Below are positions 1 through 64,000 of a stretch of DNA of 64,000 nucleotides, one piece after another. Each line of letters begins with the position of its first letter. The stretch's first letter is position 1. The notes beneath the pieces were generated by a model. The model ran no database searches. It saw only the letters and a list, made by a program, of their open reading frames with translations, and had not been told where the DNA came from. The stretch comes from Phycisphaerae bacterium. Its GTDB lineage: Bacteria; Planctomycetota; Phycisphaerae; UBA1845; Fen-1342. A program made the position numbers and the translations under genes. Where the stretch lies: contig CAXXWX010000023.1 in NCBI GenBank assembly GCA_963675745.2, positions 128,001 to 192,000 of the forward strand, given 5' to 3'.

Positions 1-1
1 G

Positions 2-2878
2 TGGCTGTCACTGGACAGTCTGCGCCAGGCGGCACGTCACGCAAACGTTCCCGCGGCGGTTAGCGACCTGCTCGGAAGATTCAACGTGCAGGGCAAACTG
101 CGGCTTGATCGCATGGTCCTGAATGACTGGCACCTGACCGGCGCCCAGGTGACGCTCAGCGAATTGCGCGGCTCCGTCCCCGTGGAGGATGACGAATCTT
201 ACAGTCGTGATGGGGCGCCGGCCGACCGCTATCTGGTGTTTGACGGAGGCGCCGGCCAACTCAGCCTCACCGACCATGCACTCACCGGCGAGCTTCACGC
301 CCGCCTGCACGACGCGGCCGCCACGGTCACGCTGCGCGCCACGGCACCGGCGGGACCGCTGCGCCTGAACGCCGAGTCGCTCGACCGCTGGTTGGTCAAC
401 CTGGAATTCACGGCGCGCGAGATTACGCTGCCGACGCTCGCCTCGCACCCCGCGTTCGTCAGGTCCCCGCGTCTGCCCGATCCGGTACGGGCCTTCTTCA
501 AGGACTATCAGCCGGATGGGCAGTTGAACGTAGTGGTGCGAGCCGAAAGGGCGCCGGGCCTGTCGTGGGATGTCAGCGGGAGCATAGAAGGGCTCGGGGC
601 CACCTGTCGCTATTATCGCTTCCCATACACAATGACCGACGCGCGCGGCATGGTTCGCTTCAAGAACAACCACGTATGGCTCGACGGCCTGCGGGCGCGG
701 CACGGCAGCGGCACAATCCACGGCGACGGGCGCCTGGATGAGCCGCGCCACTGGACCGGGTTTGCCCTGCGCTTTCGGGCGACGAATGTTCCACTTGACG
801 GCGAGTTGTACGCGGCATTGCCGGCCGAATACCGCAGGCTATGGGACCAGACCCACCCAATCGGCCTCGCCGACATAGACGTATCTCTCACGCGGCCGTC
901 CAGCACGCGGGCCGCGGGCGCCAAGCCGACATCCACGGACGTGTCGGCGCGTTTGATGCTGGGAAGTGTCGCGCTTGATGAGCGGCGCATCGGGCCCGCC
1001 GAGGGATTGGTGACGATCAAGGAGGGGGTGATCGACGTTCGTGATCTGCGCGGCATGTATTCCGGCGCGACGGCCCAACTCGACGGGCGATTGCACGCCT
1101 CGACCGCGGGCGACGGTGAAGCATGGCAGTTCTCACTGGGCAACCTGACGGTGAGTCAGACGACCAGCCTCGGCGCCGCCGGCGACACCGCGACAGACGA
1201 GCCAATCGGACTGCGGTTCGACGGCGCTGTGGATGTCTGGGGGCAGGCCTGGTCGTCCGCCTCGCCTGACGGGCTTGAGAACCACGTGGCGGCCCGCGTG
1301 CTGGATGGCCGCCTCGATTCGTTCGCCCAGGATGAAAGCTGGCACGTCACGGATGGTTGGCTCAACACGCAAGCGGGTCGCTCGCAGATCGTCGGTGTAA
1401 GTTGCACCAGCGACGCCGGCTCATTGACGGCCAGTGGCGAGATCGGCCCGGACACTGGGGATCGAGATCTCCGCCTGCGCCTGAACGCCCGGGCAAATTC
1501 CATGGGACAACTGCTGCGTCAGCTTGTTCCGCCGCGCTGGGCCCGCGTCACCGACCGCCTGGGCCTGGCCGGAGCTGGGGAAATGACGGTTAGCATCGGG
1601 CGCGACTCGGCGGCGGATCCCAATCAGTTGGCCTCGATCGACATCACCGCCGACAAGATGCGTCCGCAGCCGTTTCCGCTCGACTTTCGGAATGTCCGCG
1701 GACGGGTCGTCCTTGACGCCGACGGTTTCCAACTGGAAGAGACGCACGCCGCGTTCGGCGGCGACGCGCATGTGGTCATGGGTGGCGAGGGCCGCTGGGG
1801 CGTTCCCGGCGCAGAATCGCGCTTGACCATCAACGCGCGCCACGTGCCGATCAACGATGAGCTGATCGCCGCCATGCCGGAGGGCCTGCGGGATCTGCTG
1901 CGCAGGCTGAGTCCCACCGGCACGCTCAGTGCGGCGCTGGATGAGTTCGCCATTTCGATGACGGGCGATCGCCGCTGGGAGGTACATGGCACGCTGTCGT
2001 TCGAGGCGGCCGAACTCGATCTCGGGCTCGAGCTGACTGACTTCTCGGGGCAACTGCGCGCCGCGCGGCCGCGCGGCGTGGTTGTGACCGGCAACCAGGT
2101 TAATCTGGACTCCGATTTCCAACTGGATGCGGCCATGCTGGCCGGCCGCCCGTTGCGCGACTGTGAGGGACGCCTGTACGTGGTGCCCGGAGATCCGCGC
2201 GTTCACATCGAGGACGTGAGCGGCCTGTTGTGCGGCGGCGAGCTGCGTGGCTTTGGCGCTATCAATACGCGGACCGGCGAGCACGAGATCTCCGTAAGGC
2301 TGCGGAATATCGTCCTCGAGCAGTTCCTGCTGCGCGACGGGGATGATGCGCTGAGCGCGGCGGCGCCCGGGCCGAGTGGGGTCGACGCCCGGCTCGACGG
2401 GCACGTGTTCGTGCGGGGTACTGGGAGGAACGCCGGTAGTCGGCGCGGCGGCGGGGCGCTTACGATTCGCCACGCGGCCACCGCCCGGACACCCATTCTG
2501 GCGTCACTGGCCGAGGCCGGCCGGCGCACGCAGCGCGGGTTGGGCAGCCGAGCGGAGCGGATCGAATTGCGGTTTGACTGGGAGGGCTCGATCTTCTTCA
2601 TCAAATGGGTGGGCATTGAGATGGGTGGCACGCGACTCGAAGGTCAAGGTCGCTGGCACACGCGCACGGGAGCGATCGACCTTACGCTCGTCGCCGCCCC
2701 GCCCGACCTTCCCGACACGCCGATTCTCGATCTGATCAATATCGCGCGCGAAGACCTGGTTCAATACCGCGTGACCGGGACGGTCGATGAGCCGCGCGTG
2801 ACGCTGCAACCGCTGCACAATGTGACTGACGCGTTGCGCGAGGCGCTCAGCGCCGGCGGTCGCCGATCGCCGCGCTGA
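2..2878 (+). CDS. AsmA-like/translocation-assembly-type envelope protein, 5'-partial
   Basis: The frame is open from base 2. Repeated beta-rich segments and a C-terminal 'QYRVTGTVDEPRV' end typical of AsmA-like C-terminal regions. Confidence 0.65.
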   Translation, partial: WLSLDSLRQAARHANVPAAVSDLLGRFNVQGKLRLDRMVLNDWHLTGAQVTLSELRGSVPVEDDESYSRDGAPADRYLVFDGGAGQLSLTDHALTGELHARLHDAAATVTLRATAPAGPLRLNAESLDRWLVNLEFTAREITLPTLASHPAFVRSPRLPDPVRAFFKDYQPDGQLNVVVRAERAPGLSWDVSGSIEGLGATCRYYRFPYTMTDARGMVRFKNNHVWLDGLRARHGSGTIHGDGRLDEPRHWTGFALRFRATNVPLDGELYAALPAEYRRLWDQTHPIGLADIDVSLTRPSSTRAAGAKPTSTDVSARLMLGSVALDERRIGPAEGLVTIKEGVIDVRDLRGMYSGATAQLDGRLHASTAGDGEAWQFSLGNLTVSQTTSLGAAGDTATDEPIGLRFDGAVDVWGQAWSSASPDGLENHVAARVLDGRLDSFAQDESWHVTDGWLNTQAGRSQIVGVSCTSDAGSLTASGEIGPDTGDRDLRLRLNARANSMGQLLRQLVPPRWARVTDRLGLAGAGEMTVSIGRDSAADPNQLASIDITADKMRPQPFPLDFRNVRGRVVLDADGFQLEETHAAFGGDAHVVMGGEGRWGVPGAESRLTINARHVPINDELIAAMPEGLRDLLRRLSPTGTLSAALDEFAISMTGDRRWEVHGTLSFEAAELDLGLELTDFSGQLRAARPRGVVVTGNQVNLDSDFQLDAAMLAGRPLRDCEGRLYVVPGDPRVHIEDVSGLLCGGELRGFGAINTRTGEHEISVRLRNIVLEQFLLRDGDDALSAAAPGPSGVDARLDGHVFVRGTGRNAGSRRGGGALTIRHAATARTPILASLAEAGRRTQRGLGSRAERIELRFDWEGSIFFIKWVGIEMGGTRLEGQGRWHTRTGAIDLTLVAAPPDLPDTPILDLINIAREDLVQYRVTGTVDEPRVTLQPLHNVTDALREALSAGGRRSPR

Positions 2879-2949
2879 TTGGCCACAGGCGCGTCCCCGA
2901 CTCCCGCCCCCCGCGGTATCACAGCACTTCCAACAGTGAGCGGCCCCTG

Positions 2950-4638
2950 CTATTCGAGGTAGCCCAGATCGCTGAGGCGCTGCTGCAGGATGCGCTTCTC
3001 TTCCTCGCTGTAAACCTCGTCGTGCGCCTCGGCCTCTTTCTTGATGGGCGGCTCATGCTCGACGACGAGCTTGGTGGAGAAGGCTCCGTCGATGACATGA
3101 CCTTCCATGTCGGCCGGCACGCGCAGACCCAGCAGCGCCAGCAACGTCGGGGCCACGTCGCCGATGTCCGCCGAAACGCGCACGCCGGGAGCGACATGCG
3201 GGCCGCCAATCGCCAGCACCCCCTCCACGCGGTGCGTGCCCTCCAGGCGTTTCAGTGACGACCAGCGCACCAGCCGGCTGCCGCGGATCTTACGCACGAC
3301 CGCGAGCCCCGGTTGCGGCACGAGCATCAGGTCGGGCAAGTCCGGGCTGTCATCGCGACTGCAACCGTACAGCTCTTCGGTCTTGTGGACTTCCGTGAAT
3401 ATCTTGACTGACTTGCCACGCGCGTTGCGCGTCTCGGCGCTGAGAAAGCGGGCGATCAGGTCGTCGCGAATCCGCTCGTAGTCAGCCGGGTCCACGATCC
3501 CGTGTGGGCCGCGGCCTTTGAGGTTGAGGTACAGGAAACCATAAATGCCCGCGTGCATTACACAGGCCTTGGTGCGTGACCAATCCACCGCCAGGTCGGA
3601 CTCGATGCCACGATTGCCCTGCTCGAAGCGCGTCATCTTGCCTTTGGAGAGGCGGTACAGCCAGTGGCGCGCGCGCGTCGCCGCCCGCTGTAGCGGGCTG
3701 TCGAGCGACAGGTAGCCCCAGCGGTGCAGCAGCAGATTCGCCTGGGCCTTTCCGTCGAGACTGCCATGCCCGTGGTCGGACATGATCAGCACGCCGGCTT
3801 CGCGCTGCTCGGCATACTTGAAAAACTTGAGCAACACGTCATCGAGGCGGCTGAAACACGCCGCGGCCATCTCCGCCTGCCGCGGGTAGTTCTTGTTGAA
3901 ACGCGGGTCCAGATACTTCCACGCCTTGTGCTGCAGGTTATCGACCAGCTTGAACATGACCATCAACACATCCCAGCCGTAGCGTTCGCCGCAGTAGCGC
4001 GCCAGATCCCAGCCCTGGTCAAAGCTGTTGGATATGTAGTCGAGGTTGGTGGCCAGCACGTCCTGCCCGCCGAGCGCCTTGCGCTGCCAGTTCGTGCGAT
4101 AGTTGTAATGCGGCAGGACGTCGAAAATCTCCTGCTTCAGTTCACGCGGATAGGTGAATTCCGCGTCGATGCTGGGGGTCTCAAAGCCGCTGATCATGAA
4201 GCCGTTGACCGGATGGGGTGGATAGGTCATCGGCACGTTGATGCTGCCGACGCGCAGCCCCTTGTCGCTGAGTATCTGCCAGATGGTTTTTTCGCGAATC
4301 TCATAGGTGCTGTTGAACGAGAGCTGTCCGTCCGCGACGCTGTACTTCTCGAAGTCGATGATGCCGTGGCGTCCGGGCCCCTTGCCGGTCATGAAGGTCG
4401 TCCAGGCGGCCGGTGTGATCGGCGGCATCGTCGAGCGCAGCACGCCCGCCGCGCCGTTGGCCACAAAACGCTTCAGGTTTGGCATACGGCCGGACTCCAT
4501 CATCGGGTCCAGCACGTCAAACGTGGCGCCGTCGAGCCCCAGAATCAAAACCCGTTTGAGAATCGGCTTGAGCGGCCGAGGTGCGGATGCCTCCGGCATG
4601 GCCTGGGGTGCCCGCACCGCCGCGGTTGTCTCACTCAT
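2950..4638 (-). CDS. Alkaline phosphatase superfamily protein (nucleotide pyrophosphatase/phosphodiesterase type) with C-terminal RLxxLGY tail
   Basis: Motifs ILGLDGAT, PPITPAAW (Thr nucleophile), MSDHGHG and GTHR, ending in QQRLSDLGYLE. ATG at 4638 has GAGGT upstream. Confidence 0.85.
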   Translation of the reverse strand: MSETTAAVRAPQAMPEASAPRPLKPILKRVLILGLDGATFDVLDPMMESGRMPNLKRFVANGAAGVLRSTMPPITPAAWTTFMTGKGPGRHGIIDFEKYSVADGQLSFNSTYEIREKTIWQILSDKGLRVGSINVPMTYPPHPVNGFMISGFETPSIDAEFTYPRELKQEIFDVLPHYNYRTNWQRKALGGQDVLATNLDYISNSFDQGWDLARYCGERYGWDVLMVMFKLVDNLQHKAWKYLDPRFNKNYPRQAEMAAACFSRLDDVLLKFFKYAEQREAGVLIMSDHGHGSLDGKAQANLLLHRWGYLSLDSPLQRAATRARHWLYRLSKGKMTRFEQGNRGIESDLAVDWSRTKACVMHAGIYGFLYLNLKGRGPHGIVDPADYERIRDDLIARFLSAETRNARGKSVKIFTEVHKTEELYGCSRDDSPDLPDLMLVPQPGLAVVRKIRGSRLVRWSSLKRLEGTHRVEGVLAIGGPHVAPGVRVSADIGDVAPTLLALLGLRVPADMEGHVIDGAFSTKLVVEHEPPIKKEAEAHDEVYSEEEKRILQQRLSDLGYLE

Positions 4639-4713
4639 TTCGCTCACCTCGCTGCACAACCGCGCTGCCGGCCGAATCCCGCCACCGCCGGCACGCGGTC
4701 AGGTTGATGTGTG

Positions 4714-4742
4714 AGTATACGCCTCCTCGTTGTTTCTGTCAT
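4714..4742 (-). promoter_or_regulatory. Putative sigma70 promoter for the phosphodiesterase gene
   Basis: On the minus strand, ATGACA-17 nt-TATACT. Confidence 0.5.
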
Positions 4743-4883
4743 GCGCCGCCCGATTCGACCGCAAACCGGGCGCGGGCGAGATGTAGCGGCCACGACCTTA
4801 CTTCCCGGGCTCTTTGCGGATAACATCAGCGGATAAGCAGATCCCCCTGATCGGCTGACTTCCTGGTCGCGAGGTGGCTGGCC

Positions 4884-5303
4884 ATGCCCCGCAATTTCGG
4901 TGACGACTCGCACGTTGATGACTGGTCGCGGAGCATCCACGACATGATCGAGGAGATGCACAACCGCACCTTCTTCCAGTTTCGCGACGCCCGCGCCTGG
5001 CAACCCGCCACCAACGTCTACGAAGGCGAACAGGCCTACTTTATCTGCGTTGACCTGGCCGGTATCGAGGAAAACCAGGTCAGTGTGGAGTGCATCGAGG
5101 ATCGACTGGTCGTCATTACCGGCGCGCGCCGCAAACCCCGCCCCGATCAGCACGACGGACCGCTGAGCGTGCTGGTCATGGAGATCGACGAAGGGCCGTT
5201 CCGCCGCCAGATCGAGTTGCCGGACCTTGTTGACGGTGGCGCTGTCGAAGCTGCTTACCGCAAGGGATACCTATGGATTCATCTGCCAAAGAAGAAAGCG
5301 TAG
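4884..5303 (+). CDS. Hsp20/alpha-crystallin small heat shock protein
   Basis: WQPATNVYE...VDLAG...EIDEGPFRRQIELP...AAYRKGYLWIHLPK. GAGGT RBS. Confidence 0.9.
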   Translation: MPRNFGDDSHVDDWSRSIHDMIEEMHNRTFFQFRDARAWQPATNVYEGEQAYFICVDLAGIEENQVSVECIEDRLVVITGARRKPRPDQHDGPLSVLVMEIDEGPFRRQIELPDLVDGGAVEAAYRKGYLWIHLPKKKA

Positions 5304-7867
5304 GACAGGCCGAGAGGCCCGATACCGGCAACGAAGACGCCGAGGCGCACGACTCCCTGTCGGAAGACGATGGGCAGGCCGGTATCAAGCGCGTCCCGCA
5401 TGAAATCGCCGTGCTGCCCGTACGCCGGGTGGTCATTTTCCCAGGGACAATCGTCCCGCTGACCATCGGGCGCGAGAAGTCCAAACGCCTGATTGATGCG
5501 GTGCTAGCCGGCGAGAAGCTCGTGGCCGTGTTCACGCAGCGCGACGAGTCTGTCGAGGATCCCGGAATCGAGGACGTCTATCGCGTCGGTACGATCGCGC
5601 GCGTGCTCAAGCTGCTGCAAATGCCCGATGGCAGCCACAGCCTGCTGGTACACGGCGTCTCCCGCATCGGACTGGAGAGATTCGTCGAGACCGAGCCCTA
5701 CTGGAAAGCGATAGTCAACCCGCACCAGGACGACCCGGGCACCTCGCTGGAAACCGAAGCACTGGCGCACAGCGCACGCCGCAGCGCTGAGCAAGTCATC
5801 GAACTGAGCCAGAACGTGCCTGATGAAGCGCGCACCATGCTGGCCAACATCGACAAACCCGGCCCCCTGGCCGATTTCCTGGCCGCCAATCTCTCGCTCG
5901 GCCTGGTTCAAAAGCAGGAGCTGCTCGAGACTTTCGATATCGCCGACCGGCTGCGCAAGGTCAACGTCACGCTCAACAACCAGCTCGAGGTTCTCCAGCT
6001 TTCAAACAAGATCCAGACGGACGTACGCCAGCAGATCGACAGCACTCAACGTAAGTACTTCCTCCACGAACAGCTCAAGGCCATTCAGAAGGAGCTCGGC
6101 GAGGACGACGGCCAGCAACAACAAATGGCCGAGCTCCGCAAGCGCATTGACGCCGCCGCCATGCCCGAGGTTGTGCTCAAGGAGGCCAATCGCGAGCTCG
6201 ATCGGCTCCAGCGCATCTCGCAGAACTCGCCCGAGCACGGGGTCATACGCGATTACCTCGATTGGCTCTGTGACATGCCCTGGCAGCACGAAACCAAGGA
6301 CAAGCTCGACCTGGCCCGCGCCGAACGCATCCTCGACGAGGACCACTACGGACTCGAGAAGATCAAACGCCGCATCCTCGAGTATCTGGCGGTTCGCAAG
6401 CTCAAGCCCGACGGCAAAGGACCGATCCTGTGCTTTCACGGCCCGCCCGGCGTCGGCAAAACCTCACTCGGTAAGAGCATCGCGCGCGCGCTCGGCCGCA
6501 AGTTCATCCGGATCGCGCTCGGCGGCGTGCGCGACGAGGCCGACATCCGCGGGCACCGCCGCACGTACATCGGCGCGATTCCCGGACGCATCGTCCAGGA
6601 GATTCGCAAGGCCGGCTCGCGCAATCCCGTCGTGATGCTCGACGAACTCGATAAACTCGGCGCGGACTTCCGTGGCGACCCGGCATCGGCGCTGCTTGAA
6701 GTGCTCGACCCCGAGCAGAATCACACATTCACCGATCACTACCTCAGCGTGCCCTTCGATCTCTCGCACGTGCTCTTCATCGGGACCGCCAATTACATGG
6801 ACCCGGTCGCGCCGGCGCTGTTGGACCGCATGGAAATCCTGGGGCTGGCCGGCTATACCACCGCCGAAAAGATGGAGATTGCCAAGCGCTACCTCGTCAA
6901 GCGCCAGCTCGATCAGAATGGTCTGACCGGGCGTAAGATCAAATTCGAGGACGACTCCATTCGCACGATCATCGAGAACCACACGCGTGAGGCCGGCGTG
7001 CGTAATCTCGAACGTCTCATCGGCTCCGTCTGCCGCGGCATAGCCGCCAAGGTCGCCCGTAAAACGCGCATCTCTAAGGTCGTGCGCCCCGAAGACCTTC
7101 AGCAGTACCTCGGAGCGCAGCGCTTTGAGCGCGAGACCGCCCTCGATGATGCGCCGGCCGGCGTGGCAACCGGCCTGGCCTACACACCCGTGGGCGGCGA
7201 TTTGATCTTCATCGAGGCCCTCGCCATGCCCGGGCGCGGCGGCTTCCAGCTCACCGGCCAGATTGGCGATGTCATGCGCGAGTCGGCCCAGGCCGCCCTC
7301 TCGCTCGTGCGCTCGCGGGCCGCACGGTGGGGCATATCGCTCGAAAACCTGCCCGACGTTGACCTGCACGTACACGTACCGGCCGGTGGAATACCGAAGG
7401 ATGGACCGTCCGCGGGCGTGGCCATCGTCAGCGCGCTTTTGTCACTCATCCTCGACACTCCCGTGCGGCGGCGCCTCGGCATGACCGGCGAAATCACACT
7501 GAGTGGGCGCGTCTTGCCGATCGGCGGGCTGAAGGAAAAGCTCCTGGCCGCTCACCGCGCCGGATTGGACACGATCATCCTGCCGGATCGAAATCAGCCG
7601 GACCTCGACGAGGTTCCCCAGGATGTACGCGACGACCTCAAGCTCATCTTTGCCAAACGGATCGAAGATGTGATCGAGGTGGCGTTGCCGGAGGCACTCG
7701 CCGTGGGTAAACCCAAACCTCGGCGCGGGACAATAAAGGCCAAACGCGGTCGCGCCGCGACCAGGAAGGCCGCCGCTGCCAAGCGCGGCAAGACCAGGAA
7801 GGCGGCGAAAAGCAAGAAAACCGCCCGGAAAACGAAGGCCCGCCGCACCAAGGCCGTGGCGCGTTGA
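5273..7867 (+). CDS. lon: ATP-dependent Lon protease with basic C-terminal tail
   Basis: LON N-domain, Walker A GPPGVGKT, RGHRRTYIGA, catalytic PKDGPSAG and GGLKEK. Confidence 0.97.
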   Translation: MDSSAKEESVGQAERPDTGNEDAEAHDSLSEDDGQAGIKRVPHEIAVLPVRRVVIFPGTIVPLTIGREKSKRLIDAVLAGEKLVAVFTQRDESVEDPGIEDVYRVGTIARVLKLLQMPDGSHSLLVHGVSRIGLERFVETEPYWKAIVNPHQDDPGTSLETEALAHSARRSAEQVIELSQNVPDEARTMLANIDKPGPLADFLAANLSLGLVQKQELLETFDIADRLRKVNVTLNNQLEVLQLSNKIQTDVRQQIDSTQRKYFLHEQLKAIQKELGEDDGQQQQMAELRKRIDAAAMPEVVLKEANRELDRLQRISQNSPEHGVIRDYLDWLCDMPWQHETKDKLDLARAERILDEDHYGLEKIKRRILEYLAVRKLKPDGKGPILCFHGPPGVGKTSLGKSIARALGRKFIRIALGGVRDEADIRGHRRTYIGAIPGRIVQEIRKAGSRNPVVMLDELDKLGADFRGDPASALLEVLDPEQNHTFTDHYLSVPFDLSHVLFIGTANYMDPVAPALLDRMEILGLAGYTTAEKMEIAKRYLVKRQLDQNGLTGRKIKFEDDSIRTIIENHTREAGVRNLERLIGSVCRGIAAKVARKTRISKVVRPEDLQQYLGAQRFERETALDDAPAGVATGLAYTPVGGDLIFIEALAMPGRGGFQLTGQIGDVMRESAQAALSLVRSRAARWGISLENLPDVDLHVHVPAGGIPKDGPSAGVAIVSALLSLILDTPVRRRLGMTGEITLSGRVLPIGGLKEKLLAAHRAGLDTIILPDRNQPDLDEVPQDVRDDLKLIFAKRIEDVIEVALPEALAVGKPKPRRGTIKAKRGRAATRKAAAAKRGKTRKAAKSKKTARKTKARRTKAVAR

Positions 7868-7967
7868 AACCGCCCGCGCACGGCCATAACCGGGGCTGCC
7901 GGCCCGGTTCCGCTGATAAATACTGCTGGAGAGAGAACTTAACACTGCACCTCCCTGAGAAATCCGC

Positions 7968-7996
7968 TTGAACGCACCCCGCTGACACCTTAACAT
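7968..7996 (+). promoter_or_regulatory. Putative sigma70 promoter for the HU/IHF gene
   Basis: TTGAAC-17 nt-TAACAT. Confidence 0.45.
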
Positions 7997-8105
7997 GATG
8001 CTCTTGCACGCGTTAGGCATGGCGGCCGGGTGCCGTGCCTCGTGCTTCAACGACGAACCGACTCGGGAGAGCATCCGTCGGCGGGCGGAGCTCATACTGG
8101 GGAAG

Positions 8106-8459
8106 ATGATGACGACGATCACCAAGAAAGACTTGGTTGACCGCATCGCCGGTCGCACCAGCCAGCGGCGCGTTTTGGTTAAACAGGTTGTCCAGGCCTT
8201 TCTCGATGAGATCATCAACGAGTTAGGTCAAGGTAACCGCTTGGAGTTCAGAGACTTCGGCGTATTTGAAGTCAAAGCGCGCGCCGCACGCATCGCTCAA
8301 AACCCCAAGACGCTCGAGCGCGTCAACGTACCCGGTAAGCGCACCGTGAAATTCAAGGTTGGGCGCCTGATGAAGGAGCAGCTCGCAGGCGCGAGCGACT
8401 CGCTGAAAATTCCAGCCCCACCGGCCGTTGCCACTCCAGAGCAGAACGTCGGCTCCTAA
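8106..8459 (+). CDS. HU/IHF family DNA-binding protein
   Basis: TITKKDLV...LEFRDFGVFEV...AQNPKT...VKFKVG. Start moved to MMTTITKK. Confidence 0.93.
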   Translation: MMTTITKKDLVDRIAGRTSQRRVLVKQVVQAFLDEIINELGQGNRLEFRDFGVFEVKARAARIAQNPKTLERVNVPGKRTVKFKVGRLMKEQLAGASDSLKIPAPPAVATPEQNVGS

Positions 8460-8566
8460 CAGGTCGCGGCAGCGAGTGCATGGCAGTCCTGACGCAGCCG
8501 CATGCGGGCCTGCTATCTCCGCCTGACCGCCAACAACCAATCCAACTCATGAGGCAGCAGTAGCTT

Positions 8567-10744
8567 ATGAAGCGCGGCCGGCGCTCGAAGCACGATGGCC
8601 AAACCACCCCGGCGCCGCCCGGCGACCTTGGCCGCGAAGCACCGGGCGCGCCTCGCTGGAGTCGTGGACCGTGGTTGGCCGCCGCGCTGGCAACTGTCGC
8701 TTTTGTCCCCGCGCTGATGAACGATTTTACGTATGACGACATCCCCATCATTCGCGACAACATCCGCCTGCACGATCCAGCCAATATCCCGACATTGTGG
8801 TTGAGCGATTACTGGCGACCCGCCGGTGAAGATGCGCGCGTGCTCGACGCGCGGCGTGACCGGCTCTATCGCCCACTGGCGATGACCACCTATGCCCTCA
8901 ATCTCGCCCTGCACGGCGCGCGGCCCGCGGGCTTTCTGCTGGTCAATCTTCTTCTGCACGCGCTCGCCGCCGCGCTCGTCTGGCATGTCGCCCACCTGCT
9001 GCTCCATGATCGAGCGACCGCGACCTGCGCCGCACTGCTGTTCGCGCTGCACCCGATTCATGTCGAGGCCGTCGCCAATATTGTGGGCCGGGCGGAATTG
9101 CTCGGAGCCGTGGGCATGCTCGCCGGCCTGCTTGTGCTCTTGCGCGGGTCGCGCCCTCCCGGCATCCGCGCCGCGGTCGTCGCCAGCGCGCTGTTCTTCA
9201 TGGCACTGGCGTCGAAGGAGTCGGCCATCTGCTACCCGGTGGTCGCGCTGATCGCGCTGCTGGCCAGGGGCCACAGCGCTCGACCCGCAACCTGGTCACG
9301 GCGGATCACGCTCACGGCTGTTCTGCTCGTGCCCGTCGCGGTCTATCTCCCGCTGCGCTACGCCGCGCTCGGCGGACACCTGACGCGTATCGCACCGCCC
9401 AGTCACTACGGTAACCCGCTTACGGTGGCCACGCCGCTTCAGTGCTTCGTGGGTGTCTTCACAATAATCGGTAATTACGCGCGACTACTCGTGCTTCCCA
9501 ATCGCCTCAGTGCGGACTATGGCCTGGCGGTGATTGATCCGGCCGCCGGCGTAAACGCCATGACCATACTGGGAGCGCTGGTATCGCTTGCGACGCTCGT
9601 CGCGCTGCTCGGCATCTTCCGGCCCGGCCGACCCGTGCGGATCGTCGCGACGCTGGCCGCCATCTTCGTCGCCAGCTATGTCCTGATTTCCAACGCCTTC
9701 CTGACCATTGGCGTCACGCTCGCCGAGCGGTTGATGTACTGGCCATCTGTGCCCTTTTTGATGGTGGCGTCGGTGGGCATCATGGCGGCGTGGCGAAAGA
9801 TCAGTCGCGCAAACGAGGCGAAACCAGCCACCGCACGTCTCATCGGCGTTGCCGGCGTGGCGGTGCTGGCGGCGTTGGGGTTGCGCAGCTCGATCCGGGC
9901 AACGGACTGGCAGTCCAACCTGACGCTCTTCGAGACCGACGTCAGAACACACCCCCAGAGCATACACATCAACCTCAACCTCGCCGAAGCCCTGGTGAAC
10001 AAGCCCGCGCGCTCGGCCGAAGACTTGCGGCGTGCCGACGAGTGCATCGCACGCGCCCTCGAGATTTCGCCGCGAACGCTCGACGCGTTGCAACTCGGCG
10101 GCATTGTGGCGTACCTGCTGAAGGACAACGCCCGCGCCGCGCGTTACCTCGAGCTGGCCACGAGTCTCGGGCCGGTCGATGAGCTGTCGCAGGAAATACT
10201 CGCCGAAGTGCGCGGCGCCGCCGCCGAGGCGAACGACCGCATAACCGCTCTGCGCGCGCTGACGGCGCGCGATGCCGGAAACACCGCACTACACCTGGAA
10301 CTCGGCGAAGTACTGCTCAGCGTTGGGCGATACCGCGACGCGTTTGAGTCGGCCCAGACCGCCCAGCAACAGGATCCGGAAAGCCCGGCGGCCAACTGGC
10401 TACTGGCCCGCGCCGCTATCGGAACGGACCAAACGCCGCGCGCCGTGGCCGCGCTACGGCGGGTTGTTGCGGCCGATCCTGAAAACTGGCGGGCACACAC
10501 GCAGCTCGCGGTGCTGCTGCACATCGCCGCCCCGCGGCAGGCACTCGACCACGCGCGGATTGCACACCAGCTCGCCCCGGCCGAGCTGGAGACCAATCAA
10601 AACCTCGCGGAAGTGCTGGTCGCCAACGGTCGGATTGACGAGGCGATCGAGCGATTTCGGCTCATTGAGCGCGGTTTGCCGGAAGGTGATCCGCTGCGCG
10701 CCGCAGTCGCCGCGCGCATCGCAGACCTGGAACAAGACCGGTAG
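8567..10744 (+). CDS. TMTC-like GT-C membrane glycosyltransferase (putative protein O-mannosyltransferase) with TPR repeats
   Basis: FTYDD loop, YRPL, HPIHVEAVANIVGRAE, SKE, LSADY and AERLMY motifs, many TM helices, C-terminal TPRs. Confidence 0.85.
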   Translation: MKRGRRSKHDGQTTPAPPGDLGREAPGAPRWSRGPWLAAALATVAFVPALMNDFTYDDIPIIRDNIRLHDPANIPTLWLSDYWRPAGEDARVLDARRDRLYRPLAMTTYALNLALHGARPAGFLLVNLLLHALAAALVWHVAHLLLHDRATATCAALLFALHPIHVEAVANIVGRAELLGAVGMLAGLLVLLRGSRPPGIRAAVVASALFFMALASKESAICYPVVALIALLARGHSARPATWSRRITLTAVLLVPVAVYLPLRYAALGGHLTRIAPPSHYGNPLTVATPLQCFVGVFTIIGNYARLLVLPNRLSADYGLAVIDPAAGVNAMTILGALVSLATLVALLGIFRPGRPVRIVATLAAIFVASYVLISNAFLTIGVTLAERLMYWPSVPFLMVASVGIMAAWRKISRANEAKPATARLIGVAGVAVLAALGLRSSIRATDWQSNLTLFETDVRTHPQSIHINLNLAEALVNKPARSAEDLRRADECIARALEISPRTLDALQLGGIVAYLLKDNARAARYLELATSLGPVDELSQEILAEVRGAAAEANDRITALRALTARDAGNTALHLELGEVLLSVGRYRDAFESAQTAQQQDPESPAANWLLARAAIGTDQTPRAVAALRRVVAADPENWRAHTQLAVLLHIAAPRQALDHARIAHQLAPAELETNQNLAEVLVANGRIDEAIERFRLIERGLPEGDPLRAAVAARIADLEQDR

Positions 10745-10768
10745 GGCCGAGCTTGCCGTGCCTGACCG

Positions 10769-11185
10769 CTATGTCGCCTGCGCCAGGTACTCGGTCAGCC
10801 GACGCCGAATCTGGTCGCGCACGGCGCGAAAGAGCGGCAGTCGTTGCTCGTCGCTACCGCCGGCACCGGCCGGGTCTTCAAAAGGCCAGTGCTCCTTGGG
10901 CGCGGCGTGGGCAAAGCGCGGACAGTGTGTGTCGGCGTTGCCGCACACTGTAACAACCAGGTCGAAATGTTGATCGACGTAATCAGCCACCGAGTCGCTG
11001 GTGTGGCCGCTGATGTCGATGCCGACCTCGGCCATCACCCTGATCGCCAGCGGGTTAACGCCGTGCGGCTCCAGGCCGGCGCTGAACACATCCCACTGCG
11101 CGGCGGCCATGTGTCGCCAGAAGCCCTCGGCCATCTGTGAGCGGCAGGAGTTACCGGTGCAGAGAATCAGGACGCGTTTTTTCAC
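10769..11185 (-). CDS. arsC: Arsenate reductase, thioredoxin-dependent LMWPTP family
   Basis: CTGNSCRSQMAE, VTVC...C and HWPFEDP motifs. Confidence 0.88.
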   Translation of the reverse strand: MKKRVLILCTGNSCRSQMAEGFWRHMAAAQWDVFSAGLEPHGVNPLAIRVMAEVGIDISGHTSDSVADYVDQHFDLVVTVCGNADTHCPRFAHAAPKEHWPFEDPAGAGGSDEQRLPLFRAVRDQIRRRLTEYLAQAT

Positions 11186-11188
11186 GCG

Positions 11189-11731
11189 TCAGCTCTCCAG
11201 TCGTCGCACCTGCTTGATCATGGGTGGCACAACCGGCAACGAATCTTCGGCCATCTGCGGATTGTACTTGGTCTCCACATCCTTGATGCGGTCAACGACA
11301 TCCTGCCCATCCACGACCTGGCCGAACACGCAATACCCCCAGCCATCCTGACCCGGATAATCAAGCATGGTGTTGTCGGCCACATTGATGAAGAACTGCG
11401 AAGTGGCCGAGTGCGGATCAGCCGTGCGCGCCATGGCGATGGTGCCCAGCTTGTTGTTCAGCCCGTTGGCGGATTCACACTCGATCGGCTCGCGCAGCCC
11501 CTCACCCTTGGGCTGGGCGTCGGCCGTATACCCGCCGCCCTGGATCATGAACGTGGGTATAACGCGATGAAACACGGTCTCGTCGAAGAACTTGTCATCG
11601 ACGTATTGCAGGAAGTTCTCGACCGTCTTGGGGGCGGCCTCAGCGTCGAGCTCGAGCACGATCGCGCCCCACGCCTCATCTCCCGATACGATGTCGAGCG
11701 CAACACGCGGTTTGCCGGCGGATGCGGCCAT
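11189..11731 (-). CDS. Cyclophilin-type peptidyl-prolyl isomerase
   Basis: [39 protein letters not shown]. Confidence 0.95.
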   Translation of the reverse strand: MAASAGKPRVALDIVSGDEAWGAIVLELDAEAAPKTVENFLQYVDDKFFDETVFHRVIPTFMIQGGGYTADAQPKGEGLREPIECESANGLNNKLGTIAMARTADPHSATSQFFINVADNTMLDYPGQDGWGYCVFGQVVDGQDVVDRIKDVETKYNPQMAEDSLPVVPPMIKQVRRLES

Positions 11732-11856
11732 ATGATGTCTCCGTCAAGGTGCCAAGCTGGTACCGTTTCCAGCCAGACCGGGTCACGCGTTCAGCGCTGT
11801 AGCGGCCTGCGCCTCCGCAGGCCGTCGGTGTCATACGGCGCCTCCGACTCCCGGCG

Positions 11857-12983
11857 CTACTTGATGCCCAGCAGCTCGATGTCGAAAACGAGCGTCGCCT
11901 TGGGCGGGATTGTCGGCGGACGACCGCGCTCGCCATATGCCAGCTCGTACGGGATAACCAGTTTGTGCTTGCCGCCGACCTTCATCAGCCCGACGCCTTC
12001 GGTCCAACCCGAGATGACGCCCGTCAGGCGGAAGCTGGCGGGTGAGCCGCGATCGCGCGAGCTGTCGAACTTGGTGCCATCGACCAGCCAGCCCGTGTAG
12101 TGAACCTCGACAGTGTCGGACGGCTTGGGGCTAGGCCCGTCACCCTCTTCCAGAACCACGTACATCAATCCCGACTCGGTCTTCTGGATCTTCTTGCCCG
12201 TCTCGGTCTCGATTTTGGCGATCAGGTCGGTCAATTTCTTGGTCTCCCGGGCTTTCAGTGCGGCTTCCTCTTCCATTTTCGCGCGCCTGGCCTGCTCGAA
12301 CTTGGCCCCCAGCTTCTTGCGGTCGAACTCACCTGTGATCTTCACGCTCTTGATGATGACCGCCGCATCCGGCGTAACGCCCGGTCCCTGCACGGGGTAC
12401 TTGGGGTGAACGATGCAAGGCGTCTCGCGGATCTTGTCAACGACATCCATGCCCTCGACGACCTTGCCGAATACGGCGTAGGCCGCCCCATCCCGCTGCG
12501 GGCGATCGAGTCGCTCATTGTCGACCACGTTGATGAAGAACTGGGAGGTGGCCGAGTCCGGCTTGCCGCCCTGCCGGGCCATCGCGACCGTGCCGCGCAT
12601 GTTCTTGAGCCCGTTCTTCCATTCGTTGGGAATGCCCTCGCGGAGCCCCTCCTTCTTGACGTCCATATCAGCGGTGAACCCGCCACCCTGGATCATGAAC
12701 GTCGGGATTACGCGGTGAACAATCGTATCGTTGTAGTACCCATCCTCGGCGTAACGGATGAAGTTGTAGCAACTGTACGGGGCCTTCTCGATGTCCAGCT
12801 CGAAGACGATCTTGCCCAGAGGCTCGCCCTTCTGCTCGATCATCAGTTCGGCGCGCGGCAGGGCCGTCGCCTTGGCATCCTCGGTCTTGGCCGGTCCTCA
12901 TCCTGCGCCACGGCGGCGACTGCGAGCAGTGCCGTGCAAATGCCGATCGCGTACATGAGGTTGCGTGTGTTCGCTCTTCTCAT
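11857..12983 (-). CDS. Cyclophilin-FKBP dual-domain PPIase; the signal peptide is in another frame (frameshift near 12895)
   Basis: 11857-12843 holds a cyclophilin domain ([13 protein letters not shown]) and an FKBP domain ([22 protein letters not shown]). The upstream frame encodes [29 protein letters not shown]. Confidence 0.85.
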
Positions 12984-13088
12984 TTCATAAATCTCCGCAC
13001 CACGAGTCAGAGGGATTAGCTGATTAACGCATTCTCGAACCAAGCAGTCTACCCGTCAGTCAGCGCACGTGCCACCCCCGCCAGACCG

Positions 13089-14366
13089 TCATACCTGCCT
13101 TGAGGCGGCCTTTGTCCAGAGCCGTCCTTCACCGCGTGCCGTACCGACTGGATCGTGCGTTACGACAAAAGCGGCCGCTGCTGAGATAATCATGAACGGC
13201 ATCAGCGGCACACGATAGCGCAAACTTCCGATATAGATGCAGTGTACGAGCGTGAAATAGGCGATCGGCAGCCACAGCAGCACAATCAGCAGCCGCCGGC
13301 GCCGACGTGCGCTGGGTGAGCCCAACTGCCCGACCAGGCGAAACACACCGACAAGCGAGGCGACGATCACCGGCAGCATGAACGCGGCGCTGACCAGCCC
13401 GGCCAGGCCGCCCCGGTATTGCTCGTAATTCGGGCGCGGATTCCACGTGCGCGCAAATTTCACGCCCGCCAGCCGTACCACGCGATACGGATCATGCCAC
13501 ATGTGGCGTCTGGCGAGTGCTCCCAGTCGGCGATCGACCTGAACCTCATCAAGCGCGGCCAATTCGGGCATGTGCTGGAGGAAGGATTGGTCACTGGCCC
13601 CGGTCGCTTGTGGGCCCTGCGCGTCATACAGCGTCACGCCGCCGTTGGTGCTCAGCCAGGCATAGCTGCCAATCACCAGGCGATTGCGCAACCCCCAGGG
13701 CAGCAGCAATGCGACGCACACCAGGCCAAGGCCGATCATGCGGTAAGCCGCCCGAATCCTGTTCTCGGAGAAGAGCCACAGAACCAGCCAGATAAGTGGG
13801 ATCCAAGCCGCCGCGGACGGTCGAGTCAGTATTGCAATCGGCCCTAATAGCGCCAAAGCGACCAACCCGCGCCGGCTGATCTCGTGCGGCCGCCTCAGCG
13901 TCATCCACGCCGTGTACGTCAGCCCCACGCCCGCGAGCGTGAACAGCACCTCCGTCAACAGCAGGTTGCAGAAGAAGATGCTGTATGGATCGCAGGCCGC
14001 CAACAGGCCGGCGATCAGGCCGGGACGCCGGCCGAGCGCTTCCTGTGCGAACCGATACACCAGCCACGCCGTGATCGCCCCGATGACAGCCTGCGCCAGG
14101 CGTGCGGCGAGGATGCCACCGGGGCCGCGCCACGCAAACAGTGCCAGGAACAGAGGATACAGCGGCATGCGCGCCGCATAGCGGCCGTCGTCGGTGGCCA
14201 GGATTCCGTCGCCGACCAGGTTCTGCGCCAGTTGCCAGTGCAGCGCTTCGTCGTCGAACTCGAGCGTCGGTGCCGCGCCGGCGGCGCGCCACACGACCCA
14301 TGCCAGCCGCAGCACCAGCGCGACCAGGAACACCCAGAAACCGGCGTTGCCGGACACGGTTCTCAT
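13089..14366 (-). CDS. ArnT/PMT-family (GT-C) membrane glycosyltransferase
   Basis: FDDE first loop, RMPLYPLFL, LLTEVLF, LTRP, PWGLRN and RYRVP motifs; multiple TM helices. ATGA overlap with tilS. Confidence 0.8.
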   Translation of the reverse strand: MRTVSGNAGFWVFLVALVLRLAWVVWRAAGAAPTLEFDDEALHWQLAQNLVGDGILATDDGRYAARMPLYPLFLALFAWRGPGGILAARLAQAVIGAITAWLVYRFAQEALGRRPGLIAGLLAACDPYSIFFCNLLLTEVLFTLAGVGLTYTAWMTLRRPHEISRRGLVALALLGPIAILTRPSAAAWIPLIWLVLWLFSENRIRAAYRMIGLGLVCVALLLPWGLRNRLVIGSYAWLSTNGGVTLYDAQGPQATGASDQSFLQHMPELAALDEVQVDRRLGALARRHMWHDPYRVVRLAGVKFARTWNPRPNYEQYRGGLAGLVSAAFMLPVIVASLVGVFRLVGQLGSPSARRRRRLLIVLLWLPIAYFTLVHCIYIGSLRYRVPLMPFMIISAAAAFVVTHDPVGTARGEGRLWTKAASRQV

Positions 14367-15832
14367 ACGCGATCAACCTGGTGCGGCAACTGGGGGTGGA
14401 ATAACAGGTGTAGTGCCCGCTTGGTAGTGGATCGCAGTTTGACACGCTCATCGATGCGCAGCGGCATCACCCAGATGACCCCCGCCTGATCGCACACCAC
14501 GCCGGTGCGCGCCCGCTGTAGCGGGTCAATCTTCTCGCCGATCAGGAAATCGCTGATCGTCTTCGCGCCCGGGGCCCCCAGCGGGCGAAACCGATCACCA
14601 TCCCGGCGCCCGCGCACGAGTACCGGCGGCTGGACACGCTCCAGGTCAATCCACTCTTCGTACGGGCTGTTCGCGCGACGCAGCTCTTCGATCTTACCGG
14701 CGTCGATCGCGGTTTCCCGCAGTTCGAGATCAGCGCCGAGCGCCGGCAAGCGGGTCCGTCCCGGGCACTTGAGGTAGACAGTCGAAACCTCCGGCGCCGG
14801 CTCAACCTGTGCCTGCGGCCGAAAGTCCAGGCGGTCATACTGCTTCCGCACGGCGACGCGGCCGGGAAGGTGTACCTCCTTGCCGCTAGCCGGATCGTGC
14901 GCCAGCTTGAGCACCGCCTCAATGTGTGCAAAGCTCAGATCCTGCTCGCCGCCGATTACCAGCGAGCTGGCCAGCCGCACGACTTCCGCCTGGATGATCC
15001 TCTGTTTGGTGAGCAGGGCCTTGGCGTTCAACACCAGGCGCTGCGGGCCTTCAGAGACGATTAGTGAGTCAAACGTGCGTGCGGCGGCATCCTGCAAATA
15101 GGTGCCCAGCCAGCGCGCTTGCTCGCCGAGCCGCAGCAGCGCATCGGTGACGTTCGGGTTCATCTGCTCGCGCAACAGCGGAATGACCACATTGCGAATC
15201 CGCCCCCGCGTAAACAACGAGGCGGCGTTTGTCGAGTCACATCGGCTTGGCCAGCCGCGCTCTTCCAGCAGGCTGTCGATCCGCTCACGGCGCTGGTGAA
15301 GCAGCGGGCGGATCAGCCGTACGCGACTTCCCGCGCGAATCGGCCGTACCGCCAGCATGCCGGCCAGACCACGCAGTCCGGTACCGCGACAAATGCGGTG
15401 CAGAATCGTCTCGGCGTCGTCGTCTGCATGATGTCCCACCGCCACCCGGTCACTGCCGACCTTGAGGGCCACGCGTTCCAGGAATGCATAACGTTGCTCG
15501 CGGGCAACCTCTTCGGTGGAGCCCCCCCCGGCGGCAACCACGGCCGGGACGTCGATCTGTTCATGGTGAAAGGTGGCGTCCAGTTCGCCCGCCAATTCCC
15601 GGACGAACTCCTGGTCACCGTCGGCCTCCGCGCCGCGCAGGCCGTGGTGCAGGTGGGCCAGATGGAGCTTCCAGTCGAGATTGCGGCATTCTGACACTTC
15701 CGCCAGCGCGTGCGCCAGCAACGTGGAGTCGGGTCCGCCTGAGACGCCGACGACCCAGTGGCGGTCTGATTCGAGGATCTCGCGTTCGGCGAGCCAATCG
15801 GCCAGATCGTCACGAAAACCGTTCCAGGCCAC
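14363..15832 (-). CDS. tilS: tRNA(Ile)-lysidine synthetase
   Basis: VSGGPDS PP-loop, HHGLRG, GHHADDDAET, RPLL and TilS C-domain. GTG start at 15832 preceded by AAGGAG. Confidence 0.95.
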   Translation of the reverse strand: MAWNGFRDDLADWLAEREILESDRHWVVGVSGGPDSTLLAHALAEVSECRNLDWKLHLAHLHHGLRGAEADGDQEFVRELAGELDATFHHEQIDVPAVVAAGGGSTEEVAREQRYAFLERVALKVGSDRVAVGHHADDDAETILHRICRGTGLRGLAGMLAVRPIRAGSRVRLIRPLLHQRRERIDSLLEERGWPSRCDSTNAASLFTRGRIRNVVIPLLREQMNPNVTDALLRLGEQARWLGTYLQDAAARTFDSLIVSEGPQRLVLNAKALLTKQRIIQAEVVRLASSLVIGGEQDLSFAHIEAVLKLAHDPASGKEVHLPGRVAVRKQYDRLDFRPQAQVEPAPEVSTVYLKCPGRTRLPALGADLELRETAIDAGKIEELRRANSPYEEWIDLERVQPPVLVRGRRDGDRFRPLGAPGAKTISDFLIGEKIDPLQRARTGVVCDQAGVIWVMPLRIDERVKLRSTTKRALHLLFHPQLPHQVDRV

Positions 15833-16352
15833 AGCAGCAGCTCCTTGGGTGAGTGCGCGCCGCCGGCAAGCGTCCATGCTGCCTCGTAACAGGGTGCGTC
15901 CCGAGCCACGAGGCGAACCATAAATGGTATACGAACGCGCCGACAGGTCCAGCCGGGATTGGCGCAGCGTGCGGTTGTCTGGCATCCAGCCGGTGGGTTC
16001 GATAGAATGGAATTGGTTTGCGCGAACCCCGGAACACGGCTGGCGGTCCTGCCATCTTACGGATTCACGGCTGCCTGGAGCCACGGCGCAATGAAGAAGC
16101 CTGCTGAATCCATAGCAAGGCGTGGCGGACTGCCAACCTGGTCTCCTGATGTGGCTACGCGAGGGAACAGCGGTCGTCGCTGATTGGTACCGCTGCTGCC
16201 AGTTATCGGATCAGTGTAACGTGATACGCCGCCGATACAGTGCAATATAATCTGCTGGAGGGGTTGGGCGTTTGAGTCGAACAGGCAGTGACCCCATCAG
16301 CAAACGAGGGGAATCCCGGGGGCGGCACGATGCCGCGTTCCCTTGATCAGAC

Positions 16353-18599
16353 GTGGAAAGGCAACAGATGTCGTGGCAATCTTCGGGCAGCCGACGTGCA
16401 ATACGCGCATGCGGCGCCTCCGGTACCGGTGCCGGCGAGGTGTTTCTGAGACGCGGGTTACTCGCGGCGTGCATTGTATATGCGCTCGCCAGCCCCGCGG
16501 AGGCATATATCGGCCCGGGAGCGGGTTTTGCGATCGCTTCCTCGTTTCTGACCGTGCTGGCGACGATGGCGCTGGCCCTGCTGGGGCTGATGCTGTGGCC
16601 GATCAACTGGTTGATCCGGTCAATCAGAGGACGCCGGGCCTTCGCAAAGGCCCGGATAAAGCGTCTGGTAATATTGGGCCTCGACGGCCTGGAACCCAGC
16701 CTCGTTGACCGCTTCATGGGCGAAGGCAAGCTGCCGAATCTGGCCAAGCTGAAAGAAACGGGTGGGTTCAGCCTGCTGGGCACAGTTTTACCACCACTGT
16801 CACCGGTGGCGTGGTCGACGTTTCTAACCGGCACAAACCCTGGCAAACACAATGTTTACGACTTCCTGAACTCCGACCGGCGCACCTACCTGCCCAGCCT
16901 GTCCTCAGTTCTGATCCGCCCGCCGACCAAGACCTTCAAGCTCGGCAAGTACGTTTTCCCGCTCAACAAGCCCGAGATTCGCCTGCTGCGCAAGGGCAAG
17001 CCATTCTGGCACACGCTGGGCGACCACGGCATATTCAGCTCGGTGATTCGCGTGCCGATCACGTTTCCGCCCGAGAAGTGCCGCGGCGTCGTTCTGTCCG
17101 CCATGTGCGCTCCCGACCTGCGCGGCACACAAGGGTTGTTCTCATTCTACAGCACACGTTCGGATGACAGCGAGGAGCGTACCGGCGGCGAGCAGATCCG
17201 CGTGCAGCGCGAAGGCGATCTGATTCGCTCTGAGCTTGTCGGGCCAGACAACAGCGTGGTGCTCGGCGAAGGCCCGATGAAAATCCCGTTCGAGGTGCGC
17301 ATCGCCGGCGAACGGGCGACCCTGCACATCGAAGGCGATCAGTATGACCTCGAGCCCGGAATCTACACGCCTTGGATAACCGTCAACTTCCGGGCCGGCA
17401 TGGGCATATCCGTTCAGGGCGTATGTCGTTTCATGCTGGTAAGAACGCAGCCCGAGTTCGAGCTGTACGTGATGCCGATCAACATCGATCCAGAGAAGCC
17501 GGCCATGCCGATCTCGCACCCGGTGGCGTACAGCACGTATCTCTCAAAGCGCTTCGGGTCGTTCGCAACACTCGGATTGGCCGAAGACACCTGGGCGCTG
17601 AACGAGGACTTGATCGACGACCAGGCATTCGTCGATCAGTGCATGTTCATCGACAGCGAGCGCGAGCAGCAGTTCTTCGACGCGATCGACAACACCGGCA
17701 ACGGGCTGGTGGTCTGTGTCTTTGACGGCACCGATCGGCTGCAGCACATGTTCTGGCGCTATTTGGAAGATGATCATCCGGCGCACCCCAAGAACCTCCA
17801 CCCCGAAACGTACAAACCCAATGGCAGCGAGCGGGTGCTTGAAGAGCTGTATATGCGCATGGACAAGCTCGTCGGCGAAACGATGGAGCGGACAGTCAAG
17901 CGCGACAAGAACACGGTGTTGATGGTCCTGTCCGATCACGGATTCTGCTCGTTCCGCCGCGGCCTGGATCTCAACGCCTGGCTAATCGAAAACGGCTACA
18001 TGAAGCTCAAGCCGGACGCCAAGCCGGGTGCCCAGTATCTCGCCGCGGTGGATTGGGAACACACGCGCGCGTACACGCAGGGATTGGCCGGGATGTTCAT
18101 CAACCAGAAGGGCCGCGAGGCCCAAGGTATCGTCGAGCCCGGCGAGGAAATGCAGAAGCTGAAGGACGAGATCAGCGCAAAGCTGACCGGCTTGCGCGAT
18201 CCGGCGAATGATGAGATTGCCATTCGCCGCGTGTTCGACAAGGAAAAGTCATATCAAGGCCCGTATCGCGCCACGGCCCCCGACCTGGTGATTGGATATA
18301 ACCGTGGCTATCGCATTGCGTGGGACACCGCGATCGGTAAAGTAACCGGCTCGGTCTTTCACGATAATACGAAGGCGTGGAGCGGCGACCACTGCATCGA
18401 CCCGGAACTGATCCCGGGCGTGATGTTCTGTAGCCACAAAATCGAGAGCGAGTCGCCGCGGCTGATGGATCTGGGGCCGACGGCGCTGGATCTGTTCGGC
18501 ATCGCGGTTCCCGCCAACATGGATGGCCGGCCGCTGAAGATCGCCGTTGGAAACGGGCATACCGCCGGAAAAACCGCGCCGGTCGCCGCGGCGGGGTAG
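16353..18599 (+). CDS. Membrane-anchored alkaline phosphatase superfamily (NPP-type) protein with N-terminal AYIGPGAG motif
   Basis: ILGLDGL, PPLSPVAW (Ser nucleophile), SDHGF and WSGDHC motifs. The true start may be GTG 16440. Confidence 0.85.
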   Translation: MERQQMSWQSSGSRRAIRACGASGTGAGEVFLRRGLLAACIVYALASPAEAYIGPGAGFAIASSFLTVLATMALALLGLMLWPINWLIRSIRGRRAFAKARIKRLVILGLDGLEPSLVDRFMGEGKLPNLAKLKETGGFSLLGTVLPPLSPVAWSTFLTGTNPGKHNVYDFLNSDRRTYLPSLSSVLIRPPTKTFKLGKYVFPLNKPEIRLLRKGKPFWHTLGDHGIFSSVIRVPITFPPEKCRGVVLSAMCAPDLRGTQGLFSFYSTRSDDSEERTGGEQIRVQREGDLIRSELVGPDNSVVLGEGPMKIPFEVRIAGERATLHIEGDQYDLEPGIYTPWITVNFRAGMGISVQGVCRFMLVRTQPEFELYVMPINIDPEKPAMPISHPVAYSTYLSKRFGSFATLGLAEDTWALNEDLIDDQAFVDQCMFIDSEREQQFFDAIDNTGNGLVVCVFDGTDRLQHMFWRYLEDDHPAHPKNLHPETYKPNGSERVLEELYMRMDKLVGETMERTVKRDKNTVLMVLSDHGFCSFRRGLDLNAWLIENGYMKLKPDAKPGAQYLAAVDWEHTRAYTQGLAGMFINQKGREAQGIVEPGEEMQKLKDEISAKLTGLRDPANDEIAIRRVFDKEKSYQGPYRATAPDLVIGYNRGYRIAWDTAIGKVTGSVFHDNTKAWSGDHCIDPELIPGVMFCSHKIESESPRLMDLGPTALDLFGIAVPANMDGRPLKIAVGNGHTAGKTAPVAAAG

Positions 18600-18617
18600 C
18601 CGCTGAGTGAGTTGGAT

Positions 18618-20663
18618 ATGCGCATAGCCGCCGCCGTAATAATCGTCGTCGTGAACCTGTTCGCGCTGATCTTCTTCTGGCCGAGTGGCGAAGGGGAAGA
18701 TGTGCGGCCACAGGCGGGGCGCGGCGATGGCAAAAAGGTGTTCATACTCGGGTGTGATGGGCTGGATGCCGAGCTCATCGAACGGATGCTGCGCGAGGGG
18801 CGCCTGCCGAACATGGCCAAGCTGGCCGCCAAGGGTGGATTTCGACCGCTCACGACCAGCATTCCGCCGCAAAGCCCCGTTGCCTGGTCGAACTTCATCA
18901 CGGGCGCCGGCCCCGGCGTACACGGCATCTTTGACTTCATTCACCGCGAGCCGGACAAGCAGTACGCCCCGTACTTCTCCACCAACTACTTCGCCCAAAA
19001 ACACAATTGGTGGATCACCAGGAAGCTGATTCCCGAAACGGTCGGCGGATATGTGCTGCGCGGCACCACACAGAACACGCTCATGCGCAAGGGTACGCCG
19101 TTCTGGGACTATCTCGACACGGCCGGCATCAAGGTCGACCTGTATCGCTTGCCGGCGAATTACCCCCCCAGCAAGTCGAAGTACGGCAACGTACGCTGCC
19201 TGCCGGGCATGGGTGTACCCGACGCGGTCGAGACCGGCACACAGGGAACCTACCAGCAGTTCACCACCAAACCGCGACGCGAGGTCGAACTGGGCGGCGG
19301 CAAGAAGTTCAAACTGCGGCGTGATCCAAAGACGCGCGCATATGTCGGCACGCTGCGCGGGCCGTCGAACATGTTGCTCGCCGACGCGCCCAACATGACG
19401 CTCGATTTCAGCGTGTACCGCGACCCCGAGCGCGACGCCGCGATCATAACCTATGAGAACAAGGGTATTGCCGGCACCGAAGAGGTGAGCATCCCGCTGA
19501 ACGTCGGGGAGTGGAGCGACTGGGTATATGTCGACTTTCCGCAAACCGGCCTGCGTGTTCCGGCGATGCGCACGATGGCGCGTTTCCTGCTACAGGGCGT
19601 GCGACCGCACGTGGACGTGTACGTCACGCCGCTGAACTTCGCGCCTGACGCGGCCCCGCCGGACTTCAGCGAGCCGTCCGACTTTGTCAAAGATATCGGC
19701 GAGGGGATCGGGCCTTTCTACACGCAGGGATTCGCTGAGGACTTCAAGGCCCGTGACCAGAACGTGTTGAGCGACGAGGAGTTTCGCCAGCAGGCCGAAC
19801 TCGTGCTTGACGAGCGAATGAAAATGCTGGACTTCGCGCTCGACAATTACGTGGACGGGCTGCTGTTCTTCTACTTTTCCAGTTCCGACTTGCAGGCGCA
19901 CATCTACTGGTGGGAATCAACCGATGAGCACCCGATCCGCTCATGGGAGGATGCGCAGCGCTTCAACCGCGTGGTCGAAGACGTCTACGTCAGGCTCGAC
20001 GAAGCGCTCGGCCACAGCCTGGAGCGGCTCGGCGAAGACCTCACCGTAATCGTCATGTCCGATCACGGATTCGGCAACTTCGGGCGCGGATTCGCGCTGA
20101 ACACGTGGCTGCGCGAGGAGGGCTACCTCGTCGCCGATCGCGGTCTCCTGTTCGACTGTGACTGGTCGCAGACGCGCGTATACGGCCTGGGCCTGAACGG
20201 GTTGTACCTGAACCTCAAGGGCCGTGAGCCCGAGGGCATCGTCGATCCGGCCGAAGCCGATGAGCTGCTTGACGAATTGTGCGACAAGCTGGTGGCCCTG
20301 CGTGACCCCGAGAACGGCCGACAGGTTATTCTCCGGTGTTACAAGACCAAGGACTGGTATCACGGCCCCGAGGCGGTCAACGCGCCCGACATCATTGTCG
20401 GATACGGCGCGGGGTATCGCTCGAGTTGGAATACGGCGTTGGGCGATTTCGACAAAAGCGTCGTGGTGCCGAATCACAGCGCCTGGAGCGCCGACCACTG
20501 CGTGGCGCGCGAGCTTGTGCCGGGCATCGTCATCGCCAACCGGCCGATCAATCGCGCTGACCCCGCCCTGATCGACCTGGCACCGACTATTCTCGGAGAG
20601 TTTGGGCTACCCACGCCCGAGACCATGACTGGACGCAACATTTTCGGGGCGCCGGAGGAGTGA
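18618..20663 (+). CDS. N-terminally anchored alkaline phosphatase superfamily (NPP-type) protein, paralog of the upstream gene
   Basis: One N-terminal TM helix; ILGCDGL, PPQSPVAW, SDHGF and WSADHC motifs. Confidence 0.85.
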   Translation: MRIAAAVIIVVVNLFALIFFWPSGEGEDVRPQAGRGDGKKVFILGCDGLDAELIERMLREGRLPNMAKLAAKGGFRPLTTSIPPQSPVAWSNFITGAGPGVHGIFDFIHREPDKQYAPYFSTNYFAQKHNWWITRKLIPETVGGYVLRGTTQNTLMRKGTPFWDYLDTAGIKVDLYRLPANYPPSKSKYGNVRCLPGMGVPDAVETGTQGTYQQFTTKPRREVELGGGKKFKLRRDPKTRAYVGTLRGPSNMLLADAPNMTLDFSVYRDPERDAAIITYENKGIAGTEEVSIPLNVGEWSDWVYVDFPQTGLRVPAMRTMARFLLQGVRPHVDVYVTPLNFAPDAAPPDFSEPSDFVKDIGEGIGPFYTQGFAEDFKARDQNVLSDEEFRQQAELVLDERMKMLDFALDNYVDGLLFFYFSSSDLQAHIYWWESTDEHPIRSWEDAQRFNRVVEDVYVRLDEALGHSLERLGEDLTVIVMSDHGFGNFGRGFALNTWLREEGYLVADRGLLFDCDWSQTRVYGLGLNGLYLNLKGREPEGIVDPAEADELLDELCDKLVALRDPENGRQVILRCYKTKDWYHGPEAVNAPDIIVGYGAGYRSSWNTALGDFDKSVVVPNHSAWSADHCVARELVPGIVIANRPINRADPALIDLAPTILGEFGLPTPETMTGRNIFGAPEE

Positions 20664-20693
20664 CCGTTCGAGCGAGGTGGTTGATTGAGCAGC

Positions 20694-20743
20694 GTGGCTT
20701 GGGCGTCGCGCCCGAGGCGTCACAGGCGCGACGCCTGTGCCAC
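20694..20743. repeat. REP-like inverted doublet (GTGG-type)
   Basis: GTGGCTTGGGCGTCGCGCCCGAG and, on the opposite strand, GTGGCACAGGCGTCGCGCCTGTG; each unit is an imperfect palindrome. Confidence 0.65.
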
Positions 20744-20786
20744 CGGTGTCCCACCGCCGCCCGCTTGTGTTATACAGGAGCACGCG

Positions 20787-20987
20787 ATGTTTGGCGGAAA
20801 CGTGAAGATTGACAAGCACCTGCTGGAGCGGGTCAAGAAGTACTCGAAGATCGCCGGCTATGGCACGCCCGATGAGTTTATCACGCATTGCCTCGAAAAG
20901 GAGCTCGAGCAGCTCGAAGCCGGCGAAGGTGGCGACGACGAACAGGCCATCATGGAACGTCTGCGCGGCCTGGGATACATTGAATAA
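20787..20987 (+). CDS. 66-aa protein: ribbon-helix-helix-like N-terminus plus RLRGLGY C-terminal motif
   Basis: AGGAG RBS then ATG. Sequence MFGGNVKIDKHLLERVKKYSKIAGYGTPDEFITHCLEKEL...ERLRGLGYIE. Confidence 0.8.
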   Translation: MFGGNVKIDKHLLERVKKYSKIAGYGTPDEFITHCLEKELEQLEAGEGGDDEQAIMERLRGLGYIE

Positions 20988-21023
20988 TCCGGGCGCTACC
21001 CGGACGGAGCGATCAAGCAACCA

Positions 21024-21860
21024 ATGAACGTCGTCCTCGATGCGATCACGTTTTTGATGAACGGCATCGGCCGGGTGCTGTTTGTCACCGGCGGATTCCT
21101 CTCGCCCGCGCTCACGCTGCTGTTGATCTCGCAGGTGCTCGCGATCGGCATGCTGTATCTGTGGCGGTATACATCCAACCAGGACGCGATCGCCGCCGGT
21201 CGCCGAAAGATCTCCGCCTATCTGATGGCGACGTTGCTGTTCAAGGACAACCTGCGCGTCATGTTCCGCTCGCAACGGGTGATTCTGTGGGAGACGCTGA
21301 GAGTATTGGGGTACAGCGTTCCGCCCATGATTGTCATGCTGATCCCGTTTGCGTTAATCGTGGCGCAGATCGGGTTGCGCTACGAGTTTGACATGGCCCC
21401 CACCGGCCGGACCATTAACGTGCTGGCGCAGCTCAAATCACCCGATGGTCTCGACAAGGGTGGCGACCAGCTCAGCCTGCCCGACGGTGTGCGCAGCGCC
21501 CCGCTCGACCCGGTCCGCGCCGCGCCGATCGGCACGGTTACCTGGCGCCTCACCGCCGACAATCCGGGGGTCTACACGCTCAAATTCGGAGACGGGGACG
21601 ATGTTGTCGAGATGCCGCTGGCGGTCGGCGATGGGTTCCAACGCATCAGCGCCGTGCGGGGCGGTGGCGTTCTCACGCGGCTGATGTACTCGGCGTTGCC
21701 ATCCATACCGGCCGACTCGGTCTTCAAAGAGATCCGCATCGACTATCCGAAACGCTCGACATCTCTGTTCGGGTTTGACTGGCACTGGCTGATCTGGGTG
21801 CTGGTGCTATCGATCGTCTTCGGCTTTTTGTGGAAACCGGTGCTGAACGTGCAGATCTGA
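21024..21860 (+). CDS. Membrane protein resembling the EMC3/TMCO1/DUF106 (Oxa1 superfamily) fold
   Basis: TM1, a basic helical hairpin, TM2 'PPMIVMLIPFALIV', a soluble beta insert, then TM3 'WLIWVLVLSIVFGFLWK'. The CDS is secure; the family call is inference. Confidence 0.55.
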   Translation: MNVVLDAITFLMNGIGRVLFVTGGFLSPALTLLLISQVLAIGMLYLWRYTSNQDAIAAGRRKISAYLMATLLFKDNLRVMFRSQRVILWETLRVLGYSVPPMIVMLIPFALIVAQIGLRYEFDMAPTGRTINVLAQLKSPDGLDKGGDQLSLPDGVRSAPLDPVRAAPIGTVTWRLTADNPGVYTLKFGDGDDVVEMPLAVGDGFQRISAVRGGGVLTRLMYSALPSIPADSVFKEIRIDYPKRSTSLFGFDWHWLIWVLVLSIVFGFLWKPVLNVQI

Positions 21861-21878
21861 TCCGCCGACGCAAGCTGA

Positions 21879-22535
21879 TTACGACCCGATCGGCGGCTCG
21901 TCGTCCGTCCGGTCGTCCCCATTCACGATTACGTCAAGTGCCACGCGCACCGCTTCAATCTGGAGCGACAACCCCATCGACGCCCGCGGCGACGCATCAT
22001 TGACCATCTGCACCGGCAGCGATGGTAGATGGATAAAGCCGACGCGCGTGTTGCCGGCGCGCGTCGCGGCCCAGTGCAACGCGCGATAGAAAACCAGGTT
22101 GCACAGATGGCTCCCGGCGCTGAGCGAGCGAATGCACGGGATGCCGCGCTGGCGAATGGCCCGCTGAATACGACCTACCGGCAGCGTGGTCCAGTAGGCG
22201 GCGGGGCCGTCGGACGCGATCGGCTGATCGGTGGCGACCTCGCCGGCGTTGTCAGGCGTCTCGAAATCGACCAGGTTCGCCGCGAGCCGTTCGATGCGGA
22301 CGGCGGCCGCCCCGCGCGCTTCGCCCAGCGCCAGCACAACATCCGGCTGCACGGCCTCCAGCAGCTCACCCAACACCCGCGGCGCCGCGCCAACCACAAC
22401 CGGGAGCACACGCGCGTGCAGTCGGAAACCGGCGGGGGGCTCGCGGTCAATGGCCCCCACAACGTGCGCGGACGGATTCTCCGGCGATTCGGCGAACGCC
22501 TCGAATCCGGTCAACAGCACAGTCAAATCAGCCAT
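21879..22535 (-). CDS. pcp: Pyroglutamyl-peptidase I (C15)
   Basis: LLTGFEAF, ERLAAN, SLSAGSHLCN, GFIHLP. Confidence 0.92.
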   Translation of the reverse strand: MADLTVLLTGFEAFAESPENPSAHVVGAIDREPPAGFRLHARVLPVVVGAAPRVLGELLEAVQPDVVLALGEARGAAAVRIERLAANLVDFETPDNAGEVATDQPIASDGPAAYWTTLPVGRIQRAIRQRGIPCIRSLSAGSHLCNLVFYRALHWAATRAGNTRVGFIHLPSLPVQMVNDASPRASMGLSLQIEAVRVALDVIVNGDDRTDDEPPIGS

Positions 22536-22620
22536 CGTCTATTGGCCCTGCCATCTGCCGTAGGTCCACTCCCCGCGGGGCACCCGGCCCGGCGGGGGAA
22601 TTAGTGATCCGGACATTCGC

Positions 22621-23211
22621 CTACAGCTTGTGGAGCAGCCGAAGAGCCTCTTCGCGCGTGCTCATGTTCTTTTGCATCAAACCACGCAGGGCCGACGTCA
22701 CCATCACCGAGCCCGATTTGCGCACGCCGCGGCAGGTCATGCACGTATGCACCGCTTCGAGCACGACAGCGCAGCCCCTGACCTTCAGGCGTTTGGCCAG
22801 CAGGTCGGCGATCTGTGACGTGAGGCGTTCCTGCACCTGCGGCCGGCGGGCGAAATCCTCGACCACGCGCGCGAGTTTCGACAGGCCCAGCACCTTGCCG
22901 CCGGGAATGTAGGCCAGGTGGGCTTTGCCCTCGAACGGCAAAAGATGATGCTCGCACATGCTGTTGAAGGGCACGTCGCGCAGTGCGACCATCTCGTGAT
23001 GATCCTCGTCAAACGAGGTCATCAGGTGTCGCTCGGGGTCCAGGTGCAATCCGGCAAAGAGCTCAGCATACGCGCGGGCCACGCGCGCCGGCGTCTCCCG
23101 CAGGCCCTCACGCTCGGGATCCTCACCGACCGCGATCAGGATCTCGCGCACCGCACGCTCGATCCGCGGCAAGTCCATGTGGGGCTCAGATTGTCCAGCT
23201 TCTTCCGGCAT
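22621..23211 (-). CDS. folE: GTP cyclohydrolase I
   Basis: [42 protein letters not shown]. Start is uncertain. Confidence 0.96.
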
Positions 23212-23304
23212 TTGCACACCCAATCAGTCGCAGCCCACGTGGACATCAGCAGGCAAGCCCTGGCGCTACGAACGATAACCGTCACGGTCGCTTCTGATGC
23301 GGCG

Positions 23305-24825
23305 TTAGCGCACCGACTGTCGCCGCAGATACTCCACCAGCAGGCGCACGCCGAAACCGCTGGCCACCTTGCCGCCGTTGGTATCGTCGGACGCGACGGC
23401 GGCGATGTCCAGATGAGCCCACGGCATGCTGTTGTTGACGAATTGCTTGAGGAAGATACCGCCCTGGATGCAATGCGCGTCGCGCTTTGACGAAGAATTG
23501 ACCAGGTCCGAATCGGTGCCCACCATCAGCTCTTTGTAATCGTCCCACAGCGGCAGTCGCCAGAGGCGCTCGTGCGTCACGCGTCCACACTCGCCCAGCA
23601 TCGCGGAGAGCTCGTCATCATTACTCATGAGGCCGGCGGCACACTTGCCCAGGGCAATGCCAACGCCGCCGGTAAGGGTGGCAATATCGATCAGTGCCGT
23701 GGGTTTGCAGTATTTCTGGGCATACCAGAGAGCGTCGGCGAGCACGAGCCGGCCCTCAGCGTCGGTGTTGGTGACTTCAACGGTCTTGCCGTTGGCCATG
23801 TGGATGATGTCACCGGCACGGTATGCGCGGTCCGAGACCATGTTCTCCGCCGCCGCCACGAGGCCGATCAGATTGCACTTGAGCTTGAGTGTCGCCGCCG
23901 CCATGAGCACACCCATGACCGTGCAGCCGCCCGTCTTGTCGTACTTGAGGCCGGCGAGACCTTGCGACGGTTTGATCGAGTAGCCGCCGGTGTCGAACGT
24001 GATGGCCTTGCCGACCAGCACCGCGGTCTTGCGTGTACCGCGTGTCCCCCGATACTCCAGCCGGATCAGTCGCGGCGCGTGTTGAGCCCCCTGCCCGACG
24101 GCGATAAGCCCGCCCATGCGCATCTGCCGCAGGCGCTGACCTTCCACCACGGTGCATTTGAGTTTGTGCCTTGCGGCCAGGCGGCGCGCCTCGGTCGCGA
24201 GCGTGTTGGGTTGGATGATGTTGCCGGGTTGCTGAGACAGGGCCCGCGTGTAGTTGACCGCATCGGAGAGCTTGAGCGCCGCCTGCACACGAGGCATCAC
24301 GCGCGTAACATCCGCGGCCTTGCGCGCCCTGACGACGACGCGGACTTTCCTGGGTTTCTTCTCGTCGGGCTGTTTGTGCTCGTCGAAACGGTAGCCGGCG
24401 GCGGACATGCCGAGCACCCAGGCGCCCTCCGCATCCTCCACGCCACACGATACCAGGCCGTCGATCCACACATCCGCCGATGAAAGCCCCTCATTGACAA
24501 GCCATTGCGCGGCGCTGGCGGCGGCTTTGCGGACCTGGCGGGCGTCGAGCTGATCGCTGTCACCAAGGCTGACGGCAAGCAGGCGGCGGTATGACCCGCG
24601 ACAGGAGGAATGCGCCAAGTGGCCGACGTCTTCGTGCAGCGCCCCCACGTCCACCAGCCCGGACAGTGCGTCGTCGCACAGCGCATCAACGCGCGACATC
24701 AGCTCCATGGGCGGTTGAGGCTTGGCCGCCAGTGGCACAATCAGCACGGCGCCTGTTTTGGTGCCCTTGGTTCCCGCGGCAAAATCGAAAGCTGTTCCGT
24801 TGTGTGCCATATTGTCGCATCCCAC
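23305..24825 (-). CDS. pepA: Leucyl aminopeptidase (M17)
   Basis: VGKAITFDTGG, KYDKTG, NTDAEGRL, WAHLDIA. Confidence 0.93.
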   Translation of the reverse strand: MGCDNMAHNGTAFDFAAGTKGTKTGAVLIVPLAAKPQPPMELMSRVDALCDDALSGLVDVGALHEDVGHLAHSSCRGSYRRLLAVSLGDSDQLDARQVRKAAASAAQWLVNEGLSSADVWIDGLVSCGVEDAEGAWVLGMSAAGYRFDEHKQPDEKKPRKVRVVVRARKAADVTRVMPRVQAALKLSDAVNYTRALSQQPGNIIQPNTLATEARRLAARHKLKCTVVEGQRLRQMRMGGLIAVGQGAQHAPRLIRLEYRGTRGTRKTAVLVGKAITFDTGGYSIKPSQGLAGLKYDKTGGCTVMGVLMAAATLKLKCNLIGLVAAAENMVSDRAYRAGDIIHMANGKTVEVTNTDAEGRLVLADALWYAQKYCKPTALIDIATLTGGVGIALGKCAAGLMSNDDELSAMLGECGRVTHERLWRLPLWDDYKELMVGTDSDLVNSSSKRDAHCIQGGIFLKQFVNNSMPWAHLDIAAVASDDTNGGKVASGFGVRLLVEYLRRQSVR

Positions 24826-24939
24826 ACACAGACCTCCCCCATCCGAGCGCGCAGCGTATCATGAGCGCGCGAACTGTGGAAGCCTCGGCGTGGCACGTTC
24901 ACGAATACGTTGTGACTGAGGGACATGGGCGTCGCGGCT

Positions 24940-25584
24940 TCAGAAGACCTCGGCGGGATCGTCAATCACGCGATCCGCGCCCGCGGCGGCCAGCTCGGCG
25001 CGCGTACGAAATCCCCAGGTCACTCCCAGGGAGAGTGCCCCCGCACGGTGAGCCGTCTCCACGTCCGTCGGCGTGTCGCCAATCATCCAGGTTTCGGCCG
25101 GCGTGACGGCCAGCTCCTCGCAGATGCGCAGCAGATAGTACGGGTCGGGTTTGCGATGCGGCTCGGAGATATAGCCATAGACTTGTGCAAACACGCCGTC
25201 AGGCCAGAAACGCCTGACGACGCGGCGTGTCATCTCGTCTGGTTTATTGGAGAGGACGGCGAGCTTGATTTTGCCGGCGCGTAGTCGTCCGATAAGCTCG
25301 TTGACGCCATCATATGGCTTGGTATGTCGCAGTGGCCGCACCCGGTATCGCGCACGGGCCAATTCCGCCAGCCTGCCCACCAGATGTGGATGCGTTTTGC
25401 CGACCGCGCGCGTCGCCAGCTTCGGTATACCCTCACCCACCATGTATCGATAGCGCTCGACCGGATAGGTGGGCAGGCCCAGCAACTCGAGACACTCGTT
25501 GAGCGCCTCGGCGATATCGCGGAGTGAATCCACGAGTGTCCCGTCGAGATCGAAGACGCAAGCCTTCGGAAGTGCTGTCTGCAT
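24940..25584 (-). CDS. HAD-superfamily hydrolase (phosphoglycolate phosphatase-like)
   Basis: FDLDGTLVDS, LSNK, KPDP, IGDTPTD. Start moved to MQTALPK. Confidence 0.9.
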   Translation of the reverse strand: MQTALPKACVFDLDGTLVDSLRDIAEALNECLELLGLPTYPVERYRYMVGEGIPKLATRAVGKTHPHLVGRLAELARARYRVRPLRHTKPYDGVNELIGRLRAGKIKLAVLSNKPDEMTRRVVRRFWPDGVFAQVYGYISEPHRKPDPYYLLRICEELAVTPAETWMIGDTPTDVETAHRAGALSLGVTWGFRTRAELAAAGADRVIDDPAEVF

Positions 25585-25713
25585 GAGGGGTTCCGGTCGT
25601 GGGTGTCGCGTGGGCCGTCGCAACTCACTGGACGGCGACCGGTATAATAGCGATGATACAAACGGGGAACAATGTGGGCCCGCCCTGCCATCAGCGCGTG
25701 GGAGACTGTTCAA

Positions 25714-26958
25714 ATGAGATTACGTATCGCGACGCTGATCGTCGCCGCTGTCGCATGCAGCCTGCCTGCCGCGGCGCAACCCGAGGAGCTGGATCAGCCC
25801 CGCCGCAGCCGTTCGTTCTCCAGCATGCTGAACACGGACTTGCTGATTGACAACTACTCGCGCCTGCTGGCGCGCAAATACAAGTTGACCGACGATCAGG
25901 AAGCCTACACGAACGAGTTCGTGCGCGTGAAGGCGCATGAGTTCCTCGACAACCACCGTGACGAAGTATTCGACCTGGTCGACCGCATGTTCGAGGTGCG
26001 CGCGGGCGGGGACATGGATCAGACGGAGCTGCTCGAATGGGGCCGGCGCGCGTTGCCGCTCTACAACGAGGCCAAGCTGCTGATCATCGACGGCAACCAG
26101 GAATGGCGTGAGATTCTCGATGATGAGCAGAAGCTGATCCACGACGAGGACCTCAAGTTAATGCACGAAGGCTTCCAGATGAGCGAGGCGCATCTGGAGC
26201 GCGTCGTCACCGGCGAAATGACCGTGGAGGAATTCCGGCAACCACTGCGTATTCAGCCGCGCCAATCGAACACAACAGCGCGGCGGAGTGATGATGGTTG
26301 GCAAGGGGACCGGCACGAAGCCCTGCCGCCCCCGCCACCGGCGATAACCACACCCAAGGCGGCCACCGGCGGTACACAACCGCGTGTCGCGCCGCGACAA
26401 CCGGATGTCAAGAACGACACCGGCCGGGCCGCGCGGCCCACTCCCCGGCCGCCGGCCATGGCTCACCGCGTACCGGACCCGGGGCGCACGCCGTCCGAGC
26501 CACCGCCTGACCAGGGTCGGCGCACCGTTCCCACGCCGGCCGGCAGGCAGAACGCCGACTCGTACGAAAGCGATTGGGACAAGTACGTTGCGGTGTTCAT
26601 CGAGCGTTATGAGCTCAATGAGGGGCAGGCGCAGAAAGCCCACACGATTCTGAAAAGCTGCAAGGAGCAAGCCGCCCAGGTTATGCGCCGCAACCGCGGC
26701 AAGATCGAACAGTACGACAAGCAGATTGACGACCTGAAGAAGTCAGCGGACAAGAACGACAAGCAGAAACTGGCCAAGCTCACCGAACAGCGTGACAAAC
26801 TGCTCCAGCCGCTCAACCAGATCTTCGACAAACGCCTCAAGCCGCACCTGGAGAAGCTGCCTACCAGGGCCCAGCGCGAGGCGGCCGAGGCCAACGCCAA
26901 GAAGCCCAGGAGCAAACCCAAACCCGACGGTCGCGGCGGCGGAAACGCCGGCCCGTAG
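25714..26958 (+). CDS. Secreted helical protein with two LTxxQ-like domains and a Pro/Arg-rich linker
   Basis: Signal peptide MRLRIATLIVAAVACSLPAAA and GGAG RBS. A TATAAT lies at 25643-25648. Confidence 0.7.
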   Translation: MRLRIATLIVAAVACSLPAAAQPEELDQPRRSRSFSSMLNTDLLIDNYSRLLARKYKLTDDQEAYTNEFVRVKAHEFLDNHRDEVFDLVDRMFEVRAGGDMDQTELLEWGRRALPLYNEAKLLIIDGNQEWREILDDEQKLIHDEDLKLMHEGFQMSEAHLERVVTGEMTVEEFRQPLRIQPRQSNTTARRSDDGWQGDRHEALPPPPPAITTPKAATGGTQPRVAPRQPDVKNDTGRAARPTPRPPAMAHRVPDPGRTPSEPPPDQGRRTVPTPAGRQNADSYESDWDKYVAVFIERYELNEGQAQKAHTILKSCKEQAAQVMRRNRGKIEQYDKQIDDLKKSADKNDKQKLAKLTEQRDKLLQPLNQIFDKRLKPHLEKLPTRAQREAAEANAKKPRSKPKPDGRGGGNAGP

Positions 26959-27101
26959 CGCGGAGTCTCACAGCTCTTACAACTCATTCGCCGCCATCGC
27001 GACCGCGCGTGAGGCCACGCGCGAATCGCCCTGGCTCCGTCGCACAGGCGCGTTTCATCCTGACGGTTGGGGAACCAATAACATTATCGACTCCGACGCG
27101 G

Positions 27102-27166
27102 TGTGCCACGGCTCTGTGAGCCGTGAGGTTCGCGTCGAAACTGCACTGCTCAAGAGTGGTGGCACA
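27102..27166. repeat. REP-like inverted doublet (GTGCCAC-type)
   Basis: TGTGCCACGGCTCTGTGAGCCGTG ... CACTGCTCAAGAGTGGTGGCACA, with inverted ends and an internal palindrome in the first unit. Confidence 0.55.
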
Positions 27167-27222
27167 TCGAGAGTTGCAGACGGGGGGGGGACAGCCCCGG
27201 CCCCCGACTCACGCCGGGAGAT

Positions 27223-27256
27223 TCCGCCGACTCGGCGCGAGTCGGTGGGACTTTTG
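27223..27256 (+). terminator. Strong hairpin followed by a short T tract
   Basis: TCCGCCGACTCG-GCG-CGAGTCGGTGGGA then CTTTTG. Confidence 0.4.
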
Positions 27257-27355
27257 AAAACCCACTTGATATCGGGCTCTGCCCGGTCCTAGGAAATACT
27301 GGAGCAAGGGGGCCAACGGAGCCGGTCCGCACTTGGGCCGTCAGGGAGACAAGCT

Positions 27356-28033
27356 ATGTTGAAATTGGGCGTGCTGGCGCTGGTGCTGGCCATGTCGAGC
27401 GCGGCCTCGGCGGTCGTGGTTGACGACTTCACGGACGGCGGCATCAGCCTGACCGCCATCGATCTTATCGGACAAACGGAGAGTCAGGTGGGGCTCGACC
27501 CTAACACGGTCCTCGGCGGCGGACGCGACATCTACGTCGGCGCGACCGCCGGCGCCACTGTCGGCACACAGTTGGTCATCGACGATGTCGCCGGCGAACT
27601 CAGTCTGACGTCTGACCCGGTCCAGCGCGGCTACATGACACTCGAGTACATTGTCGCCGACGCTCAGGGACTCGATCTCACGGCGGAAGCCGGCAACGAC
27701 CGCATCAGTCTCGACGTCGTGAACGTGACGCAGGGCATTTCCAGCGGCGTTTTCGACCTGAAGATCGAAAGCGGCCCGTTGGGAAACACGGTGTCCGAAT
27801 CGACCAGCTTCGGCCCCGGTCGGCTCTGGGATCTGCCGGGCAGCGGCGTGGTGGACGTGCCGTACGCGGATTTCACGTCAACGGACTTTACGCAGGTGCG
27901 GGCGATCTCGATCGACATCGCGCGCTTCCCCGCCGACGCCAACCTGACGCTCGGCGGCATCGCGACGACGCCGGAGCCGGCTTCGATCATGGCGCTGCTG
28001 GTGCTGACCGCGCTGGCCCGCCGCCGCCGTTAG
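27356..28033 (+). CDS. PEP-CTERM sorting-domain surface protein
   Basis: Signal peptide and C-terminal TPEPASIMALLVLTALARRRR. Confidence 0.9.
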   Translation: MLKLGVLALVLAMSSAASAVVVDDFTDGGISLTAIDLIGQTESQVGLDPNTVLGGGRDIYVGATAGATVGTQLVIDDVAGELSLTSDPVQRGYMTLEYIVADAQGLDLTAEAGNDRISLDVVNVTQGISSGVFDLKIESGPLGNTVSESTSFGPGRLWDLPGSGVVDVPYADFTSTDFTQVRAISIDIARFPADANLTLGGIATTPEPASIMALLVLTALARRRR

Positions 28034-28061
28034 ACTCGCCCCGAGATCACTCAGCCAATAG

Positions 28062-28098
28062 AAAGCGGCCGCGATGCACCGATCGCGGCCGCTTTATT
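28062..28098 (+). terminator. Intrinsic terminator after the PEP-CTERM gene
   Basis: Perfect 14-bp stem AAAGCGGCCGCGAT/ATCGCGGCCGCTTT with a 6-nt loop. Confidence 0.75.
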
Positions 28099-28107
28099 GC
28101 GCGTGTG

Positions 28108-28221
28108 CGGCGCTGGGCCCAGATGATGCGGGCCTCGATGAAGACCGACTGCGTCCAGTTCAACACCCACCGCATGCTCGGCGACTAGGTCCGCAGGTAC
28201 TACCTCCCCGCCCACCGACAG
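28108..28221 (+). pseudogene. Fragment of an alpha-glucan (glycogen/starch) phosphorylase gene
   Basis: Translates as RRWAQMMRASMKTDCVQFNTHRMLGD*VRRYYLPAHRQ, matching the 'W..MM.ASM.....FN..RM...Y...YY.P' end of the GT35 catalytic domain. TAG sits at the conserved Tyr. Confidence 0.7.
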
Positions 28222-28256
28222 GGCACGTCGAGCTCAGCGAGACGTGGCGGTGCCCG
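28221..28256. repeat. Single REP-like unit, same family as 30591-30670
   Basis: GGGCACGTCGAGCTCAGCGAGACGTG shares the GTCGAGC..(A/C)GCGAGAC-type core. Confidence 0.45.
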
Positions 28257-28408
28257 GCAATACAGGCAGATCCCCCAGCGCGGCGGGTGTAAGCTCTCGC
28301 ATGCCTTGATTACCGATAACTGGAAGCCATAGGATTGGGTGGTCGTCGCCATGGGGTGGGCGCGGTCCGCCGGCGGCGGTGGGATCGGGATATCAAGGAG
28401 CCAGGCTG

Positions 28409-29071
28409 ATGTTACGCATCGTGATCGCGCTGGCTTTGTGCAGTGGCGCCGTGGCCGGCGCGGCGCCGTACTCCGTGTCATACGAGGGTAACGTACTGCC
28501 GGAGGATGACGGCTGGGAGCGCTTCCACGGCTACGACGATAACGAGGCCGATCGATACATCGACAACGGCGTGCTGGTCATCGATTCGATGCACGATGGC
28601 CAGGTTTACGACTACGTGACACACGACGCCTCGCCGGCGACCGCGATGGAGCCGGGTGAACTCCTTGTCGTCGAGTGGCGCACCTACTTGGCCGCCACGG
28701 AGGGTCGCGACGCCATTTTCGCCCTGATCCTTGGGGATTGGACCGAGGATTTCACGCTCGGGTATGACCACGTCCACCTGGGTTGGCTGCGAATCAACGT
28801 CCCGGTCACTCCGGAAGTGTGGCATACCTACCGCATTGAGATGACGCCGTCGTATTCATACATCTTCTTCATCGACGCTGAACCGCGGGTCCAGGCATCG
28901 CTGTTCGAGGTGCCGGATGACCGCGAGATCATCGCGTTTGGGGACGGCGCAATCGGTGCCAGGTCAATATCTCACTGGGACTACGTTCACTGTGACGTTG
29001 TTCCAGAGCCTGGAACGACGGTTCTGCTGCTCGTGTGCGTTCACGGGTGGATTCGCAGGTTTCTCACATGA
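28409..29071 (+). CDS. PEP-CTERM-like secreted beta-sandwich protein
   Basis: AAGGAG RBS, signal peptide, C-terminal VPEPGTTVLLLVCVHGWIRR. Confidence 0.8.
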   Translation: MLRIVIALALCSGAVAGAAPYSVSYEGNVLPEDDGWERFHGYDDNEADRYIDNGVLVIDSMHDGQVYDYVTHDASPATAMEPGELLVVEWRTYLAATEGRDAIFALILGDWTEDFTLGYDHVHLGWLRINVPVTPEVWHTYRIEMTPSYSYIFFIDAEPRVQASLFEVPDDREIIAFGDGAIGARSISHWDYVHCDVVPEPGTTVLLLVCVHGWIRRFLT

Positions 29072-30528
29072 AGCGAGTTGGTTCGATGACCAGGCTCACG
29101 CACAGACTGCTTGCGATCTTGTCACTGATGTTTGTCACCACGGCCATCACACAGGCGGAGATCCGCCAATTCGGTCCGGCGGATCCGAACTCGTATACGA
29201 TCTACAACGACACGCAGACGATAGTCATCAAGTAGTGCACCGGTCTCGAGTTCAAGTTCGAGTCCTACACCAGCGGCTCCCCAGATCAGATCAAGGGCAT
29301 AACAGTCGAGCCCGATCCCAACGACCCCAACGCTATCGAGGTCGCGCCACTTGTCAGCATCATCGGCGATCCCAACGAGAGCCACACTATCGGTGCCACC
29401 AACGTGTGGTTCATCGATCTGCGTGCCGACGGGGCGCCAACCGGCGTAGTGAAAGACATCAACATCACCGGCAGCCTCGGTGCTTCCGCTGCTTCGCAAG
29501 GGTCGTTCTTCGCACGCTTCACCGGCACCGCAGAGGTCAACAACATCAAGCAGGATCTTACGACCACCGTGGCCGGCGCGGGCATCACCATCGACGGAAC
29601 CGTGGCCCTCGACAATGGTGCCGTGCTCGATATGCCGCTGTCAGCCGGTGAGGAGATCGTCATCGATGGACGCATGCAGAACGCCACAATCATGACACAC
29701 AGCGCCAACGACATCCGCTTCACCTCAACGGGCAACATCACGCGCACGGGCACAATCCGCGGCCCCGAAAGCGGCTCTTACACGGGCGACATTGAGATCG
29801 GGATCGGAGCCGGAAGCTCGGCCAAGTGGCAGGGGCTGATCGAGTTCGACGACTTCGGTGGTACACTCGAGATCAACACCCTCCTGGCCAAGGCCGATGC
29901 CAGCGCGGGCGGCATTCGCATCAACGGTAGTTTCCTGAATGGTGGCGAGATCACGATCACCAACGCCACAGCATCGGCGGGGGCGTTCGTATCGGTAGAC
30001 TATGATGGCTACCACGCCGGCGATAGCTGGGATCCCAACGCCACCGTCACAGTCAACAGCACGGAGTATACCGGTAATACTCCCGCCGCATATATCTACG
30101 AAATCACCGAGTGTCTTGGCGACATGACCAACGACGAGACCACCAACAACGGCGACATCGACGCGTTCACTACCGGCCTCACCGACCCTGACGACTATGA
30201 TGATAGCTACCCCGCGCTGGCCGGCAGCCGCATCTACCATGGCGACTGCAACCGGGACACCTACTATAACAACGGTGATATCGACGCCTTTGTCACATTC
30301 CTGAGCGACCCGGGTTGCCCAACCGGCGCATCGGAGAGCGGCGGCGGTGGCGGCGGCGAGGGTGAATACAGCCATACGCCCGCGAGCGTGGCGCTGATGT
30401 ACGCCGAGAACCTCTCCTCAGCCAACCTCACCGCTTTCTGCGGTTATCTCTCCGACCTGATAGACAGCGAATCCGAAACGCCCGTCGGCGCGTTCTGGGA
30501 GCAGGTATACAAGCTGCTGTGTGAGTAG
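29068..30528 (+). pseudogene. Secreted dockerin-like-domain protein interrupted by an in-frame TAG at 29233-29235
   Basis: ATGA overlap with the upstream gene, signal peptide, one TAG, then the same frame stays open to 30528. Twin NNGDID motifs near the C-terminus. Confidence 0.75.
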
Positions 30529-30590
30529 GCCGGGTATAAATGCAGCGCTCACGCTCGCTGGGGCGGGTGGACGATGCCCAAGGCCGAGAC

Positions 30591-30670
30591 GTAGGGCAGG
30601 TCGAGCGCGCCGAGACATGTCGACCGTGGCGCTCACGACGGCCGGTCTCGCTGCACTCGACGTCCCCTGC
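30591..30670. repeat. Degenerate GTAG-type REP doublet between convergent genes
   Basis: GTAGGGCAGGTCGAGCGCGCCGAGAC ... GTCTCGCTGCACTCGACGTCCCCTGC (inverted). Confidence 0.55.
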
Positions 30671-30730
30671 CCGTACGCAGGTCTTGTTCGTCGTGCATGG
30701 AGGCCCGACACTACCGGGGGTTTCCCAATG

Positions 30731-33700
30731 TTAGTCACCGGATAGCAGGGCCACGAATGCGTCGATGTCGCCGTTGTTGACCAGACCGTCATCGTTGCAG
30801 TCCGCCAGGTCGCGATCACAGTTCGGGTAAGTCGTGTCGTAGAGTGACGGATTGGTCAGCGCCAGCACGAACGGGTCGATGTCGCCGTTGTTGATCAGGT
30901 TGTCACAGTTCAAGTCGCCCAATATGCCGCTCGTGACGACGAAGTACTGCAAGCCGGCGATCGTCCCGAGATCGGTGGTTCGCGGTTCGCCCAGGCTGTC
31001 ACCGCCGCCCAACGCGCCGAGCACCTGGTTGGACAGGTGGTCGTGCGCGGGTGCGTTGAGCAGCGCGACTACGCGGCAGGCCCCGCTTGGACTATCAAGC
31101 AACGTCAGCGGGATCGACAGCTCAATACCCGTGGTGACGTCTTCCGGGTATACGCCGACCAGGTCAATCAGCTCGGTGCCGCCGTCGACGCCAAGCGTAT
31201 TCGAGTTGTCGATCGTGGCGAGCAGCACCTCGGGATTATTGCCAACAACCAGGCCGTCCCACGAGCGATCTGCCGCCGCCCCCTCTCCGAGGAACTGCGC
31301 GAATCCGGTGTTGCCCTCGTTGACGTACAACTCGGCATAGTTGACGTACAGCGTGTACGGCGTGTCGCCGCCGGACAGACCGATCCAGAAGTCCGCCGCG
31401 AAGTTGGGATCCAAGGTCAATCCATCGCCGATACCGGCGTCGCCCAGGCGTTGGAGCGCGCCGTCGTCGATCACGGGATTGTCGTGCAGGATGCGTTGTT
31501 GCCCGCCCGGGCGGGTATCGAAGAACAGCTCCAGCTTGTTGTAGTTGGATTCGAGGTTACCGGTCAGCAGCAAATGGAGCCGGTTGTCGGTCAGCCGGCC
31601 ATACGCCGCGTCGAGCTCGGAGCCGTTGGCGGCGTCAACCAGGCCCAGGTTGCTGTCGCCAAAGCTGGTCTGCGTGTCCTGAATCGCCAGCGGCGCCCCG
31701 TATTGGGCGTCACGGACGCCATCGACCAGGAACGGATCGCACGGCTGCCCGCAGGGGCATGTAGTGCAGTCGCTGCCGTCGCCTTGATAGTCGCCACCCA
31801 GTGCCGTGCACTGCTGCGCCAGCGTCACCAGGCACACATCGACCAGACAACACGCGCCAATCGAGTAGCACTCATCGGGAATGCCGTCCGTGTTTACATC
31901 CTGGCTGGTGCCGTCAGCGATGTCGCACGTGTCAAGGACGCCGTTCTTGTTGCAGTCGCTGCACCACGGTTGGCCACTGCACAAGGCGGCATCTTCCGCA
32001 TCGTCCACGCCATTAGCATTGCAGTCATGTACCACGACGGCCTGTGCCACACCGGCCAGCGCATCGGCGCGCAGGATCACGAAGTCATTGTCGCCATCAA
32101 TCTCAAAGCTGAACGCCGGCCCGTCGATTGTGCGCCCGTCCTGGCTTATGGCGTCCCAGGTTCCGAACAGCGTCGGCTTCCAGTTGTAGTGACCGGGTGA
32201 CAGGCCTCCGAGTGTGATTTCGTATACGGACGGCGCGACCTCGCTCATGAGGGCGTTGGGATCACTTGGATTCCACGCGTTCCAGTCGCCAACGGCGGCC
32301 CACGGCCCGGGAGCGCTGCTGAGAATCAACCGATCGTGATCGGGCAGCCAACCGTCTTGATGCGTGCGCGCATCGTACTGCACGGTGATCGTGCCGTTGG
32401 GGTCGGCGTAGAGCCAACTGTTCGCCGGCGGCAACGCGCGTTCCCAGGTGCCGTTTGTCACCTTGAATTCCTGGCGCAGGCTGTTCGGGTCCAGAGAATA
32501 CAGGGTGAGTTCGTGTACACCCGGTGCGATGTATGCCATCGGGTCGCTGGCGGGATTCCAGCCGTTGAAGCCACCGGCCAGATACGGGTGCAGGATGAAC
32601 TGGTCGCAGAGTCCGGTCTCACACTCGACATACTCCCCAATGAACTCGCCGCCGACTGAGTAGCACTCATGGCGCGGGCGCTCGGTGCAGACCGTGTCCT
32701 CGCAGCACGCTCCCTGTACGCACGGTCCCCACGAGCAGTCGCTGTATCGTCCCAGGAAGACGCCGCCATACATGGTGCAGTCTTCCTCGAGCATGAAGTC
32801 GTAGCAGTCAGACTCGACGCAACAGGCACCGGGTGCGGGTATCAGGCAGGGGCACCCGTCGCAATTCTCACCCTCTTCGAATACGCCGCCCAGCGACGCG
32901 CATTCCGTCGCGTCGGTCACGTGGCACTCGCCGGCATATCCGTTGTCGAAGCAACAGCGTCCGGCCGGAGTGCCGTCACAGGGATTGCCGTCACAGGGGA
33001 CGTTGTCACCCAGATAGACACCGCCGCTGCCGGCGCAAGTGGTCGGATCGGACTGCAGGCAATTCGAGCCCAGACAGCACGCGCCGCTCAGCAGCGGGTA
33101 TAGCGACACCGTCACCGGCGTGGCGCCGCCGAACAGCCCCAACATGGTTCCGCGTGGCTCACCGGGCTCGAGCGCGCCGCCGAGACCGCCCAGCATCTGG
33201 TTTGATATGTAGTCCACGCGGCTGCTGGTGATGAACGCCAGCAGTTCAAGGTCGCCTGACGGGTTACCCAGCGCCGACAGCGGGATGGCGAACTCGATGC
33301 CGGTCAACACCGGATCCGCGGGCGTCTCGTAGTCGATTCCGTAGGTGACGCCGGCCACGTTGCTGTTGTCCAATGCGCATTTGGCAAAGAACGGCGCGCC
33401 GAGATCCGCCCCGGACAGCACACCATCACTCGTGCTGCAACGCGAACTGCCGGCCCCGAGATAATACGCCTCGCCTGGATCGTTCGGATCAACGTACAGG
33501 CGCGCGTAATTCACATGAACCTTGGTGGGCAGACCGAAACACTTGAATGACACGAAGTAATCCGGGGCGAAGCCGGTCGGAAAAGTCAGCCCCGGCCCCG
33601 GCGGCCCCCACATGTCGGGGTTGTTGGGATCAGACGTCCCCATGCGCTGCAAAGCGCGGAAGTCGATTTCCGGATTCTCCGGCCCCAGCAGCGTTGATTG

Positions 33701-34006
33701 ACCCTGTCCCGGCAGTGTGTCAAAAAAGAGCACCAGCCGGTCACCGAAATCCGTGTTGAAGTTGCCGGCCAGCACGAGATACAGCGTGTCGCCGTACACG
33801 GCACTGTACAGCGCGTCCAGTTCGGAGCCGGGCGCGATGTCCGGCTCACCGAGATAGCTGTCGCCCATCGAAGTCTGCGTGTCCTGTTCGATGAGCGGAG
33901 ACCCATAGAGCGGATCAGCCGCCGAGCCGTCCATGATGGGCTGTCCGTAGGCGAAGCCGCCGAGCGCCAGCAGCACCAGAGCCAGGCCATAGTGGTTCGT
34001 AGACAT
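30731..34006 (-). CDS. Secreted modular non-catalytic protein: duplicated 'DTQT..GDS..GSELD' domain, GACC Cys-rich repeats, two starch-binding-like modules, dockerin-like tail
   Basis: Signal peptide, internal duplication, 'YLAGGFNGWNP...EFKV..GTW' and 'AVGDWNAWNP...WKP..GTW' modules, GDLNCD..NNGDID. Confidence 0.8.
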   Translation of the reverse strand: MSTNHYGLALVLLALGGFAYGQPIMDGSAADPLYGSPLIEQDTQTSMGDSYLGEPDIAPGSELDALYSAVYGDTLYLVLAGNFNTDFGDRLVLFFDTLPGQGQSTLLGPENPEIDFRALQRMGTSDPNNPDMWGPPGPGLTFPTGFAPDYFVSFKCFGLPTKVHVNYARLYVDPNDPGEAYYLGAGSSRCSTSDGVLSGADLGAPFFAKCALDNSNVAGVTYGIDYETPADPVLTGIEFAIPLSALGNPSGDLELLAFITSSRVDYISNQMLGGLGGALEPGEPRGTMLGLFGGATPVTVSLYPLLSGACCLGSNCLQSDPTTCAGSGGVYLGDNVPCDGNPCDGTPAGRCCFDNGYAGECHVTDATECASLGGVFEEGENCDGCPCLIPAPGACCVESDCYDFMLEEDCTMYGGVFLGRYSDCSWGPCVQGACCEDTVCTERPRHECYSVGGEFIGEYVECETGLCDQFILHPYLAGGFNGWNPASDPMAYIAPGVHELTLYSLDPNSLRQEFKVTNGTWERALPPANSWLYADPNGTITVQYDARTHQDGWLPDHDRLILSSAPGPWAAVGDWNAWNPSDPNALMSEVAPSVYEITLGGLSPGHYNWKPTLFGTWDAISQDGRTIDGPAFSFEIDGDNDFVILRADALAGVAQAVVVHDCNANGVDDAEDAALCSGQPWCSDCNKNGVLDTCDIADGTSQDVNTDGIPDECYSIGACCLVDVCLVTLAQQCTALGGDYQGDGSDCTTCPCGQPCDPFLVDGVRDAQYGAPLAIQDTQTSFGDSNLGLVDAANGSELDAAYGRLTDNRLHLLLTGNLESNYNKLELFFDTRPGGQQRILHDNPVIDDGALQRLGDAGIGDGLTLDPNFAADFWIGLSGGDTPYTLYVNYAELYVNEGNTGFAQFLGEGAAADRSWDGLVVGNNPEVLLATIDNSNTLGVDGGTELIDLVGVYPEDVTTGIELSIPLTLLDSPSGACRVVALLNAPAHDHLSNQVLGALGGGDSLGEPRTTDLGTIAGLQYFVVTSGILGDLNCDNLINNGDIDPFVLALTNPSLYDTTYPNCDRDLADCNDDGLVNNGDIDAFVALLSGD

Positions 34007-34330
34007 GATATGCCTCCCTTCGATGCCAACCAGACGAACAACAAGGCGTGCCGCCCGGAGTTCCGGGCAACCGTCGTAGCATCGGCGACGTGGGAGATTG
34101 AGTTCTTGGCGGTTTGACTTGAGCGAACACCCCGTCGCCTAGCCCGATTGTGGCGAACGCGCAGCGCAAAGTCAACGCCGAATGGCGACGGTCGGCGAGC
34201 GTGAGCGTCGCGCCGAGGATTGCACGGCCGATCGCGCGGCGCTGAATGCCACGAGACCGAAGGGGCGGGGCACCAACTAAGCCATCGCGAAGTTGCGGCG
34301 CCCCTGCAAGCCGCAGCCCCGCGCGCTCAA

Positions 34331-37300
34331 TCAGCCGGACAGCAGCGCAACGAACGCGTCGATGTCGCCGTTGTTGATCAGCCCGTCATCGTTGCAGTCC
34401 GCGAGATCGCCGTCGCAGTCCGGGTAGGTCGCGCTGTATGTCGCGGGATCGGTCAGCGCCAGCACGAATGGGTCGATATCGCCGTTGTTGATCAGACCGT
34501 CGCAGTTCAGGTCGCCAACGTCGTAGGTTGAGCCGAGGTAGAACGGCGCATACTCGCCGGCGTCGACATTCCCGTCGCTGTTGATCGAGGCCGGGCACTG
34601 GGCGATATCGGTCAGCGCGTCACCGTCGTTGGTGCCGTACGGTGCGAACGCCAGGTAGACGACCTCGGGCATGCTGCCGAACTCGCCGACCAGGTCGAGC
34701 GTACCCTCCAGGTAGCCGCCGTTCGCACCGGTCGCGGCCTGTGTCGCGCCGCTCGCGTCGAACCAGCCCTCGTAGTCGTTGTCGTTTTCGTCGGCGAGGA
34801 AGGCGCTCCAAGCAGCCACCTGCCCCGACTTCGCCCACGGCGCCGCCTGAAACGCGCCGGGTGGGTTGGCCACGAAGATGAAGTGATCGTTGCCCTCGCC
34901 GGCGTCGAGTGCCGCCACATACAGCGTCGAGCCGCTCACGCCCGCATAGAGCACGAGCGCGCCGTTCTCCGCGACCAGCGTCGCGCCGGCGTCGAGCTGC
35001 CCGTCCATGACCCACTCGCCCGGGCCACCGCCCTCGACCGTGAAGTGCCAGTCGGCACCGCCGTTGTTGTCCCAGGTGCTGGCGCCGTCGTTGAAGACCA
35101 TGTCGAGCTGCGTGGCGCTGGATTGCACGCTGACGGTGATCTGCCAAACCGAGTCGGTCGCGTTCCACGTCATGGCCGGGTCGGGCGAGATGACCGGGTC
35201 CCAGCCATCAAAGCCGTAGTGCAGATAGACCTGCGACGCGCCATCCAGCACACGGCCGGCGGGGTCATAGGAAATCTCGACCGGCGAGCCGGCTTGGGCC
35301 GGATCGGGGTCCAGGACGACGACATCACCGCCGCCACTCCCGCTGCCATCACCAACGTAGACGTGCTGGATCGGGCTGCGCCGCACGTAGCCCTTACCAT
35401 CGATAGCCTCGACGTAGTAGTCGACGAAGGCCTCGCGGATGTCGGTGACCTCGACGTAATACTCGTCGGCGATGTAGTCGGGCATTTCGAAGAAGTCGAT
35501 GCTCGGGTCGCTGAAGAAATTGCCGTCGGGGAAATCGCGATACGTCATGGGCAGTGATTGCCACGTGCCCACGCCGGCCCCGCCGGCATACGTGCGGTTG
35601 TCGTCGTCAATCACGTCGTCGGCATCCAGGCGGTACTTGAGCGTCACGCTGGTGATGCCGCTGACGTCATAGGCAAACGTCCAGATCCAGAAGTCGCCGT
35701 CGTCCTGCACCTGTTGATAGCCGTGCGACGGGCCGAAGTTCAGCGAACCGGGGTTATAAGGAAAACGCTGAGGGATCCAGACCGTCGGCGGAGTCTGGTC
35801 GAGCGAGGCGTCACCGATGACCGGGTCGGCGTATTCCATCGCGCGGTTGCACGCGATAGTTGGCTTGACCTCGAAGTCCTCCGCTGTGCCGTAGTACATG
35901 TAGCCGCTGTTGAAGCTGGCGAGAAAGTAATGCCAGGCCCGCTCGGCGTTCGAGGTGCTCCCGTCGGGATAGAGAATCTTGCTGATATTCACGCCGCCGG
36001 CTATTTGCTCAGCCGTATCAACGCGGTTCTGGGCGGCGGTGATGACGGCCCAGTTGCGCTCGTCTTCGGCCCAGCCGCCGGGGATGTCGATCTGCCCGCC
36101 GGAGTTCACCAGCGGCCAGTTCCAGTTCAGGAAGGTCGGCGAACCGAAATCACCATCGGCATTAACCCAGGCGCCGTCTTCGACGTGCGTGATATCGCCG
36201 GTGGGCACCGGATAGTCGGCCAGGTACTGCTCGATCGTGGTCGGCACATAGCCGCTGCCGCTGGCGCTACCGACGAAGTTGGGCACCGCTTCCATGTAAT
36301 AGCTGTAGCCGCCGCCCCAGGCGTTATCGCCGTCGTGCGCCAGCAGGACAAGCTGCGGCCGGCTGGGGTTGTTCTGCGTCTGAAGCGTATCGAAATGTTC
36401 GAGGCCAAGCGGCGAGTAACCGTCCTTCCAGCCCAGCGCCTGCGCCGCGGGAATCACGACGACTTTGTGCTCGGCCCCGGTGTCGGGATCGACATAACGG
36501 GCATAGTGCGGCGTGTAGGCGTAGGGATACGCGTTGGCCGGCGAGCAGCCGCGGTCGATCTGGAGTCGCAGCCAGTTTGACTGAGACGGGTTAAGCTGAT
36601 CGGCCAGGTTGGGCGGCTCACAGTTAACGCCGCCGGTACCCAGCACGAGCGGGAAGTTGTCACACGCGCGCGAGATGTGCTCGTTGGATACAACGACCCA
36701 GTCGATGCCCTCCTGGTCCAGTACTTTTATCAGACGTTCGGAGAAGGCCGTCTCGGGCGGAAACAGTCCCCGGCTCATGCCCGGACTGCCGCCCCACGCG
36801 TCGGCGTAGATCTCCTGGTAAAGCTGAATCTCCTTGCGCAGGGCGCTGTCGTCGATCAGCGGCAGCAGCGGATGGTGAAACGGGAAGATCACGATGTCGC
36901 AGCGAGTCTTCCCGCCGCTGGTCGTCCAGCCGCGCGCCTCGCGATACGAGTTGTACCAGCCGGAGGAGTATCCGAGCTGGCCGGCGGAACCCAGGCTGTC
37001 GATGTTCTCGATCAACCCGCCGGAATAGCTGACCTGCGCCCCGGCCTTTGCCGCCCAACTGATAGCGCTGATGCAGTCGCGCACACGGTACTGGTAGACA
37101 GCGACACGGTCGTCCTTGCCGAAGATTTCGCGCAGGTTGTTCGACGGGTGCGGCGCGCCGCCGTCGGTGCGCTGGATGGATTCCCAGGCCCGCTCGTAAC
37201 GGTCCGGCGACCCAACTTGCCGGTCAGGCCAGTAAATCGGCTGCTCGAGGTGCCATAGATACGTGAAATTGACGTCTTCAGCCCACGCGGTCGCGCAACC

Positions 37301-37339
37301 GAGCGCGACAACGCCGATAAGCAGTGAACGCAGCGACAT
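34331..37339 (-). CDS. Secreted GH57/GH119-like alpha-glucan hydrolase with CBM25-like module and dockerin-like tail
   Basis: Signal peptide from ATG 37339; WHLEQPIYW, FPPETAF and AHDGDN motifs; 'YLHYGFDGW...VFNDG..WDNNGG' CBM; twin NNGDID. Confidence 0.8.
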   Translation of the reverse strand: MSLRSLLIGVVALGCATAWAEDVNFTYLWHLEQPIYWPDRQVGSPDRYERAWESIQRTDGGAPHPSNNLREIFGKDDRVAVYQYRVRDCISAISWAAKAGAQVSYSGGLIENIDSLGSAGQLGYSSGWYNSYREARGWTTSGGKTRCDIVIFPFHHPLLPLIDDSALRKEIQLYQEIYADAWGGSPGMSRGLFPPETAFSERLIKVLDQEGIDWVVVSNEHISRACDNFPLVLGTGGVNCEPPNLADQLNPSQSNWLRLQIDRGCSPANAYPYAYTPHYARYVDPDTGAEHKVVVIPAAQALGWKDGYSPLGLEHFDTLQTQNNPSRPQLVLLAHDGDNAWGGGYSYYMEAVPNFVGSASGSGYVPTTIEQYLADYPVPTGDITHVEDGAWVNADGDFGSPTFLNWNWPLVNSGGQIDIPGGWAEDERNWAVITAAQNRVDTAEQIAGGVNISKILYPDGSTSNAERAWHYFLASFNSGYMYYGTAEDFEVKPTIACNRAMEYADPVIGDASLDQTPPTVWIPQRFPYNPGSLNFGPSHGYQQVQDDGDFWIWTFAYDVSGITSVTLKYRLDADDVIDDDNRTYAGGAGVGTWQSLPMTYRDFPDGNFFSDPSIDFFEMPDYIADEYYVEVTDIREAFVDYYVEAIDGKGYVRRSPIQHVYVGDGSGSGGGDVVVLDPDPAQAGSPVEISYDPAGRVLDGASQVYLHYGFDGWDPVISPDPAMTWNATDSVWQITVSVQSSATQLDMVFNDGASTWDNNGGADWHFTVEGGGPGEWVMDGQLDAGATLVAENGALVLYAGVSGSTLYVAALDAGEGNDHFIFVANPPGAFQAAPWAKSGQVAAWSAFLADENDNDYEGWFDASGATQAATGANGGYLEGTLDLVGEFGSMPEVVYLAFAPYGTNDGDALTDIAQCPASINSDGNVDAGEYAPFYLGSTYDVGDLNCDGLINNGDIDPFVLALTDPATYSATYPDCDGDLADCNDDGLINNGDIDAFVALLSG

Positions 37340-37509
37340 CGTGCGTTTTCCTCCGTTCAAGGGACACACAACCAGCTCGCATCGGCCAGCATAGCAAATC
37401 CGGGTGTCGTATCCAAACCAGGGGCGGCGGCAGGGCGTGGGCAAACGGAATTCCCCCAGCGTAGCGCTGGCCGTCCCGTAATTCACTTCGGTGTCCGGCA
37501 GCCGCGCTG

Positions 37510-37515
37510 TATAAT
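37510..37515 (+). promoter_or_regulatory. Consensus -10 box in the divergent intergenic region of the two glucanases
   Basis: TATAAT about 110 nt upstream of the GH13 start. No clear -35. Confidence 0.35.
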
Positions 37516-37621
37516 CGTGTGAATCTGAAATCGGGCAGTTCTGCGGTGCGCCTCCGTGCGACGTGGGGTGGCGTTCGCGCAAATATGCCGAGTTTGCCAC
37601 AAGCTACCAGGGAGTTGAAAG

Positions 37622-40216
37622 ATGCGCCTGCTCATCACCACGGTCGTCCTTATCTCACTACCGCTATCCGCCTGGGCCGCCAGCAACGACAACAACATCG
37701 AGTGGAGCGGCGTGTCCCACATCGGCTGGCAGGACCGCCGCCCCCTGTGCCCAATCGATGGAGAGGAGTTCGAAGTGCTCCTCAAGGTTTACCAGTTTGA
37801 CATCACCGCGGCGCGCGTCTGGGTTAACGACGGCGGTGCCGTGGCTTATGACATGGCCTGGAGTCACGACAGCGGGCCATACGCTGTGTGGACAGGAACC
37901 GTGCCGGCAACGGCCTCGGGTGGCCTGCACTACTTCTTCGAGATCACCGACGGCACCGACACCGACTATTACAGCGTGAGTGGCATGTCCGATGGCACGC
38001 CCGGCGACGGCGGTTTCGAGATCGACTACGTGAATCTCGGCCACGCCCCGATCGGGCAGACGCCCACGTCCGACGGCGGCACGGTGTTCAAGGTCTGGGC
38101 GCCGGGAATCTCCACCGCCGAGCTCAAGGGTGGCTGGAACAGTTGGGGGACGGGCACGCCGATGACCAAGCTCGGTGATTACTTTGTCGGGCACGTGCCA
38201 ACCGCGTCTCCGGGCACGAAAGATGACCCGACCGCCAACTACAAATACGTCCTTGACGGCTCCATGTGGCGAACCGACCCGCGTGCGCGAGCGGTGCATC
38301 CCGGCGACAACTACAACAGCGTCAACACCGACCGCTTCAACTACACCTGGCAAACCGACAGCTACCAGCCGCCAGCGTTTGAAGACCTGATCGTCTACCA
38401 GTTGCACGTCGGGACTTTCGCCGGCCGCAACGATCCATACGGGACCACCTGGGATCCGTCGCGCTACTGGGACGTGATGGATCGCGTGGATCACCTCGCC
38501 GAGTTGGGCGTGACCGCGGTTCAGCTCTGCCCGATTACCGAGTTCGCCTGGGACTGGTCAGCCGGTTACAACCCCGCCTCGCAGTGGGCGATCGAGTCGG
38601 CCTACGGCCACCCGCATGAAGTCAAGATGATGGTCGATGCCCTGCACGACCGCGGCATCGCCGTGCTGCTGGACCTCGTCTGGAACCACCACGGCCCCGA
38701 CGACGACATTCTGTGGGATTTCGTCGGCAGCCAGTGTTACTACGACAGCACGCCCGTGCAGACCGGCTGGGGACCGCAACTCGACTTCGACCGGATCGAG
38801 GTTTTCGAGTACCTCATCCACAGCATGCTGTTCTACCTCGAGGAATACCGCGTCGACGGTTTCCGCTTTGACGGCACGGACTTCATCAATCCATATCAGA
38901 CCGCCGGCTGGTCGCTGATGCAGACCGCCAACGACTGGGTAGACAATCGTTACGTCGATCGGATCATGATCGCCGAGCAACTGCCGTCCGACGCTTACGT
39001 CACACGCCCCACCAGTCTCGGCGGCGCGGGCTTCGATAGCCAGTATCACATGCAGTGGCGCGACGCCGTCCGCAACGCGATCTTCGCGGCGGCTTCCGGC
39101 GACCCGTACATGGGCGCGATCGCGGCCGCCCTCGACGGCAGTGGGACATATCTCGAAGAGACGCAGGTCTACAACTACATCGAGCTGCACGACGAGGCCT
39201 GGCCCAGCAGCGGCGGGCAGCGCATGGTCAAGACGATCGACCCGAGCTGGCCGCACGACAGCGTGTATGCCAAGGGCCGCACCAAGCTCGGCCAGGGCCT
39301 GACGCTCACGGCGCCCGGTATCCCGGCGATCCTCCAGGGCACCGAGTGGCTCGAAGACACCGACTTCGGTGCCGGCGGCCCGGGCCACGACCCCGAGAAC
39401 CGCATCAACTGGGCGATGAAAACGGGCTACGCCGGCATCTTTGAGTACTACAAAGACCTGATCCACGTGCGCAGGACCAACGGGGCGCTGCGGGCCAACG
39501 CCGGCATCGATGTCTCGCACGTCAACGAAGGCTCCAACGTGATCGCCTTCCGCCGATGGGACGGCTCCGGCAACCTCATCGTCGTCATTGCCAACTTCAA
39601 CAACAGCGACTTCCCCATCTACCAGCTCGGCGTGCCCAACGGTGGGACGTGGTATGAGCTGATTAACAGCCAGGCCAGCGGCTATGAGGGCTCGGGCCTG
39701 ACCAACTGCGGCGGCATCGCCGCCAGCGACGATGACTACGAGGGCTTCCCGTATTCACTGTACCTGAAGGTCCCGGGCATGAGCCTGATTGTGCTGCGTC
39801 ACGATGACCCGCCCAATGACTTCCTCGACGCCGACTTCGACCTCTACAACGATGTCTGTGACAACTGCCCCAACACGTGGAACCCCGACCAGGCCGATTA
39901 CAACTTCGACGGCGTGGGCGATGCGTGTGACTGCAACGACAACGGCGTCCGCGATGACGAGGATATCTCCGGCGGGACGAGCCAGGACTCGAACGAGAAC
40001 GGTATCCCGGATGAGTGCGAAGGCATCTACCAGCCGGGCGACCTGAACTGCGACGGGCTGATCAACAACGGCGATATCGACGCATTCGTTTTGGCGCTGA
40101 CCGATCCAGACACGTATGCCACGGTCTACCCGGACTGCGATCGCATGCTCGCCGACTGCAATGGCGACGAAGTCGTCAACAACGGCGACATCGACGCGTT
40201 TATCGCCAAGCTGTAG
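37622..40216 (+). CDS. Secreted GH13 alpha-amylase-family enzyme (N-terminal CBM34-like, CBM48, TreZ/branching-enzyme-like catalytic domain), TSP3-like repeats and dockerin-like tail
   Basis: Signal peptide, NDNNIEW, FKVWAP, YQLHVGTF, DLVWNH; catalytic DGFRFD, IAE and LHDE; twin NNGDID. Confidence 0.9.
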   Translation: MRLLITTVVLISLPLSAWAASNDNNIEWSGVSHIGWQDRRPLCPIDGEEFEVLLKVYQFDITAARVWVNDGGAVAYDMAWSHDSGPYAVWTGTVPATASGGLHYFFEITDGTDTDYYSVSGMSDGTPGDGGFEIDYVNLGHAPIGQTPTSDGGTVFKVWAPGISTAELKGGWNSWGTGTPMTKLGDYFVGHVPTASPGTKDDPTANYKYVLDGSMWRTDPRARAVHPGDNYNSVNTDRFNYTWQTDSYQPPAFEDLIVYQLHVGTFAGRNDPYGTTWDPSRYWDVMDRVDHLAELGVTAVQLCPITEFAWDWSAGYNPASQWAIESAYGHPHEVKMMVDALHDRGIAVLLDLVWNHHGPDDDILWDFVGSQCYYDSTPVQTGWGPQLDFDRIEVFEYLIHSMLFYLEEYRVDGFRFDGTDFINPYQTAGWSLMQTANDWVDNRYVDRIMIAEQLPSDAYVTRPTSLGGAGFDSQYHMQWRDAVRNAIFAAASGDPYMGAIAAALDGSGTYLEETQVYNYIELHDEAWPSSGGQRMVKTIDPSWPHDSVYAKGRTKLGQGLTLTAPGIPAILQGTEWLEDTDFGAGGPGHDPENRINWAMKTGYAGIFEYYKDLIHVRRTNGALRANAGIDVSHVNEGSNVIAFRRWDGSGNLIVVIANFNNSDFPIYQLGVPNGGTWYELINSQASGYEGSGLTNCGGIAASDDDYEGFPYSLYLKVPGMSLIVLRHDDPPNDFLDADFDLYNDVCDNCPNTWNPDQADYNFDGVGDACDCNDNGVRDDEDISGGTSQDSNENGIPDECEGIYQPGDLNCDGLINNGDIDAFVLALTDPDTYATVYPDCDRMLADCNGDEVVNNGDIDAFIAKL

Positions 40217-40295
40217 CGCAAGCGAAGTCCTGGTGTGCTGGAGGATGTGCGGGGGGCGACTGTCGCTGCGCCCGCGCGCTCTGCCTGATGCTCGC

Positions 40296-42653
40296 TCAGT
40301 GTCCCGCGCGCGCGCCTTCTTCCGTCACTCCCTCGCTGCGCCGCGAGGAAGTGGTGGCCATGCGCAGTTCCACGAGCGAGAGCAACATGGCCAGGGTGGA
40401 CTCGGCACCCTGATTCTGGTTGGCGCGCTGCGGGTGCAGGCCGTCGCAGCAACCGCCGGTGGCCACGTCGTATAGTGGCAGGCCGACGTCGTTGCGCCCC
40501 AGGAACCACTCAAATGCGCACTGCGCCTCGGCCATCCAGCGCTTGTCCTTGGTGATCTGATGGGCCTCGAGGCACGCCGATACCATGGCCTGGGCCTCAA
40601 TCGGCTGCTGGTCGAAGCGCGCCCGATCGCCGCCGCGCCGGAAGAAACCGTTGTTGCCGATGGGTACGAAATGCCCCCCGTCGGGGCGTTGCACGCGCGC
40701 CAGCCAGTCGAGGGCACGCAGTCCGGCCTCGGTCATCTCACCGCGCATCATCCAGCGCCCACAGAGCAACAGCGCATGCGGCAGCTTGGCATTTGCGTAG
40801 GTCAGCTCATCTTCGAACCAGGGCCAATCCGGCGTGCTGTTGTGCAGGTATAGCGCGAAGAGCCGGTCGGCCAGCTTCTCGCGCGCATTCTCCGCCGCGC
40901 TGTCACCATACAAACGCCGCATGTACTCGTGAATTGCAATCAGGGCGTAGGCCCAGGTGCGGGGATGATCCGAGTCCATTGCTGCCGGCAGAGCCAGGTT
41001 GAACAAGCGGCCCGCGATGCCGCGCGCCCGCGCGTCGCTGGAACGCCCCGCGATCGTACCGACGGCCCAAAGCGAGCGCCCGTGACTGTCGTCAGACCCG
41101 AGCGTCTCGAGCCAACGGCGATCGTAGCCCATGAAATTGCGGAAGCGTCCGGTCTGCTTGTTGAAGGCGTGCCACAGAAACGCCAGATAGGTCTCCGAGA
41201 GGCGCCGCGCCTCGGCGGCGATGCCGTTGTCGTCCAGCTCCTGGAGGAGGATTGTCAGAATCAGCGCGCGGGCATTGTCATCGGCGCAATAGCCCTCGTC
41301 GTAATTCGGGAGGTAGCCGACGGCGTGCTGGAACAACCCGGTTCCGTCGGTGAGCCGCTGGAGGTGGTCTATTTTGACGGCCGGCAACTTGGCGGGGCGC
41401 CGCGATGTCTCCCGCACCTCGTATGCCTTGCGCGGCTGCTTGTTGCGCTCCTCGCGCGCCCGAATAAACGAACGCATGTAACGCCGCGCGACCGCCGGCC
41501 AGATCATCTCGCGCCCGTGCATGTAGGCGCGCTTGCGGATGGCGTGCCGCTCCGCCTCATTCTCCAGCAGATCGATCATCTCGCGCGCGATGGCATCGGC
41601 GTCAGAGAACGGCACCAGACGGCCGCGGCCCTCCGCCAGCAACTCCTGGGCGTGCCAATAGGGTGTCGAGATGACGGCCTTTCCCGCGCCGGCGGCGTAT
41701 GCCAGTGTTCCCGATGTGATCTGAGCTTCGTTCAGATAGGGCGTGATATACAGGTCGGCGGCCCCGATATACTCAATCAGCCGTTCGAGCGATACAAACC
41801 GATTGTGGAAGATGACGTTATCGCCGACGCCCAGGCGGTCGGCCAGCTTGACCAGCGAATCGCGATACTTCTCACCTTCTCGTTGCAGCAGATGCGGGTG
41901 GGTCGCGCCCAGGACAATATAGGTCACGTCGGGATACTTGGCGCAGACCTTGGGCAGCGCCTTGATGGCATACTCGATTCCCTTGTTGGGTGATAGCAGG
42001 CCGAAGGTGAGCGCCACGCGCCGGCCCTCAACGCCAAACTGGTCCTTGAAAAAGCTGGGATCGACGAAGGCCACCTCTGGGATTCCGTGGTGGATCATGT
42101 CGATCTTGTTTTCCGGCACGTCGTAGACTTCGCGCAGCAGCTCGACGCCGTGCTGGCTCATGGTGATCAGCCGGTCGCTGAGTTGCGCCAACTCATCCAT
42201 GACCTCGCGGTATTCCGGTTTCGGTTCGCGCAGGATGGTGTGCAGCGTGGTCACCACCGGCATGTGCAGTTCGCGCAGCAGCGTCAGGATGTAGCGTCCC
42301 GCGGCACCGCCGAAGATGCCGTATTCATGCTGCAAGCAGACAACATCGATGTTGTTGAGATCGATGAAGTCCGCGGCCCGTTGATAGGATGCCAGCTCAT
42401 TCTGGGCGATCTCGAAGCGGACGCGCGCGGGATAGGCGTAACCGCTCTCCGTATCGTTGACCGCCAGCGCGAGACATTTCAGGTCGTCGTATTCGCCGAT
42501 GAGTGATTCACACACGTCGGTGGTGAACGTCGCGATGCCGCATTGGCGCGGCACGTAGTTCCCGATCACCGCCAGCCGGGCCACGCGCGAGACCTTGCGC
42601 TGACCATCGTCGTCCGTGTCTTTTCCTGGAATCCACATCGGGCTGGTAGTCAT
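40296..42653 (-). CDS. GT4 glycosyltransferase fused to a C-terminal helical (glycosidase-like) domain
   Basis: PRQCGIATFT, QHEYGIFGG, FGLLSPNKG and SGTLAYA; C-domain GYCADDNARAL and FDQQPIEA. ATG 42653 has a GGAG RBS. Confidence 0.88.
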   Translation of the reverse strand: MTTSPMWIPGKDTDDDGQRKVSRVARLAVIGNYVPRQCGIATFTTDVCESLIGEYDDLKCLALAVNDTESGYAYPARVRFEIAQNELASYQRAADFIDLNNIDVVCLQHEYGIFGGAAGRYILTLLRELHMPVVTTLHTILREPKPEYREVMDELAQLSDRLITMSQHGVELLREVYDVPENKIDMIHHGIPEVAFVDPSFFKDQFGVEGRRVALTFGLLSPNKGIEYAIKALPKVCAKYPDVTYIVLGATHPHLLQREGEKYRDSLVKLADRLGVGDNVIFHNRFVSLERLIEYIGAADLYITPYLNEAQITSGTLAYAAGAGKAVISTPYWHAQELLAEGRGRLVPFSDADAIAREMIDLLENEAERHAIRKRAYMHGREMIWPAVARRYMRSFIRAREERNKQPRKAYEVRETSRRPAKLPAVKIDHLQRLTDGTGLFQHAVGYLPNYDEGYCADDNARALILTILLQELDDNGIAAEARRLSETYLAFLWHAFNKQTGRFRNFMGYDRRWLETLGSDDSHGRSLWAVGTIAGRSSDARARGIAGRLFNLALPAAMDSDHPRTWAYALIAIHEYMRRLYGDSAAENAREKLADRLFALYLHNSTPDWPWFEDELTYANAKLPHALLLCGRWMMRGEMTEAGLRALDWLARVQRPDGGHFVPIGNNGFFRRGGDRARFDQQPIEAQAMVSACLEAHQITKDKRWMAEAQCAFEWFLGRNDVGLPLYDVATGGCCDGLHPQRANQNQGAESTLAMLLSLVELRMATTSSRRSEGVTEEGARAGH

Positions 42654-42830
42654 ATGACAACTCCGTCTGTCTGCGCCGAGACCGCGCCAGACATGGCCGC
42701 ACGCCGCTGTAGCGTGAAAGCATGCGTCGAGAATGGCCGCGGGATCGGCCTCCCCCAGTTCGAGAGCACCCCGCTCCCTGCGCACTTATTTTATCGGCAA
42801 ATCGGCTCTATGTCCTTCGTGCCGATGCTG

Positions 42831-44321
42831 CTATGGTTGAACCGTGAGCGTTTCCACCGCCCCGTCAGGGCCTGCCAGGCGGAATTCGATGGGTTTCCCT
42901 GACTTCGCACCACGCAGGGCACGCTCCAACTCGCCGACATTCTTCACCGGCTTGCCGTTGCAGCCCACGATCACATCTTCGCGGCTGAACCCGACGACGG
43001 CGTTTTCGCTGCTCGCATCGATGCTGTACACCAGCACGCCGCGCGTACCCTCATCCAGCCCCAGCAGTTCCGCCTGGTTGGGGCGCAGCGTGCGCACGCG
43101 CAGGCCGATGGCGTCGATGTGACGCGTCGAGTCGGTCGCAATGTCGCTGGTGTTCCTGGGCTGCTTGGCCAGCACAACTTTCGCTGTGCGCGGGCGGCCA
43201 TCGCGGACGAAGTCCAGTTTGACGGACTTGCCGGGCGCGATGTCGGCGATCATGCCGCGCAGGTGTTCCATATTCCGGATCTTGTTGCCGTCGATTTGCG
43301 TGATGACGTCTTCAATGGCCAGGCCGGCATCGTCGGCCGGCGTACCCGGGATGACCGCCTCGACCAGCACACCGCCGGGCTCCTTGAGACCGAACACGTC
43401 GGCCTCGGCGGCATCGAGGTTGGTCATGCTCACACCCAGCCAGCCGCGCGTGACCTCGCCGGTGTCCATCAGTTGCGTGGCGACTTTTTGCGCCATTTTC
43501 GACGGAATAGTGAACGCGATGCCGGCATTACCCTCGCCGTGCGTCGCGATCGCCGTGTTGATGCCGATGATCTGGCCGCGCAGGTTCAGCAACGGCCCGC
43601 CGGAATTGCCTGGGTTGACGGCGGCGTCGGTTTGCAGGAAGTCCTGGTACACCTCGCGTCCGATGCCCTGGATTCTGGAACGCCCCTTGGCACTGATGAT
43701 CCCGTGGGTCACAGTCTGGCTCAGGCCAAACGGCGCGCCGACCGCGAGCACCCAGTCGCCGACCTCCATGGCGTCGGAATCGCCGAACTCGAGCTGGTGC
43801 AAGTCGGGAGCGTCGATCTTGATCACCGCCAGGTCGCTCTTGGGGTCGGCACCGACGAGCGTGGCGGGGTAGACCCGCTCATCGCTCAGTTTCACCTCGA
43901 TATTCTCGCGTCCGCCGACCACGTGATTGTTGGTCAGGATGTAGCCGCGCGCGTCGATGATGACGCCGCTGCCCGATCCGGGGGCCGGACGACCGAGGAA
44001 CTGGCGTAGCTGGCTTTCCGGCGCCTTGGGGAACATGCGGCGGAGGCGCTGGAGCTCTTCGGCGGTTTCCTCGTCATCCTGCGTGCCGCCCGAGACGTTT
44101 ATGTGTACGACCGCCGGCCGGGAGACGTTGGCGACCAGACGAAATGCGTTGGAGACCTCTTCAACGCGGGCCAACTCGAGCGCGCCGGCCCGGATACGCC
44201 CGCGTTCGGCGGCAAATGCCCAGTGGGTCACCAGCCGGTCGCCGGCCCCGCTGGCAATGACGGCCAACATGGCCAGAATGGCCATTAACCAGACTATCCG
44301 ATTGGAATTGTTCTGATTCAC
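42831..44321 (-). CDS. HtrA/DegP-family serine protease with two PDZ domains
   Basis: GSGVII, LTNNHVV, DLAVIK, QTDAAVNPGNSGGPL. GTG 44321 has a GGGAG RBS. Confidence 0.95.
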   Translation of the reverse strand: MNQNNSNRIVWLMAILAMLAVIASGAGDRLVTHWAFAAERGRIRAGALELARVEEVSNAFRLVANVSRPAVVHINVSGGTQDDEETAEELQRLRRMFPKAPESQLRQFLGRPAPGSGSGVIIDARGYILTNNHVVGGRENIEVKLSDERVYPATLVGADPKSDLAVIKIDAPDLHQLEFGDSDAMEVGDWVLAVGAPFGLSQTVTHGIISAKGRSRIQGIGREVYQDFLQTDAAVNPGNSGGPLLNLRGQIIGINTAIATHGEGNAGIAFTIPSKMAQKVATQLMDTGEVTRGWLGVSMTNLDAAEADVFGLKEPGGVLVEAVIPGTPADDAGLAIEDVITQIDGNKIRNMEHLRGMIADIAPGKSVKLDFVRDGRPRTAKVVLAKQPRNTSDIATDSTRHIDAIGLRVRTLRPNQAELLGLDEGTRGVLVYSIDASSENAVVGFSREDVIVGCNGKPVKNVGELERALRGAKSGKPIEFRLAGPDGAVETLTVQP

Positions 44322-44512
44322 GGAAGTAACTCCCAGGTTCGTCGGGACCGCACGTGCGCATGCGCACCAGGTACCGATAACCATACCACCTGTTCACCCA
44401 CGGCGGAAACCCGCGGGCGCTGCGCCGGTGGGTGTACAAACGTGCCCGCAAGCACCACAATGGAGGTTCTCGACAAACTCACGTAGGGACACCTGACAGC
44501 GCGGAGGTAACA

Positions 44513-45859
44513 ATGGCTGACGTCAACGTTCAAACAGGCATCACGGCCGCCGAGGCCCTTGAGATTCTACGCTCGCGAATCCTCGTTGATGGTTTTCATA
44601 TCGTGCTCGATCTTGACGCGAGCCATGACTGTTACCTGTATGACGCGCTCTCGCAGTCTGAATTCCTCGACTTCTACGGGTTCTTCGCATCCCAGCCCAT
44701 AGGGTACAACCACCCGAAAATGCGCGAACCTGGATTTCAGGCGCGCCTGTTGTCCGCGGCGACCACCAAAGTCGCCAACGCGGATGTATACACTGAGGCA
44801 TACGCGACATTTGTAAAGACGTTTGACGAAGTGGCCGGGATTGACAACTTCAAACATTTCTTCTTTGTCGATGGCGGAGCGCTCGCCGTCGAGAACGCGC
44901 TCAAAACCGCTTTTGATTGGAAAGTCCGCAAGAACATGGCGGCGGGAAACGGCGAAAAGGGCCACCAGGTCATCCATTTCCGGCGCTGCTTCCATGGCCG
45001 CAGCGGCTACACCATGAGCATGACCGACACCGCCGACCCGCGCAAGACCATGTACTTCCCCAAGTTCGACTGGCCGCGGATCGTCAATCCCGGCGTCAAC
45101 TTCGACCTGGAAGAGCCGCAGCGCTCGGAAGACGTCGCCGCCCGCGAGCAGGAAGCGCTCAAACAAATCAAACAGGCCATCGCCGAGCGGCAGCCTGATA
45201 TTGCCGCCATCATTGTCGAGGTGATTCAGGGCGAAGGCGGCGATGTCCATTTCCGCGGCGAGTTCCTCAAAGCGCTACGGCAGATTGCGGACGACAGCGA
45301 ACTGCTGCTGATCTTCGATGAAGTGCAGACCGGTCTCGGCATCACCGGCAAGATGTGGGCCCATCAGCATTTCGGCGCGCAGCCTGACATCCTGGTGTTC
45401 GGCAAGAAAACGCAGATCTGCGGCATCATGACGACACCCCGCATCGACGACGTTGACAACGTCTTCAAAGTCCCTTCGCGGATCAACTCGACCTGGGGCG
45501 GTAACCTGGCCGACATGGTGCGCTCGACTCAATATCTGAAGATCATTCGCGATGACAAGTTAGTCGAGAACGCGGCAACTCAGGGCACGCGGCTGCTGAA
45601 GGGGTTGGAAGAGCTTGGCAAGCGCCATGCGCACGTGAGCGGCATTCGTGGGCGCGGCTTGATGTGTGCATTTGACCTGCCCAGCACCGAGGTGCGTAAT
45701 AAGACGCTCACGGCGCTGCTCGATCGCAAGATGATGGGCCTGCCCTGCGGCGAGAAATCGCTGCGCTTCCGCCCGGTGCTGGACGTGCGGCCCGAGCACA
45801 TAGACAAGGGCCTGGTGATTCTGAACGAGGCGCTCAAGTCGACAGCGCCGCAGCTATAA
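44513..45859 (+). CDS. lat: L-lysine 6-transaminase (class III PLP aminotransferase)
   Basis: GGALAVENALKTAFDWK, FHGRSGY, FPKFDWPRI, DEVQTG, FGKK, INSTWGG. GGAGG RBS. Confidence 0.9.
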   Translation: MADVNVQTGITAAEALEILRSRILVDGFHIVLDLDASHDCYLYDALSQSEFLDFYGFFASQPIGYNHPKMREPGFQARLLSAATTKVANADVYTEAYATFVKTFDEVAGIDNFKHFFFVDGGALAVENALKTAFDWKVRKNMAAGNGEKGHQVIHFRRCFHGRSGYTMSMTDTADPRKTMYFPKFDWPRIVNPGVNFDLEEPQRSEDVAAREQEALKQIKQAIAERQPDIAAIIVEVIQGEGGDVHFRGEFLKALRQIADDSELLLIFDEVQTGLGITGKMWAHQHFGAQPDILVFGKKTQICGIMTTPRIDDVDNVFKVPSRINSTWGGNLADMVRSTQYLKIIRDDKLVENAATQGTRLLKGLEELGKRHAHVSGIRGRGLMCAFDLPSTEVRNKTLTALLDRKMMGLPCGEKSLRFRPVLDVRPEHIDKGLVILNEALKSTAPQL

Positions 45860-45892
45860 CACGGAAGAGCAGGGCCTCCGCGCTGCAACGTC

Positions 45893-45931
45893 AGACGCCC
45901 CATTCCGCCATCATCGCGGGATGGGGCGTCT
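45893..45931. terminator. Long hairpin between convergent genes
   Basis: AGACGCCCCATTCCGC-7 nt-GCGGGATGGGGCGTCT. Confidence 0.6.
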
Positions 45932-45952
45932 AATTGCGCTCGCGCCGGCGCA

Positions 45953-48900
45953 TCAGCTACCCAGCAGCAGCAGAAACGCGTCGATGTCGCCGTTGTTGAT
46001 TAGCCAGTCATAGTTGCAGTCGGCGTTAATGCGGTCGCAACTCGGATTCTGGATGTAGTACTCATCCGGATCGGTGAGCGCCAGTACGAACGGGTCGATG
46101 TCGCCGTTGTTGATCAGCCCGTCACAGTTCAGGTCGCCGCGTCCATCGCACTCGTCGGGTACGCCGTTCAGGTCGATATCGGTGCTGTCACCGAAAGCGA
46201 TATCCAGCACATCGGGCACGTCATTGGCGTTGCAATCGGTGAAGTCGCCTTGAGCAACGGCCAGGTTGTCGTAGCGGCCATCAACCACGTAGTCGGTGGT
46301 CACCGTGCCGGTCTCGAGAAAGCGGAACGCCGACAGGCCCGTGTAGTAGGTGCCGTAGTCACACGTGCCGACGTAGGCGTCATCGGCGTAGATGTCATAG
46401 AGCTGGCTGGCGGGGACCACCTCGATACGGAAGTCAGTCCAGGTATCCGCCGGGCAGAAGCTTTCGAACAACGGCGTGCTCGCATCCATTGGCGTCCAGC
46501 CGCCGGGGGTGCGCGTGTATGTCAGACGCATGTCCGCGTGGTCGATGCACAGCGCGACATGGCCGAACCGAACGAAGTGATACCAGTGAACCTGGCTGTA
46601 ACGGAAGGAGAACCAGAGCGTGTAAGGCTGATTGGGGTCGATCAGAACAGCGGGACCGATCCCCTCGCCGCTGTAGCCCTGTGCCTTGGCGCCGGACACG
46701 TGCAGATTGAACGCCGGCGAGAGTGAATCAACATCGCTGAGCTCGATCGTGATCGCGCCGTCACCGGACCAATACGGCGTCGTGAACGACCAGTCGCTCG
46801 CGTCACCATCATCGAAGGTGTCGATCCAGAGGACGTCGCCGCTCTCGCACTCGTCGGGGATGCCGTTGCCGTTGACATCCTCGCTGGTGCCACCGGCGAT
46901 ATCGCACTCGTCGGGCACGCCGTTGGCGTTGCAGTCGTTTCCGTCAAGCTGGCATTCATCGGGCACGCCATCCGGCTGGCAATCTTGGCTCGTCCCGATC
47001 GCGATATCGCAGTCGTCCGGAACGCCGTTGCCGTTGCAGTCGTTACCGGCCAGCTCGCAGTCGTCGGGAACGCCGTTCGAGTTGCAGTCATTGCCGGCCA
47101 GCTCGCAATCATCCGGGACGCCGTTGCCGTTGCAGTCGTTACCGTCGAGTTGGCACTCGTCGGGCACGCCGTCGGGCTGACAGTCTTCGCTGGTGCTGTC
47201 GGCAATGTCACACTCGTCGGGTTTCCAGTTGCCGTTGCAGTCCTGGCTGGTGTGGTAGCTGAAGATGTCGCACAAGTCCGGGATACCGTTCGCGTTGCAG
47301 TCCTGACTCGTTCCGCTGGCGATGTCACAATCGTCCGGCACGCCGTTGAGGTTGCAGTCCTCGGCCGTGCCGACGGCGATATCGCACTCATCCGGATTGA
47401 GATTACCATTGCAGTCGGGGCTGAAGTCATCGAGCACGTCGCACTCGTCGGGAATGCCGTTGCCGTTGCAGTCGGGCAACGTGCCCTCGGCGATGTCGCA
47501 GACGTCGAGCAAGCCGTTTCCATCGCAATCAAACAGCCGGAAGATATACCCGGTCCCCGGGGTCTCGCCACTATCCATCCAGCCGGGCGCTCCGACGACG
47601 GCCATCTCGCCGTCGAACGCAACCGCCATCCCGAAGAAGTCGTTCGGATCGGCGTCGGCGGCGTGCAGCGTGGCTTCGGCCAGCCAGGCGCCGCCCTGGT
47701 CGGTGTAAACATATGCCGACCCGGCCAGGGGGCCGTTGGCACCGTTGTAGGCGGCACCGATCAGCGCTCGACCGCCTGATATCGCCACCGACCACCCGAA
47801 ATAGTCACCGCCCTGGCCGTCCGATGCCAACAACTTCTGCGTCTCGGTCATATTCACCCAACCGGTTGGCGGCCGCTCGAACAGGTAGGCGGCGCCGGCG
47901 TTGGAACCGAGGTCGTCATCGTGCAGCGCGCCGACCAACACCCAGTCGGTGTCAAGCGCCACCGAGATGCTGAAGAGGTCATCGATGTCACCATCCGACG
48001 CTGACAGCCGCGCCGTTTCGGTGCTGTCAGCCCATCCGCCCTGGGGCATTTCGTATACGTAAGCCGCGCCGACGCCCGAAATGCCGTTCGGGTCGTCCTC
48101 GACCGAACCGACGACGATCGTCTCGCCGAGCACGTCGACGGCGTAACCGAGCATCGGCCAGGGATAGCTGCTGGTCAGCTTGGCCACCTGTGTCCAGATG
48201 TCGTCGAGCGGATCGCCGGGTGTCCCGGCGTCGTCACGCTCGAACACGTACGCCGCCCCATGCGGATCAGCCCCGAAGGCGCCGACGACCGCGGTGTCGC
48301 CGTCGATCGCGAGCGACCGGCCGAATTCCCAATCCCAATCCGTGTCGTTGGCAATCAGTACGCTCTGCGATACCCAACCGTCATCGTTCGGATCGGCCGG
48401 CGTGCCGCCATCGGTGAAGCAGTACACATAGACCGCACCGGCGTCTGGGTCCGCGAGGTTGTCGTACGGCGCTCCGACCAGCAACGTGTCGCCCTGAAGG
48501 TCCAGTGCGGCACCAAACTCATCGGCATCCGGCGGCGGCTCGAGCACGGCCGACTCTACCCAGGCGTAGTCAACGTAGTCGTAGACGAGGACCGGGCCGC
48601 CTGACGACCTGGCCAACGCCGCGCGCCGGCCGTCAATCGCCACGACGCCGCCGAGATCCCACGCCGGCGCGGCTGCGGTTGGCAGGCTGACCTGGCCGTC
48701 GTACTCGCACGACGCACCGAACGGGCTTTCGTAGTGATAGCCCATGTCCACTATGTCGGCGTCGGGCCACTCGTCGGTGCGCGTGGTGCGCGAGTGCATG
48801 CCCAGGCCGGCCGCCCCGGCGCTGCCGCTGTCGACGCAGGGGCTGTCGTTGGGATCACCCGAGGCGACCTGGCTGAGGTAGTAGTCGCCGAGTGGGCCGG

Positions 48901-50302
48901 TGACGAATTCCGGATCAACGTATATGTTGCCTTCGCCGGCCACTGCAGAGCTAAGGCACGAATACGTAACAGTGCCGGGGCCGACGAAGTCCTGAGACAG
49001 GCCGTTGTTCCAGACAATGCAATCGGTAACCGTCACGTCCGTATTGGATTCAATGCCGCCGGTGTTCTCGGTGATCGTGCAGTTGCTGATCACCGCATCT
49101 TCGCACCAGATTGCGCCAGCGTAATCGGCCGAGTTGTTGACGAAGAGACAGTTGGTGATGACCGGCACCGGACCGCCTCCGCCGCTACGAACACTGATAC
49201 CGGCGCCGTGCGCGTCATAGCTGATTTCGTCGTACGCCACGTTATCGCTGAACCGACAGTTGCTGATCCGCGTGTCGGCCTCGCACTCGATGGCGCCGCC
49301 GCGATAGCCGGCCGTATTCCCGGTGAATGTGCAGTCATCGACGGTCACGGTATAGCCATTGCCGGCCCAGGCGACCAAGGCCCCGCCATAAGTGCCCGAC
49401 TCGTTTCCGGAGAACTCGCAGCCGGTGATCGTGGCATTGGCCCACTCGAGGTAAACCCCACCGCCGTAATCGAGCGAGAAGTTGTCGGCGATCACGCAGT
49501 CGGTGATGATGAGCTCCACGCCATACCAGCCGGCGATGGCCGCGCCGTGCGCCCAGAAGTCGCAGGTGTTGTTGGTAATGGTGCAGTCAGCGATGGTCAC
49601 CGTGCCCATGTCGATGGTCCAGATTCCGGAACAGGCGCTGGCCCAGTTGTCGTGGATGTCACAGTGGGTGATTGTGGGACTGCTGGCAGCAGCAGTAATC
49701 GGTGCCGCCCAGTTGTATGAAAACTCGCAGTGGTCGACAGTGGCGTCGCTGTTCATGCTACAGAAAATGGCCGCACCTTCGTGCCCATCATTGTCGTGAA
49801 ACGCGCAGTACGAAATCGAGGGGCTGGCCTCATAGCAGTAAATCGCGCCGCTGAGATCTGATGTCACATTCGGATCTTTGAACGGGTCGTTGCTGATGAA
49901 ATCACAATTGGTGATCGTCGGCGCAGAGCCGTCGCAGTAAATCCCGCCGGCCGGAATGTCCCGCCCGTCTTTGATGGTCAAGCCCTCCAGGGCGGAGTCA
50001 GGACCTTCGCCGGACACGAAGTCAAACGCCCGCCCGTCGTCTTCGAGGTCGATGATGCACGCGTTCGGATCACCGCTGGCGCTGCGGATGGTGATGGCCA
50101 GGCCGGCGAAATCCAGGTTCTTGTTGCCGGCCCCGGTGTAGGTACCGTTGGCCAGCACGATCTCGTCGCCATGCTGGGCAACGTCGAGCGCGTCCTGGAT
50201 GGTCGCATAGGGTGCCGGGACGTTCAGAAAATCGGCCTGGACGACGCCGGTGATCGTGATGGTCATGAGTAGGGCCGCGACGTGAAAGCGGAGTGCGTGC
50301 AT
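45953..50302 (-). CDS. Large secreted adhesin-like protein: parallel beta-helix, FG-GAP propeller, Cys/Asp repeats, lectin-like domain, dockerin-like tail
   Basis: Signal peptide; TIQDALD and GGA/GGI beta-helix repeats; FG.SVA....LVGA repeats; DCNxNGxPDxC repeats; twin NNGDID. GGAGG RBS. Confidence 0.88.
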   Translation of the reverse strand: MHALRFHVAALLMTITITGVVQADFLNVPAPYATIQDALDVAQHGDEIVLANGTYTGAGNKNLDFAGLAITIRSASGDPNACIIDLEDDGRAFDFVSGEGPDSALEGLTIKDGRDIPAGGIYCDGSAPTITNCDFISNDPFKDPNVTSDLSGAIYCYEASPSISYCAFHDNDGHEGAAIFCSMNSDATVDHCEFSYNWAAPITAAASSPTITHCDIHDNWASACSGIWTIDMGTVTIADCTITNNTCDFWAHGAAIAGWYGVELIITDCVIADNFSLDYGGGVYLEWANATITGCEFSGNESGTYGGALVAWAGNGYTVTVDDCTFTGNTAGYRGGAIECEADTRISNCRFSDNVAYDEISYDAHGAGISVRSGGGGPVPVITNCLFVNNSADYAGAIWCEDAVISNCTITENTGGIESNTDVTVTDCIVWNNGLSQDFVGPGTVTYSCLSSAVAGEGNIYVDPEFVTGPLGDYYLSQVASGDPNDSPCVDSGSAGAAGLGMHSRTTRTDEWPDADIVDMGYHYESPFGASCEYDGQVSLPTAAAPAWDLGGVVAIDGRRAALARSSGGPVLVYDYVDYAWVESAVLEPPPDADEFGAALDLQGDTLLVGAPYDNLADPDAGAVYVYCFTDGGTPADPNDDGWVSQSVLIANDTDWDWEFGRSLAIDGDTAVVGAFGADPHGAAYVFERDDAGTPGDPLDDIWTQVAKLTSSYPWPMLGYAVDVLGETIVVGSVEDDPNGISGVGAAYVYEMPQGGWADSTETARLSASDGDIDDLFSISVALDTDWVLVGALHDDDLGSNAGAAYLFERPPTGWVNMTETQKLLASDGQGGDYFGWSVAISGGRALIGAAYNGANGPLAGSAYVYTDQGGAWLAEATLHAADADPNDFFGMAVAFDGEMAVVGAPGWMDSGETPGTGYIFRLFDCDGNGLLDVCDIAEGTLPDCNGNGIPDECDVLDDFSPDCNGNLNPDECDIAVGTAEDCNLNGVPDDCDIASGTSQDCNANGIPDLCDIFSYHTSQDCNGNWKPDECDIADSTSEDCQPDGVPDECQLDGNDCNGNGVPDDCELAGNDCNSNGVPDDCELAGNDCNGNGVPDDCDIAIGTSQDCQPDGVPDECQLDGNDCNANGVPDECDIAGGTSEDVNGNGIPDECESGDVLWIDTFDDGDASDWSFTTPYWSGDGAITIELSDVDSLSPAFNLHVSGAKAQGYSGEGIGPAVLIDPNQPYTLWFSFRYSQVHWYHFVRFGHVALCIDHADMRLTYTRTPGGWTPMDASTPLFESFCPADTWTDFRIEVVPASQLYDIYADDAYVGTCDYGTYYTGLSAFRFLETGTVTTDYVVDGRYDNLAVAQGDFTDCNANDVPDVLDIAFGDSTDIDLNGVPDECDGRGDLNCDGLINNGDIDPFVLALTDPDEYYIQNPSCDRINADCNYDWLINNGDIDAFLLLLGS
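46844..47530 (-). repeat. Intragenic tandem repeats encoding 13 DCNxNGxPDxC-type (TSP3-like Ca-binding) units
   Basis: Counted from the translation; units are 16-20 aa long. Confidence 0.85.
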
Positions 50303-50504
50303 GATTGGGTCCTCCACACCGATATCGCATCCAGGTAATTCCGGGCATCCGACGCCCACAGGCCCTTAAACGACAGCCGGGCCGGGACATGTCGCGAAAA
50401 ATCCGGAGTTCACATGAAACAAGCGAAATCGCGGCGGAGCCGGCCGGCACCTTGCGGGATTGCCGGCCCGGAATGGTGCCTGTGAGGCGGGATGACGAGC
50501 AACC

Positions 50505-52943
50505 TCAAGGTGTTGGTGAGGGGGCACAGTGAGTGCGCAGCCGCCACTCGGCGAGTTCGTACTCGTTCATCGGCATGGGCGGGAACGTCTCGGTATCCAG
50601 CTCAAAACGTGTTTGAATCGCCCGCTCGAACCACACACAGGCCTCATCGACACGCTGAAGGCGGAGGCAGACCTCACCGGCGTAATAGCACGCCTCGCAA
50701 CGCCGTGCGGTGGCGCCGCGCAGGATGGCCTCGGCCAGGAGCGCCTCCGGGGATATTTCGCCGGCCAGGCAGCGAAACACCTGAGTGAGCCACACATCGT
50801 TGCTCTCGGCAAGCGCGGTACGTAATACGCGCTCGGCCTCGGCCGTGCTGCCCTGCTCGCTAAGCATCAGGTAAAGACGCGCATCGCAGTAAAACGGCCG
50901 CGCCAGCAGGATGCGGGCCTGCCGCAGATCCTTGATCGCCTCGTCGGTGCGTCCGAGGATCCACAGCGGCGTCGCGCGCTGGTACAGCTCCCAAGCGTTT
51001 TCGACGGGCTGTGTTTCGAGTTTGAGGGCGAGCGTGTACATCTCGACCGCCTCGGCATACCTGTTCAGCCGTCGAAGCATGTGCCCCTGAAGCTGATACG
51101 AACGGGCATTGTCGGGGTTGAGCGCTGCCACGCCGGCAAATTCGGCGAGGGCTTCGTCGTAGAGGCCCTGCTCAGCGTACACGTGGCCGCGGAATGTCCG
51201 CCACTCTTCCTCATTCTGACCGAGTTCGATCAGGCGCGCGGCGGCTGCCAGCGCCGGGTCGAAGTCGCCGTTGAGCATGCGCAGGTGCGCCACGCGCATC
51301 CACATCAACACATGGTCGGGGGCGCGGCGCACGGCCTGCTCGGCGTATTCCTGGGCGCGGCGCAGGTCAAGCGTGGCGAACGAACGCACATAATACGCCT
51401 CCGCTGTGTCAGGCATTTCCCGGTCGGCGCGAGCCAGGAACTCTGCGGCCCGCGCATCATCGCCGGCCGCCGCGAATATGTCCGCCAGCAGAGCGCAGTC
51501 CGGCCAGGGGGACACGGCTTCCCGCACCGAGCGCTCCAGGTCGCGAATCACATTGTTCCGCGCCAGCGTGTCTTCGTAGGTTGCGCGCGCGGCAACCAGG
51601 CGCACCTCGGCAATCTCGCGGTGGCGCAACAGCGCATCACGGGCGGCCGCGGCGACCTGATTGGCGCGGCCGCTTTCGATCGTCTGCTGGTTCGTGAGTG
51701 CGATGCGCCGCGCGCGATACACGCCGCGCTGATATCGAAGTGAATTCACTGACAGCGCAACTATGCACAGCGCAGCGATAACCGCGGCAAGCGCCACGGC
51801 AAACCGGTGTTTCACCAGCCGCTTGCGTAACACGTACAGGCTGCTGGGGCGCTGGGCGCGAATCGGCTCGCCGGCCACGTAGCGCTTCAAATCTTCGGCC
51901 AGCTCGCGCGCCGATTGATAGCGCCGGTCCTTTTCTTTGGCGAGAGTCTTGAGCAGGATCGTCTCCAACTCAGCGCTGACGACCGCCGCCAGCGCAGACG
52001 GGGGCCTGGGGGGCGTGTCGAGGATTCGCTCGATCACCTGCGACGGCCGACCGGTCGTGTCAATCGGCCGCCGTCCGGTCAGAGCTTCGTACAGCATCAC
52101 TCCCAGCGCGTACACGTCGGTGCGCGCGTCGACCTCTTCCGGGCGACCGGCGGCCTGTTCGGGTGACAAATAGGCCAGCGTGCCCACAATCTGTCCCGGG
52201 AGTGATACACACGTCGTCACCAGGGCCTCGGACTCGGCGTGGTCGGTCGCCTTGGCCAGGCCGAAGTCAACGATGTGTGGTTGGCCATCATCGTCGATCA
52301 GGACATTCAGCGGTTTGAGATCGCGATGAATCACGCCATGCCCATGCGCGTGTTCAACCGCTTCACAAATCTGGACGAACAGGCCGAGCTTGGCCTGTAG
52401 GTCCAGCGATTCGTCGGCGATGTATTCGTCGAGCGGACGGCCGCCCACATAGTCCATCGCGTAGTAGCGTTGCCCGGATACTTCGCCGCTTTCCAGAACT
52501 CGGACAATCGCCGGGTGTTGGAGCCGAGCCGCCAGCTCGACTTCGCGTTCGAAACGCCGCTGCCCGGAACGCGACGCAAACGGCCCGGCCAGCATCACCT
52601 TCAGGGCCACGACCCGCTTGGTCGAAACCTGCAGCGCCTCGTAGACCACCCCCATCCCGCCGCGGCCGATCTCTTCGATCAACTCGTAGCCGGGGATGCT
52701 CGGCAATGGCGAGCGCGCGATCCGTTGCGGGGCGGCCGCGTCGGTCGAACGTTCGCGAACCGTGTCAACCAGCGCCAGGCCCTCAAGATACGGGCGCAAC
52801 GCGCCGGCTAGCGACGTATGCTCGTCGGCAAACTGCTCGGGCGTTAGCGCTTCGCCGGCAGCGCGGCGGTTGAAGTATTCGTCGACCAGCGCCGCAATCT
52901 GCTTATCGGCCGACTCGTCAGGGCTGCGCTTGTCCGTGGCCAT
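50505..52943 (-). CDS. Hanks-type Ser/Thr protein kinase with a TM helix and extracytoplasmic TPRs
   Basis: IGRGGMGVVY, VALK, HRDLKPLN, DFG, GTLAYLSPEQ. The N-terminal helical extension is typical of planctomycete ECF-linked kinases. Confidence 0.93.
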   Translation of the reverse strand: MATDKRSPDESADKQIAALVDEYFNRRAAGEALTPEQFADEHTSLAGALRPYLEGLALVDTVRERSTDAAAPQRIARSPLPSIPGYELIEEIGRGGMGVVYEALQVSTKRVVALKVMLAGPFASRSGQRRFEREVELAARLQHPAIVRVLESGEVSGQRYYAMDYVGGRPLDEYIADESLDLQAKLGLFVQICEAVEHAHGHGVIHRDLKPLNVLIDDDGQPHIVDFGLAKATDHAESEALVTTCVSLPGQIVGTLAYLSPEQAAGRPEEVDARTDVYALGVMLYEALTGRRPIDTTGRPSQVIERILDTPPRPPSALAAVVSAELETILLKTLAKEKDRRYQSARELAEDLKRYVAGEPIRAQRPSSLYVLRKRLVKHRFAVALAAVIAALCIVALSVNSLRYQRGVYRARRIALTNQQTIESGRANQVAAAARDALLRHREIAEVRLVAARATYEDTLARNNVIRDLERSVREAVSPWPDCALLADIFAAAGDDARAAEFLARADREMPDTAEAYYVRSFATLDLRRAQEYAEQAVRRAPDHVLMWMRVAHLRMLNGDFDPALAAAARLIELGQNEEEWRTFRGHVYAEQGLYDEALAEFAGVAALNPDNARSYQLQGHMLRRLNRYAEAVEMYTLALKLETQPVENAWELYQRATPLWILGRTDEAIKDLRQARILLARPFYCDARLYLMLSEQGSTAEAERVLRTALAESNDVWLTQVFRCLAGEISPEALLAEAILRGATARRCEACYYAGEVCLRLQRVDEACVWFERAIQTRFELDTETFPPMPMNEYELAEWRLRTHCAPSPTP

Positions 52944-53122
52944 GCCCACAGATCTCCACCCGGTGACTCGGGCAATCGCCGGAAGATGACGGGCGTGCAA
53001 TCTTTAGCGCCATTTTATCAGAACGACAACATGGCCGAAACGCCGTCGATGCGCTACGGTCAGATCGATATGATGGAGGTGGTGAATCGGCCCAAACCTG
53101 GTGTGTTGCGGGCAATAGGCAC

Positions 53123-53752
53123 ATGGTAGACAGCGGGCAGAATGACGATTGGCTGGACGCGGCGCGGCGGGGTGACGGCCTGGCGCTGGCGAAGCTGCTG
53201 GCCCTGCACCACCCGCAACTGTGGGCGCGCGCCGACGCGCGCATGGACCCCGCTCTCAAGGCCAAAACCTCGCCCGACGACCTGTTGCAGGAAGTCTACC
53301 TTCAGGTGTATCGCCTGATCGGCAACTTCGAGAACCGCGGCCCCGGTGCCTTCCTCGGCTGGGTGCAGAGGATACTGGATCGCAAGCTGATCGATGCGCG
53401 GCGTGCGGCGCACCGCCGGCTGCGCGACGTCGATCGCGAGATCGGTGCCGGCTGCAATGCGTCGGACAGCTCCTACTGTAACCTGCTAGACCGGCTCTAC
53501 GCCGACTCGGGCACACCCAGTCGCGTGGTTCGCCGGCAGGAGGCCGTGGATGCCCTGCCGGCGTGCCTGGTGGACTTGCCGGAAGCGCAGCGCGAAGTTA
53601 TTCGCCTGCGTTTTATCGAGGGTCTTTGTGTGGCGGATGTCGCCCGGCGTCTGGGCAAAAGCGAAGCCGCGGTCGTCGCCCTCGGCCAGCGCGCCCTCGC
53701 CGCTTTGCGCACCTCAATGGACCGCCGCGGCGAATTCAGTTGGGGGCCGTAG
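53123..53752 (+). CDS. ECF sigma-70 factor, planctomycete type
   Basis: PDDLLQEV region 2, ADSGTPS linker, LPEAQREVIRLRFIEGL region 4. Confidence 0.9.
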   Translation: MVDSGQNDDWLDAARRGDGLALAKLLALHHPQLWARADARMDPALKAKTSPDDLLQEVYLQVYRLIGNFENRGPGAFLGWVQRILDRKLIDARRAAHRRLRDVDREIGAGCNASDSSYCNLLDRLYADSGTPSRVVRRQEAVDALPACLVDLPEAQREVIRLRFIEGLCVADVARRLGKSEAAVVALGQRALAALRTSMDRRGEFSWGP

Positions 53753-53907
53753 GGCAAAAGCGTATAGCAGGCCGCCGCGAAAGCGCCGTAGCGTCCGACG
53801 CCCCGAGTCGGACGTCCCAGCGAACGCGAATTTCCCCGCATTCCACGGGCGACTCGGGGTCGGCCGCTACCTTCAGTGGTCGCGCGCGGCTTTCACGTTT
53901 CGGTAGG

Positions 53908-54417
53908 TCATGACGTAGATAAAAGCGATTCCTCCACCGGACAGCCACATTCGGAACACCGAGGGCCTGTCTGTCCGCGCAGATCATATCCACACTGAAG
54001 ACACAGGCCGTTGCGCTCTCTATATGTACGTTGCCGGCGTCGCCGCCAGACGCGGAATAAGTGCAGCGCGGGCCATATGCCGAGCAGCGCAAACAGCAGC
54101 CAGTTCGGCACTGCCACGCCATCCACGACCATATCGCTCTCTGCGGGGAATCGCCAATAAATCTCCACTGGTCCGGCACTAATCGGATCCTCGTTTTCCC
54201 ACTCGCCATCGTGGCGGACGACGACTGTTAACGTACGCGCGTTGCTATCAATCGTCAGGTCCGCGTTGCCTCCGTAAAACCAAAGCATCGCTGATATCCC
54301 CCCGACAATACTGAGACTCCACAGAAACAAGGCTATGGCGAGCAGTGCGGCGTTCGCGATCAACAAGACGCCGGCAACGCGCTCTATGATCTTCCTCACC
54401 ATTGGGGGCATCTCCAT
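53908..54417 (-). CDS. Membrane protein with a C-terminal zinc ribbon
   Basis: TM segments, VAVPNW, CLQCGYDLRG...RCSECG. Start is uncertain. Confidence 0.7.
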   Translation of the reverse strand: MEMPPMVRKIIERVAGVLLIANAALLAIALFLWSLSIVGGISAMLWFYGGNADLTIDSNARTLTVVVRHDGEWENEDPISAGPVEIYWRFPAESDMVVDGVAVPNWLLFALLGIWPALHLFRVWRRRRQRTYRERNGLCLQCGYDLRGQTGPRCSECGCPVEESLLSTS

Positions 54418-54502
54418 GGCGTGCCCCGCGAACGCGCCAGCGACGGCGCGCCGCATTTCGTCATCCTCACCGGCGTATCAGCAATCGGGCCGCGCCGCAG
54501 CT

Positions 54503-56710
54503 TTACAGCCCGATGAGCCGTACAGATGCGTCAACGTTGCCGATGTTCATGTTTCCATCGCCGATCCAGTCAATGTGGGCGCCGTCGCCGCTATCAACGA
54601 ATCCGTCGCAGTTTCCATCGCCGGATGCCTGGTTTGCTCGATATACCACGCGCAGTTCGGGCGCCGGCGCTCCCTCGACACTTTGGAAGTCCCAGCCGTC
54701 CGTGCTCGTCGGCAAAAGCGCCCAACCGTGGTTGGCCTGGCCCTTGGTCACCCAGGCCTTAAGGCTCGGCGTGACATCGACGTAGTGGCGGACGCCGCTG
54801 AGATGGTCGGTCTGGATTACGCCGTCGATAAAGCGGGCGGCCTCGACGTCATCATCCGACACGCCGCCGGTCAGGCTGTTCCACGTATCGGTGTCGCGCC
54901 AGGGTTTGAGCATACGATGCCAGCGGATGTTGTTGGCGGTGCCGCTTCCGGACGAGGGATTCGTGGTGTAGATGCTGACGCTGGCCGACAGAATGGTCGC
55001 ACCCGGCGGCACAAGCTGCGGCGCCGCGCCCGTGATATTCTCAAAACGCAACAGCCCCACCGACGCGTGGCCCGTGCCCGACGGATCATCCGTGTCGATG
55101 CTGATCTCGGATGTCGCGGCGTGGTCTGCATCAGGCGCGTGCTCGGTCAGCATCGTATCGACCGTTCCGCCGTACCCGTTGGTGTCGCCCTGCCGGAAGT
55201 TCCGGCACGTCGCGCCGGCAACCAACTCGTACTCGACGATCAGCTCGGGCGGCGTCGCGCCCTCAGCCGAGCAGCCCTGCCAGCCGTCAGTGCCGGTGGG
55301 TAGCAGCGCCCAGCCGTGATTCGGCCGGCCGCGTTCCACCCAGGCCCTCACCGACGAGGTCACGTCCAGGTCGTGATAGCCGCCCGCACGGTTGTCCGCG
55401 CGGATGGCCTGGTCGGCGTAGCGGTCGGCCTCGACATCATCGTTGGCGACGCCGGCATCAAGCGTGTTCCACGTGTCCTTGTCGCTCCACGCGCTGAGCA
55501 TGCGGTGAAAACGCACATGGTTGTTTTCCGTACCGTCGGTTGTGTACAGCCGCAGCCGCGCGCGATGTACGACGGCTCCCGCGCTAATCCGGCCCGGCGC
55601 GGAACCGATGATGCCGTCGAAACGCAAGAGTGCCTGGCTCACCGACGCGGGCCCGCTGGTCTCGGTGTCGCAGGTGAGCTGCGCGAGCGCTGCGTTGTTC
55701 TGGTCCGGCAGGTGCTGCTGGACTGACGTATCCACGGTGCCGGTATATCCGCCGACGCCTTGCTGAAAGCGCGCCGTGAGCAGCGGCAGCGGGCGGTCCG
55801 GGCGCAGCGTGTGTGTCTCGATGTGCTGCATGGGCGACGTGCCGAGGCTGCGGTACACGTGCACGCGCAATGCCTGGTCGTCGGCCTCGATGATGAAGCA
55901 CGCGTCCACGTCGCCGAGCCCGCGCGCCTGCGACGGCTCGAATTGCCAGACCGGGCTGCCGGCCGGGCGGTACGTTGTATAGCGGTGCGTGTGGCCATGG
56001 ATGTAAGCGTGGGCGCCGTTGTCTTCGAGCGTCTTCCAGAACAGGTCGCGCTCGGTCGGGTCAACATCGAGCGAATCACCCAGGTGGCGTGTGCTGCCAA
56101 ACTGATGATCGGGCCGTGTGTAGGCCGGTTCGTGCCCGAAGACCAGCTTGAACGGCTTGGTAGAGGTGGATAGATCGCCGGCCAGCCAGACGCTCAGCGC
56201 CGGGACGACGCGACCGCTGACGGCGATGTCATCACCGGGGTCCGTCCCGCCGTCCCAATAGTTGTTGATCACGACGATATGCACGGGGCCGACATCAAAC
56301 GAGTAATTCATGTCGGTGTTGCCCGGTGGGCCGGTGCCGGTGAAGGTGAACAGCTCGCCCCACTTGGGGAAGTTGTGGATGTGGCTTTTGTAGTATTCGC
56401 GCAGGAACGTGACGTCCACCTGTTTCTCAAGCTCGTGATTACCCACGACCGGGATCCACGGAAAGCCCTCGCCGAAGACCGACTCGACCTGCGCCTGCGA
56501 CGTCGCCAGCGGGTCCATGTCGCCGGGACTGATGACAAACTCGATGGGTCCGTCGGCGGCATCGACGGCGGCCTGTAAGACCTGCGCGTGGCCGGCTGCT
56601 CCGCGGTTGTCAGCGGTGACGACAAAACGTGTGAAATCGGCGTCTGCCGGCACAGCCGCGCACAACGTGGCCAGCGCCAGCACCCCTGTCTGAATAAACC
56701 GCGCGTTCAT
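54503..56710 (-). CDS. Secreted calcineurin-like metallophosphoesterase with two DNRLRE/CBM96-like domains and a degenerate dockerin-like tail
   Basis: ADNR, PGDMD, VGNHE and HGHTH motifs; two 'FxQG..GY.GTVDT...LLRF' domains. Confidence 0.82.
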   Translation of the reverse strand: MNARFIQTGVLALATLCAAVPADADFTRFVVTADNRGAAGHAQVLQAAVDAADGPIEFVISPGDMDPLATSQAQVESVFGEGFPWIPVVGNHELEKQVDVTFLREYYKSHIHNFPKWGELFTFTGTGPPGNTDMNYSFDVGPVHIVVINNYWDGGTDPGDDIAVSGRVVPALSVWLAGDLSTSTKPFKLVFGHEPAYTRPDHQFGSTRHLGDSLDVDPTERDLFWKTLEDNGAHAYIHGHTHRYTTYRPAGSPVWQFEPSQARGLGDVDACFIIEADDQALRVHVYRSLGTSPMQHIETHTLRPDRPLPLLTARFQQGVGGYTGTVDTSVQQHLPDQNNAALAQLTCDTETSGPASVSQALLRFDGIIGSAPGRISAGAVVHRARLRLYTTDGTENNHVRFHRMLSAWSDKDTWNTLDAGVANDDVEADRYADQAIRADNRAGGYHDLDVTSSVRAWVERGRPNHGWALLPTGTDGWQGCSAEGATPPELIVEYELVAGATCRNFRQGDTNGYGGTVDTMLTEHAPDADHAATSEISIDTDDPSGTGHASVGLLRFENITGAAPQLVPPGATILSASVSIYTTNPSSGSGTANNIRWHRMLKPWRDTDTWNSLTGGVSDDDVEAARFIDGVIQTDHLSGVRHYVDVTPSLKAWVTKGQANHGWALLPTSTDGWDFQSVEGAPAPELRVVYRANQASGDGNCDGFVDSGDGAHIDWIGDGNMNIGNVDASVRLIGL

Positions 56711-56906
56711 TCGCACAACTCCTCTGCCCCGTACTTGCCACGCAGAACACTGCCAGACCCGCTCGCCCGGACTTTTGCTAACAGTCTTGAGGCTAGTTTA
56801 CCCGCGCAGGCAAGTAAAGCGCGGCCCCCGGAGCACAATGCTCGTAGCGCGACGGCCTGCGGGGCGAAGGCCGCTACAGCACCGGCGGCACGAAATGGCA
56901 ACGATG

Positions 56907-57842
56907 CTAGAAATCACGTCGGCAGAAGCGGACCATCGCCAGTACGAGCACGACAGCTTCAAACGCCAGCGATGACCCGATCGACGTGTACGGGTTCATG
57001 TGGAGCTTCTTCTTCTCGTACTCAACCGAGAGGGCGACCTGCTCCTTGTCGAGTTCGGGCTGCTCGCTGTAATCGAACACGTCGTGGATGGTCCCGCCGC
57101 GGGCCAGTTGCGAGGCGATGTAAGCGATGTCACTGGTCTTCGGCGGCACCCAGGCGGCGATTTTGGCGCAATTGTAGACCAGCCGATGGTCCTTGAACCC
57201 CGGCATGGTTTCGACGACCTCAAGCGCGGTGGCGGGCGCGGTGTAAAGCACCCATGCGAAGATACTGATGAGTATCGCCGCCACCGTGCTGCGCATCATG
57301 ACGCCGACGAGCACCGACACGCAATACACATAGCTGAACAGCAGCACCAGCAGCGGCACGGCCCACAAGAAGCCCGGCGCCCACACACCCCAGTGAAATC
57401 CCATGACCAGGAACATCGATCCGACAAACAGAGCGGCCTGCAGGACAACGAAAACCAGGCTGGCCACGTACTTGTACAGAAAGAGACGTGGGCGGCCGAT
57501 CGGCTTGGACAACATCACGTCGATCGTGCCACTCTCGATCATGGTCGGAAAGAAGCTGGCCGTCGCAACGATCATCAGCAATACGCCGATCCAGCCAACA
57601 GTCACATCCATCACCAGGAACACGACCGCGGCCATGATCGCCGCGCGCCCGTCGGCGGTGGCCGGGTTAAAGCCATCGGTCTCCACGGCCGTCGCACCGA
57701 ACAGGAAGGTGACGCGGTTTGGCTCGAAGTCGATGCTGGCTGCGCCGACAACCACGACCAGGATAAGCCCCGCCACCACCCAGAAGATCTTGCGATCGAG
57801 CGATTCGCGGAAACCGTCAACTACCAACGCCCAGAACTGCAT
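56907..57842 (-). CDS. ABC-2 type transporter permease
   Basis: GTIDVMLSKPIGR...KY motif, six TM segments, ends RRDF. Confidence 0.85.
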   Translation of the reverse strand: MQFWALVVDGFRESLDRKIFWVVAGLILVVVVGAASIDFEPNRVTFLFGATAVETDGFNPATADGRAAIMAAVVFLVMDVTVGWIGVLLMIVATASFFPTMIESGTIDVMLSKPIGRPRLFLYKYVASLVFVVLQAALFVGSMFLVMGFHWGVWAPGFLWAVPLLVLLFSYVYCVSVLVGVMMRSTVAAILISIFAWVLYTAPATALEVVETMPGFKDHRLVYNCAKIAAWVPPKTSDIAYIASQLARGGTIHDVFDYSEQPELDKEQVALSVEYEKKKLHMNPYTSIGSSLAFEAVVLVLAMVRFCRRDF

Positions 57843-58823
57843 CTATGCCCCCTCTCGCTCGGCGGGTCGCGCGGTTACCGGCTTTGTCGCGGCGTTGTGA
57901 GCCCCTTCATCCTCGACGGCTTCGATGAAGATGTCTTCGAGAGAAAACCTGTGCGGCGTGACCGACTCTATCAGGATCTGCCGGCCGCGGAGCAGGTCGA
58001 TCAACTCGTTGACCGCCTGCGCGTCGTGCCCGCGCACGACAATCGTATCACCGTCCAGCCGGGCACCGCTCTGCTCGATCTCCGCCCGGCAGGATTCCGG
58101 ATTGCCGGCCACGGTTATGTGATAACTCACGGTATGTTCGGTCAGATCGGCGATGCTACCCTGGCGAACCACCTCGCCGCGCACCAGGATGGCAACGCGG
58201 TCACAGATCAGTTCCAGCTCGCTGAGCAGGTGCGAGTTAATAAAGACGGTCTTGCCGGCGGCTTTCAGTTCCGCCAGCATTTCGCGCACCGAACGGCGGC
58301 CGAGCGGATCAAGTCCGTCCGTGGGCTCATCAAGGAACACGAGCTGCGGGTCGTTCATCAATGCCTGGGCGATACCCAGCCGTTGCAGCATACCCTTGGA
58401 GTATTTGCCCACGCGCGTGCGCGACCAATCCGCCATGCCCACGCGGTCAAGCAGCTCACCCGCCCGTCGCTTGCGATCGCGGCGACCCACCTTTGCCAGG
58501 GCCGCGTGAAATTCGAGAACCTGACGGCCGCGCAGATGGGACGGGAAGCGGGGATTCTCGGGCAAATAACCGACCTGCCGCAGCGTGGGCCGATGGCCGA
58601 CGTGCCGGCCGAGGAGTTCACCATCAGCCCGATCCGCACGCACGATGGTCAGCAGAATCTTGACCAGCGTGCTCTTGCCAGCTCCGTTGGGCCCCAGCAG
58701 GCCGAAGATCTCGCCGCGCCCGACGCGCAGATCCACGCCGCGCAAGGCGCGCACCTTGCGGCCGTAGGTCTTGCGCACGTCGTGAATATCCACGGCCAGA
58801 GGTGCTGATGTCGGCTGCTGCAT
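57843..58823 (-). CDS. ABC transporter ATP-binding protein
   Basis: GPNGAGKS, YSKGM, FLDEPT, NSH. Confidence 0.95.
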   Translation of the reverse strand: MQQPTSAPLAVDIHDVRKTYGRKVRALRGVDLRVGRGEIFGLLGPNGAGKSTLVKILLTIVRADRADGELLGRHVGHRPTLRQVGYLPENPRFPSHLRGRQVLEFHAALAKVGRRDRKRRAGELLDRVGMADWSRTRVGKYSKGMLQRLGIAQALMNDPQLVFLDEPTDGLDPLGRRSVREMLAELKAAGKTVFINSHLLSELELICDRVAILVRGEVVRQGSIADLTEHTVSYHITVAGNPESCRAEIEQSGARLDGDTIVVRGHDAQAVNELIDLLRGRQILIESVTPHRFSLEDIFIEAVEDEGAHNAATKPVTARPAEREGA

Positions 58824-59128
58824 GCGCTTGTCCGCGGGAGCTCCGATTGATCAGGGTATTCCGAGCGAAGGACTCGTATGGCGGTATATTAGCCGTGAAG
58901 GCGCCGGGCAGCCATATCAACACCACGCGGGTGCCAGCTACGGCCCGGCGCCGTTTCCAGTTCGCTTGTGTCGCGCGTTTGGCACTGTAGCGGCCTGCGC
59001 CTCGCAGGCCGTCGTTATGACGGGACGTTTCCGATATCAGGCGGCCGGCGAGGCGCCGGCCGTTACATTCTGCGCCGAAGCCTGGCGCGAAACATGAGAC
59101 ACCTCCAGCGGAAATGGCATTCGCGCTC

Positions 59129-59134
59129 TATAAT
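59129..59134 (+). promoter_or_regulatory. -10 box 6 nt before the hpt ATG (candidate leaderless transcript)
   Basis: TATAAT-CGCGCC-ATG with no Shine-Dalgarno sequence. Confidence 0.5.
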
Positions 59135-59140
59135 CGCGCC

Positions 59141-59680
59141 ATGGAGTCGGAACTCAGCCGCATACTGTTCACCCCCGAGCAGATTCGGTCGCGCATCAGA
59201 GACCTGGCGCGCGAGATCGAAACGGCTTACCCGGACCTCGATGCGGGGCTGACGTTGCTCCCGATTCTGTCGGGCTCCATCATCTTCCTGGCAGATCTGA
59301 TCCGCGAATTGCCACTGAAAATGAAGATCGCGATGGTGCAACTGTCCGCGTATCCGGGAGCAACGACGATAGCGCGTGAGCCGAAGATCGTGATGGACAT
59401 TCAGGGCGAGATAGCCGGGCGGCACGTGCTGATTGTGGATGACATTCTCGATAGTGGCAGAACGCTGCGACGTGTCAGGCAACTGGTTGACGAACACGAG
59501 CCGGCCAGTGTGCGAACCGCCGTGCTGCTCCAGAAACCCGCCAGGAAACCGCCCGATCTCAGCGCTGACTTCGTGGGGTTCGATTGCGAGGATCTGTTTG
59601 TGGTCGGCTACGGGCTGGATTACGATGACCACTACCGCAACTTGCCCTGTATTGGCGTGCTCAGGCCGGAGTGCATGTGA
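59141..59680 (+). CDS. hpt: Hypoxanthine phosphoribosyltransferase
   Basis: VLIVDDILDSGRT, FVVGYGLDY, RNLP. Confidence 0.95.
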   Translation: MESELSRILFTPEQIRSRIRDLAREIETAYPDLDAGLTLLPILSGSIIFLADLIRELPLKMKIAMVQLSAYPGATTIAREPKIVMDIQGEIAGRHVLIVDDILDSGRTLRRVRQLVDEHEPASVRTAVLLQKPARKPPDLSADFVGFDCEDLFVVGYGLDYDDHYRNLPCIGVLRPECM

Positions 59681-60243
59681 TGCCCGAGAGCGGCACAGTC
59701 AAGACGGCACCGCTCGAGGTGGCCCCGGCGGCGACCCCGACGGCAGCCTCGCCGGCCGAGGTGCTGCGCGACGATGAGATTATCGAGCTGTCGATAAAGC
59801 CCTCGCACTGGTACATCCTGTACAAATCCGTCCGCACCGTGCTGGCCATGGCCTTGTTGGCCGCGGGTGTGGCGATCATCGTGCGCGGCGATTGGGGTTG
59901 GGGCGCGCTGCTGGCTATTCAGGCGACTACCGCAATCGCGCTGATACGCATCGCCCTCGCAACGCTGCAATGGGCCAGCCGGCTGTACGTCCTCACCAAC
60001 CGGCGCGTCATGTGTTTCGAGGGTGTGCTGGAAGTGACCCGCCACGAGTGCCCGCTTGACAAAATCAGCGCGGCCGAACTGCACATCATGTGGTACCAGA
60101 GCCCGCTGCGGCTCGGCTCTATTTACGTGGAACCCGCGGCCAAGCCACACGCCACAGTGGCCTGGAAGCATGTCAAGACGCCGCGGGAGGTGCATGAGCG
60201 CCTCTTGCGCGCGATTCGCCACGCCCAGTCCGGCCGCTCGTAG
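59680..60243 (+). CDS. Membrane protein with a bacterial PH domain
   Basis: Two TM helices followed by YVLTNRRV...G.L...ECPL. Confidence 0.7.
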   Translation: MPESGTVKTAPLEVAPAATPTAASPAEVLRDDEIIELSIKPSHWYILYKSVRTVLAMALLAAGVAIIVRGDWGWGALLAIQATTAIALIRIALATLQWASRLYVLTNRRVMCFEGVLEVTRHECPLDKISAAELHIMWYQSPLRLGSIYVEPAAKPHATVAWKHVKTPREVHERLLRAIRHAQSGRS

Positions 60244-60277
60244 CCGCCGCGCCCCCGCCCACCCGACAGTTCGCTCA

Positions 60278-61468
60278 TCACGGCCCCACCGGCCGCGCGC
60301 CGCGTTGCCCCGGACGGATCAGGCGCGCCGCCGCCCAACAGACGTGGTCAGCCAGGTCGAGTTCCTCACCAAAGCCGACTTCCAGAGTGAGCTCCGCGAC
60401 TCCGCTGACGGTGACCGCGACGTCGCGCGGCGGCTCGCCACCGGTGACCTCTTGCGCCTGCCACAGCACGCGGCCATCGCCGATCACGCGCAGCGCCACG
60501 TTTCCTTTACCGTCTGTCTCGTCGAGAATCCCGACGCGCGCGACGAATCGCTCGAATTCTCCGTCCAGGCGATATGTGATTTTGGCGTGGCTGTGCAGGC
60601 AGATGCCACGCGCGCAGGCCATTCCGCCGAGCCGGATCGGCCGGCCCCGCAGTGTCTGGTCAACGGCATATCCCCAGCGTTTGCCGAACAGCGGCTGGAA
60701 TTCGTAGCGCTGGGGCTCAAGCTCGGACAGGTATACCACGCGCGGGCTGCGGGAGCTGATCCGCCGTACGCGCTGCAATGGAAACGCGAGCGGGCCCAGC
60801 GTCGCGGACTTGAGAGCAAGCGTGTCAGGTGCGCCGTCGACGATCTCGCCGGCGAAGACATCGCCACTGCGCGTTTCGACCGTGTGTAACGGCGTGAGCA
60901 GCTCTTTGCGCGCGAACGTCACGTTCACCAACCCCGACCAGGGCAGATTGAGCTCGCGCTTCCTCCAGGCGAATTCGACGCCGTCCCGCGTGACGGCGGT
61001 AACCGTGCCGCGCAGCGTCAACCTCTCGCCGTCCTTGGTAATTGTGACCGCGTCTTGCGATTCGTCGCCGGCCGCGGCGCTTTCAGGGGCTTTGTCGCCC
61101 GGCGCGGGCGAAGTCGCGGTATCAATAGCGAGCAGTTCTTGTGGGTCGATGGTGACCGCGATTCCGCCGTCGAGCAGCAGCCCCAAACGCTCGTCACTGC
61201 CGCGCTGCGGCGTGGCGGCGAACCGCGCGCCATCGATGAGTGTTATGCGCAGCGGCGGCGAAGGCTGCGTCGCCGGCGCGTCGCCGGAAACGTGAAACTC
61301 AACGTCGGCGATCTCGTCCCAGTTGAAGACCAGCGCGCCGGCTTTTGCTTCGGCCTTTATCACGCTGCCGAGGGAGATCAGCCGGGCCTCAACCCGTGTC
61401 CCATCCAGCCGCGTGACGGTTATCTCCAAAGCCGCCGCACTGACCGCGGCAAGGCCGATCAGCAGCAT
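60278..61468 (-). CDS. Secreted protein with a C-terminal NPCBM/NEW2 domain
   Basis: Signal peptide; RGICLHS...ITYRLDG.FERFVARVG...GVAELTLEV...DHVCWAAARL. Confidence 0.8.
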   Translation of the reverse strand: MLLIGLAAVSAAALEITVTRLDGTRVEARLISLGSVIKAEAKAGALVFNWDEIADVEFHVSGDAPATQPSPPLRITLIDGARFAATPQRGSDERLGLLLDGGIAVTIDPQELLAIDTATSPAPGDKAPESAAAGDESQDAVTITKDGERLTLRGTVTAVTRDGVEFAWRKRELNLPWSGLVNVTFARKELLTPLHTVETRSGDVFAGEIVDGAPDTLALKSATLGPLAFPLQRVRRISSRSPRVVYLSELEPQRYEFQPLFGKRWGYAVDQTLRGRPIRLGGMACARGICLHSHAKITYRLDGEFERFVARVGILDETDGKGNVALRVIGDGRVLWQAQEVTGGEPPRDVAVTVSGVAELTLEVGFGEELDLADHVCWAAARLIRPGQRGARPVGP

Positions 61469-61522
61469 GGACAAAGCGCGACTTGCTCGCGCGGCGCGTT
61501 TCGCGGCGTTGCGGGTGATGGG

Positions 61523-62611
61523 CTACTCCTCCTCTTCGGTCAACGTACGGAAATACTGCTCGACGAGGTGGCGATAGCGTGACGGAAAACGCTGACGCAA
61601 TGACTGGAGGATTCGCTCGCGTTCGGCCGGCGGTAGTTGGCCCCATGCCTGCCCGGGCGTCGAGTCCCATGCCGCGCGCGTGCTCCCGCGGCCGTCCGCT
61701 CCTTCACTTGCCGCCGACTCACTCGCCGGCGCCCCCGGCTCGTTCGCCGCTGACTCGCCCGTGTCCGGCGCGGCCGCGGCGGAGCTCTCGGATCGGGACG
61801 GCTGTTGCTGCTGTTGCTCGGCGCGCGCGATCAGTGCATCGAGCACAGCGACGATACGCTGTTGCCGCGTGCGCGTCTCAGGGCTCGCGGCGCCCCGGGC
61901 CAGCTCGTCGGCGACGCCCTCCATCAGAATGGCCATCTCATCGAGACGATCGAGCCCGCGCTGTTGAATATCGCTGAGCAGTCGCGCAACACTGCCGCGC
62001 CAGGCATCCGAAGCATCGGGATACCTGGCACTCATCTCCCGCAGACTCACGACGGCGGCATGATAGCGTCCGTCGCGCGCGTCCAGAAAACTGCGCACCA
62101 GGTGTAACTGCGGTGCGAACGGTGTGCGCGCGTCGAGATCGAGCCACGTCGCCCCGCCCCCGGTGAGCACCGCGCCGGCGGCATCAACCTGCCCATCACG
62201 CATCAGCGCAAGCGTGTGCAAGTACAGCACATTCGCCGCCAGATATGCGTCGCGGCTCGTATCCAAATCGGAGAAGAGCTCGGCGGCGGTCGCGAAATCG
62301 CCGGCGTCAATCGCCTGTTTCGCCTGCCCAAAACGCGGATAGAGCAGCGCCAGGGCTTCCGGCACGTTCATCTCAACGCGCTCGGCCAGGTCTCCATCAG
62401 TCCAGCGCTGGCGAATCGTCGCCGTGATCTGCTCATCGGCTCCCATCGAATCGAGATGCGCCAGGAAGCCGCGGTTCAAAGCCGCGATGCGCGGACCGGC
62501 GGCCGGCGGTTCGGCAACACCGAGCGCGGCGAACACCCCGACCGCCACCAGCAAGCCGGCGCGTGCGGCGATGGCAGTGTCGCCTGTCAACGTGTGATGC
62601 CGCCAACACAT
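61523..62611 (-). CDS. Secreted helical/TPR-like hypothetical protein
   Basis: C-terminal WGQLPPAERE...FPSRYRHLVEQYF end, seen in planctomycete coiled-coil cluster proteins. Confidence 0.65.
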   Translation of the reverse strand: MCWRHHTLTGDTAIAARAGLLVAVGVFAALGVAEPPAAGPRIAALNRGFLAHLDSMGADEQITATIRQRWTDGDLAERVEMNVPEALALLYPRFGQAKQAIDAGDFATAAELFSDLDTSRDAYLAANVLYLHTLALMRDGQVDAAGAVLTGGGATWLDLDARTPFAPQLHLVRSFLDARDGRYHAAVVSLREMSARYPDASDAWRGSVARLLSDIQQRGLDRLDEMAILMEGVADELARGAASPETRTRQQRIVAVLDALIARAEQQQQQPSRSESSAAAAPDTGESAANEPGAPASESAASEGADGRGSTRAAWDSTPGQAWGQLPPAERERILQSLRQRFPSRYRHLVEQYFRTLTEEEE

Positions 62612-62614
62612 GCG

Positions 62615-64000
62615 CTAGTTCCTCTCGATCATGGCGCGCGTCAGTTCGGCCAGTTCGCGCTGCCGCCGGCTGAGGGCCTCGAGCTCGGCCGGTGCATCCG
62701 CCGGCTGTTCGGCCAGTGCCGTGGTTCGCTCATTGATGCGCACCTGTGCGCCGCGCAAGAGGCGCAATTCCGCCGAGTTCGGCAGCAACGGCGGCGTCTG
62801 CTGTCGGCCACTTTCGCTGGTTTCTTGTGGCGCCGCCTCCGTCTGCGGCGGATTGCGACGCCGCGTTTGTACCGATGCGAGCACTGATTCGAGCTGCGCG
62901 ACAATGTCCGCGACCAGACGCCGGGTCGCCGCGCTTGTGTCGGCGTCGTGCAGGCGCTGGGCGGCGGCGTGCGCGTCACGGGCGATTTGCCCTACCATCA
63001 CGGGCAGCACGCGCGTCGAGCCATCGTCGCGCAACAGGCCGGCTACGTGCTCGGCATCATCCGCGACTCCTGATTGCGTTGTGGCCGCGGTCGCCAGTCG
63101 TGCGGCCGACGTCTGATCCCATTCACCCTCGCGCGCGGCCAATTCCTCAACCACCGTACGCACCTGCCGCTCGCGTGCCAACAGGTTTTCAAGCCCCTCG
63201 ATCACCTCGGTGAGCAGTTGCTCACGCTGTTCGCGTTCCAGCCGCGCCAGGGCATCTTCCAATTCACGCGCGGCGCGCTCCAGCTCGGCCAGCGCCACCT
63301 CCTGGCGCTCGTGGGCGTCCGCGGGTTGATTATCCGCCAACTGCTCGGCGGCCTGCCGCATGTGCTCGGCGGCCTCACCGACCGCATCGGAGCCCGGTTT
63401 GGCCACTTCGCCATCCGAGTCCATCGCCTGGTGCAACGAATCGGCCTTCTTGTGCGTCTGTTCCTGGGCGCGGGCTAGGTCGCCAAACTCGACTTCGCCG
63501 GCGGCAATGCGCCGGTCAAGCTCGTCGCGGCCGCCGCGCTGCTCGTCAATTAGCGTTTGCAGATCGCCGAGCAACTCGCCAAGTTCCGCCTGTCTGTCCT
63601 CCAGCGCCTGGAGTCGCGATTCGGGCTCGTTCAGAATCGCCAGCATCGCTTGCAGATCCGCCAGCACGCGCTGCTGCGTTTGGTCGGCTTCGTCAAAACG
63701 CTGCTGGTCCAGTCGCGCGACCGCGTCATCAACCAACTGACGGATTTGGCGCCGGCCGGCGTGATCGAGTGCATCGGTCAGCCGCGCGGCTTGCTCGGGC
63801 TCGCGCTCGGCCAGCAACTGCGCCAGCGCCAGCAGCCGATCCTCGAGCCGCCGCAGCCGGTCGCGTATGTCCGCCTGGCGCACGACGAGCGGCTCTGAGG
63901 GTATCGACGTTTCAACACTCCCTGGATCATCGGCGCGCCCGGCATTTTGCGCGAACGCCGTGCCCGCTACGCCCAACGCCGCCGCCAGCATCAGCGGCGG
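62615..64000 (-). CDS. Secreted coiled-coil hypothetical protein, start at or beyond the window edge
   Basis: Signal-like start, Q/E/A-rich heptads, AELRLLRGAQVRINERT. Confidence 0.65.
   Translation of the reverse strand, partial: PPLMLAAALGVAGTAFAQNAGRADDPGSVETSIPSEPLVVRQADIRDRLRRLEDRLLALAQLLAEREPEQAARLTDALDHAGRRQIRQLVDDAVARLDQQRFDEADQTQQRVLADLQAMLAILNEPESRLQALEDRQAELGELLGDLQTLIDEQRGGRDELDRRIAAGEVEFGDLARAQEQTHKKADSLHQAMDSDGEVAKPGSDAVGEAAEHMRQAAEQLADNQPADAHERQEVALAELERAARELEDALARLEREQREQLLTEVIEGLENLLARERQVRTVVEELAAREGEWDQTSAARLATAATTQSGVADDAEHVAGLLRDDGSTRVLPVMVGQIARDAHAAAQRLHDADTSAATRRLVADIVAQLESVLASVQTRRRNPPQTEAAPQETSESGRQQTPPLLPNSAELRLLRGAQVRINERTTALAEQPADAPAELEALSRRQRELAELTRAMIERN

Follow-up and report, generated by a model that had tools for sequence, protein, structure and literature searches.

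A predicted three-helix Oxa1-superfamily protein encoded with AlkP-family enzymes in a planctomycete operon

The final gene of an operon in the 64,000-nucleotide stretch of DNA analyzed here (the window) encodes a 278-aa protein that, on the combined evidence of profile searches and a structural model, is a bacterial three-helix member of the Oxa1 superfamily (i.e., DUF106/Ylp1/TMCO1-like). In the excerpts available from four papers (PMC5868721, PMC8887752, PMC8675477, and PMC7616256), archaea and the ER are assigned the three-helix Oxa1 proteins, and bacteria are assigned YidC, with its five helices. The fixed gene neighbors of the window protein suggest that a role as a general insertase is unlikely, and it sits in a module for envelope modification that is apparently undescribed. 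As a tentative reading, to which we give a little short of even chances, we propose that it acts as the conduit through which a relay would move sulfuryl groups across the membrane, from PAPS in the cytoplasm to an acceptor in the periplasm. Neither a bacterial DUF106 clade nor this operon was the subject of any paper found in our search of the open-access literature; supplements could list bacterial PF01956 members. The coordinates of the features are given in Table 1.

Table 1. Features of the window and of related loci. Coordinates refer to the window unless a locus (L) or contig (C) is named.
Feature	Coordinates	Strand	Basis or remark
AlkP enzyme 1 (PF01663): a segment like a signal peptide, then the YIGPG-TM anchor, a basic linker, and a catalytic domain predicted to be cytoplasmic	16353..18599	+	start codon uncertain
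YIGPG-TM-amphipathic module with N-terminal Tyr	16506..16661	+	stand-alone protein in other genomes
AlkP enzyme 2 (PF01663), predicted to be exported, with a hydrophobic anchor at the N terminus	18612..20663	+	
65-aa protein, no signal peptide, C-terminal LxGLGY tail	20787..20984	+	
Three-TM Oxa1-superfamily (DUF106/Ylp1/TMCO1-like) protein, 278 aa, final operon gene	21024..21860	+	profiles, model, structural match
N-terminal amphipathic helix (residues 2-22), predicted outer face	21027..21089	+	model; orientation from homology and charge
TM1 (residues 28-48), polar S36 family-conserved	21105..21167	+	model, hydropathy
Helical hairpin (residues 51-99), predicted cytoplasmic, basic yet hydrophobic; S51 and Q53 near-invariant	21174..21320	+	
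TM2 (residues 100-120), bears P101, P108, and Q115	21321..21383	+	
Filamin-like Ig domain separating TM2 from TM3, predicted to be periplasmic	21387..21764	+	model, structure and profile matches
TM3 (residues 253-274), W255 and S263; aligns with C-terminal helix of MJ0480	21780..21845	+	
Kinase-Oxa1 fusions	L092:4013-7159; L093:2712-4727; L094:3809-6514		rifampin-phosphotransferase-like domain order
Four-gene run encoding an ASST, a YxGPG helix as a separate protein, the Oxa1-like protein, and a Sulfotransfer_3 (PAPS-type) enzyme	L097:4267-7665; L144:6607-10353		
Second LGY-tail family	L148:2554-2850; L080:953-1183; L083:16611-16853; window genome, C13:146235-146435		

Anatomy of the protein and its match to the Oxa1 superfamily

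The open reading frame has a GC3 of 0.83. An AlphaFold2 model of the protein (144-sequence alignment; pLDDT 96.9; pTM 0.88) contains helices at residues 2 to 22, 28 to 50, 53 to 72, 77 to 120, and 255 to 274, with a beta-rich insert at residues 130 to 253. The hydrophobic moment of residues 2 to 22 is 1.39 (i.e., amphipathic), and peaks of hydropathy begin at residues 18, 29, 99, and 256, the first of them straddling the amphipathic helix and TM1. Model and hydropathy agree with the amphipathic N terminus, TM1, TM2, and terminal TM3 described in the sequence-only reading of this DNA, whose quoted TM2 and TM3 segments were located at residues 100 and 253, respectively. Two of its elements can be refined. 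The insert of roughly 120 aa measures approximately 125 aa and is Ig-like, matching filamin Ig domains by structure (Z of approximately 6) and filamin C by profile (E = 0.0023). The segment described as basic and helical is indeed basic (9 K/R versus 3 D/E in residues 48 to 99) and is modeled as a two-helix hairpin (residues 53 to 72 and 77 to 97, the second helix continuing into TM2) that is unusually hydrophobic, with a mean hydropathy of approximately 0 in the clade of the window protein (group A, defined below) versus −0.96 in its sister clade (group B).

An N-out/C-in topology with a cytosolic hairpin is predicted from homology and charge, and the charge bias fits it (hairpin, 9.0 K/R versus 3.4 D/E; N terminus, 0.8 K/R; basic C-tail). 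Polar positions, candidates for a lipid-exposed hydrophilic groove, are conserved in the family (S36, Q53, S98, Q115, and S263), including three within the TM segments (S36 in 86%, Q115 in 90%, and S263 in 91% of 150 sequences). These residues argue against a passive scaffold, in which the Oxa1 fold would anchor the Ig domain and hold the enzymes of the operon together while its groove stayed idle. Such a scaffold would account for the hydrophobic group-A hairpin, which is conserved like a binding surface, and for the Ig domain, a typical interaction module. However, a 152-aa homologue at locus L097 lacks the Ig domain and retains the membrane core (its single-sequence model is poor [pLDDT 57.6] and the structural matches of that model are uninformative), and we consider a scaffold very unlikely.

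The archaeal protein MJ0480/Ylp1 (5C8J) is matched by the profiles of the close family (E = 8.3e-5), the wider family (1.3e-8), the sister clade (2e-7), and all groups (1.3e-14), and it is the sole clear PDB sequence match to the family profiles. Amphipathic helix, TM1, hairpin, TM2, and TM3 are colinear in the two proteins, which have Q, P-M, P, W, and S positions in common; the wider, sister, and all-group profiles also align the C-terminal helix of MJ0480 colinearly, a stretch that alone is not significant. Unlike MJ0480/Ylp1, the window protein is bacterial, carries the Ig domain between TM2 and TM3, has the hydrophobic group-A hairpin, belongs to an enzyme operon, and exists alongside a five-helix YidC. 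PF01956 (EMC3_TMCO1) was matched by 24 of 51 close homologues at an E value of ≤1 (best, 3.2e-7) and by 13 of 144 alignment homologues at ≤0.01; a sister-clade protein passes its gathering score (38 versus 27.1 bits), and JGI annotation labels some homologues "DUF106 family." The window protein itself had no PF01956 match at an E value of ≤1, and none was found genome-wide at ≤0.1. When the protein was searched alone, no Pfam family was matched, and the NCBIfam search returned nothing significant. SxtJ matches from Pfam in the homologues (28 of 51; best E value, 0.0037) were set aside as weak.

In the structural comparison of the model with 48,161 solved chains, the best match and the only one with a Z of ≥8 was chain 8 of 7TUT (Z = 11.1; rmsd = 3.2; 134 residues; model range, 24 to 278), a multipass-translocon entry of which we take this chain to be TMCO1. 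YidC (3WO7) was matched weakly (Z = 7.5; rmsd = 7.3), and 5C8J, EMC3, and Get1 were absent among the 50 structural matches listed. Since helical bundles can reach such Z values through arrangement alone, we place weight on the agreement of sequence and structure. A Foldseek search of the model against the PDB, which the sequence-only reading had suggested as a check, gave no match at an E value of ≤0.001, and re-comparison of the top 1000 Foldseek chains produced solely Ig-like and helical matches (Z ≤ 6.3). Sequence-level searches of the PDB left TMCO1, EMC3, Get1, and their partners unmatched, an Atlas search with residues 1 to 125 gave no usable match, and a search for viral relatives of the family found none. 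The proposed Oxa1/DUF106 homology is thus carried by the MJ0480 profile matches, PF01956 in homologues, and the 7TUT structure, and not by a Pfam match of the window protein alone.

Family range and coexistence with YidC

The three-helix pattern is not a chance one, since the family profile matches 2,658 clusters (50% identity) at an E value of ≤0.001, of which 731 match at ≤1e-30. The ESM Atlas neighbors are bacterial, most commonly Acidobacteriota, Aminicenantota, and Planctomycetota, and the loci from named genomes are all from Planctomycetota (30 of 30). Within the phylum of the window, the Oxa1-like gene was matched in 64 of 301 genomes. We defined group A as the 37 of 301 genomes matching at an E value of ≤1.2e-30 (the window genome included), group B as 21 further genomes matching the sister profile at ≤5e-70 (no overlap with the group A list), and group C as two genomes (L097 and L144). 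The profiles of groups A and B align over 260 columns (99.8%). In an unrooted tree of 45 selected rows, none of them archaeal, each group falls on one side of a branch: group A (99/99), group B with the fusions described below (95/89), and the two long-branched group-C rows (97/92). A subgroup of homologues (P0079, P0083, P0084, P0086, P0106, P0116, P0141, P0142, P0146, P0149, and P0190) has approximately 40 extra N-terminal residues resembling a second amphipathic helix.

The window protein belongs to the same superfamily as YidC/Oxa1/Alb3 (PF02096), from which it differs in having three TM segments rather than five, and it gave no PF02096 match. Of 62 carrier genomes, 60 also encode an ordinary YidC, and the two in which none was found are 85 to 88% complete; in the window genome, PF02096 is matched once, by a separate gene that lies on another contig. 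We rejected a replacement of YidC on the basis of this ordinary YidC in the window genome and most carriers. Second PF02096 matches were seen in frames of 1,420 to 1,504 codons (G080:C36, G216:C80, G248:C59, G004:C49, and G256:C10), which perhaps represent fusions of YidC domains with large proteins.

Partner genes in groups A and B

PF01663 is the only Pfam family matched in the window operon, in which no MBOAT or SGNH proteins were found among the Pfam matches; scans for promoters and terminators gave nothing beyond chance. Among the 33 group-A loci that could be fetched (of 36 other than that of the window), an AlkP gene is present in 33 and the small gene in 31. Enzyme 1 starts with an optional signal peptide and YIGPG, followed by a hydrophobic stretch of approximately 25 residues and then by a proline and a basic helix. 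By the positive-inside rule, this arrangement places its catalytic domain likely in the cytoplasm. Enzyme 2, whose homologues carry a lipobox, twin-arginine (Tat), or plain Sec signal, is likely periplasmic. Both enzymes have an intact NPP-like two-metal/serine site, with invariant catalytic Asp/His ligands and a Ser/Thr nucleophile in 45 enzyme-1 and 54 enzyme-2 sequences, and their sole PDB sequence match is phosphonoacetate hydrolase. The 65-aa protein is ribbon-helix-helix-like in its N-terminal part (by eye; no Pfam match), and its C-terminal LGY motif is present in 60 of 61 sequences.

The predicted placement of enzymes to either side of the membrane would be compatible with a scramblase whose substrate is a lipid-linked carrier, sulfated or phosphorylated, that is synthesized inside and consumed outside, and in the excerpt of PMC11047089 YidC, Get1, and Oxa1 scramble lipids in vitro, as do TMCO1 and Emc3 in simulation. 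Against this, the operon has no recurrent lipid-carrier gene, YidC would already make scrambling available, and the donors of ASSTs, enzymes that together with a sulfotransferase replace the AlkP pair in the two group-C loci, must be aryl rather than alkyl sulfates in the part of PMC13426309 that deals with them. We regard a scramblase as highly improbable.

A third AlkP/PF01663-like gene of the window (2950-4659, − strand) encodes no signal peptide, and its product ends in an RLxxLGY tail that matches the tail of the 65-aa protein but is fused here. Near the operon are a membrane protein (8567-10744, + strand) in which Pfam finds TPRs only and which presumably resembles the TMTC mannosyltransferases, and a PMT_2 glycosyltransferase (13089-14366, − strand), whose similarity cluster spans 20 of 68 group-A loci, possibly chained via TPR repeats. 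In the region 27356-34006, inspection by eye shows several exported proteins whose ends resemble PEP-CTERM or dockerin sequences, as is typical of this phylum. In genome G026 the operon is split between contigs, with enzyme 1 and the small gene on one and one AlkP gene and the Oxa1-like gene on the other (L146:5796-8061 and L079).

The YIGPG module was found in 40 of 301 genomes (E < 0.001; four weaker matches dropped). The Oxa1-like gene accompanies it in 39 of these, and the module is present in every one of the 37 group-A genomes. Among the metagenome loci anchored on the module (the best 80 of 514), 31 have at least 5.6 kb downstream; the Oxa1-like gene is present in 25 of these and was not found within approximately 6 kb in the other 6. 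The module Tyr occurs in 36 of 36 rows, chosen by a pattern that contains Tyr, and also in three stand-alone YxGPG forms found by profile. Several YxGPG helices have a short N-tail and no cleavable signal. A complex prediction for the protein and the module scored 0.01; the controls did not fold, so the result carries no weight either way. Like TMCO1, EMC3, and Get1, the window protein combines a three-TM core with an accompanying membrane helix, and its co-occurrence makes the YxGPG helix a candidate analogue of EMC6, OPTI, and Get2. Unlike EMC6, OPTI, and Get2, the partner in this family consists of one helix in group A or of a hairpin in group B and is joined to enzymes. A heterodimer of the TMCO1/EMC3/Get1 type is stated to be absent in bacteria in an excerpt of Lewis and Hegde (PMC8675477).

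In group B, a PPDK_N plus PEP-utilizer kinase adjoins or is fused to the Oxa1-like gene in 24 of 24 loci. The single-ORF fusions occur in 3 genomes of two families, with an extra membrane helix as the joint; they came from genomes, and a separate search for longer fused forms found none (weak evidence). The usual upstream gene encodes a PQQ-type propeller that has, at its N terminus, a VVP-xx-GP motif and a pair of hydrophobic helices, in some cases preceded by a signal; in two of the three fusion genomes, the propeller has a plain signal peptide only. FG-GAP propellers are often close to group-B genes. Homology of the group-B partner helix, which has no Tyr, to the YIGPG module was rejected (probability, 1.9%), and an "EMC1-like" label for the PQQ propeller was not accepted (one PF25293 match at 23 bits, versus a cutoff of 34).

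These observations bear on the operon-dedicated insertase or chaperone suggested by the sequence-only reading, which we keep as a rival. It would insert the N-out YxGPG helix of enzyme 1, help assemble the anchored enzymes, and then release them. The Oxa1 core with its conserved polar positions is in its favor, as is the N-out helix module that accompanies both clades, and YxGPG helices with a short N-tail and no cleavable signal are of the client type ascribed to Oxa1 proteins in the portion of PMC7616256 that treats them. However, the carrier genomes already possess YidC (60 of 62), a biogenesis factor would not be expected to be fused, as this protein is in three genomes, to a soluble cytoplasmic kinase, enzyme 2 relies on lipoprotein, Tat, or Sec signals, and the Tyr motif would need another explanation. 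We therefore rate a dedicated insertase as unlikely, if still a serious contender, and prefer the relay.

Sulfur genes, the proposed relay, and its cargo

Among the 33 group-A loci, cysC (APS kinase) is present in 18 and sat (ATP sulfurylase) in 10; any of cysC, sat, sulfotransferase, or ASST genes is found in 21, versus 0 of 24 sister-clade loci that served as the control. The cysC-linked loci are mutually related and therefore are not independent counts. A frequent gene order is sat, sulfatase-like gene, cysC, and enzyme 1, and among the metagenome loci (the best 80 of 514), 18 have sulfur genes. A second small ribbon-helix-helix-like family with an LGY tail precedes sat in PAPS clusters (Table 1). 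In group C, an ASST and a PAPS-type sulfotransferase stand in place of both AlkP genes. Locus L145 has an ASST and a YxGPG helix, and the Oxa1-like gene was not found there with the family queries. No sulfur genes adjoin the window operon or any of the 30 loci found via the close-relative alignment; the window genome has cysC, sat, sulfotransferase, and ASST genes on other contigs.

These neighborhoods leave room for the same relay with a different cargo, a phosphoryl or phosphodiester group (e.g., from a nucleotide-activated donor), in the window lineage. The absence of adjacent sulfur genes from the window and the 30 close loci would fit such a cargo, as would the PF01663 membership and NPP-like site of both enzymes and the PPDK-like kinase in all 24 sister-clade loci. 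However, the more distant group-A loci with PAPS or sulfotransferase genes (21 of 33) have the same enzyme pair, and group A is one clade. A phosphoryl cargo in the window lineage seems distinctly unlikely to us.

We favor a group-transfer relay across the membrane, with the Oxa1 groove as the conduit, because one layout recurs across three enzyme sets (i.e., a cytoplasmic enzyme capable of taking an activated donor and a counterpart predicted to be exported, together with the Oxa1 fold and a partner helix) and because PAPS and ATP are absent from the periplasm. Enzyme 1, or the PAPS-dependent sulfotransferase in variant loci, would load sulfate in the cytoplasm. The charged carrier, preferably a short N-tail with Tyr, the type of segment moved by Oxa1 proteins, would cross the membrane via an Oxa1-type groove partnered by the YxGPG helix. 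Enzyme 2 or the ASST would accept the group on its catalytic residue and hand it to an envelope acceptor, to which the Ig domain may position the transfer. The LGY tail would be provided in trans by the 65-aa protein, the cytoplasmic AlkP-family members having the tail fused. In the sister clade, an equivalent relay would carry phosphate from ATP.

Several observations stand against the relay. The window and all 30 close loci lack adjacent sulfur genes, the two-metal serine site of the AlkP enzymes is typical of phosphoester chemistry, and phosphonoacetate hydrolase is the only PDB sequence match of these enzymes. The helix that accompanies the sister clade lacks the Tyr and shares no homology with the YIGPG module, and the Oxa1-like gene was not found at L145, with its ASST and helix, or in 6 of 31 metagenome loci.

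The closest parallel for a sulfuryl relay is the caprazamycin pair Cpz8/Cpz4, in which, as in the variant loci, a PAPS-dependent enzyme and an ASST belong to one locus. The Cpz8 relay reportedly uses a soluble small-molecule shuttle, without membrane crossing or an Oxa1-like protein. Cpz4 is described in the excerpt of PMC13426309, in which ASSTs take aryl sulfates only and their natural donor is given as not known. The parallel for the carrier is found in DltABCDX and PatAB, which, in the sections available of PMC12148441, combine, as the proposed relay would, a cytoplasmic donor, a membrane component, an extracytoplasmic transferase, and a Tyr in a short terminal membrane-helix motif, DltX and PatA being the precedent for a Tyr shuttle. 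This is an analogy only: unlike the Dlt and Pat systems, the window system has no MBOAT or SGNH protein, its Tyr is N-terminal, its membrane component has the Oxa1 fold, and its cargo would be sulfuryl or phosphoryl. On account of the DltX/PatA analogy (PMC12148441) and the restriction of ASSTs to aryl donors (PMC13426309), we infer that the N-terminal Tyr is the best candidate for the carrier. The more specific version, in which a sulfotyrosine N-tail of the YxGPG helix would be shuttled across the inner membrane by a reciprocating Oxa1 peptide-carrier channel derived from a protein insertase, with PAPS driving periplasmic sulfation, is in our estimation unlikely as a whole.

That a three-helix clade is widespread in bacteria and coexists there with YidC is relevant to how the Oxa1 superfamily arose. 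If the relay is true, the Oxa1 fold would be used outside protein biogenesis, and a testable explanation would be at hand for sulfation and phosphorylation in a compartment without PAPS or ATP and for the natural donor of ASSTs (PMC13426309). If the sulfotyrosine version is true, the N-tail would be the natural donor of aryl sulfate that ASSTs are missing, and the sister clade, linked to its kinase, would represent a route of ATP-driven periplasmic phosphorylation.
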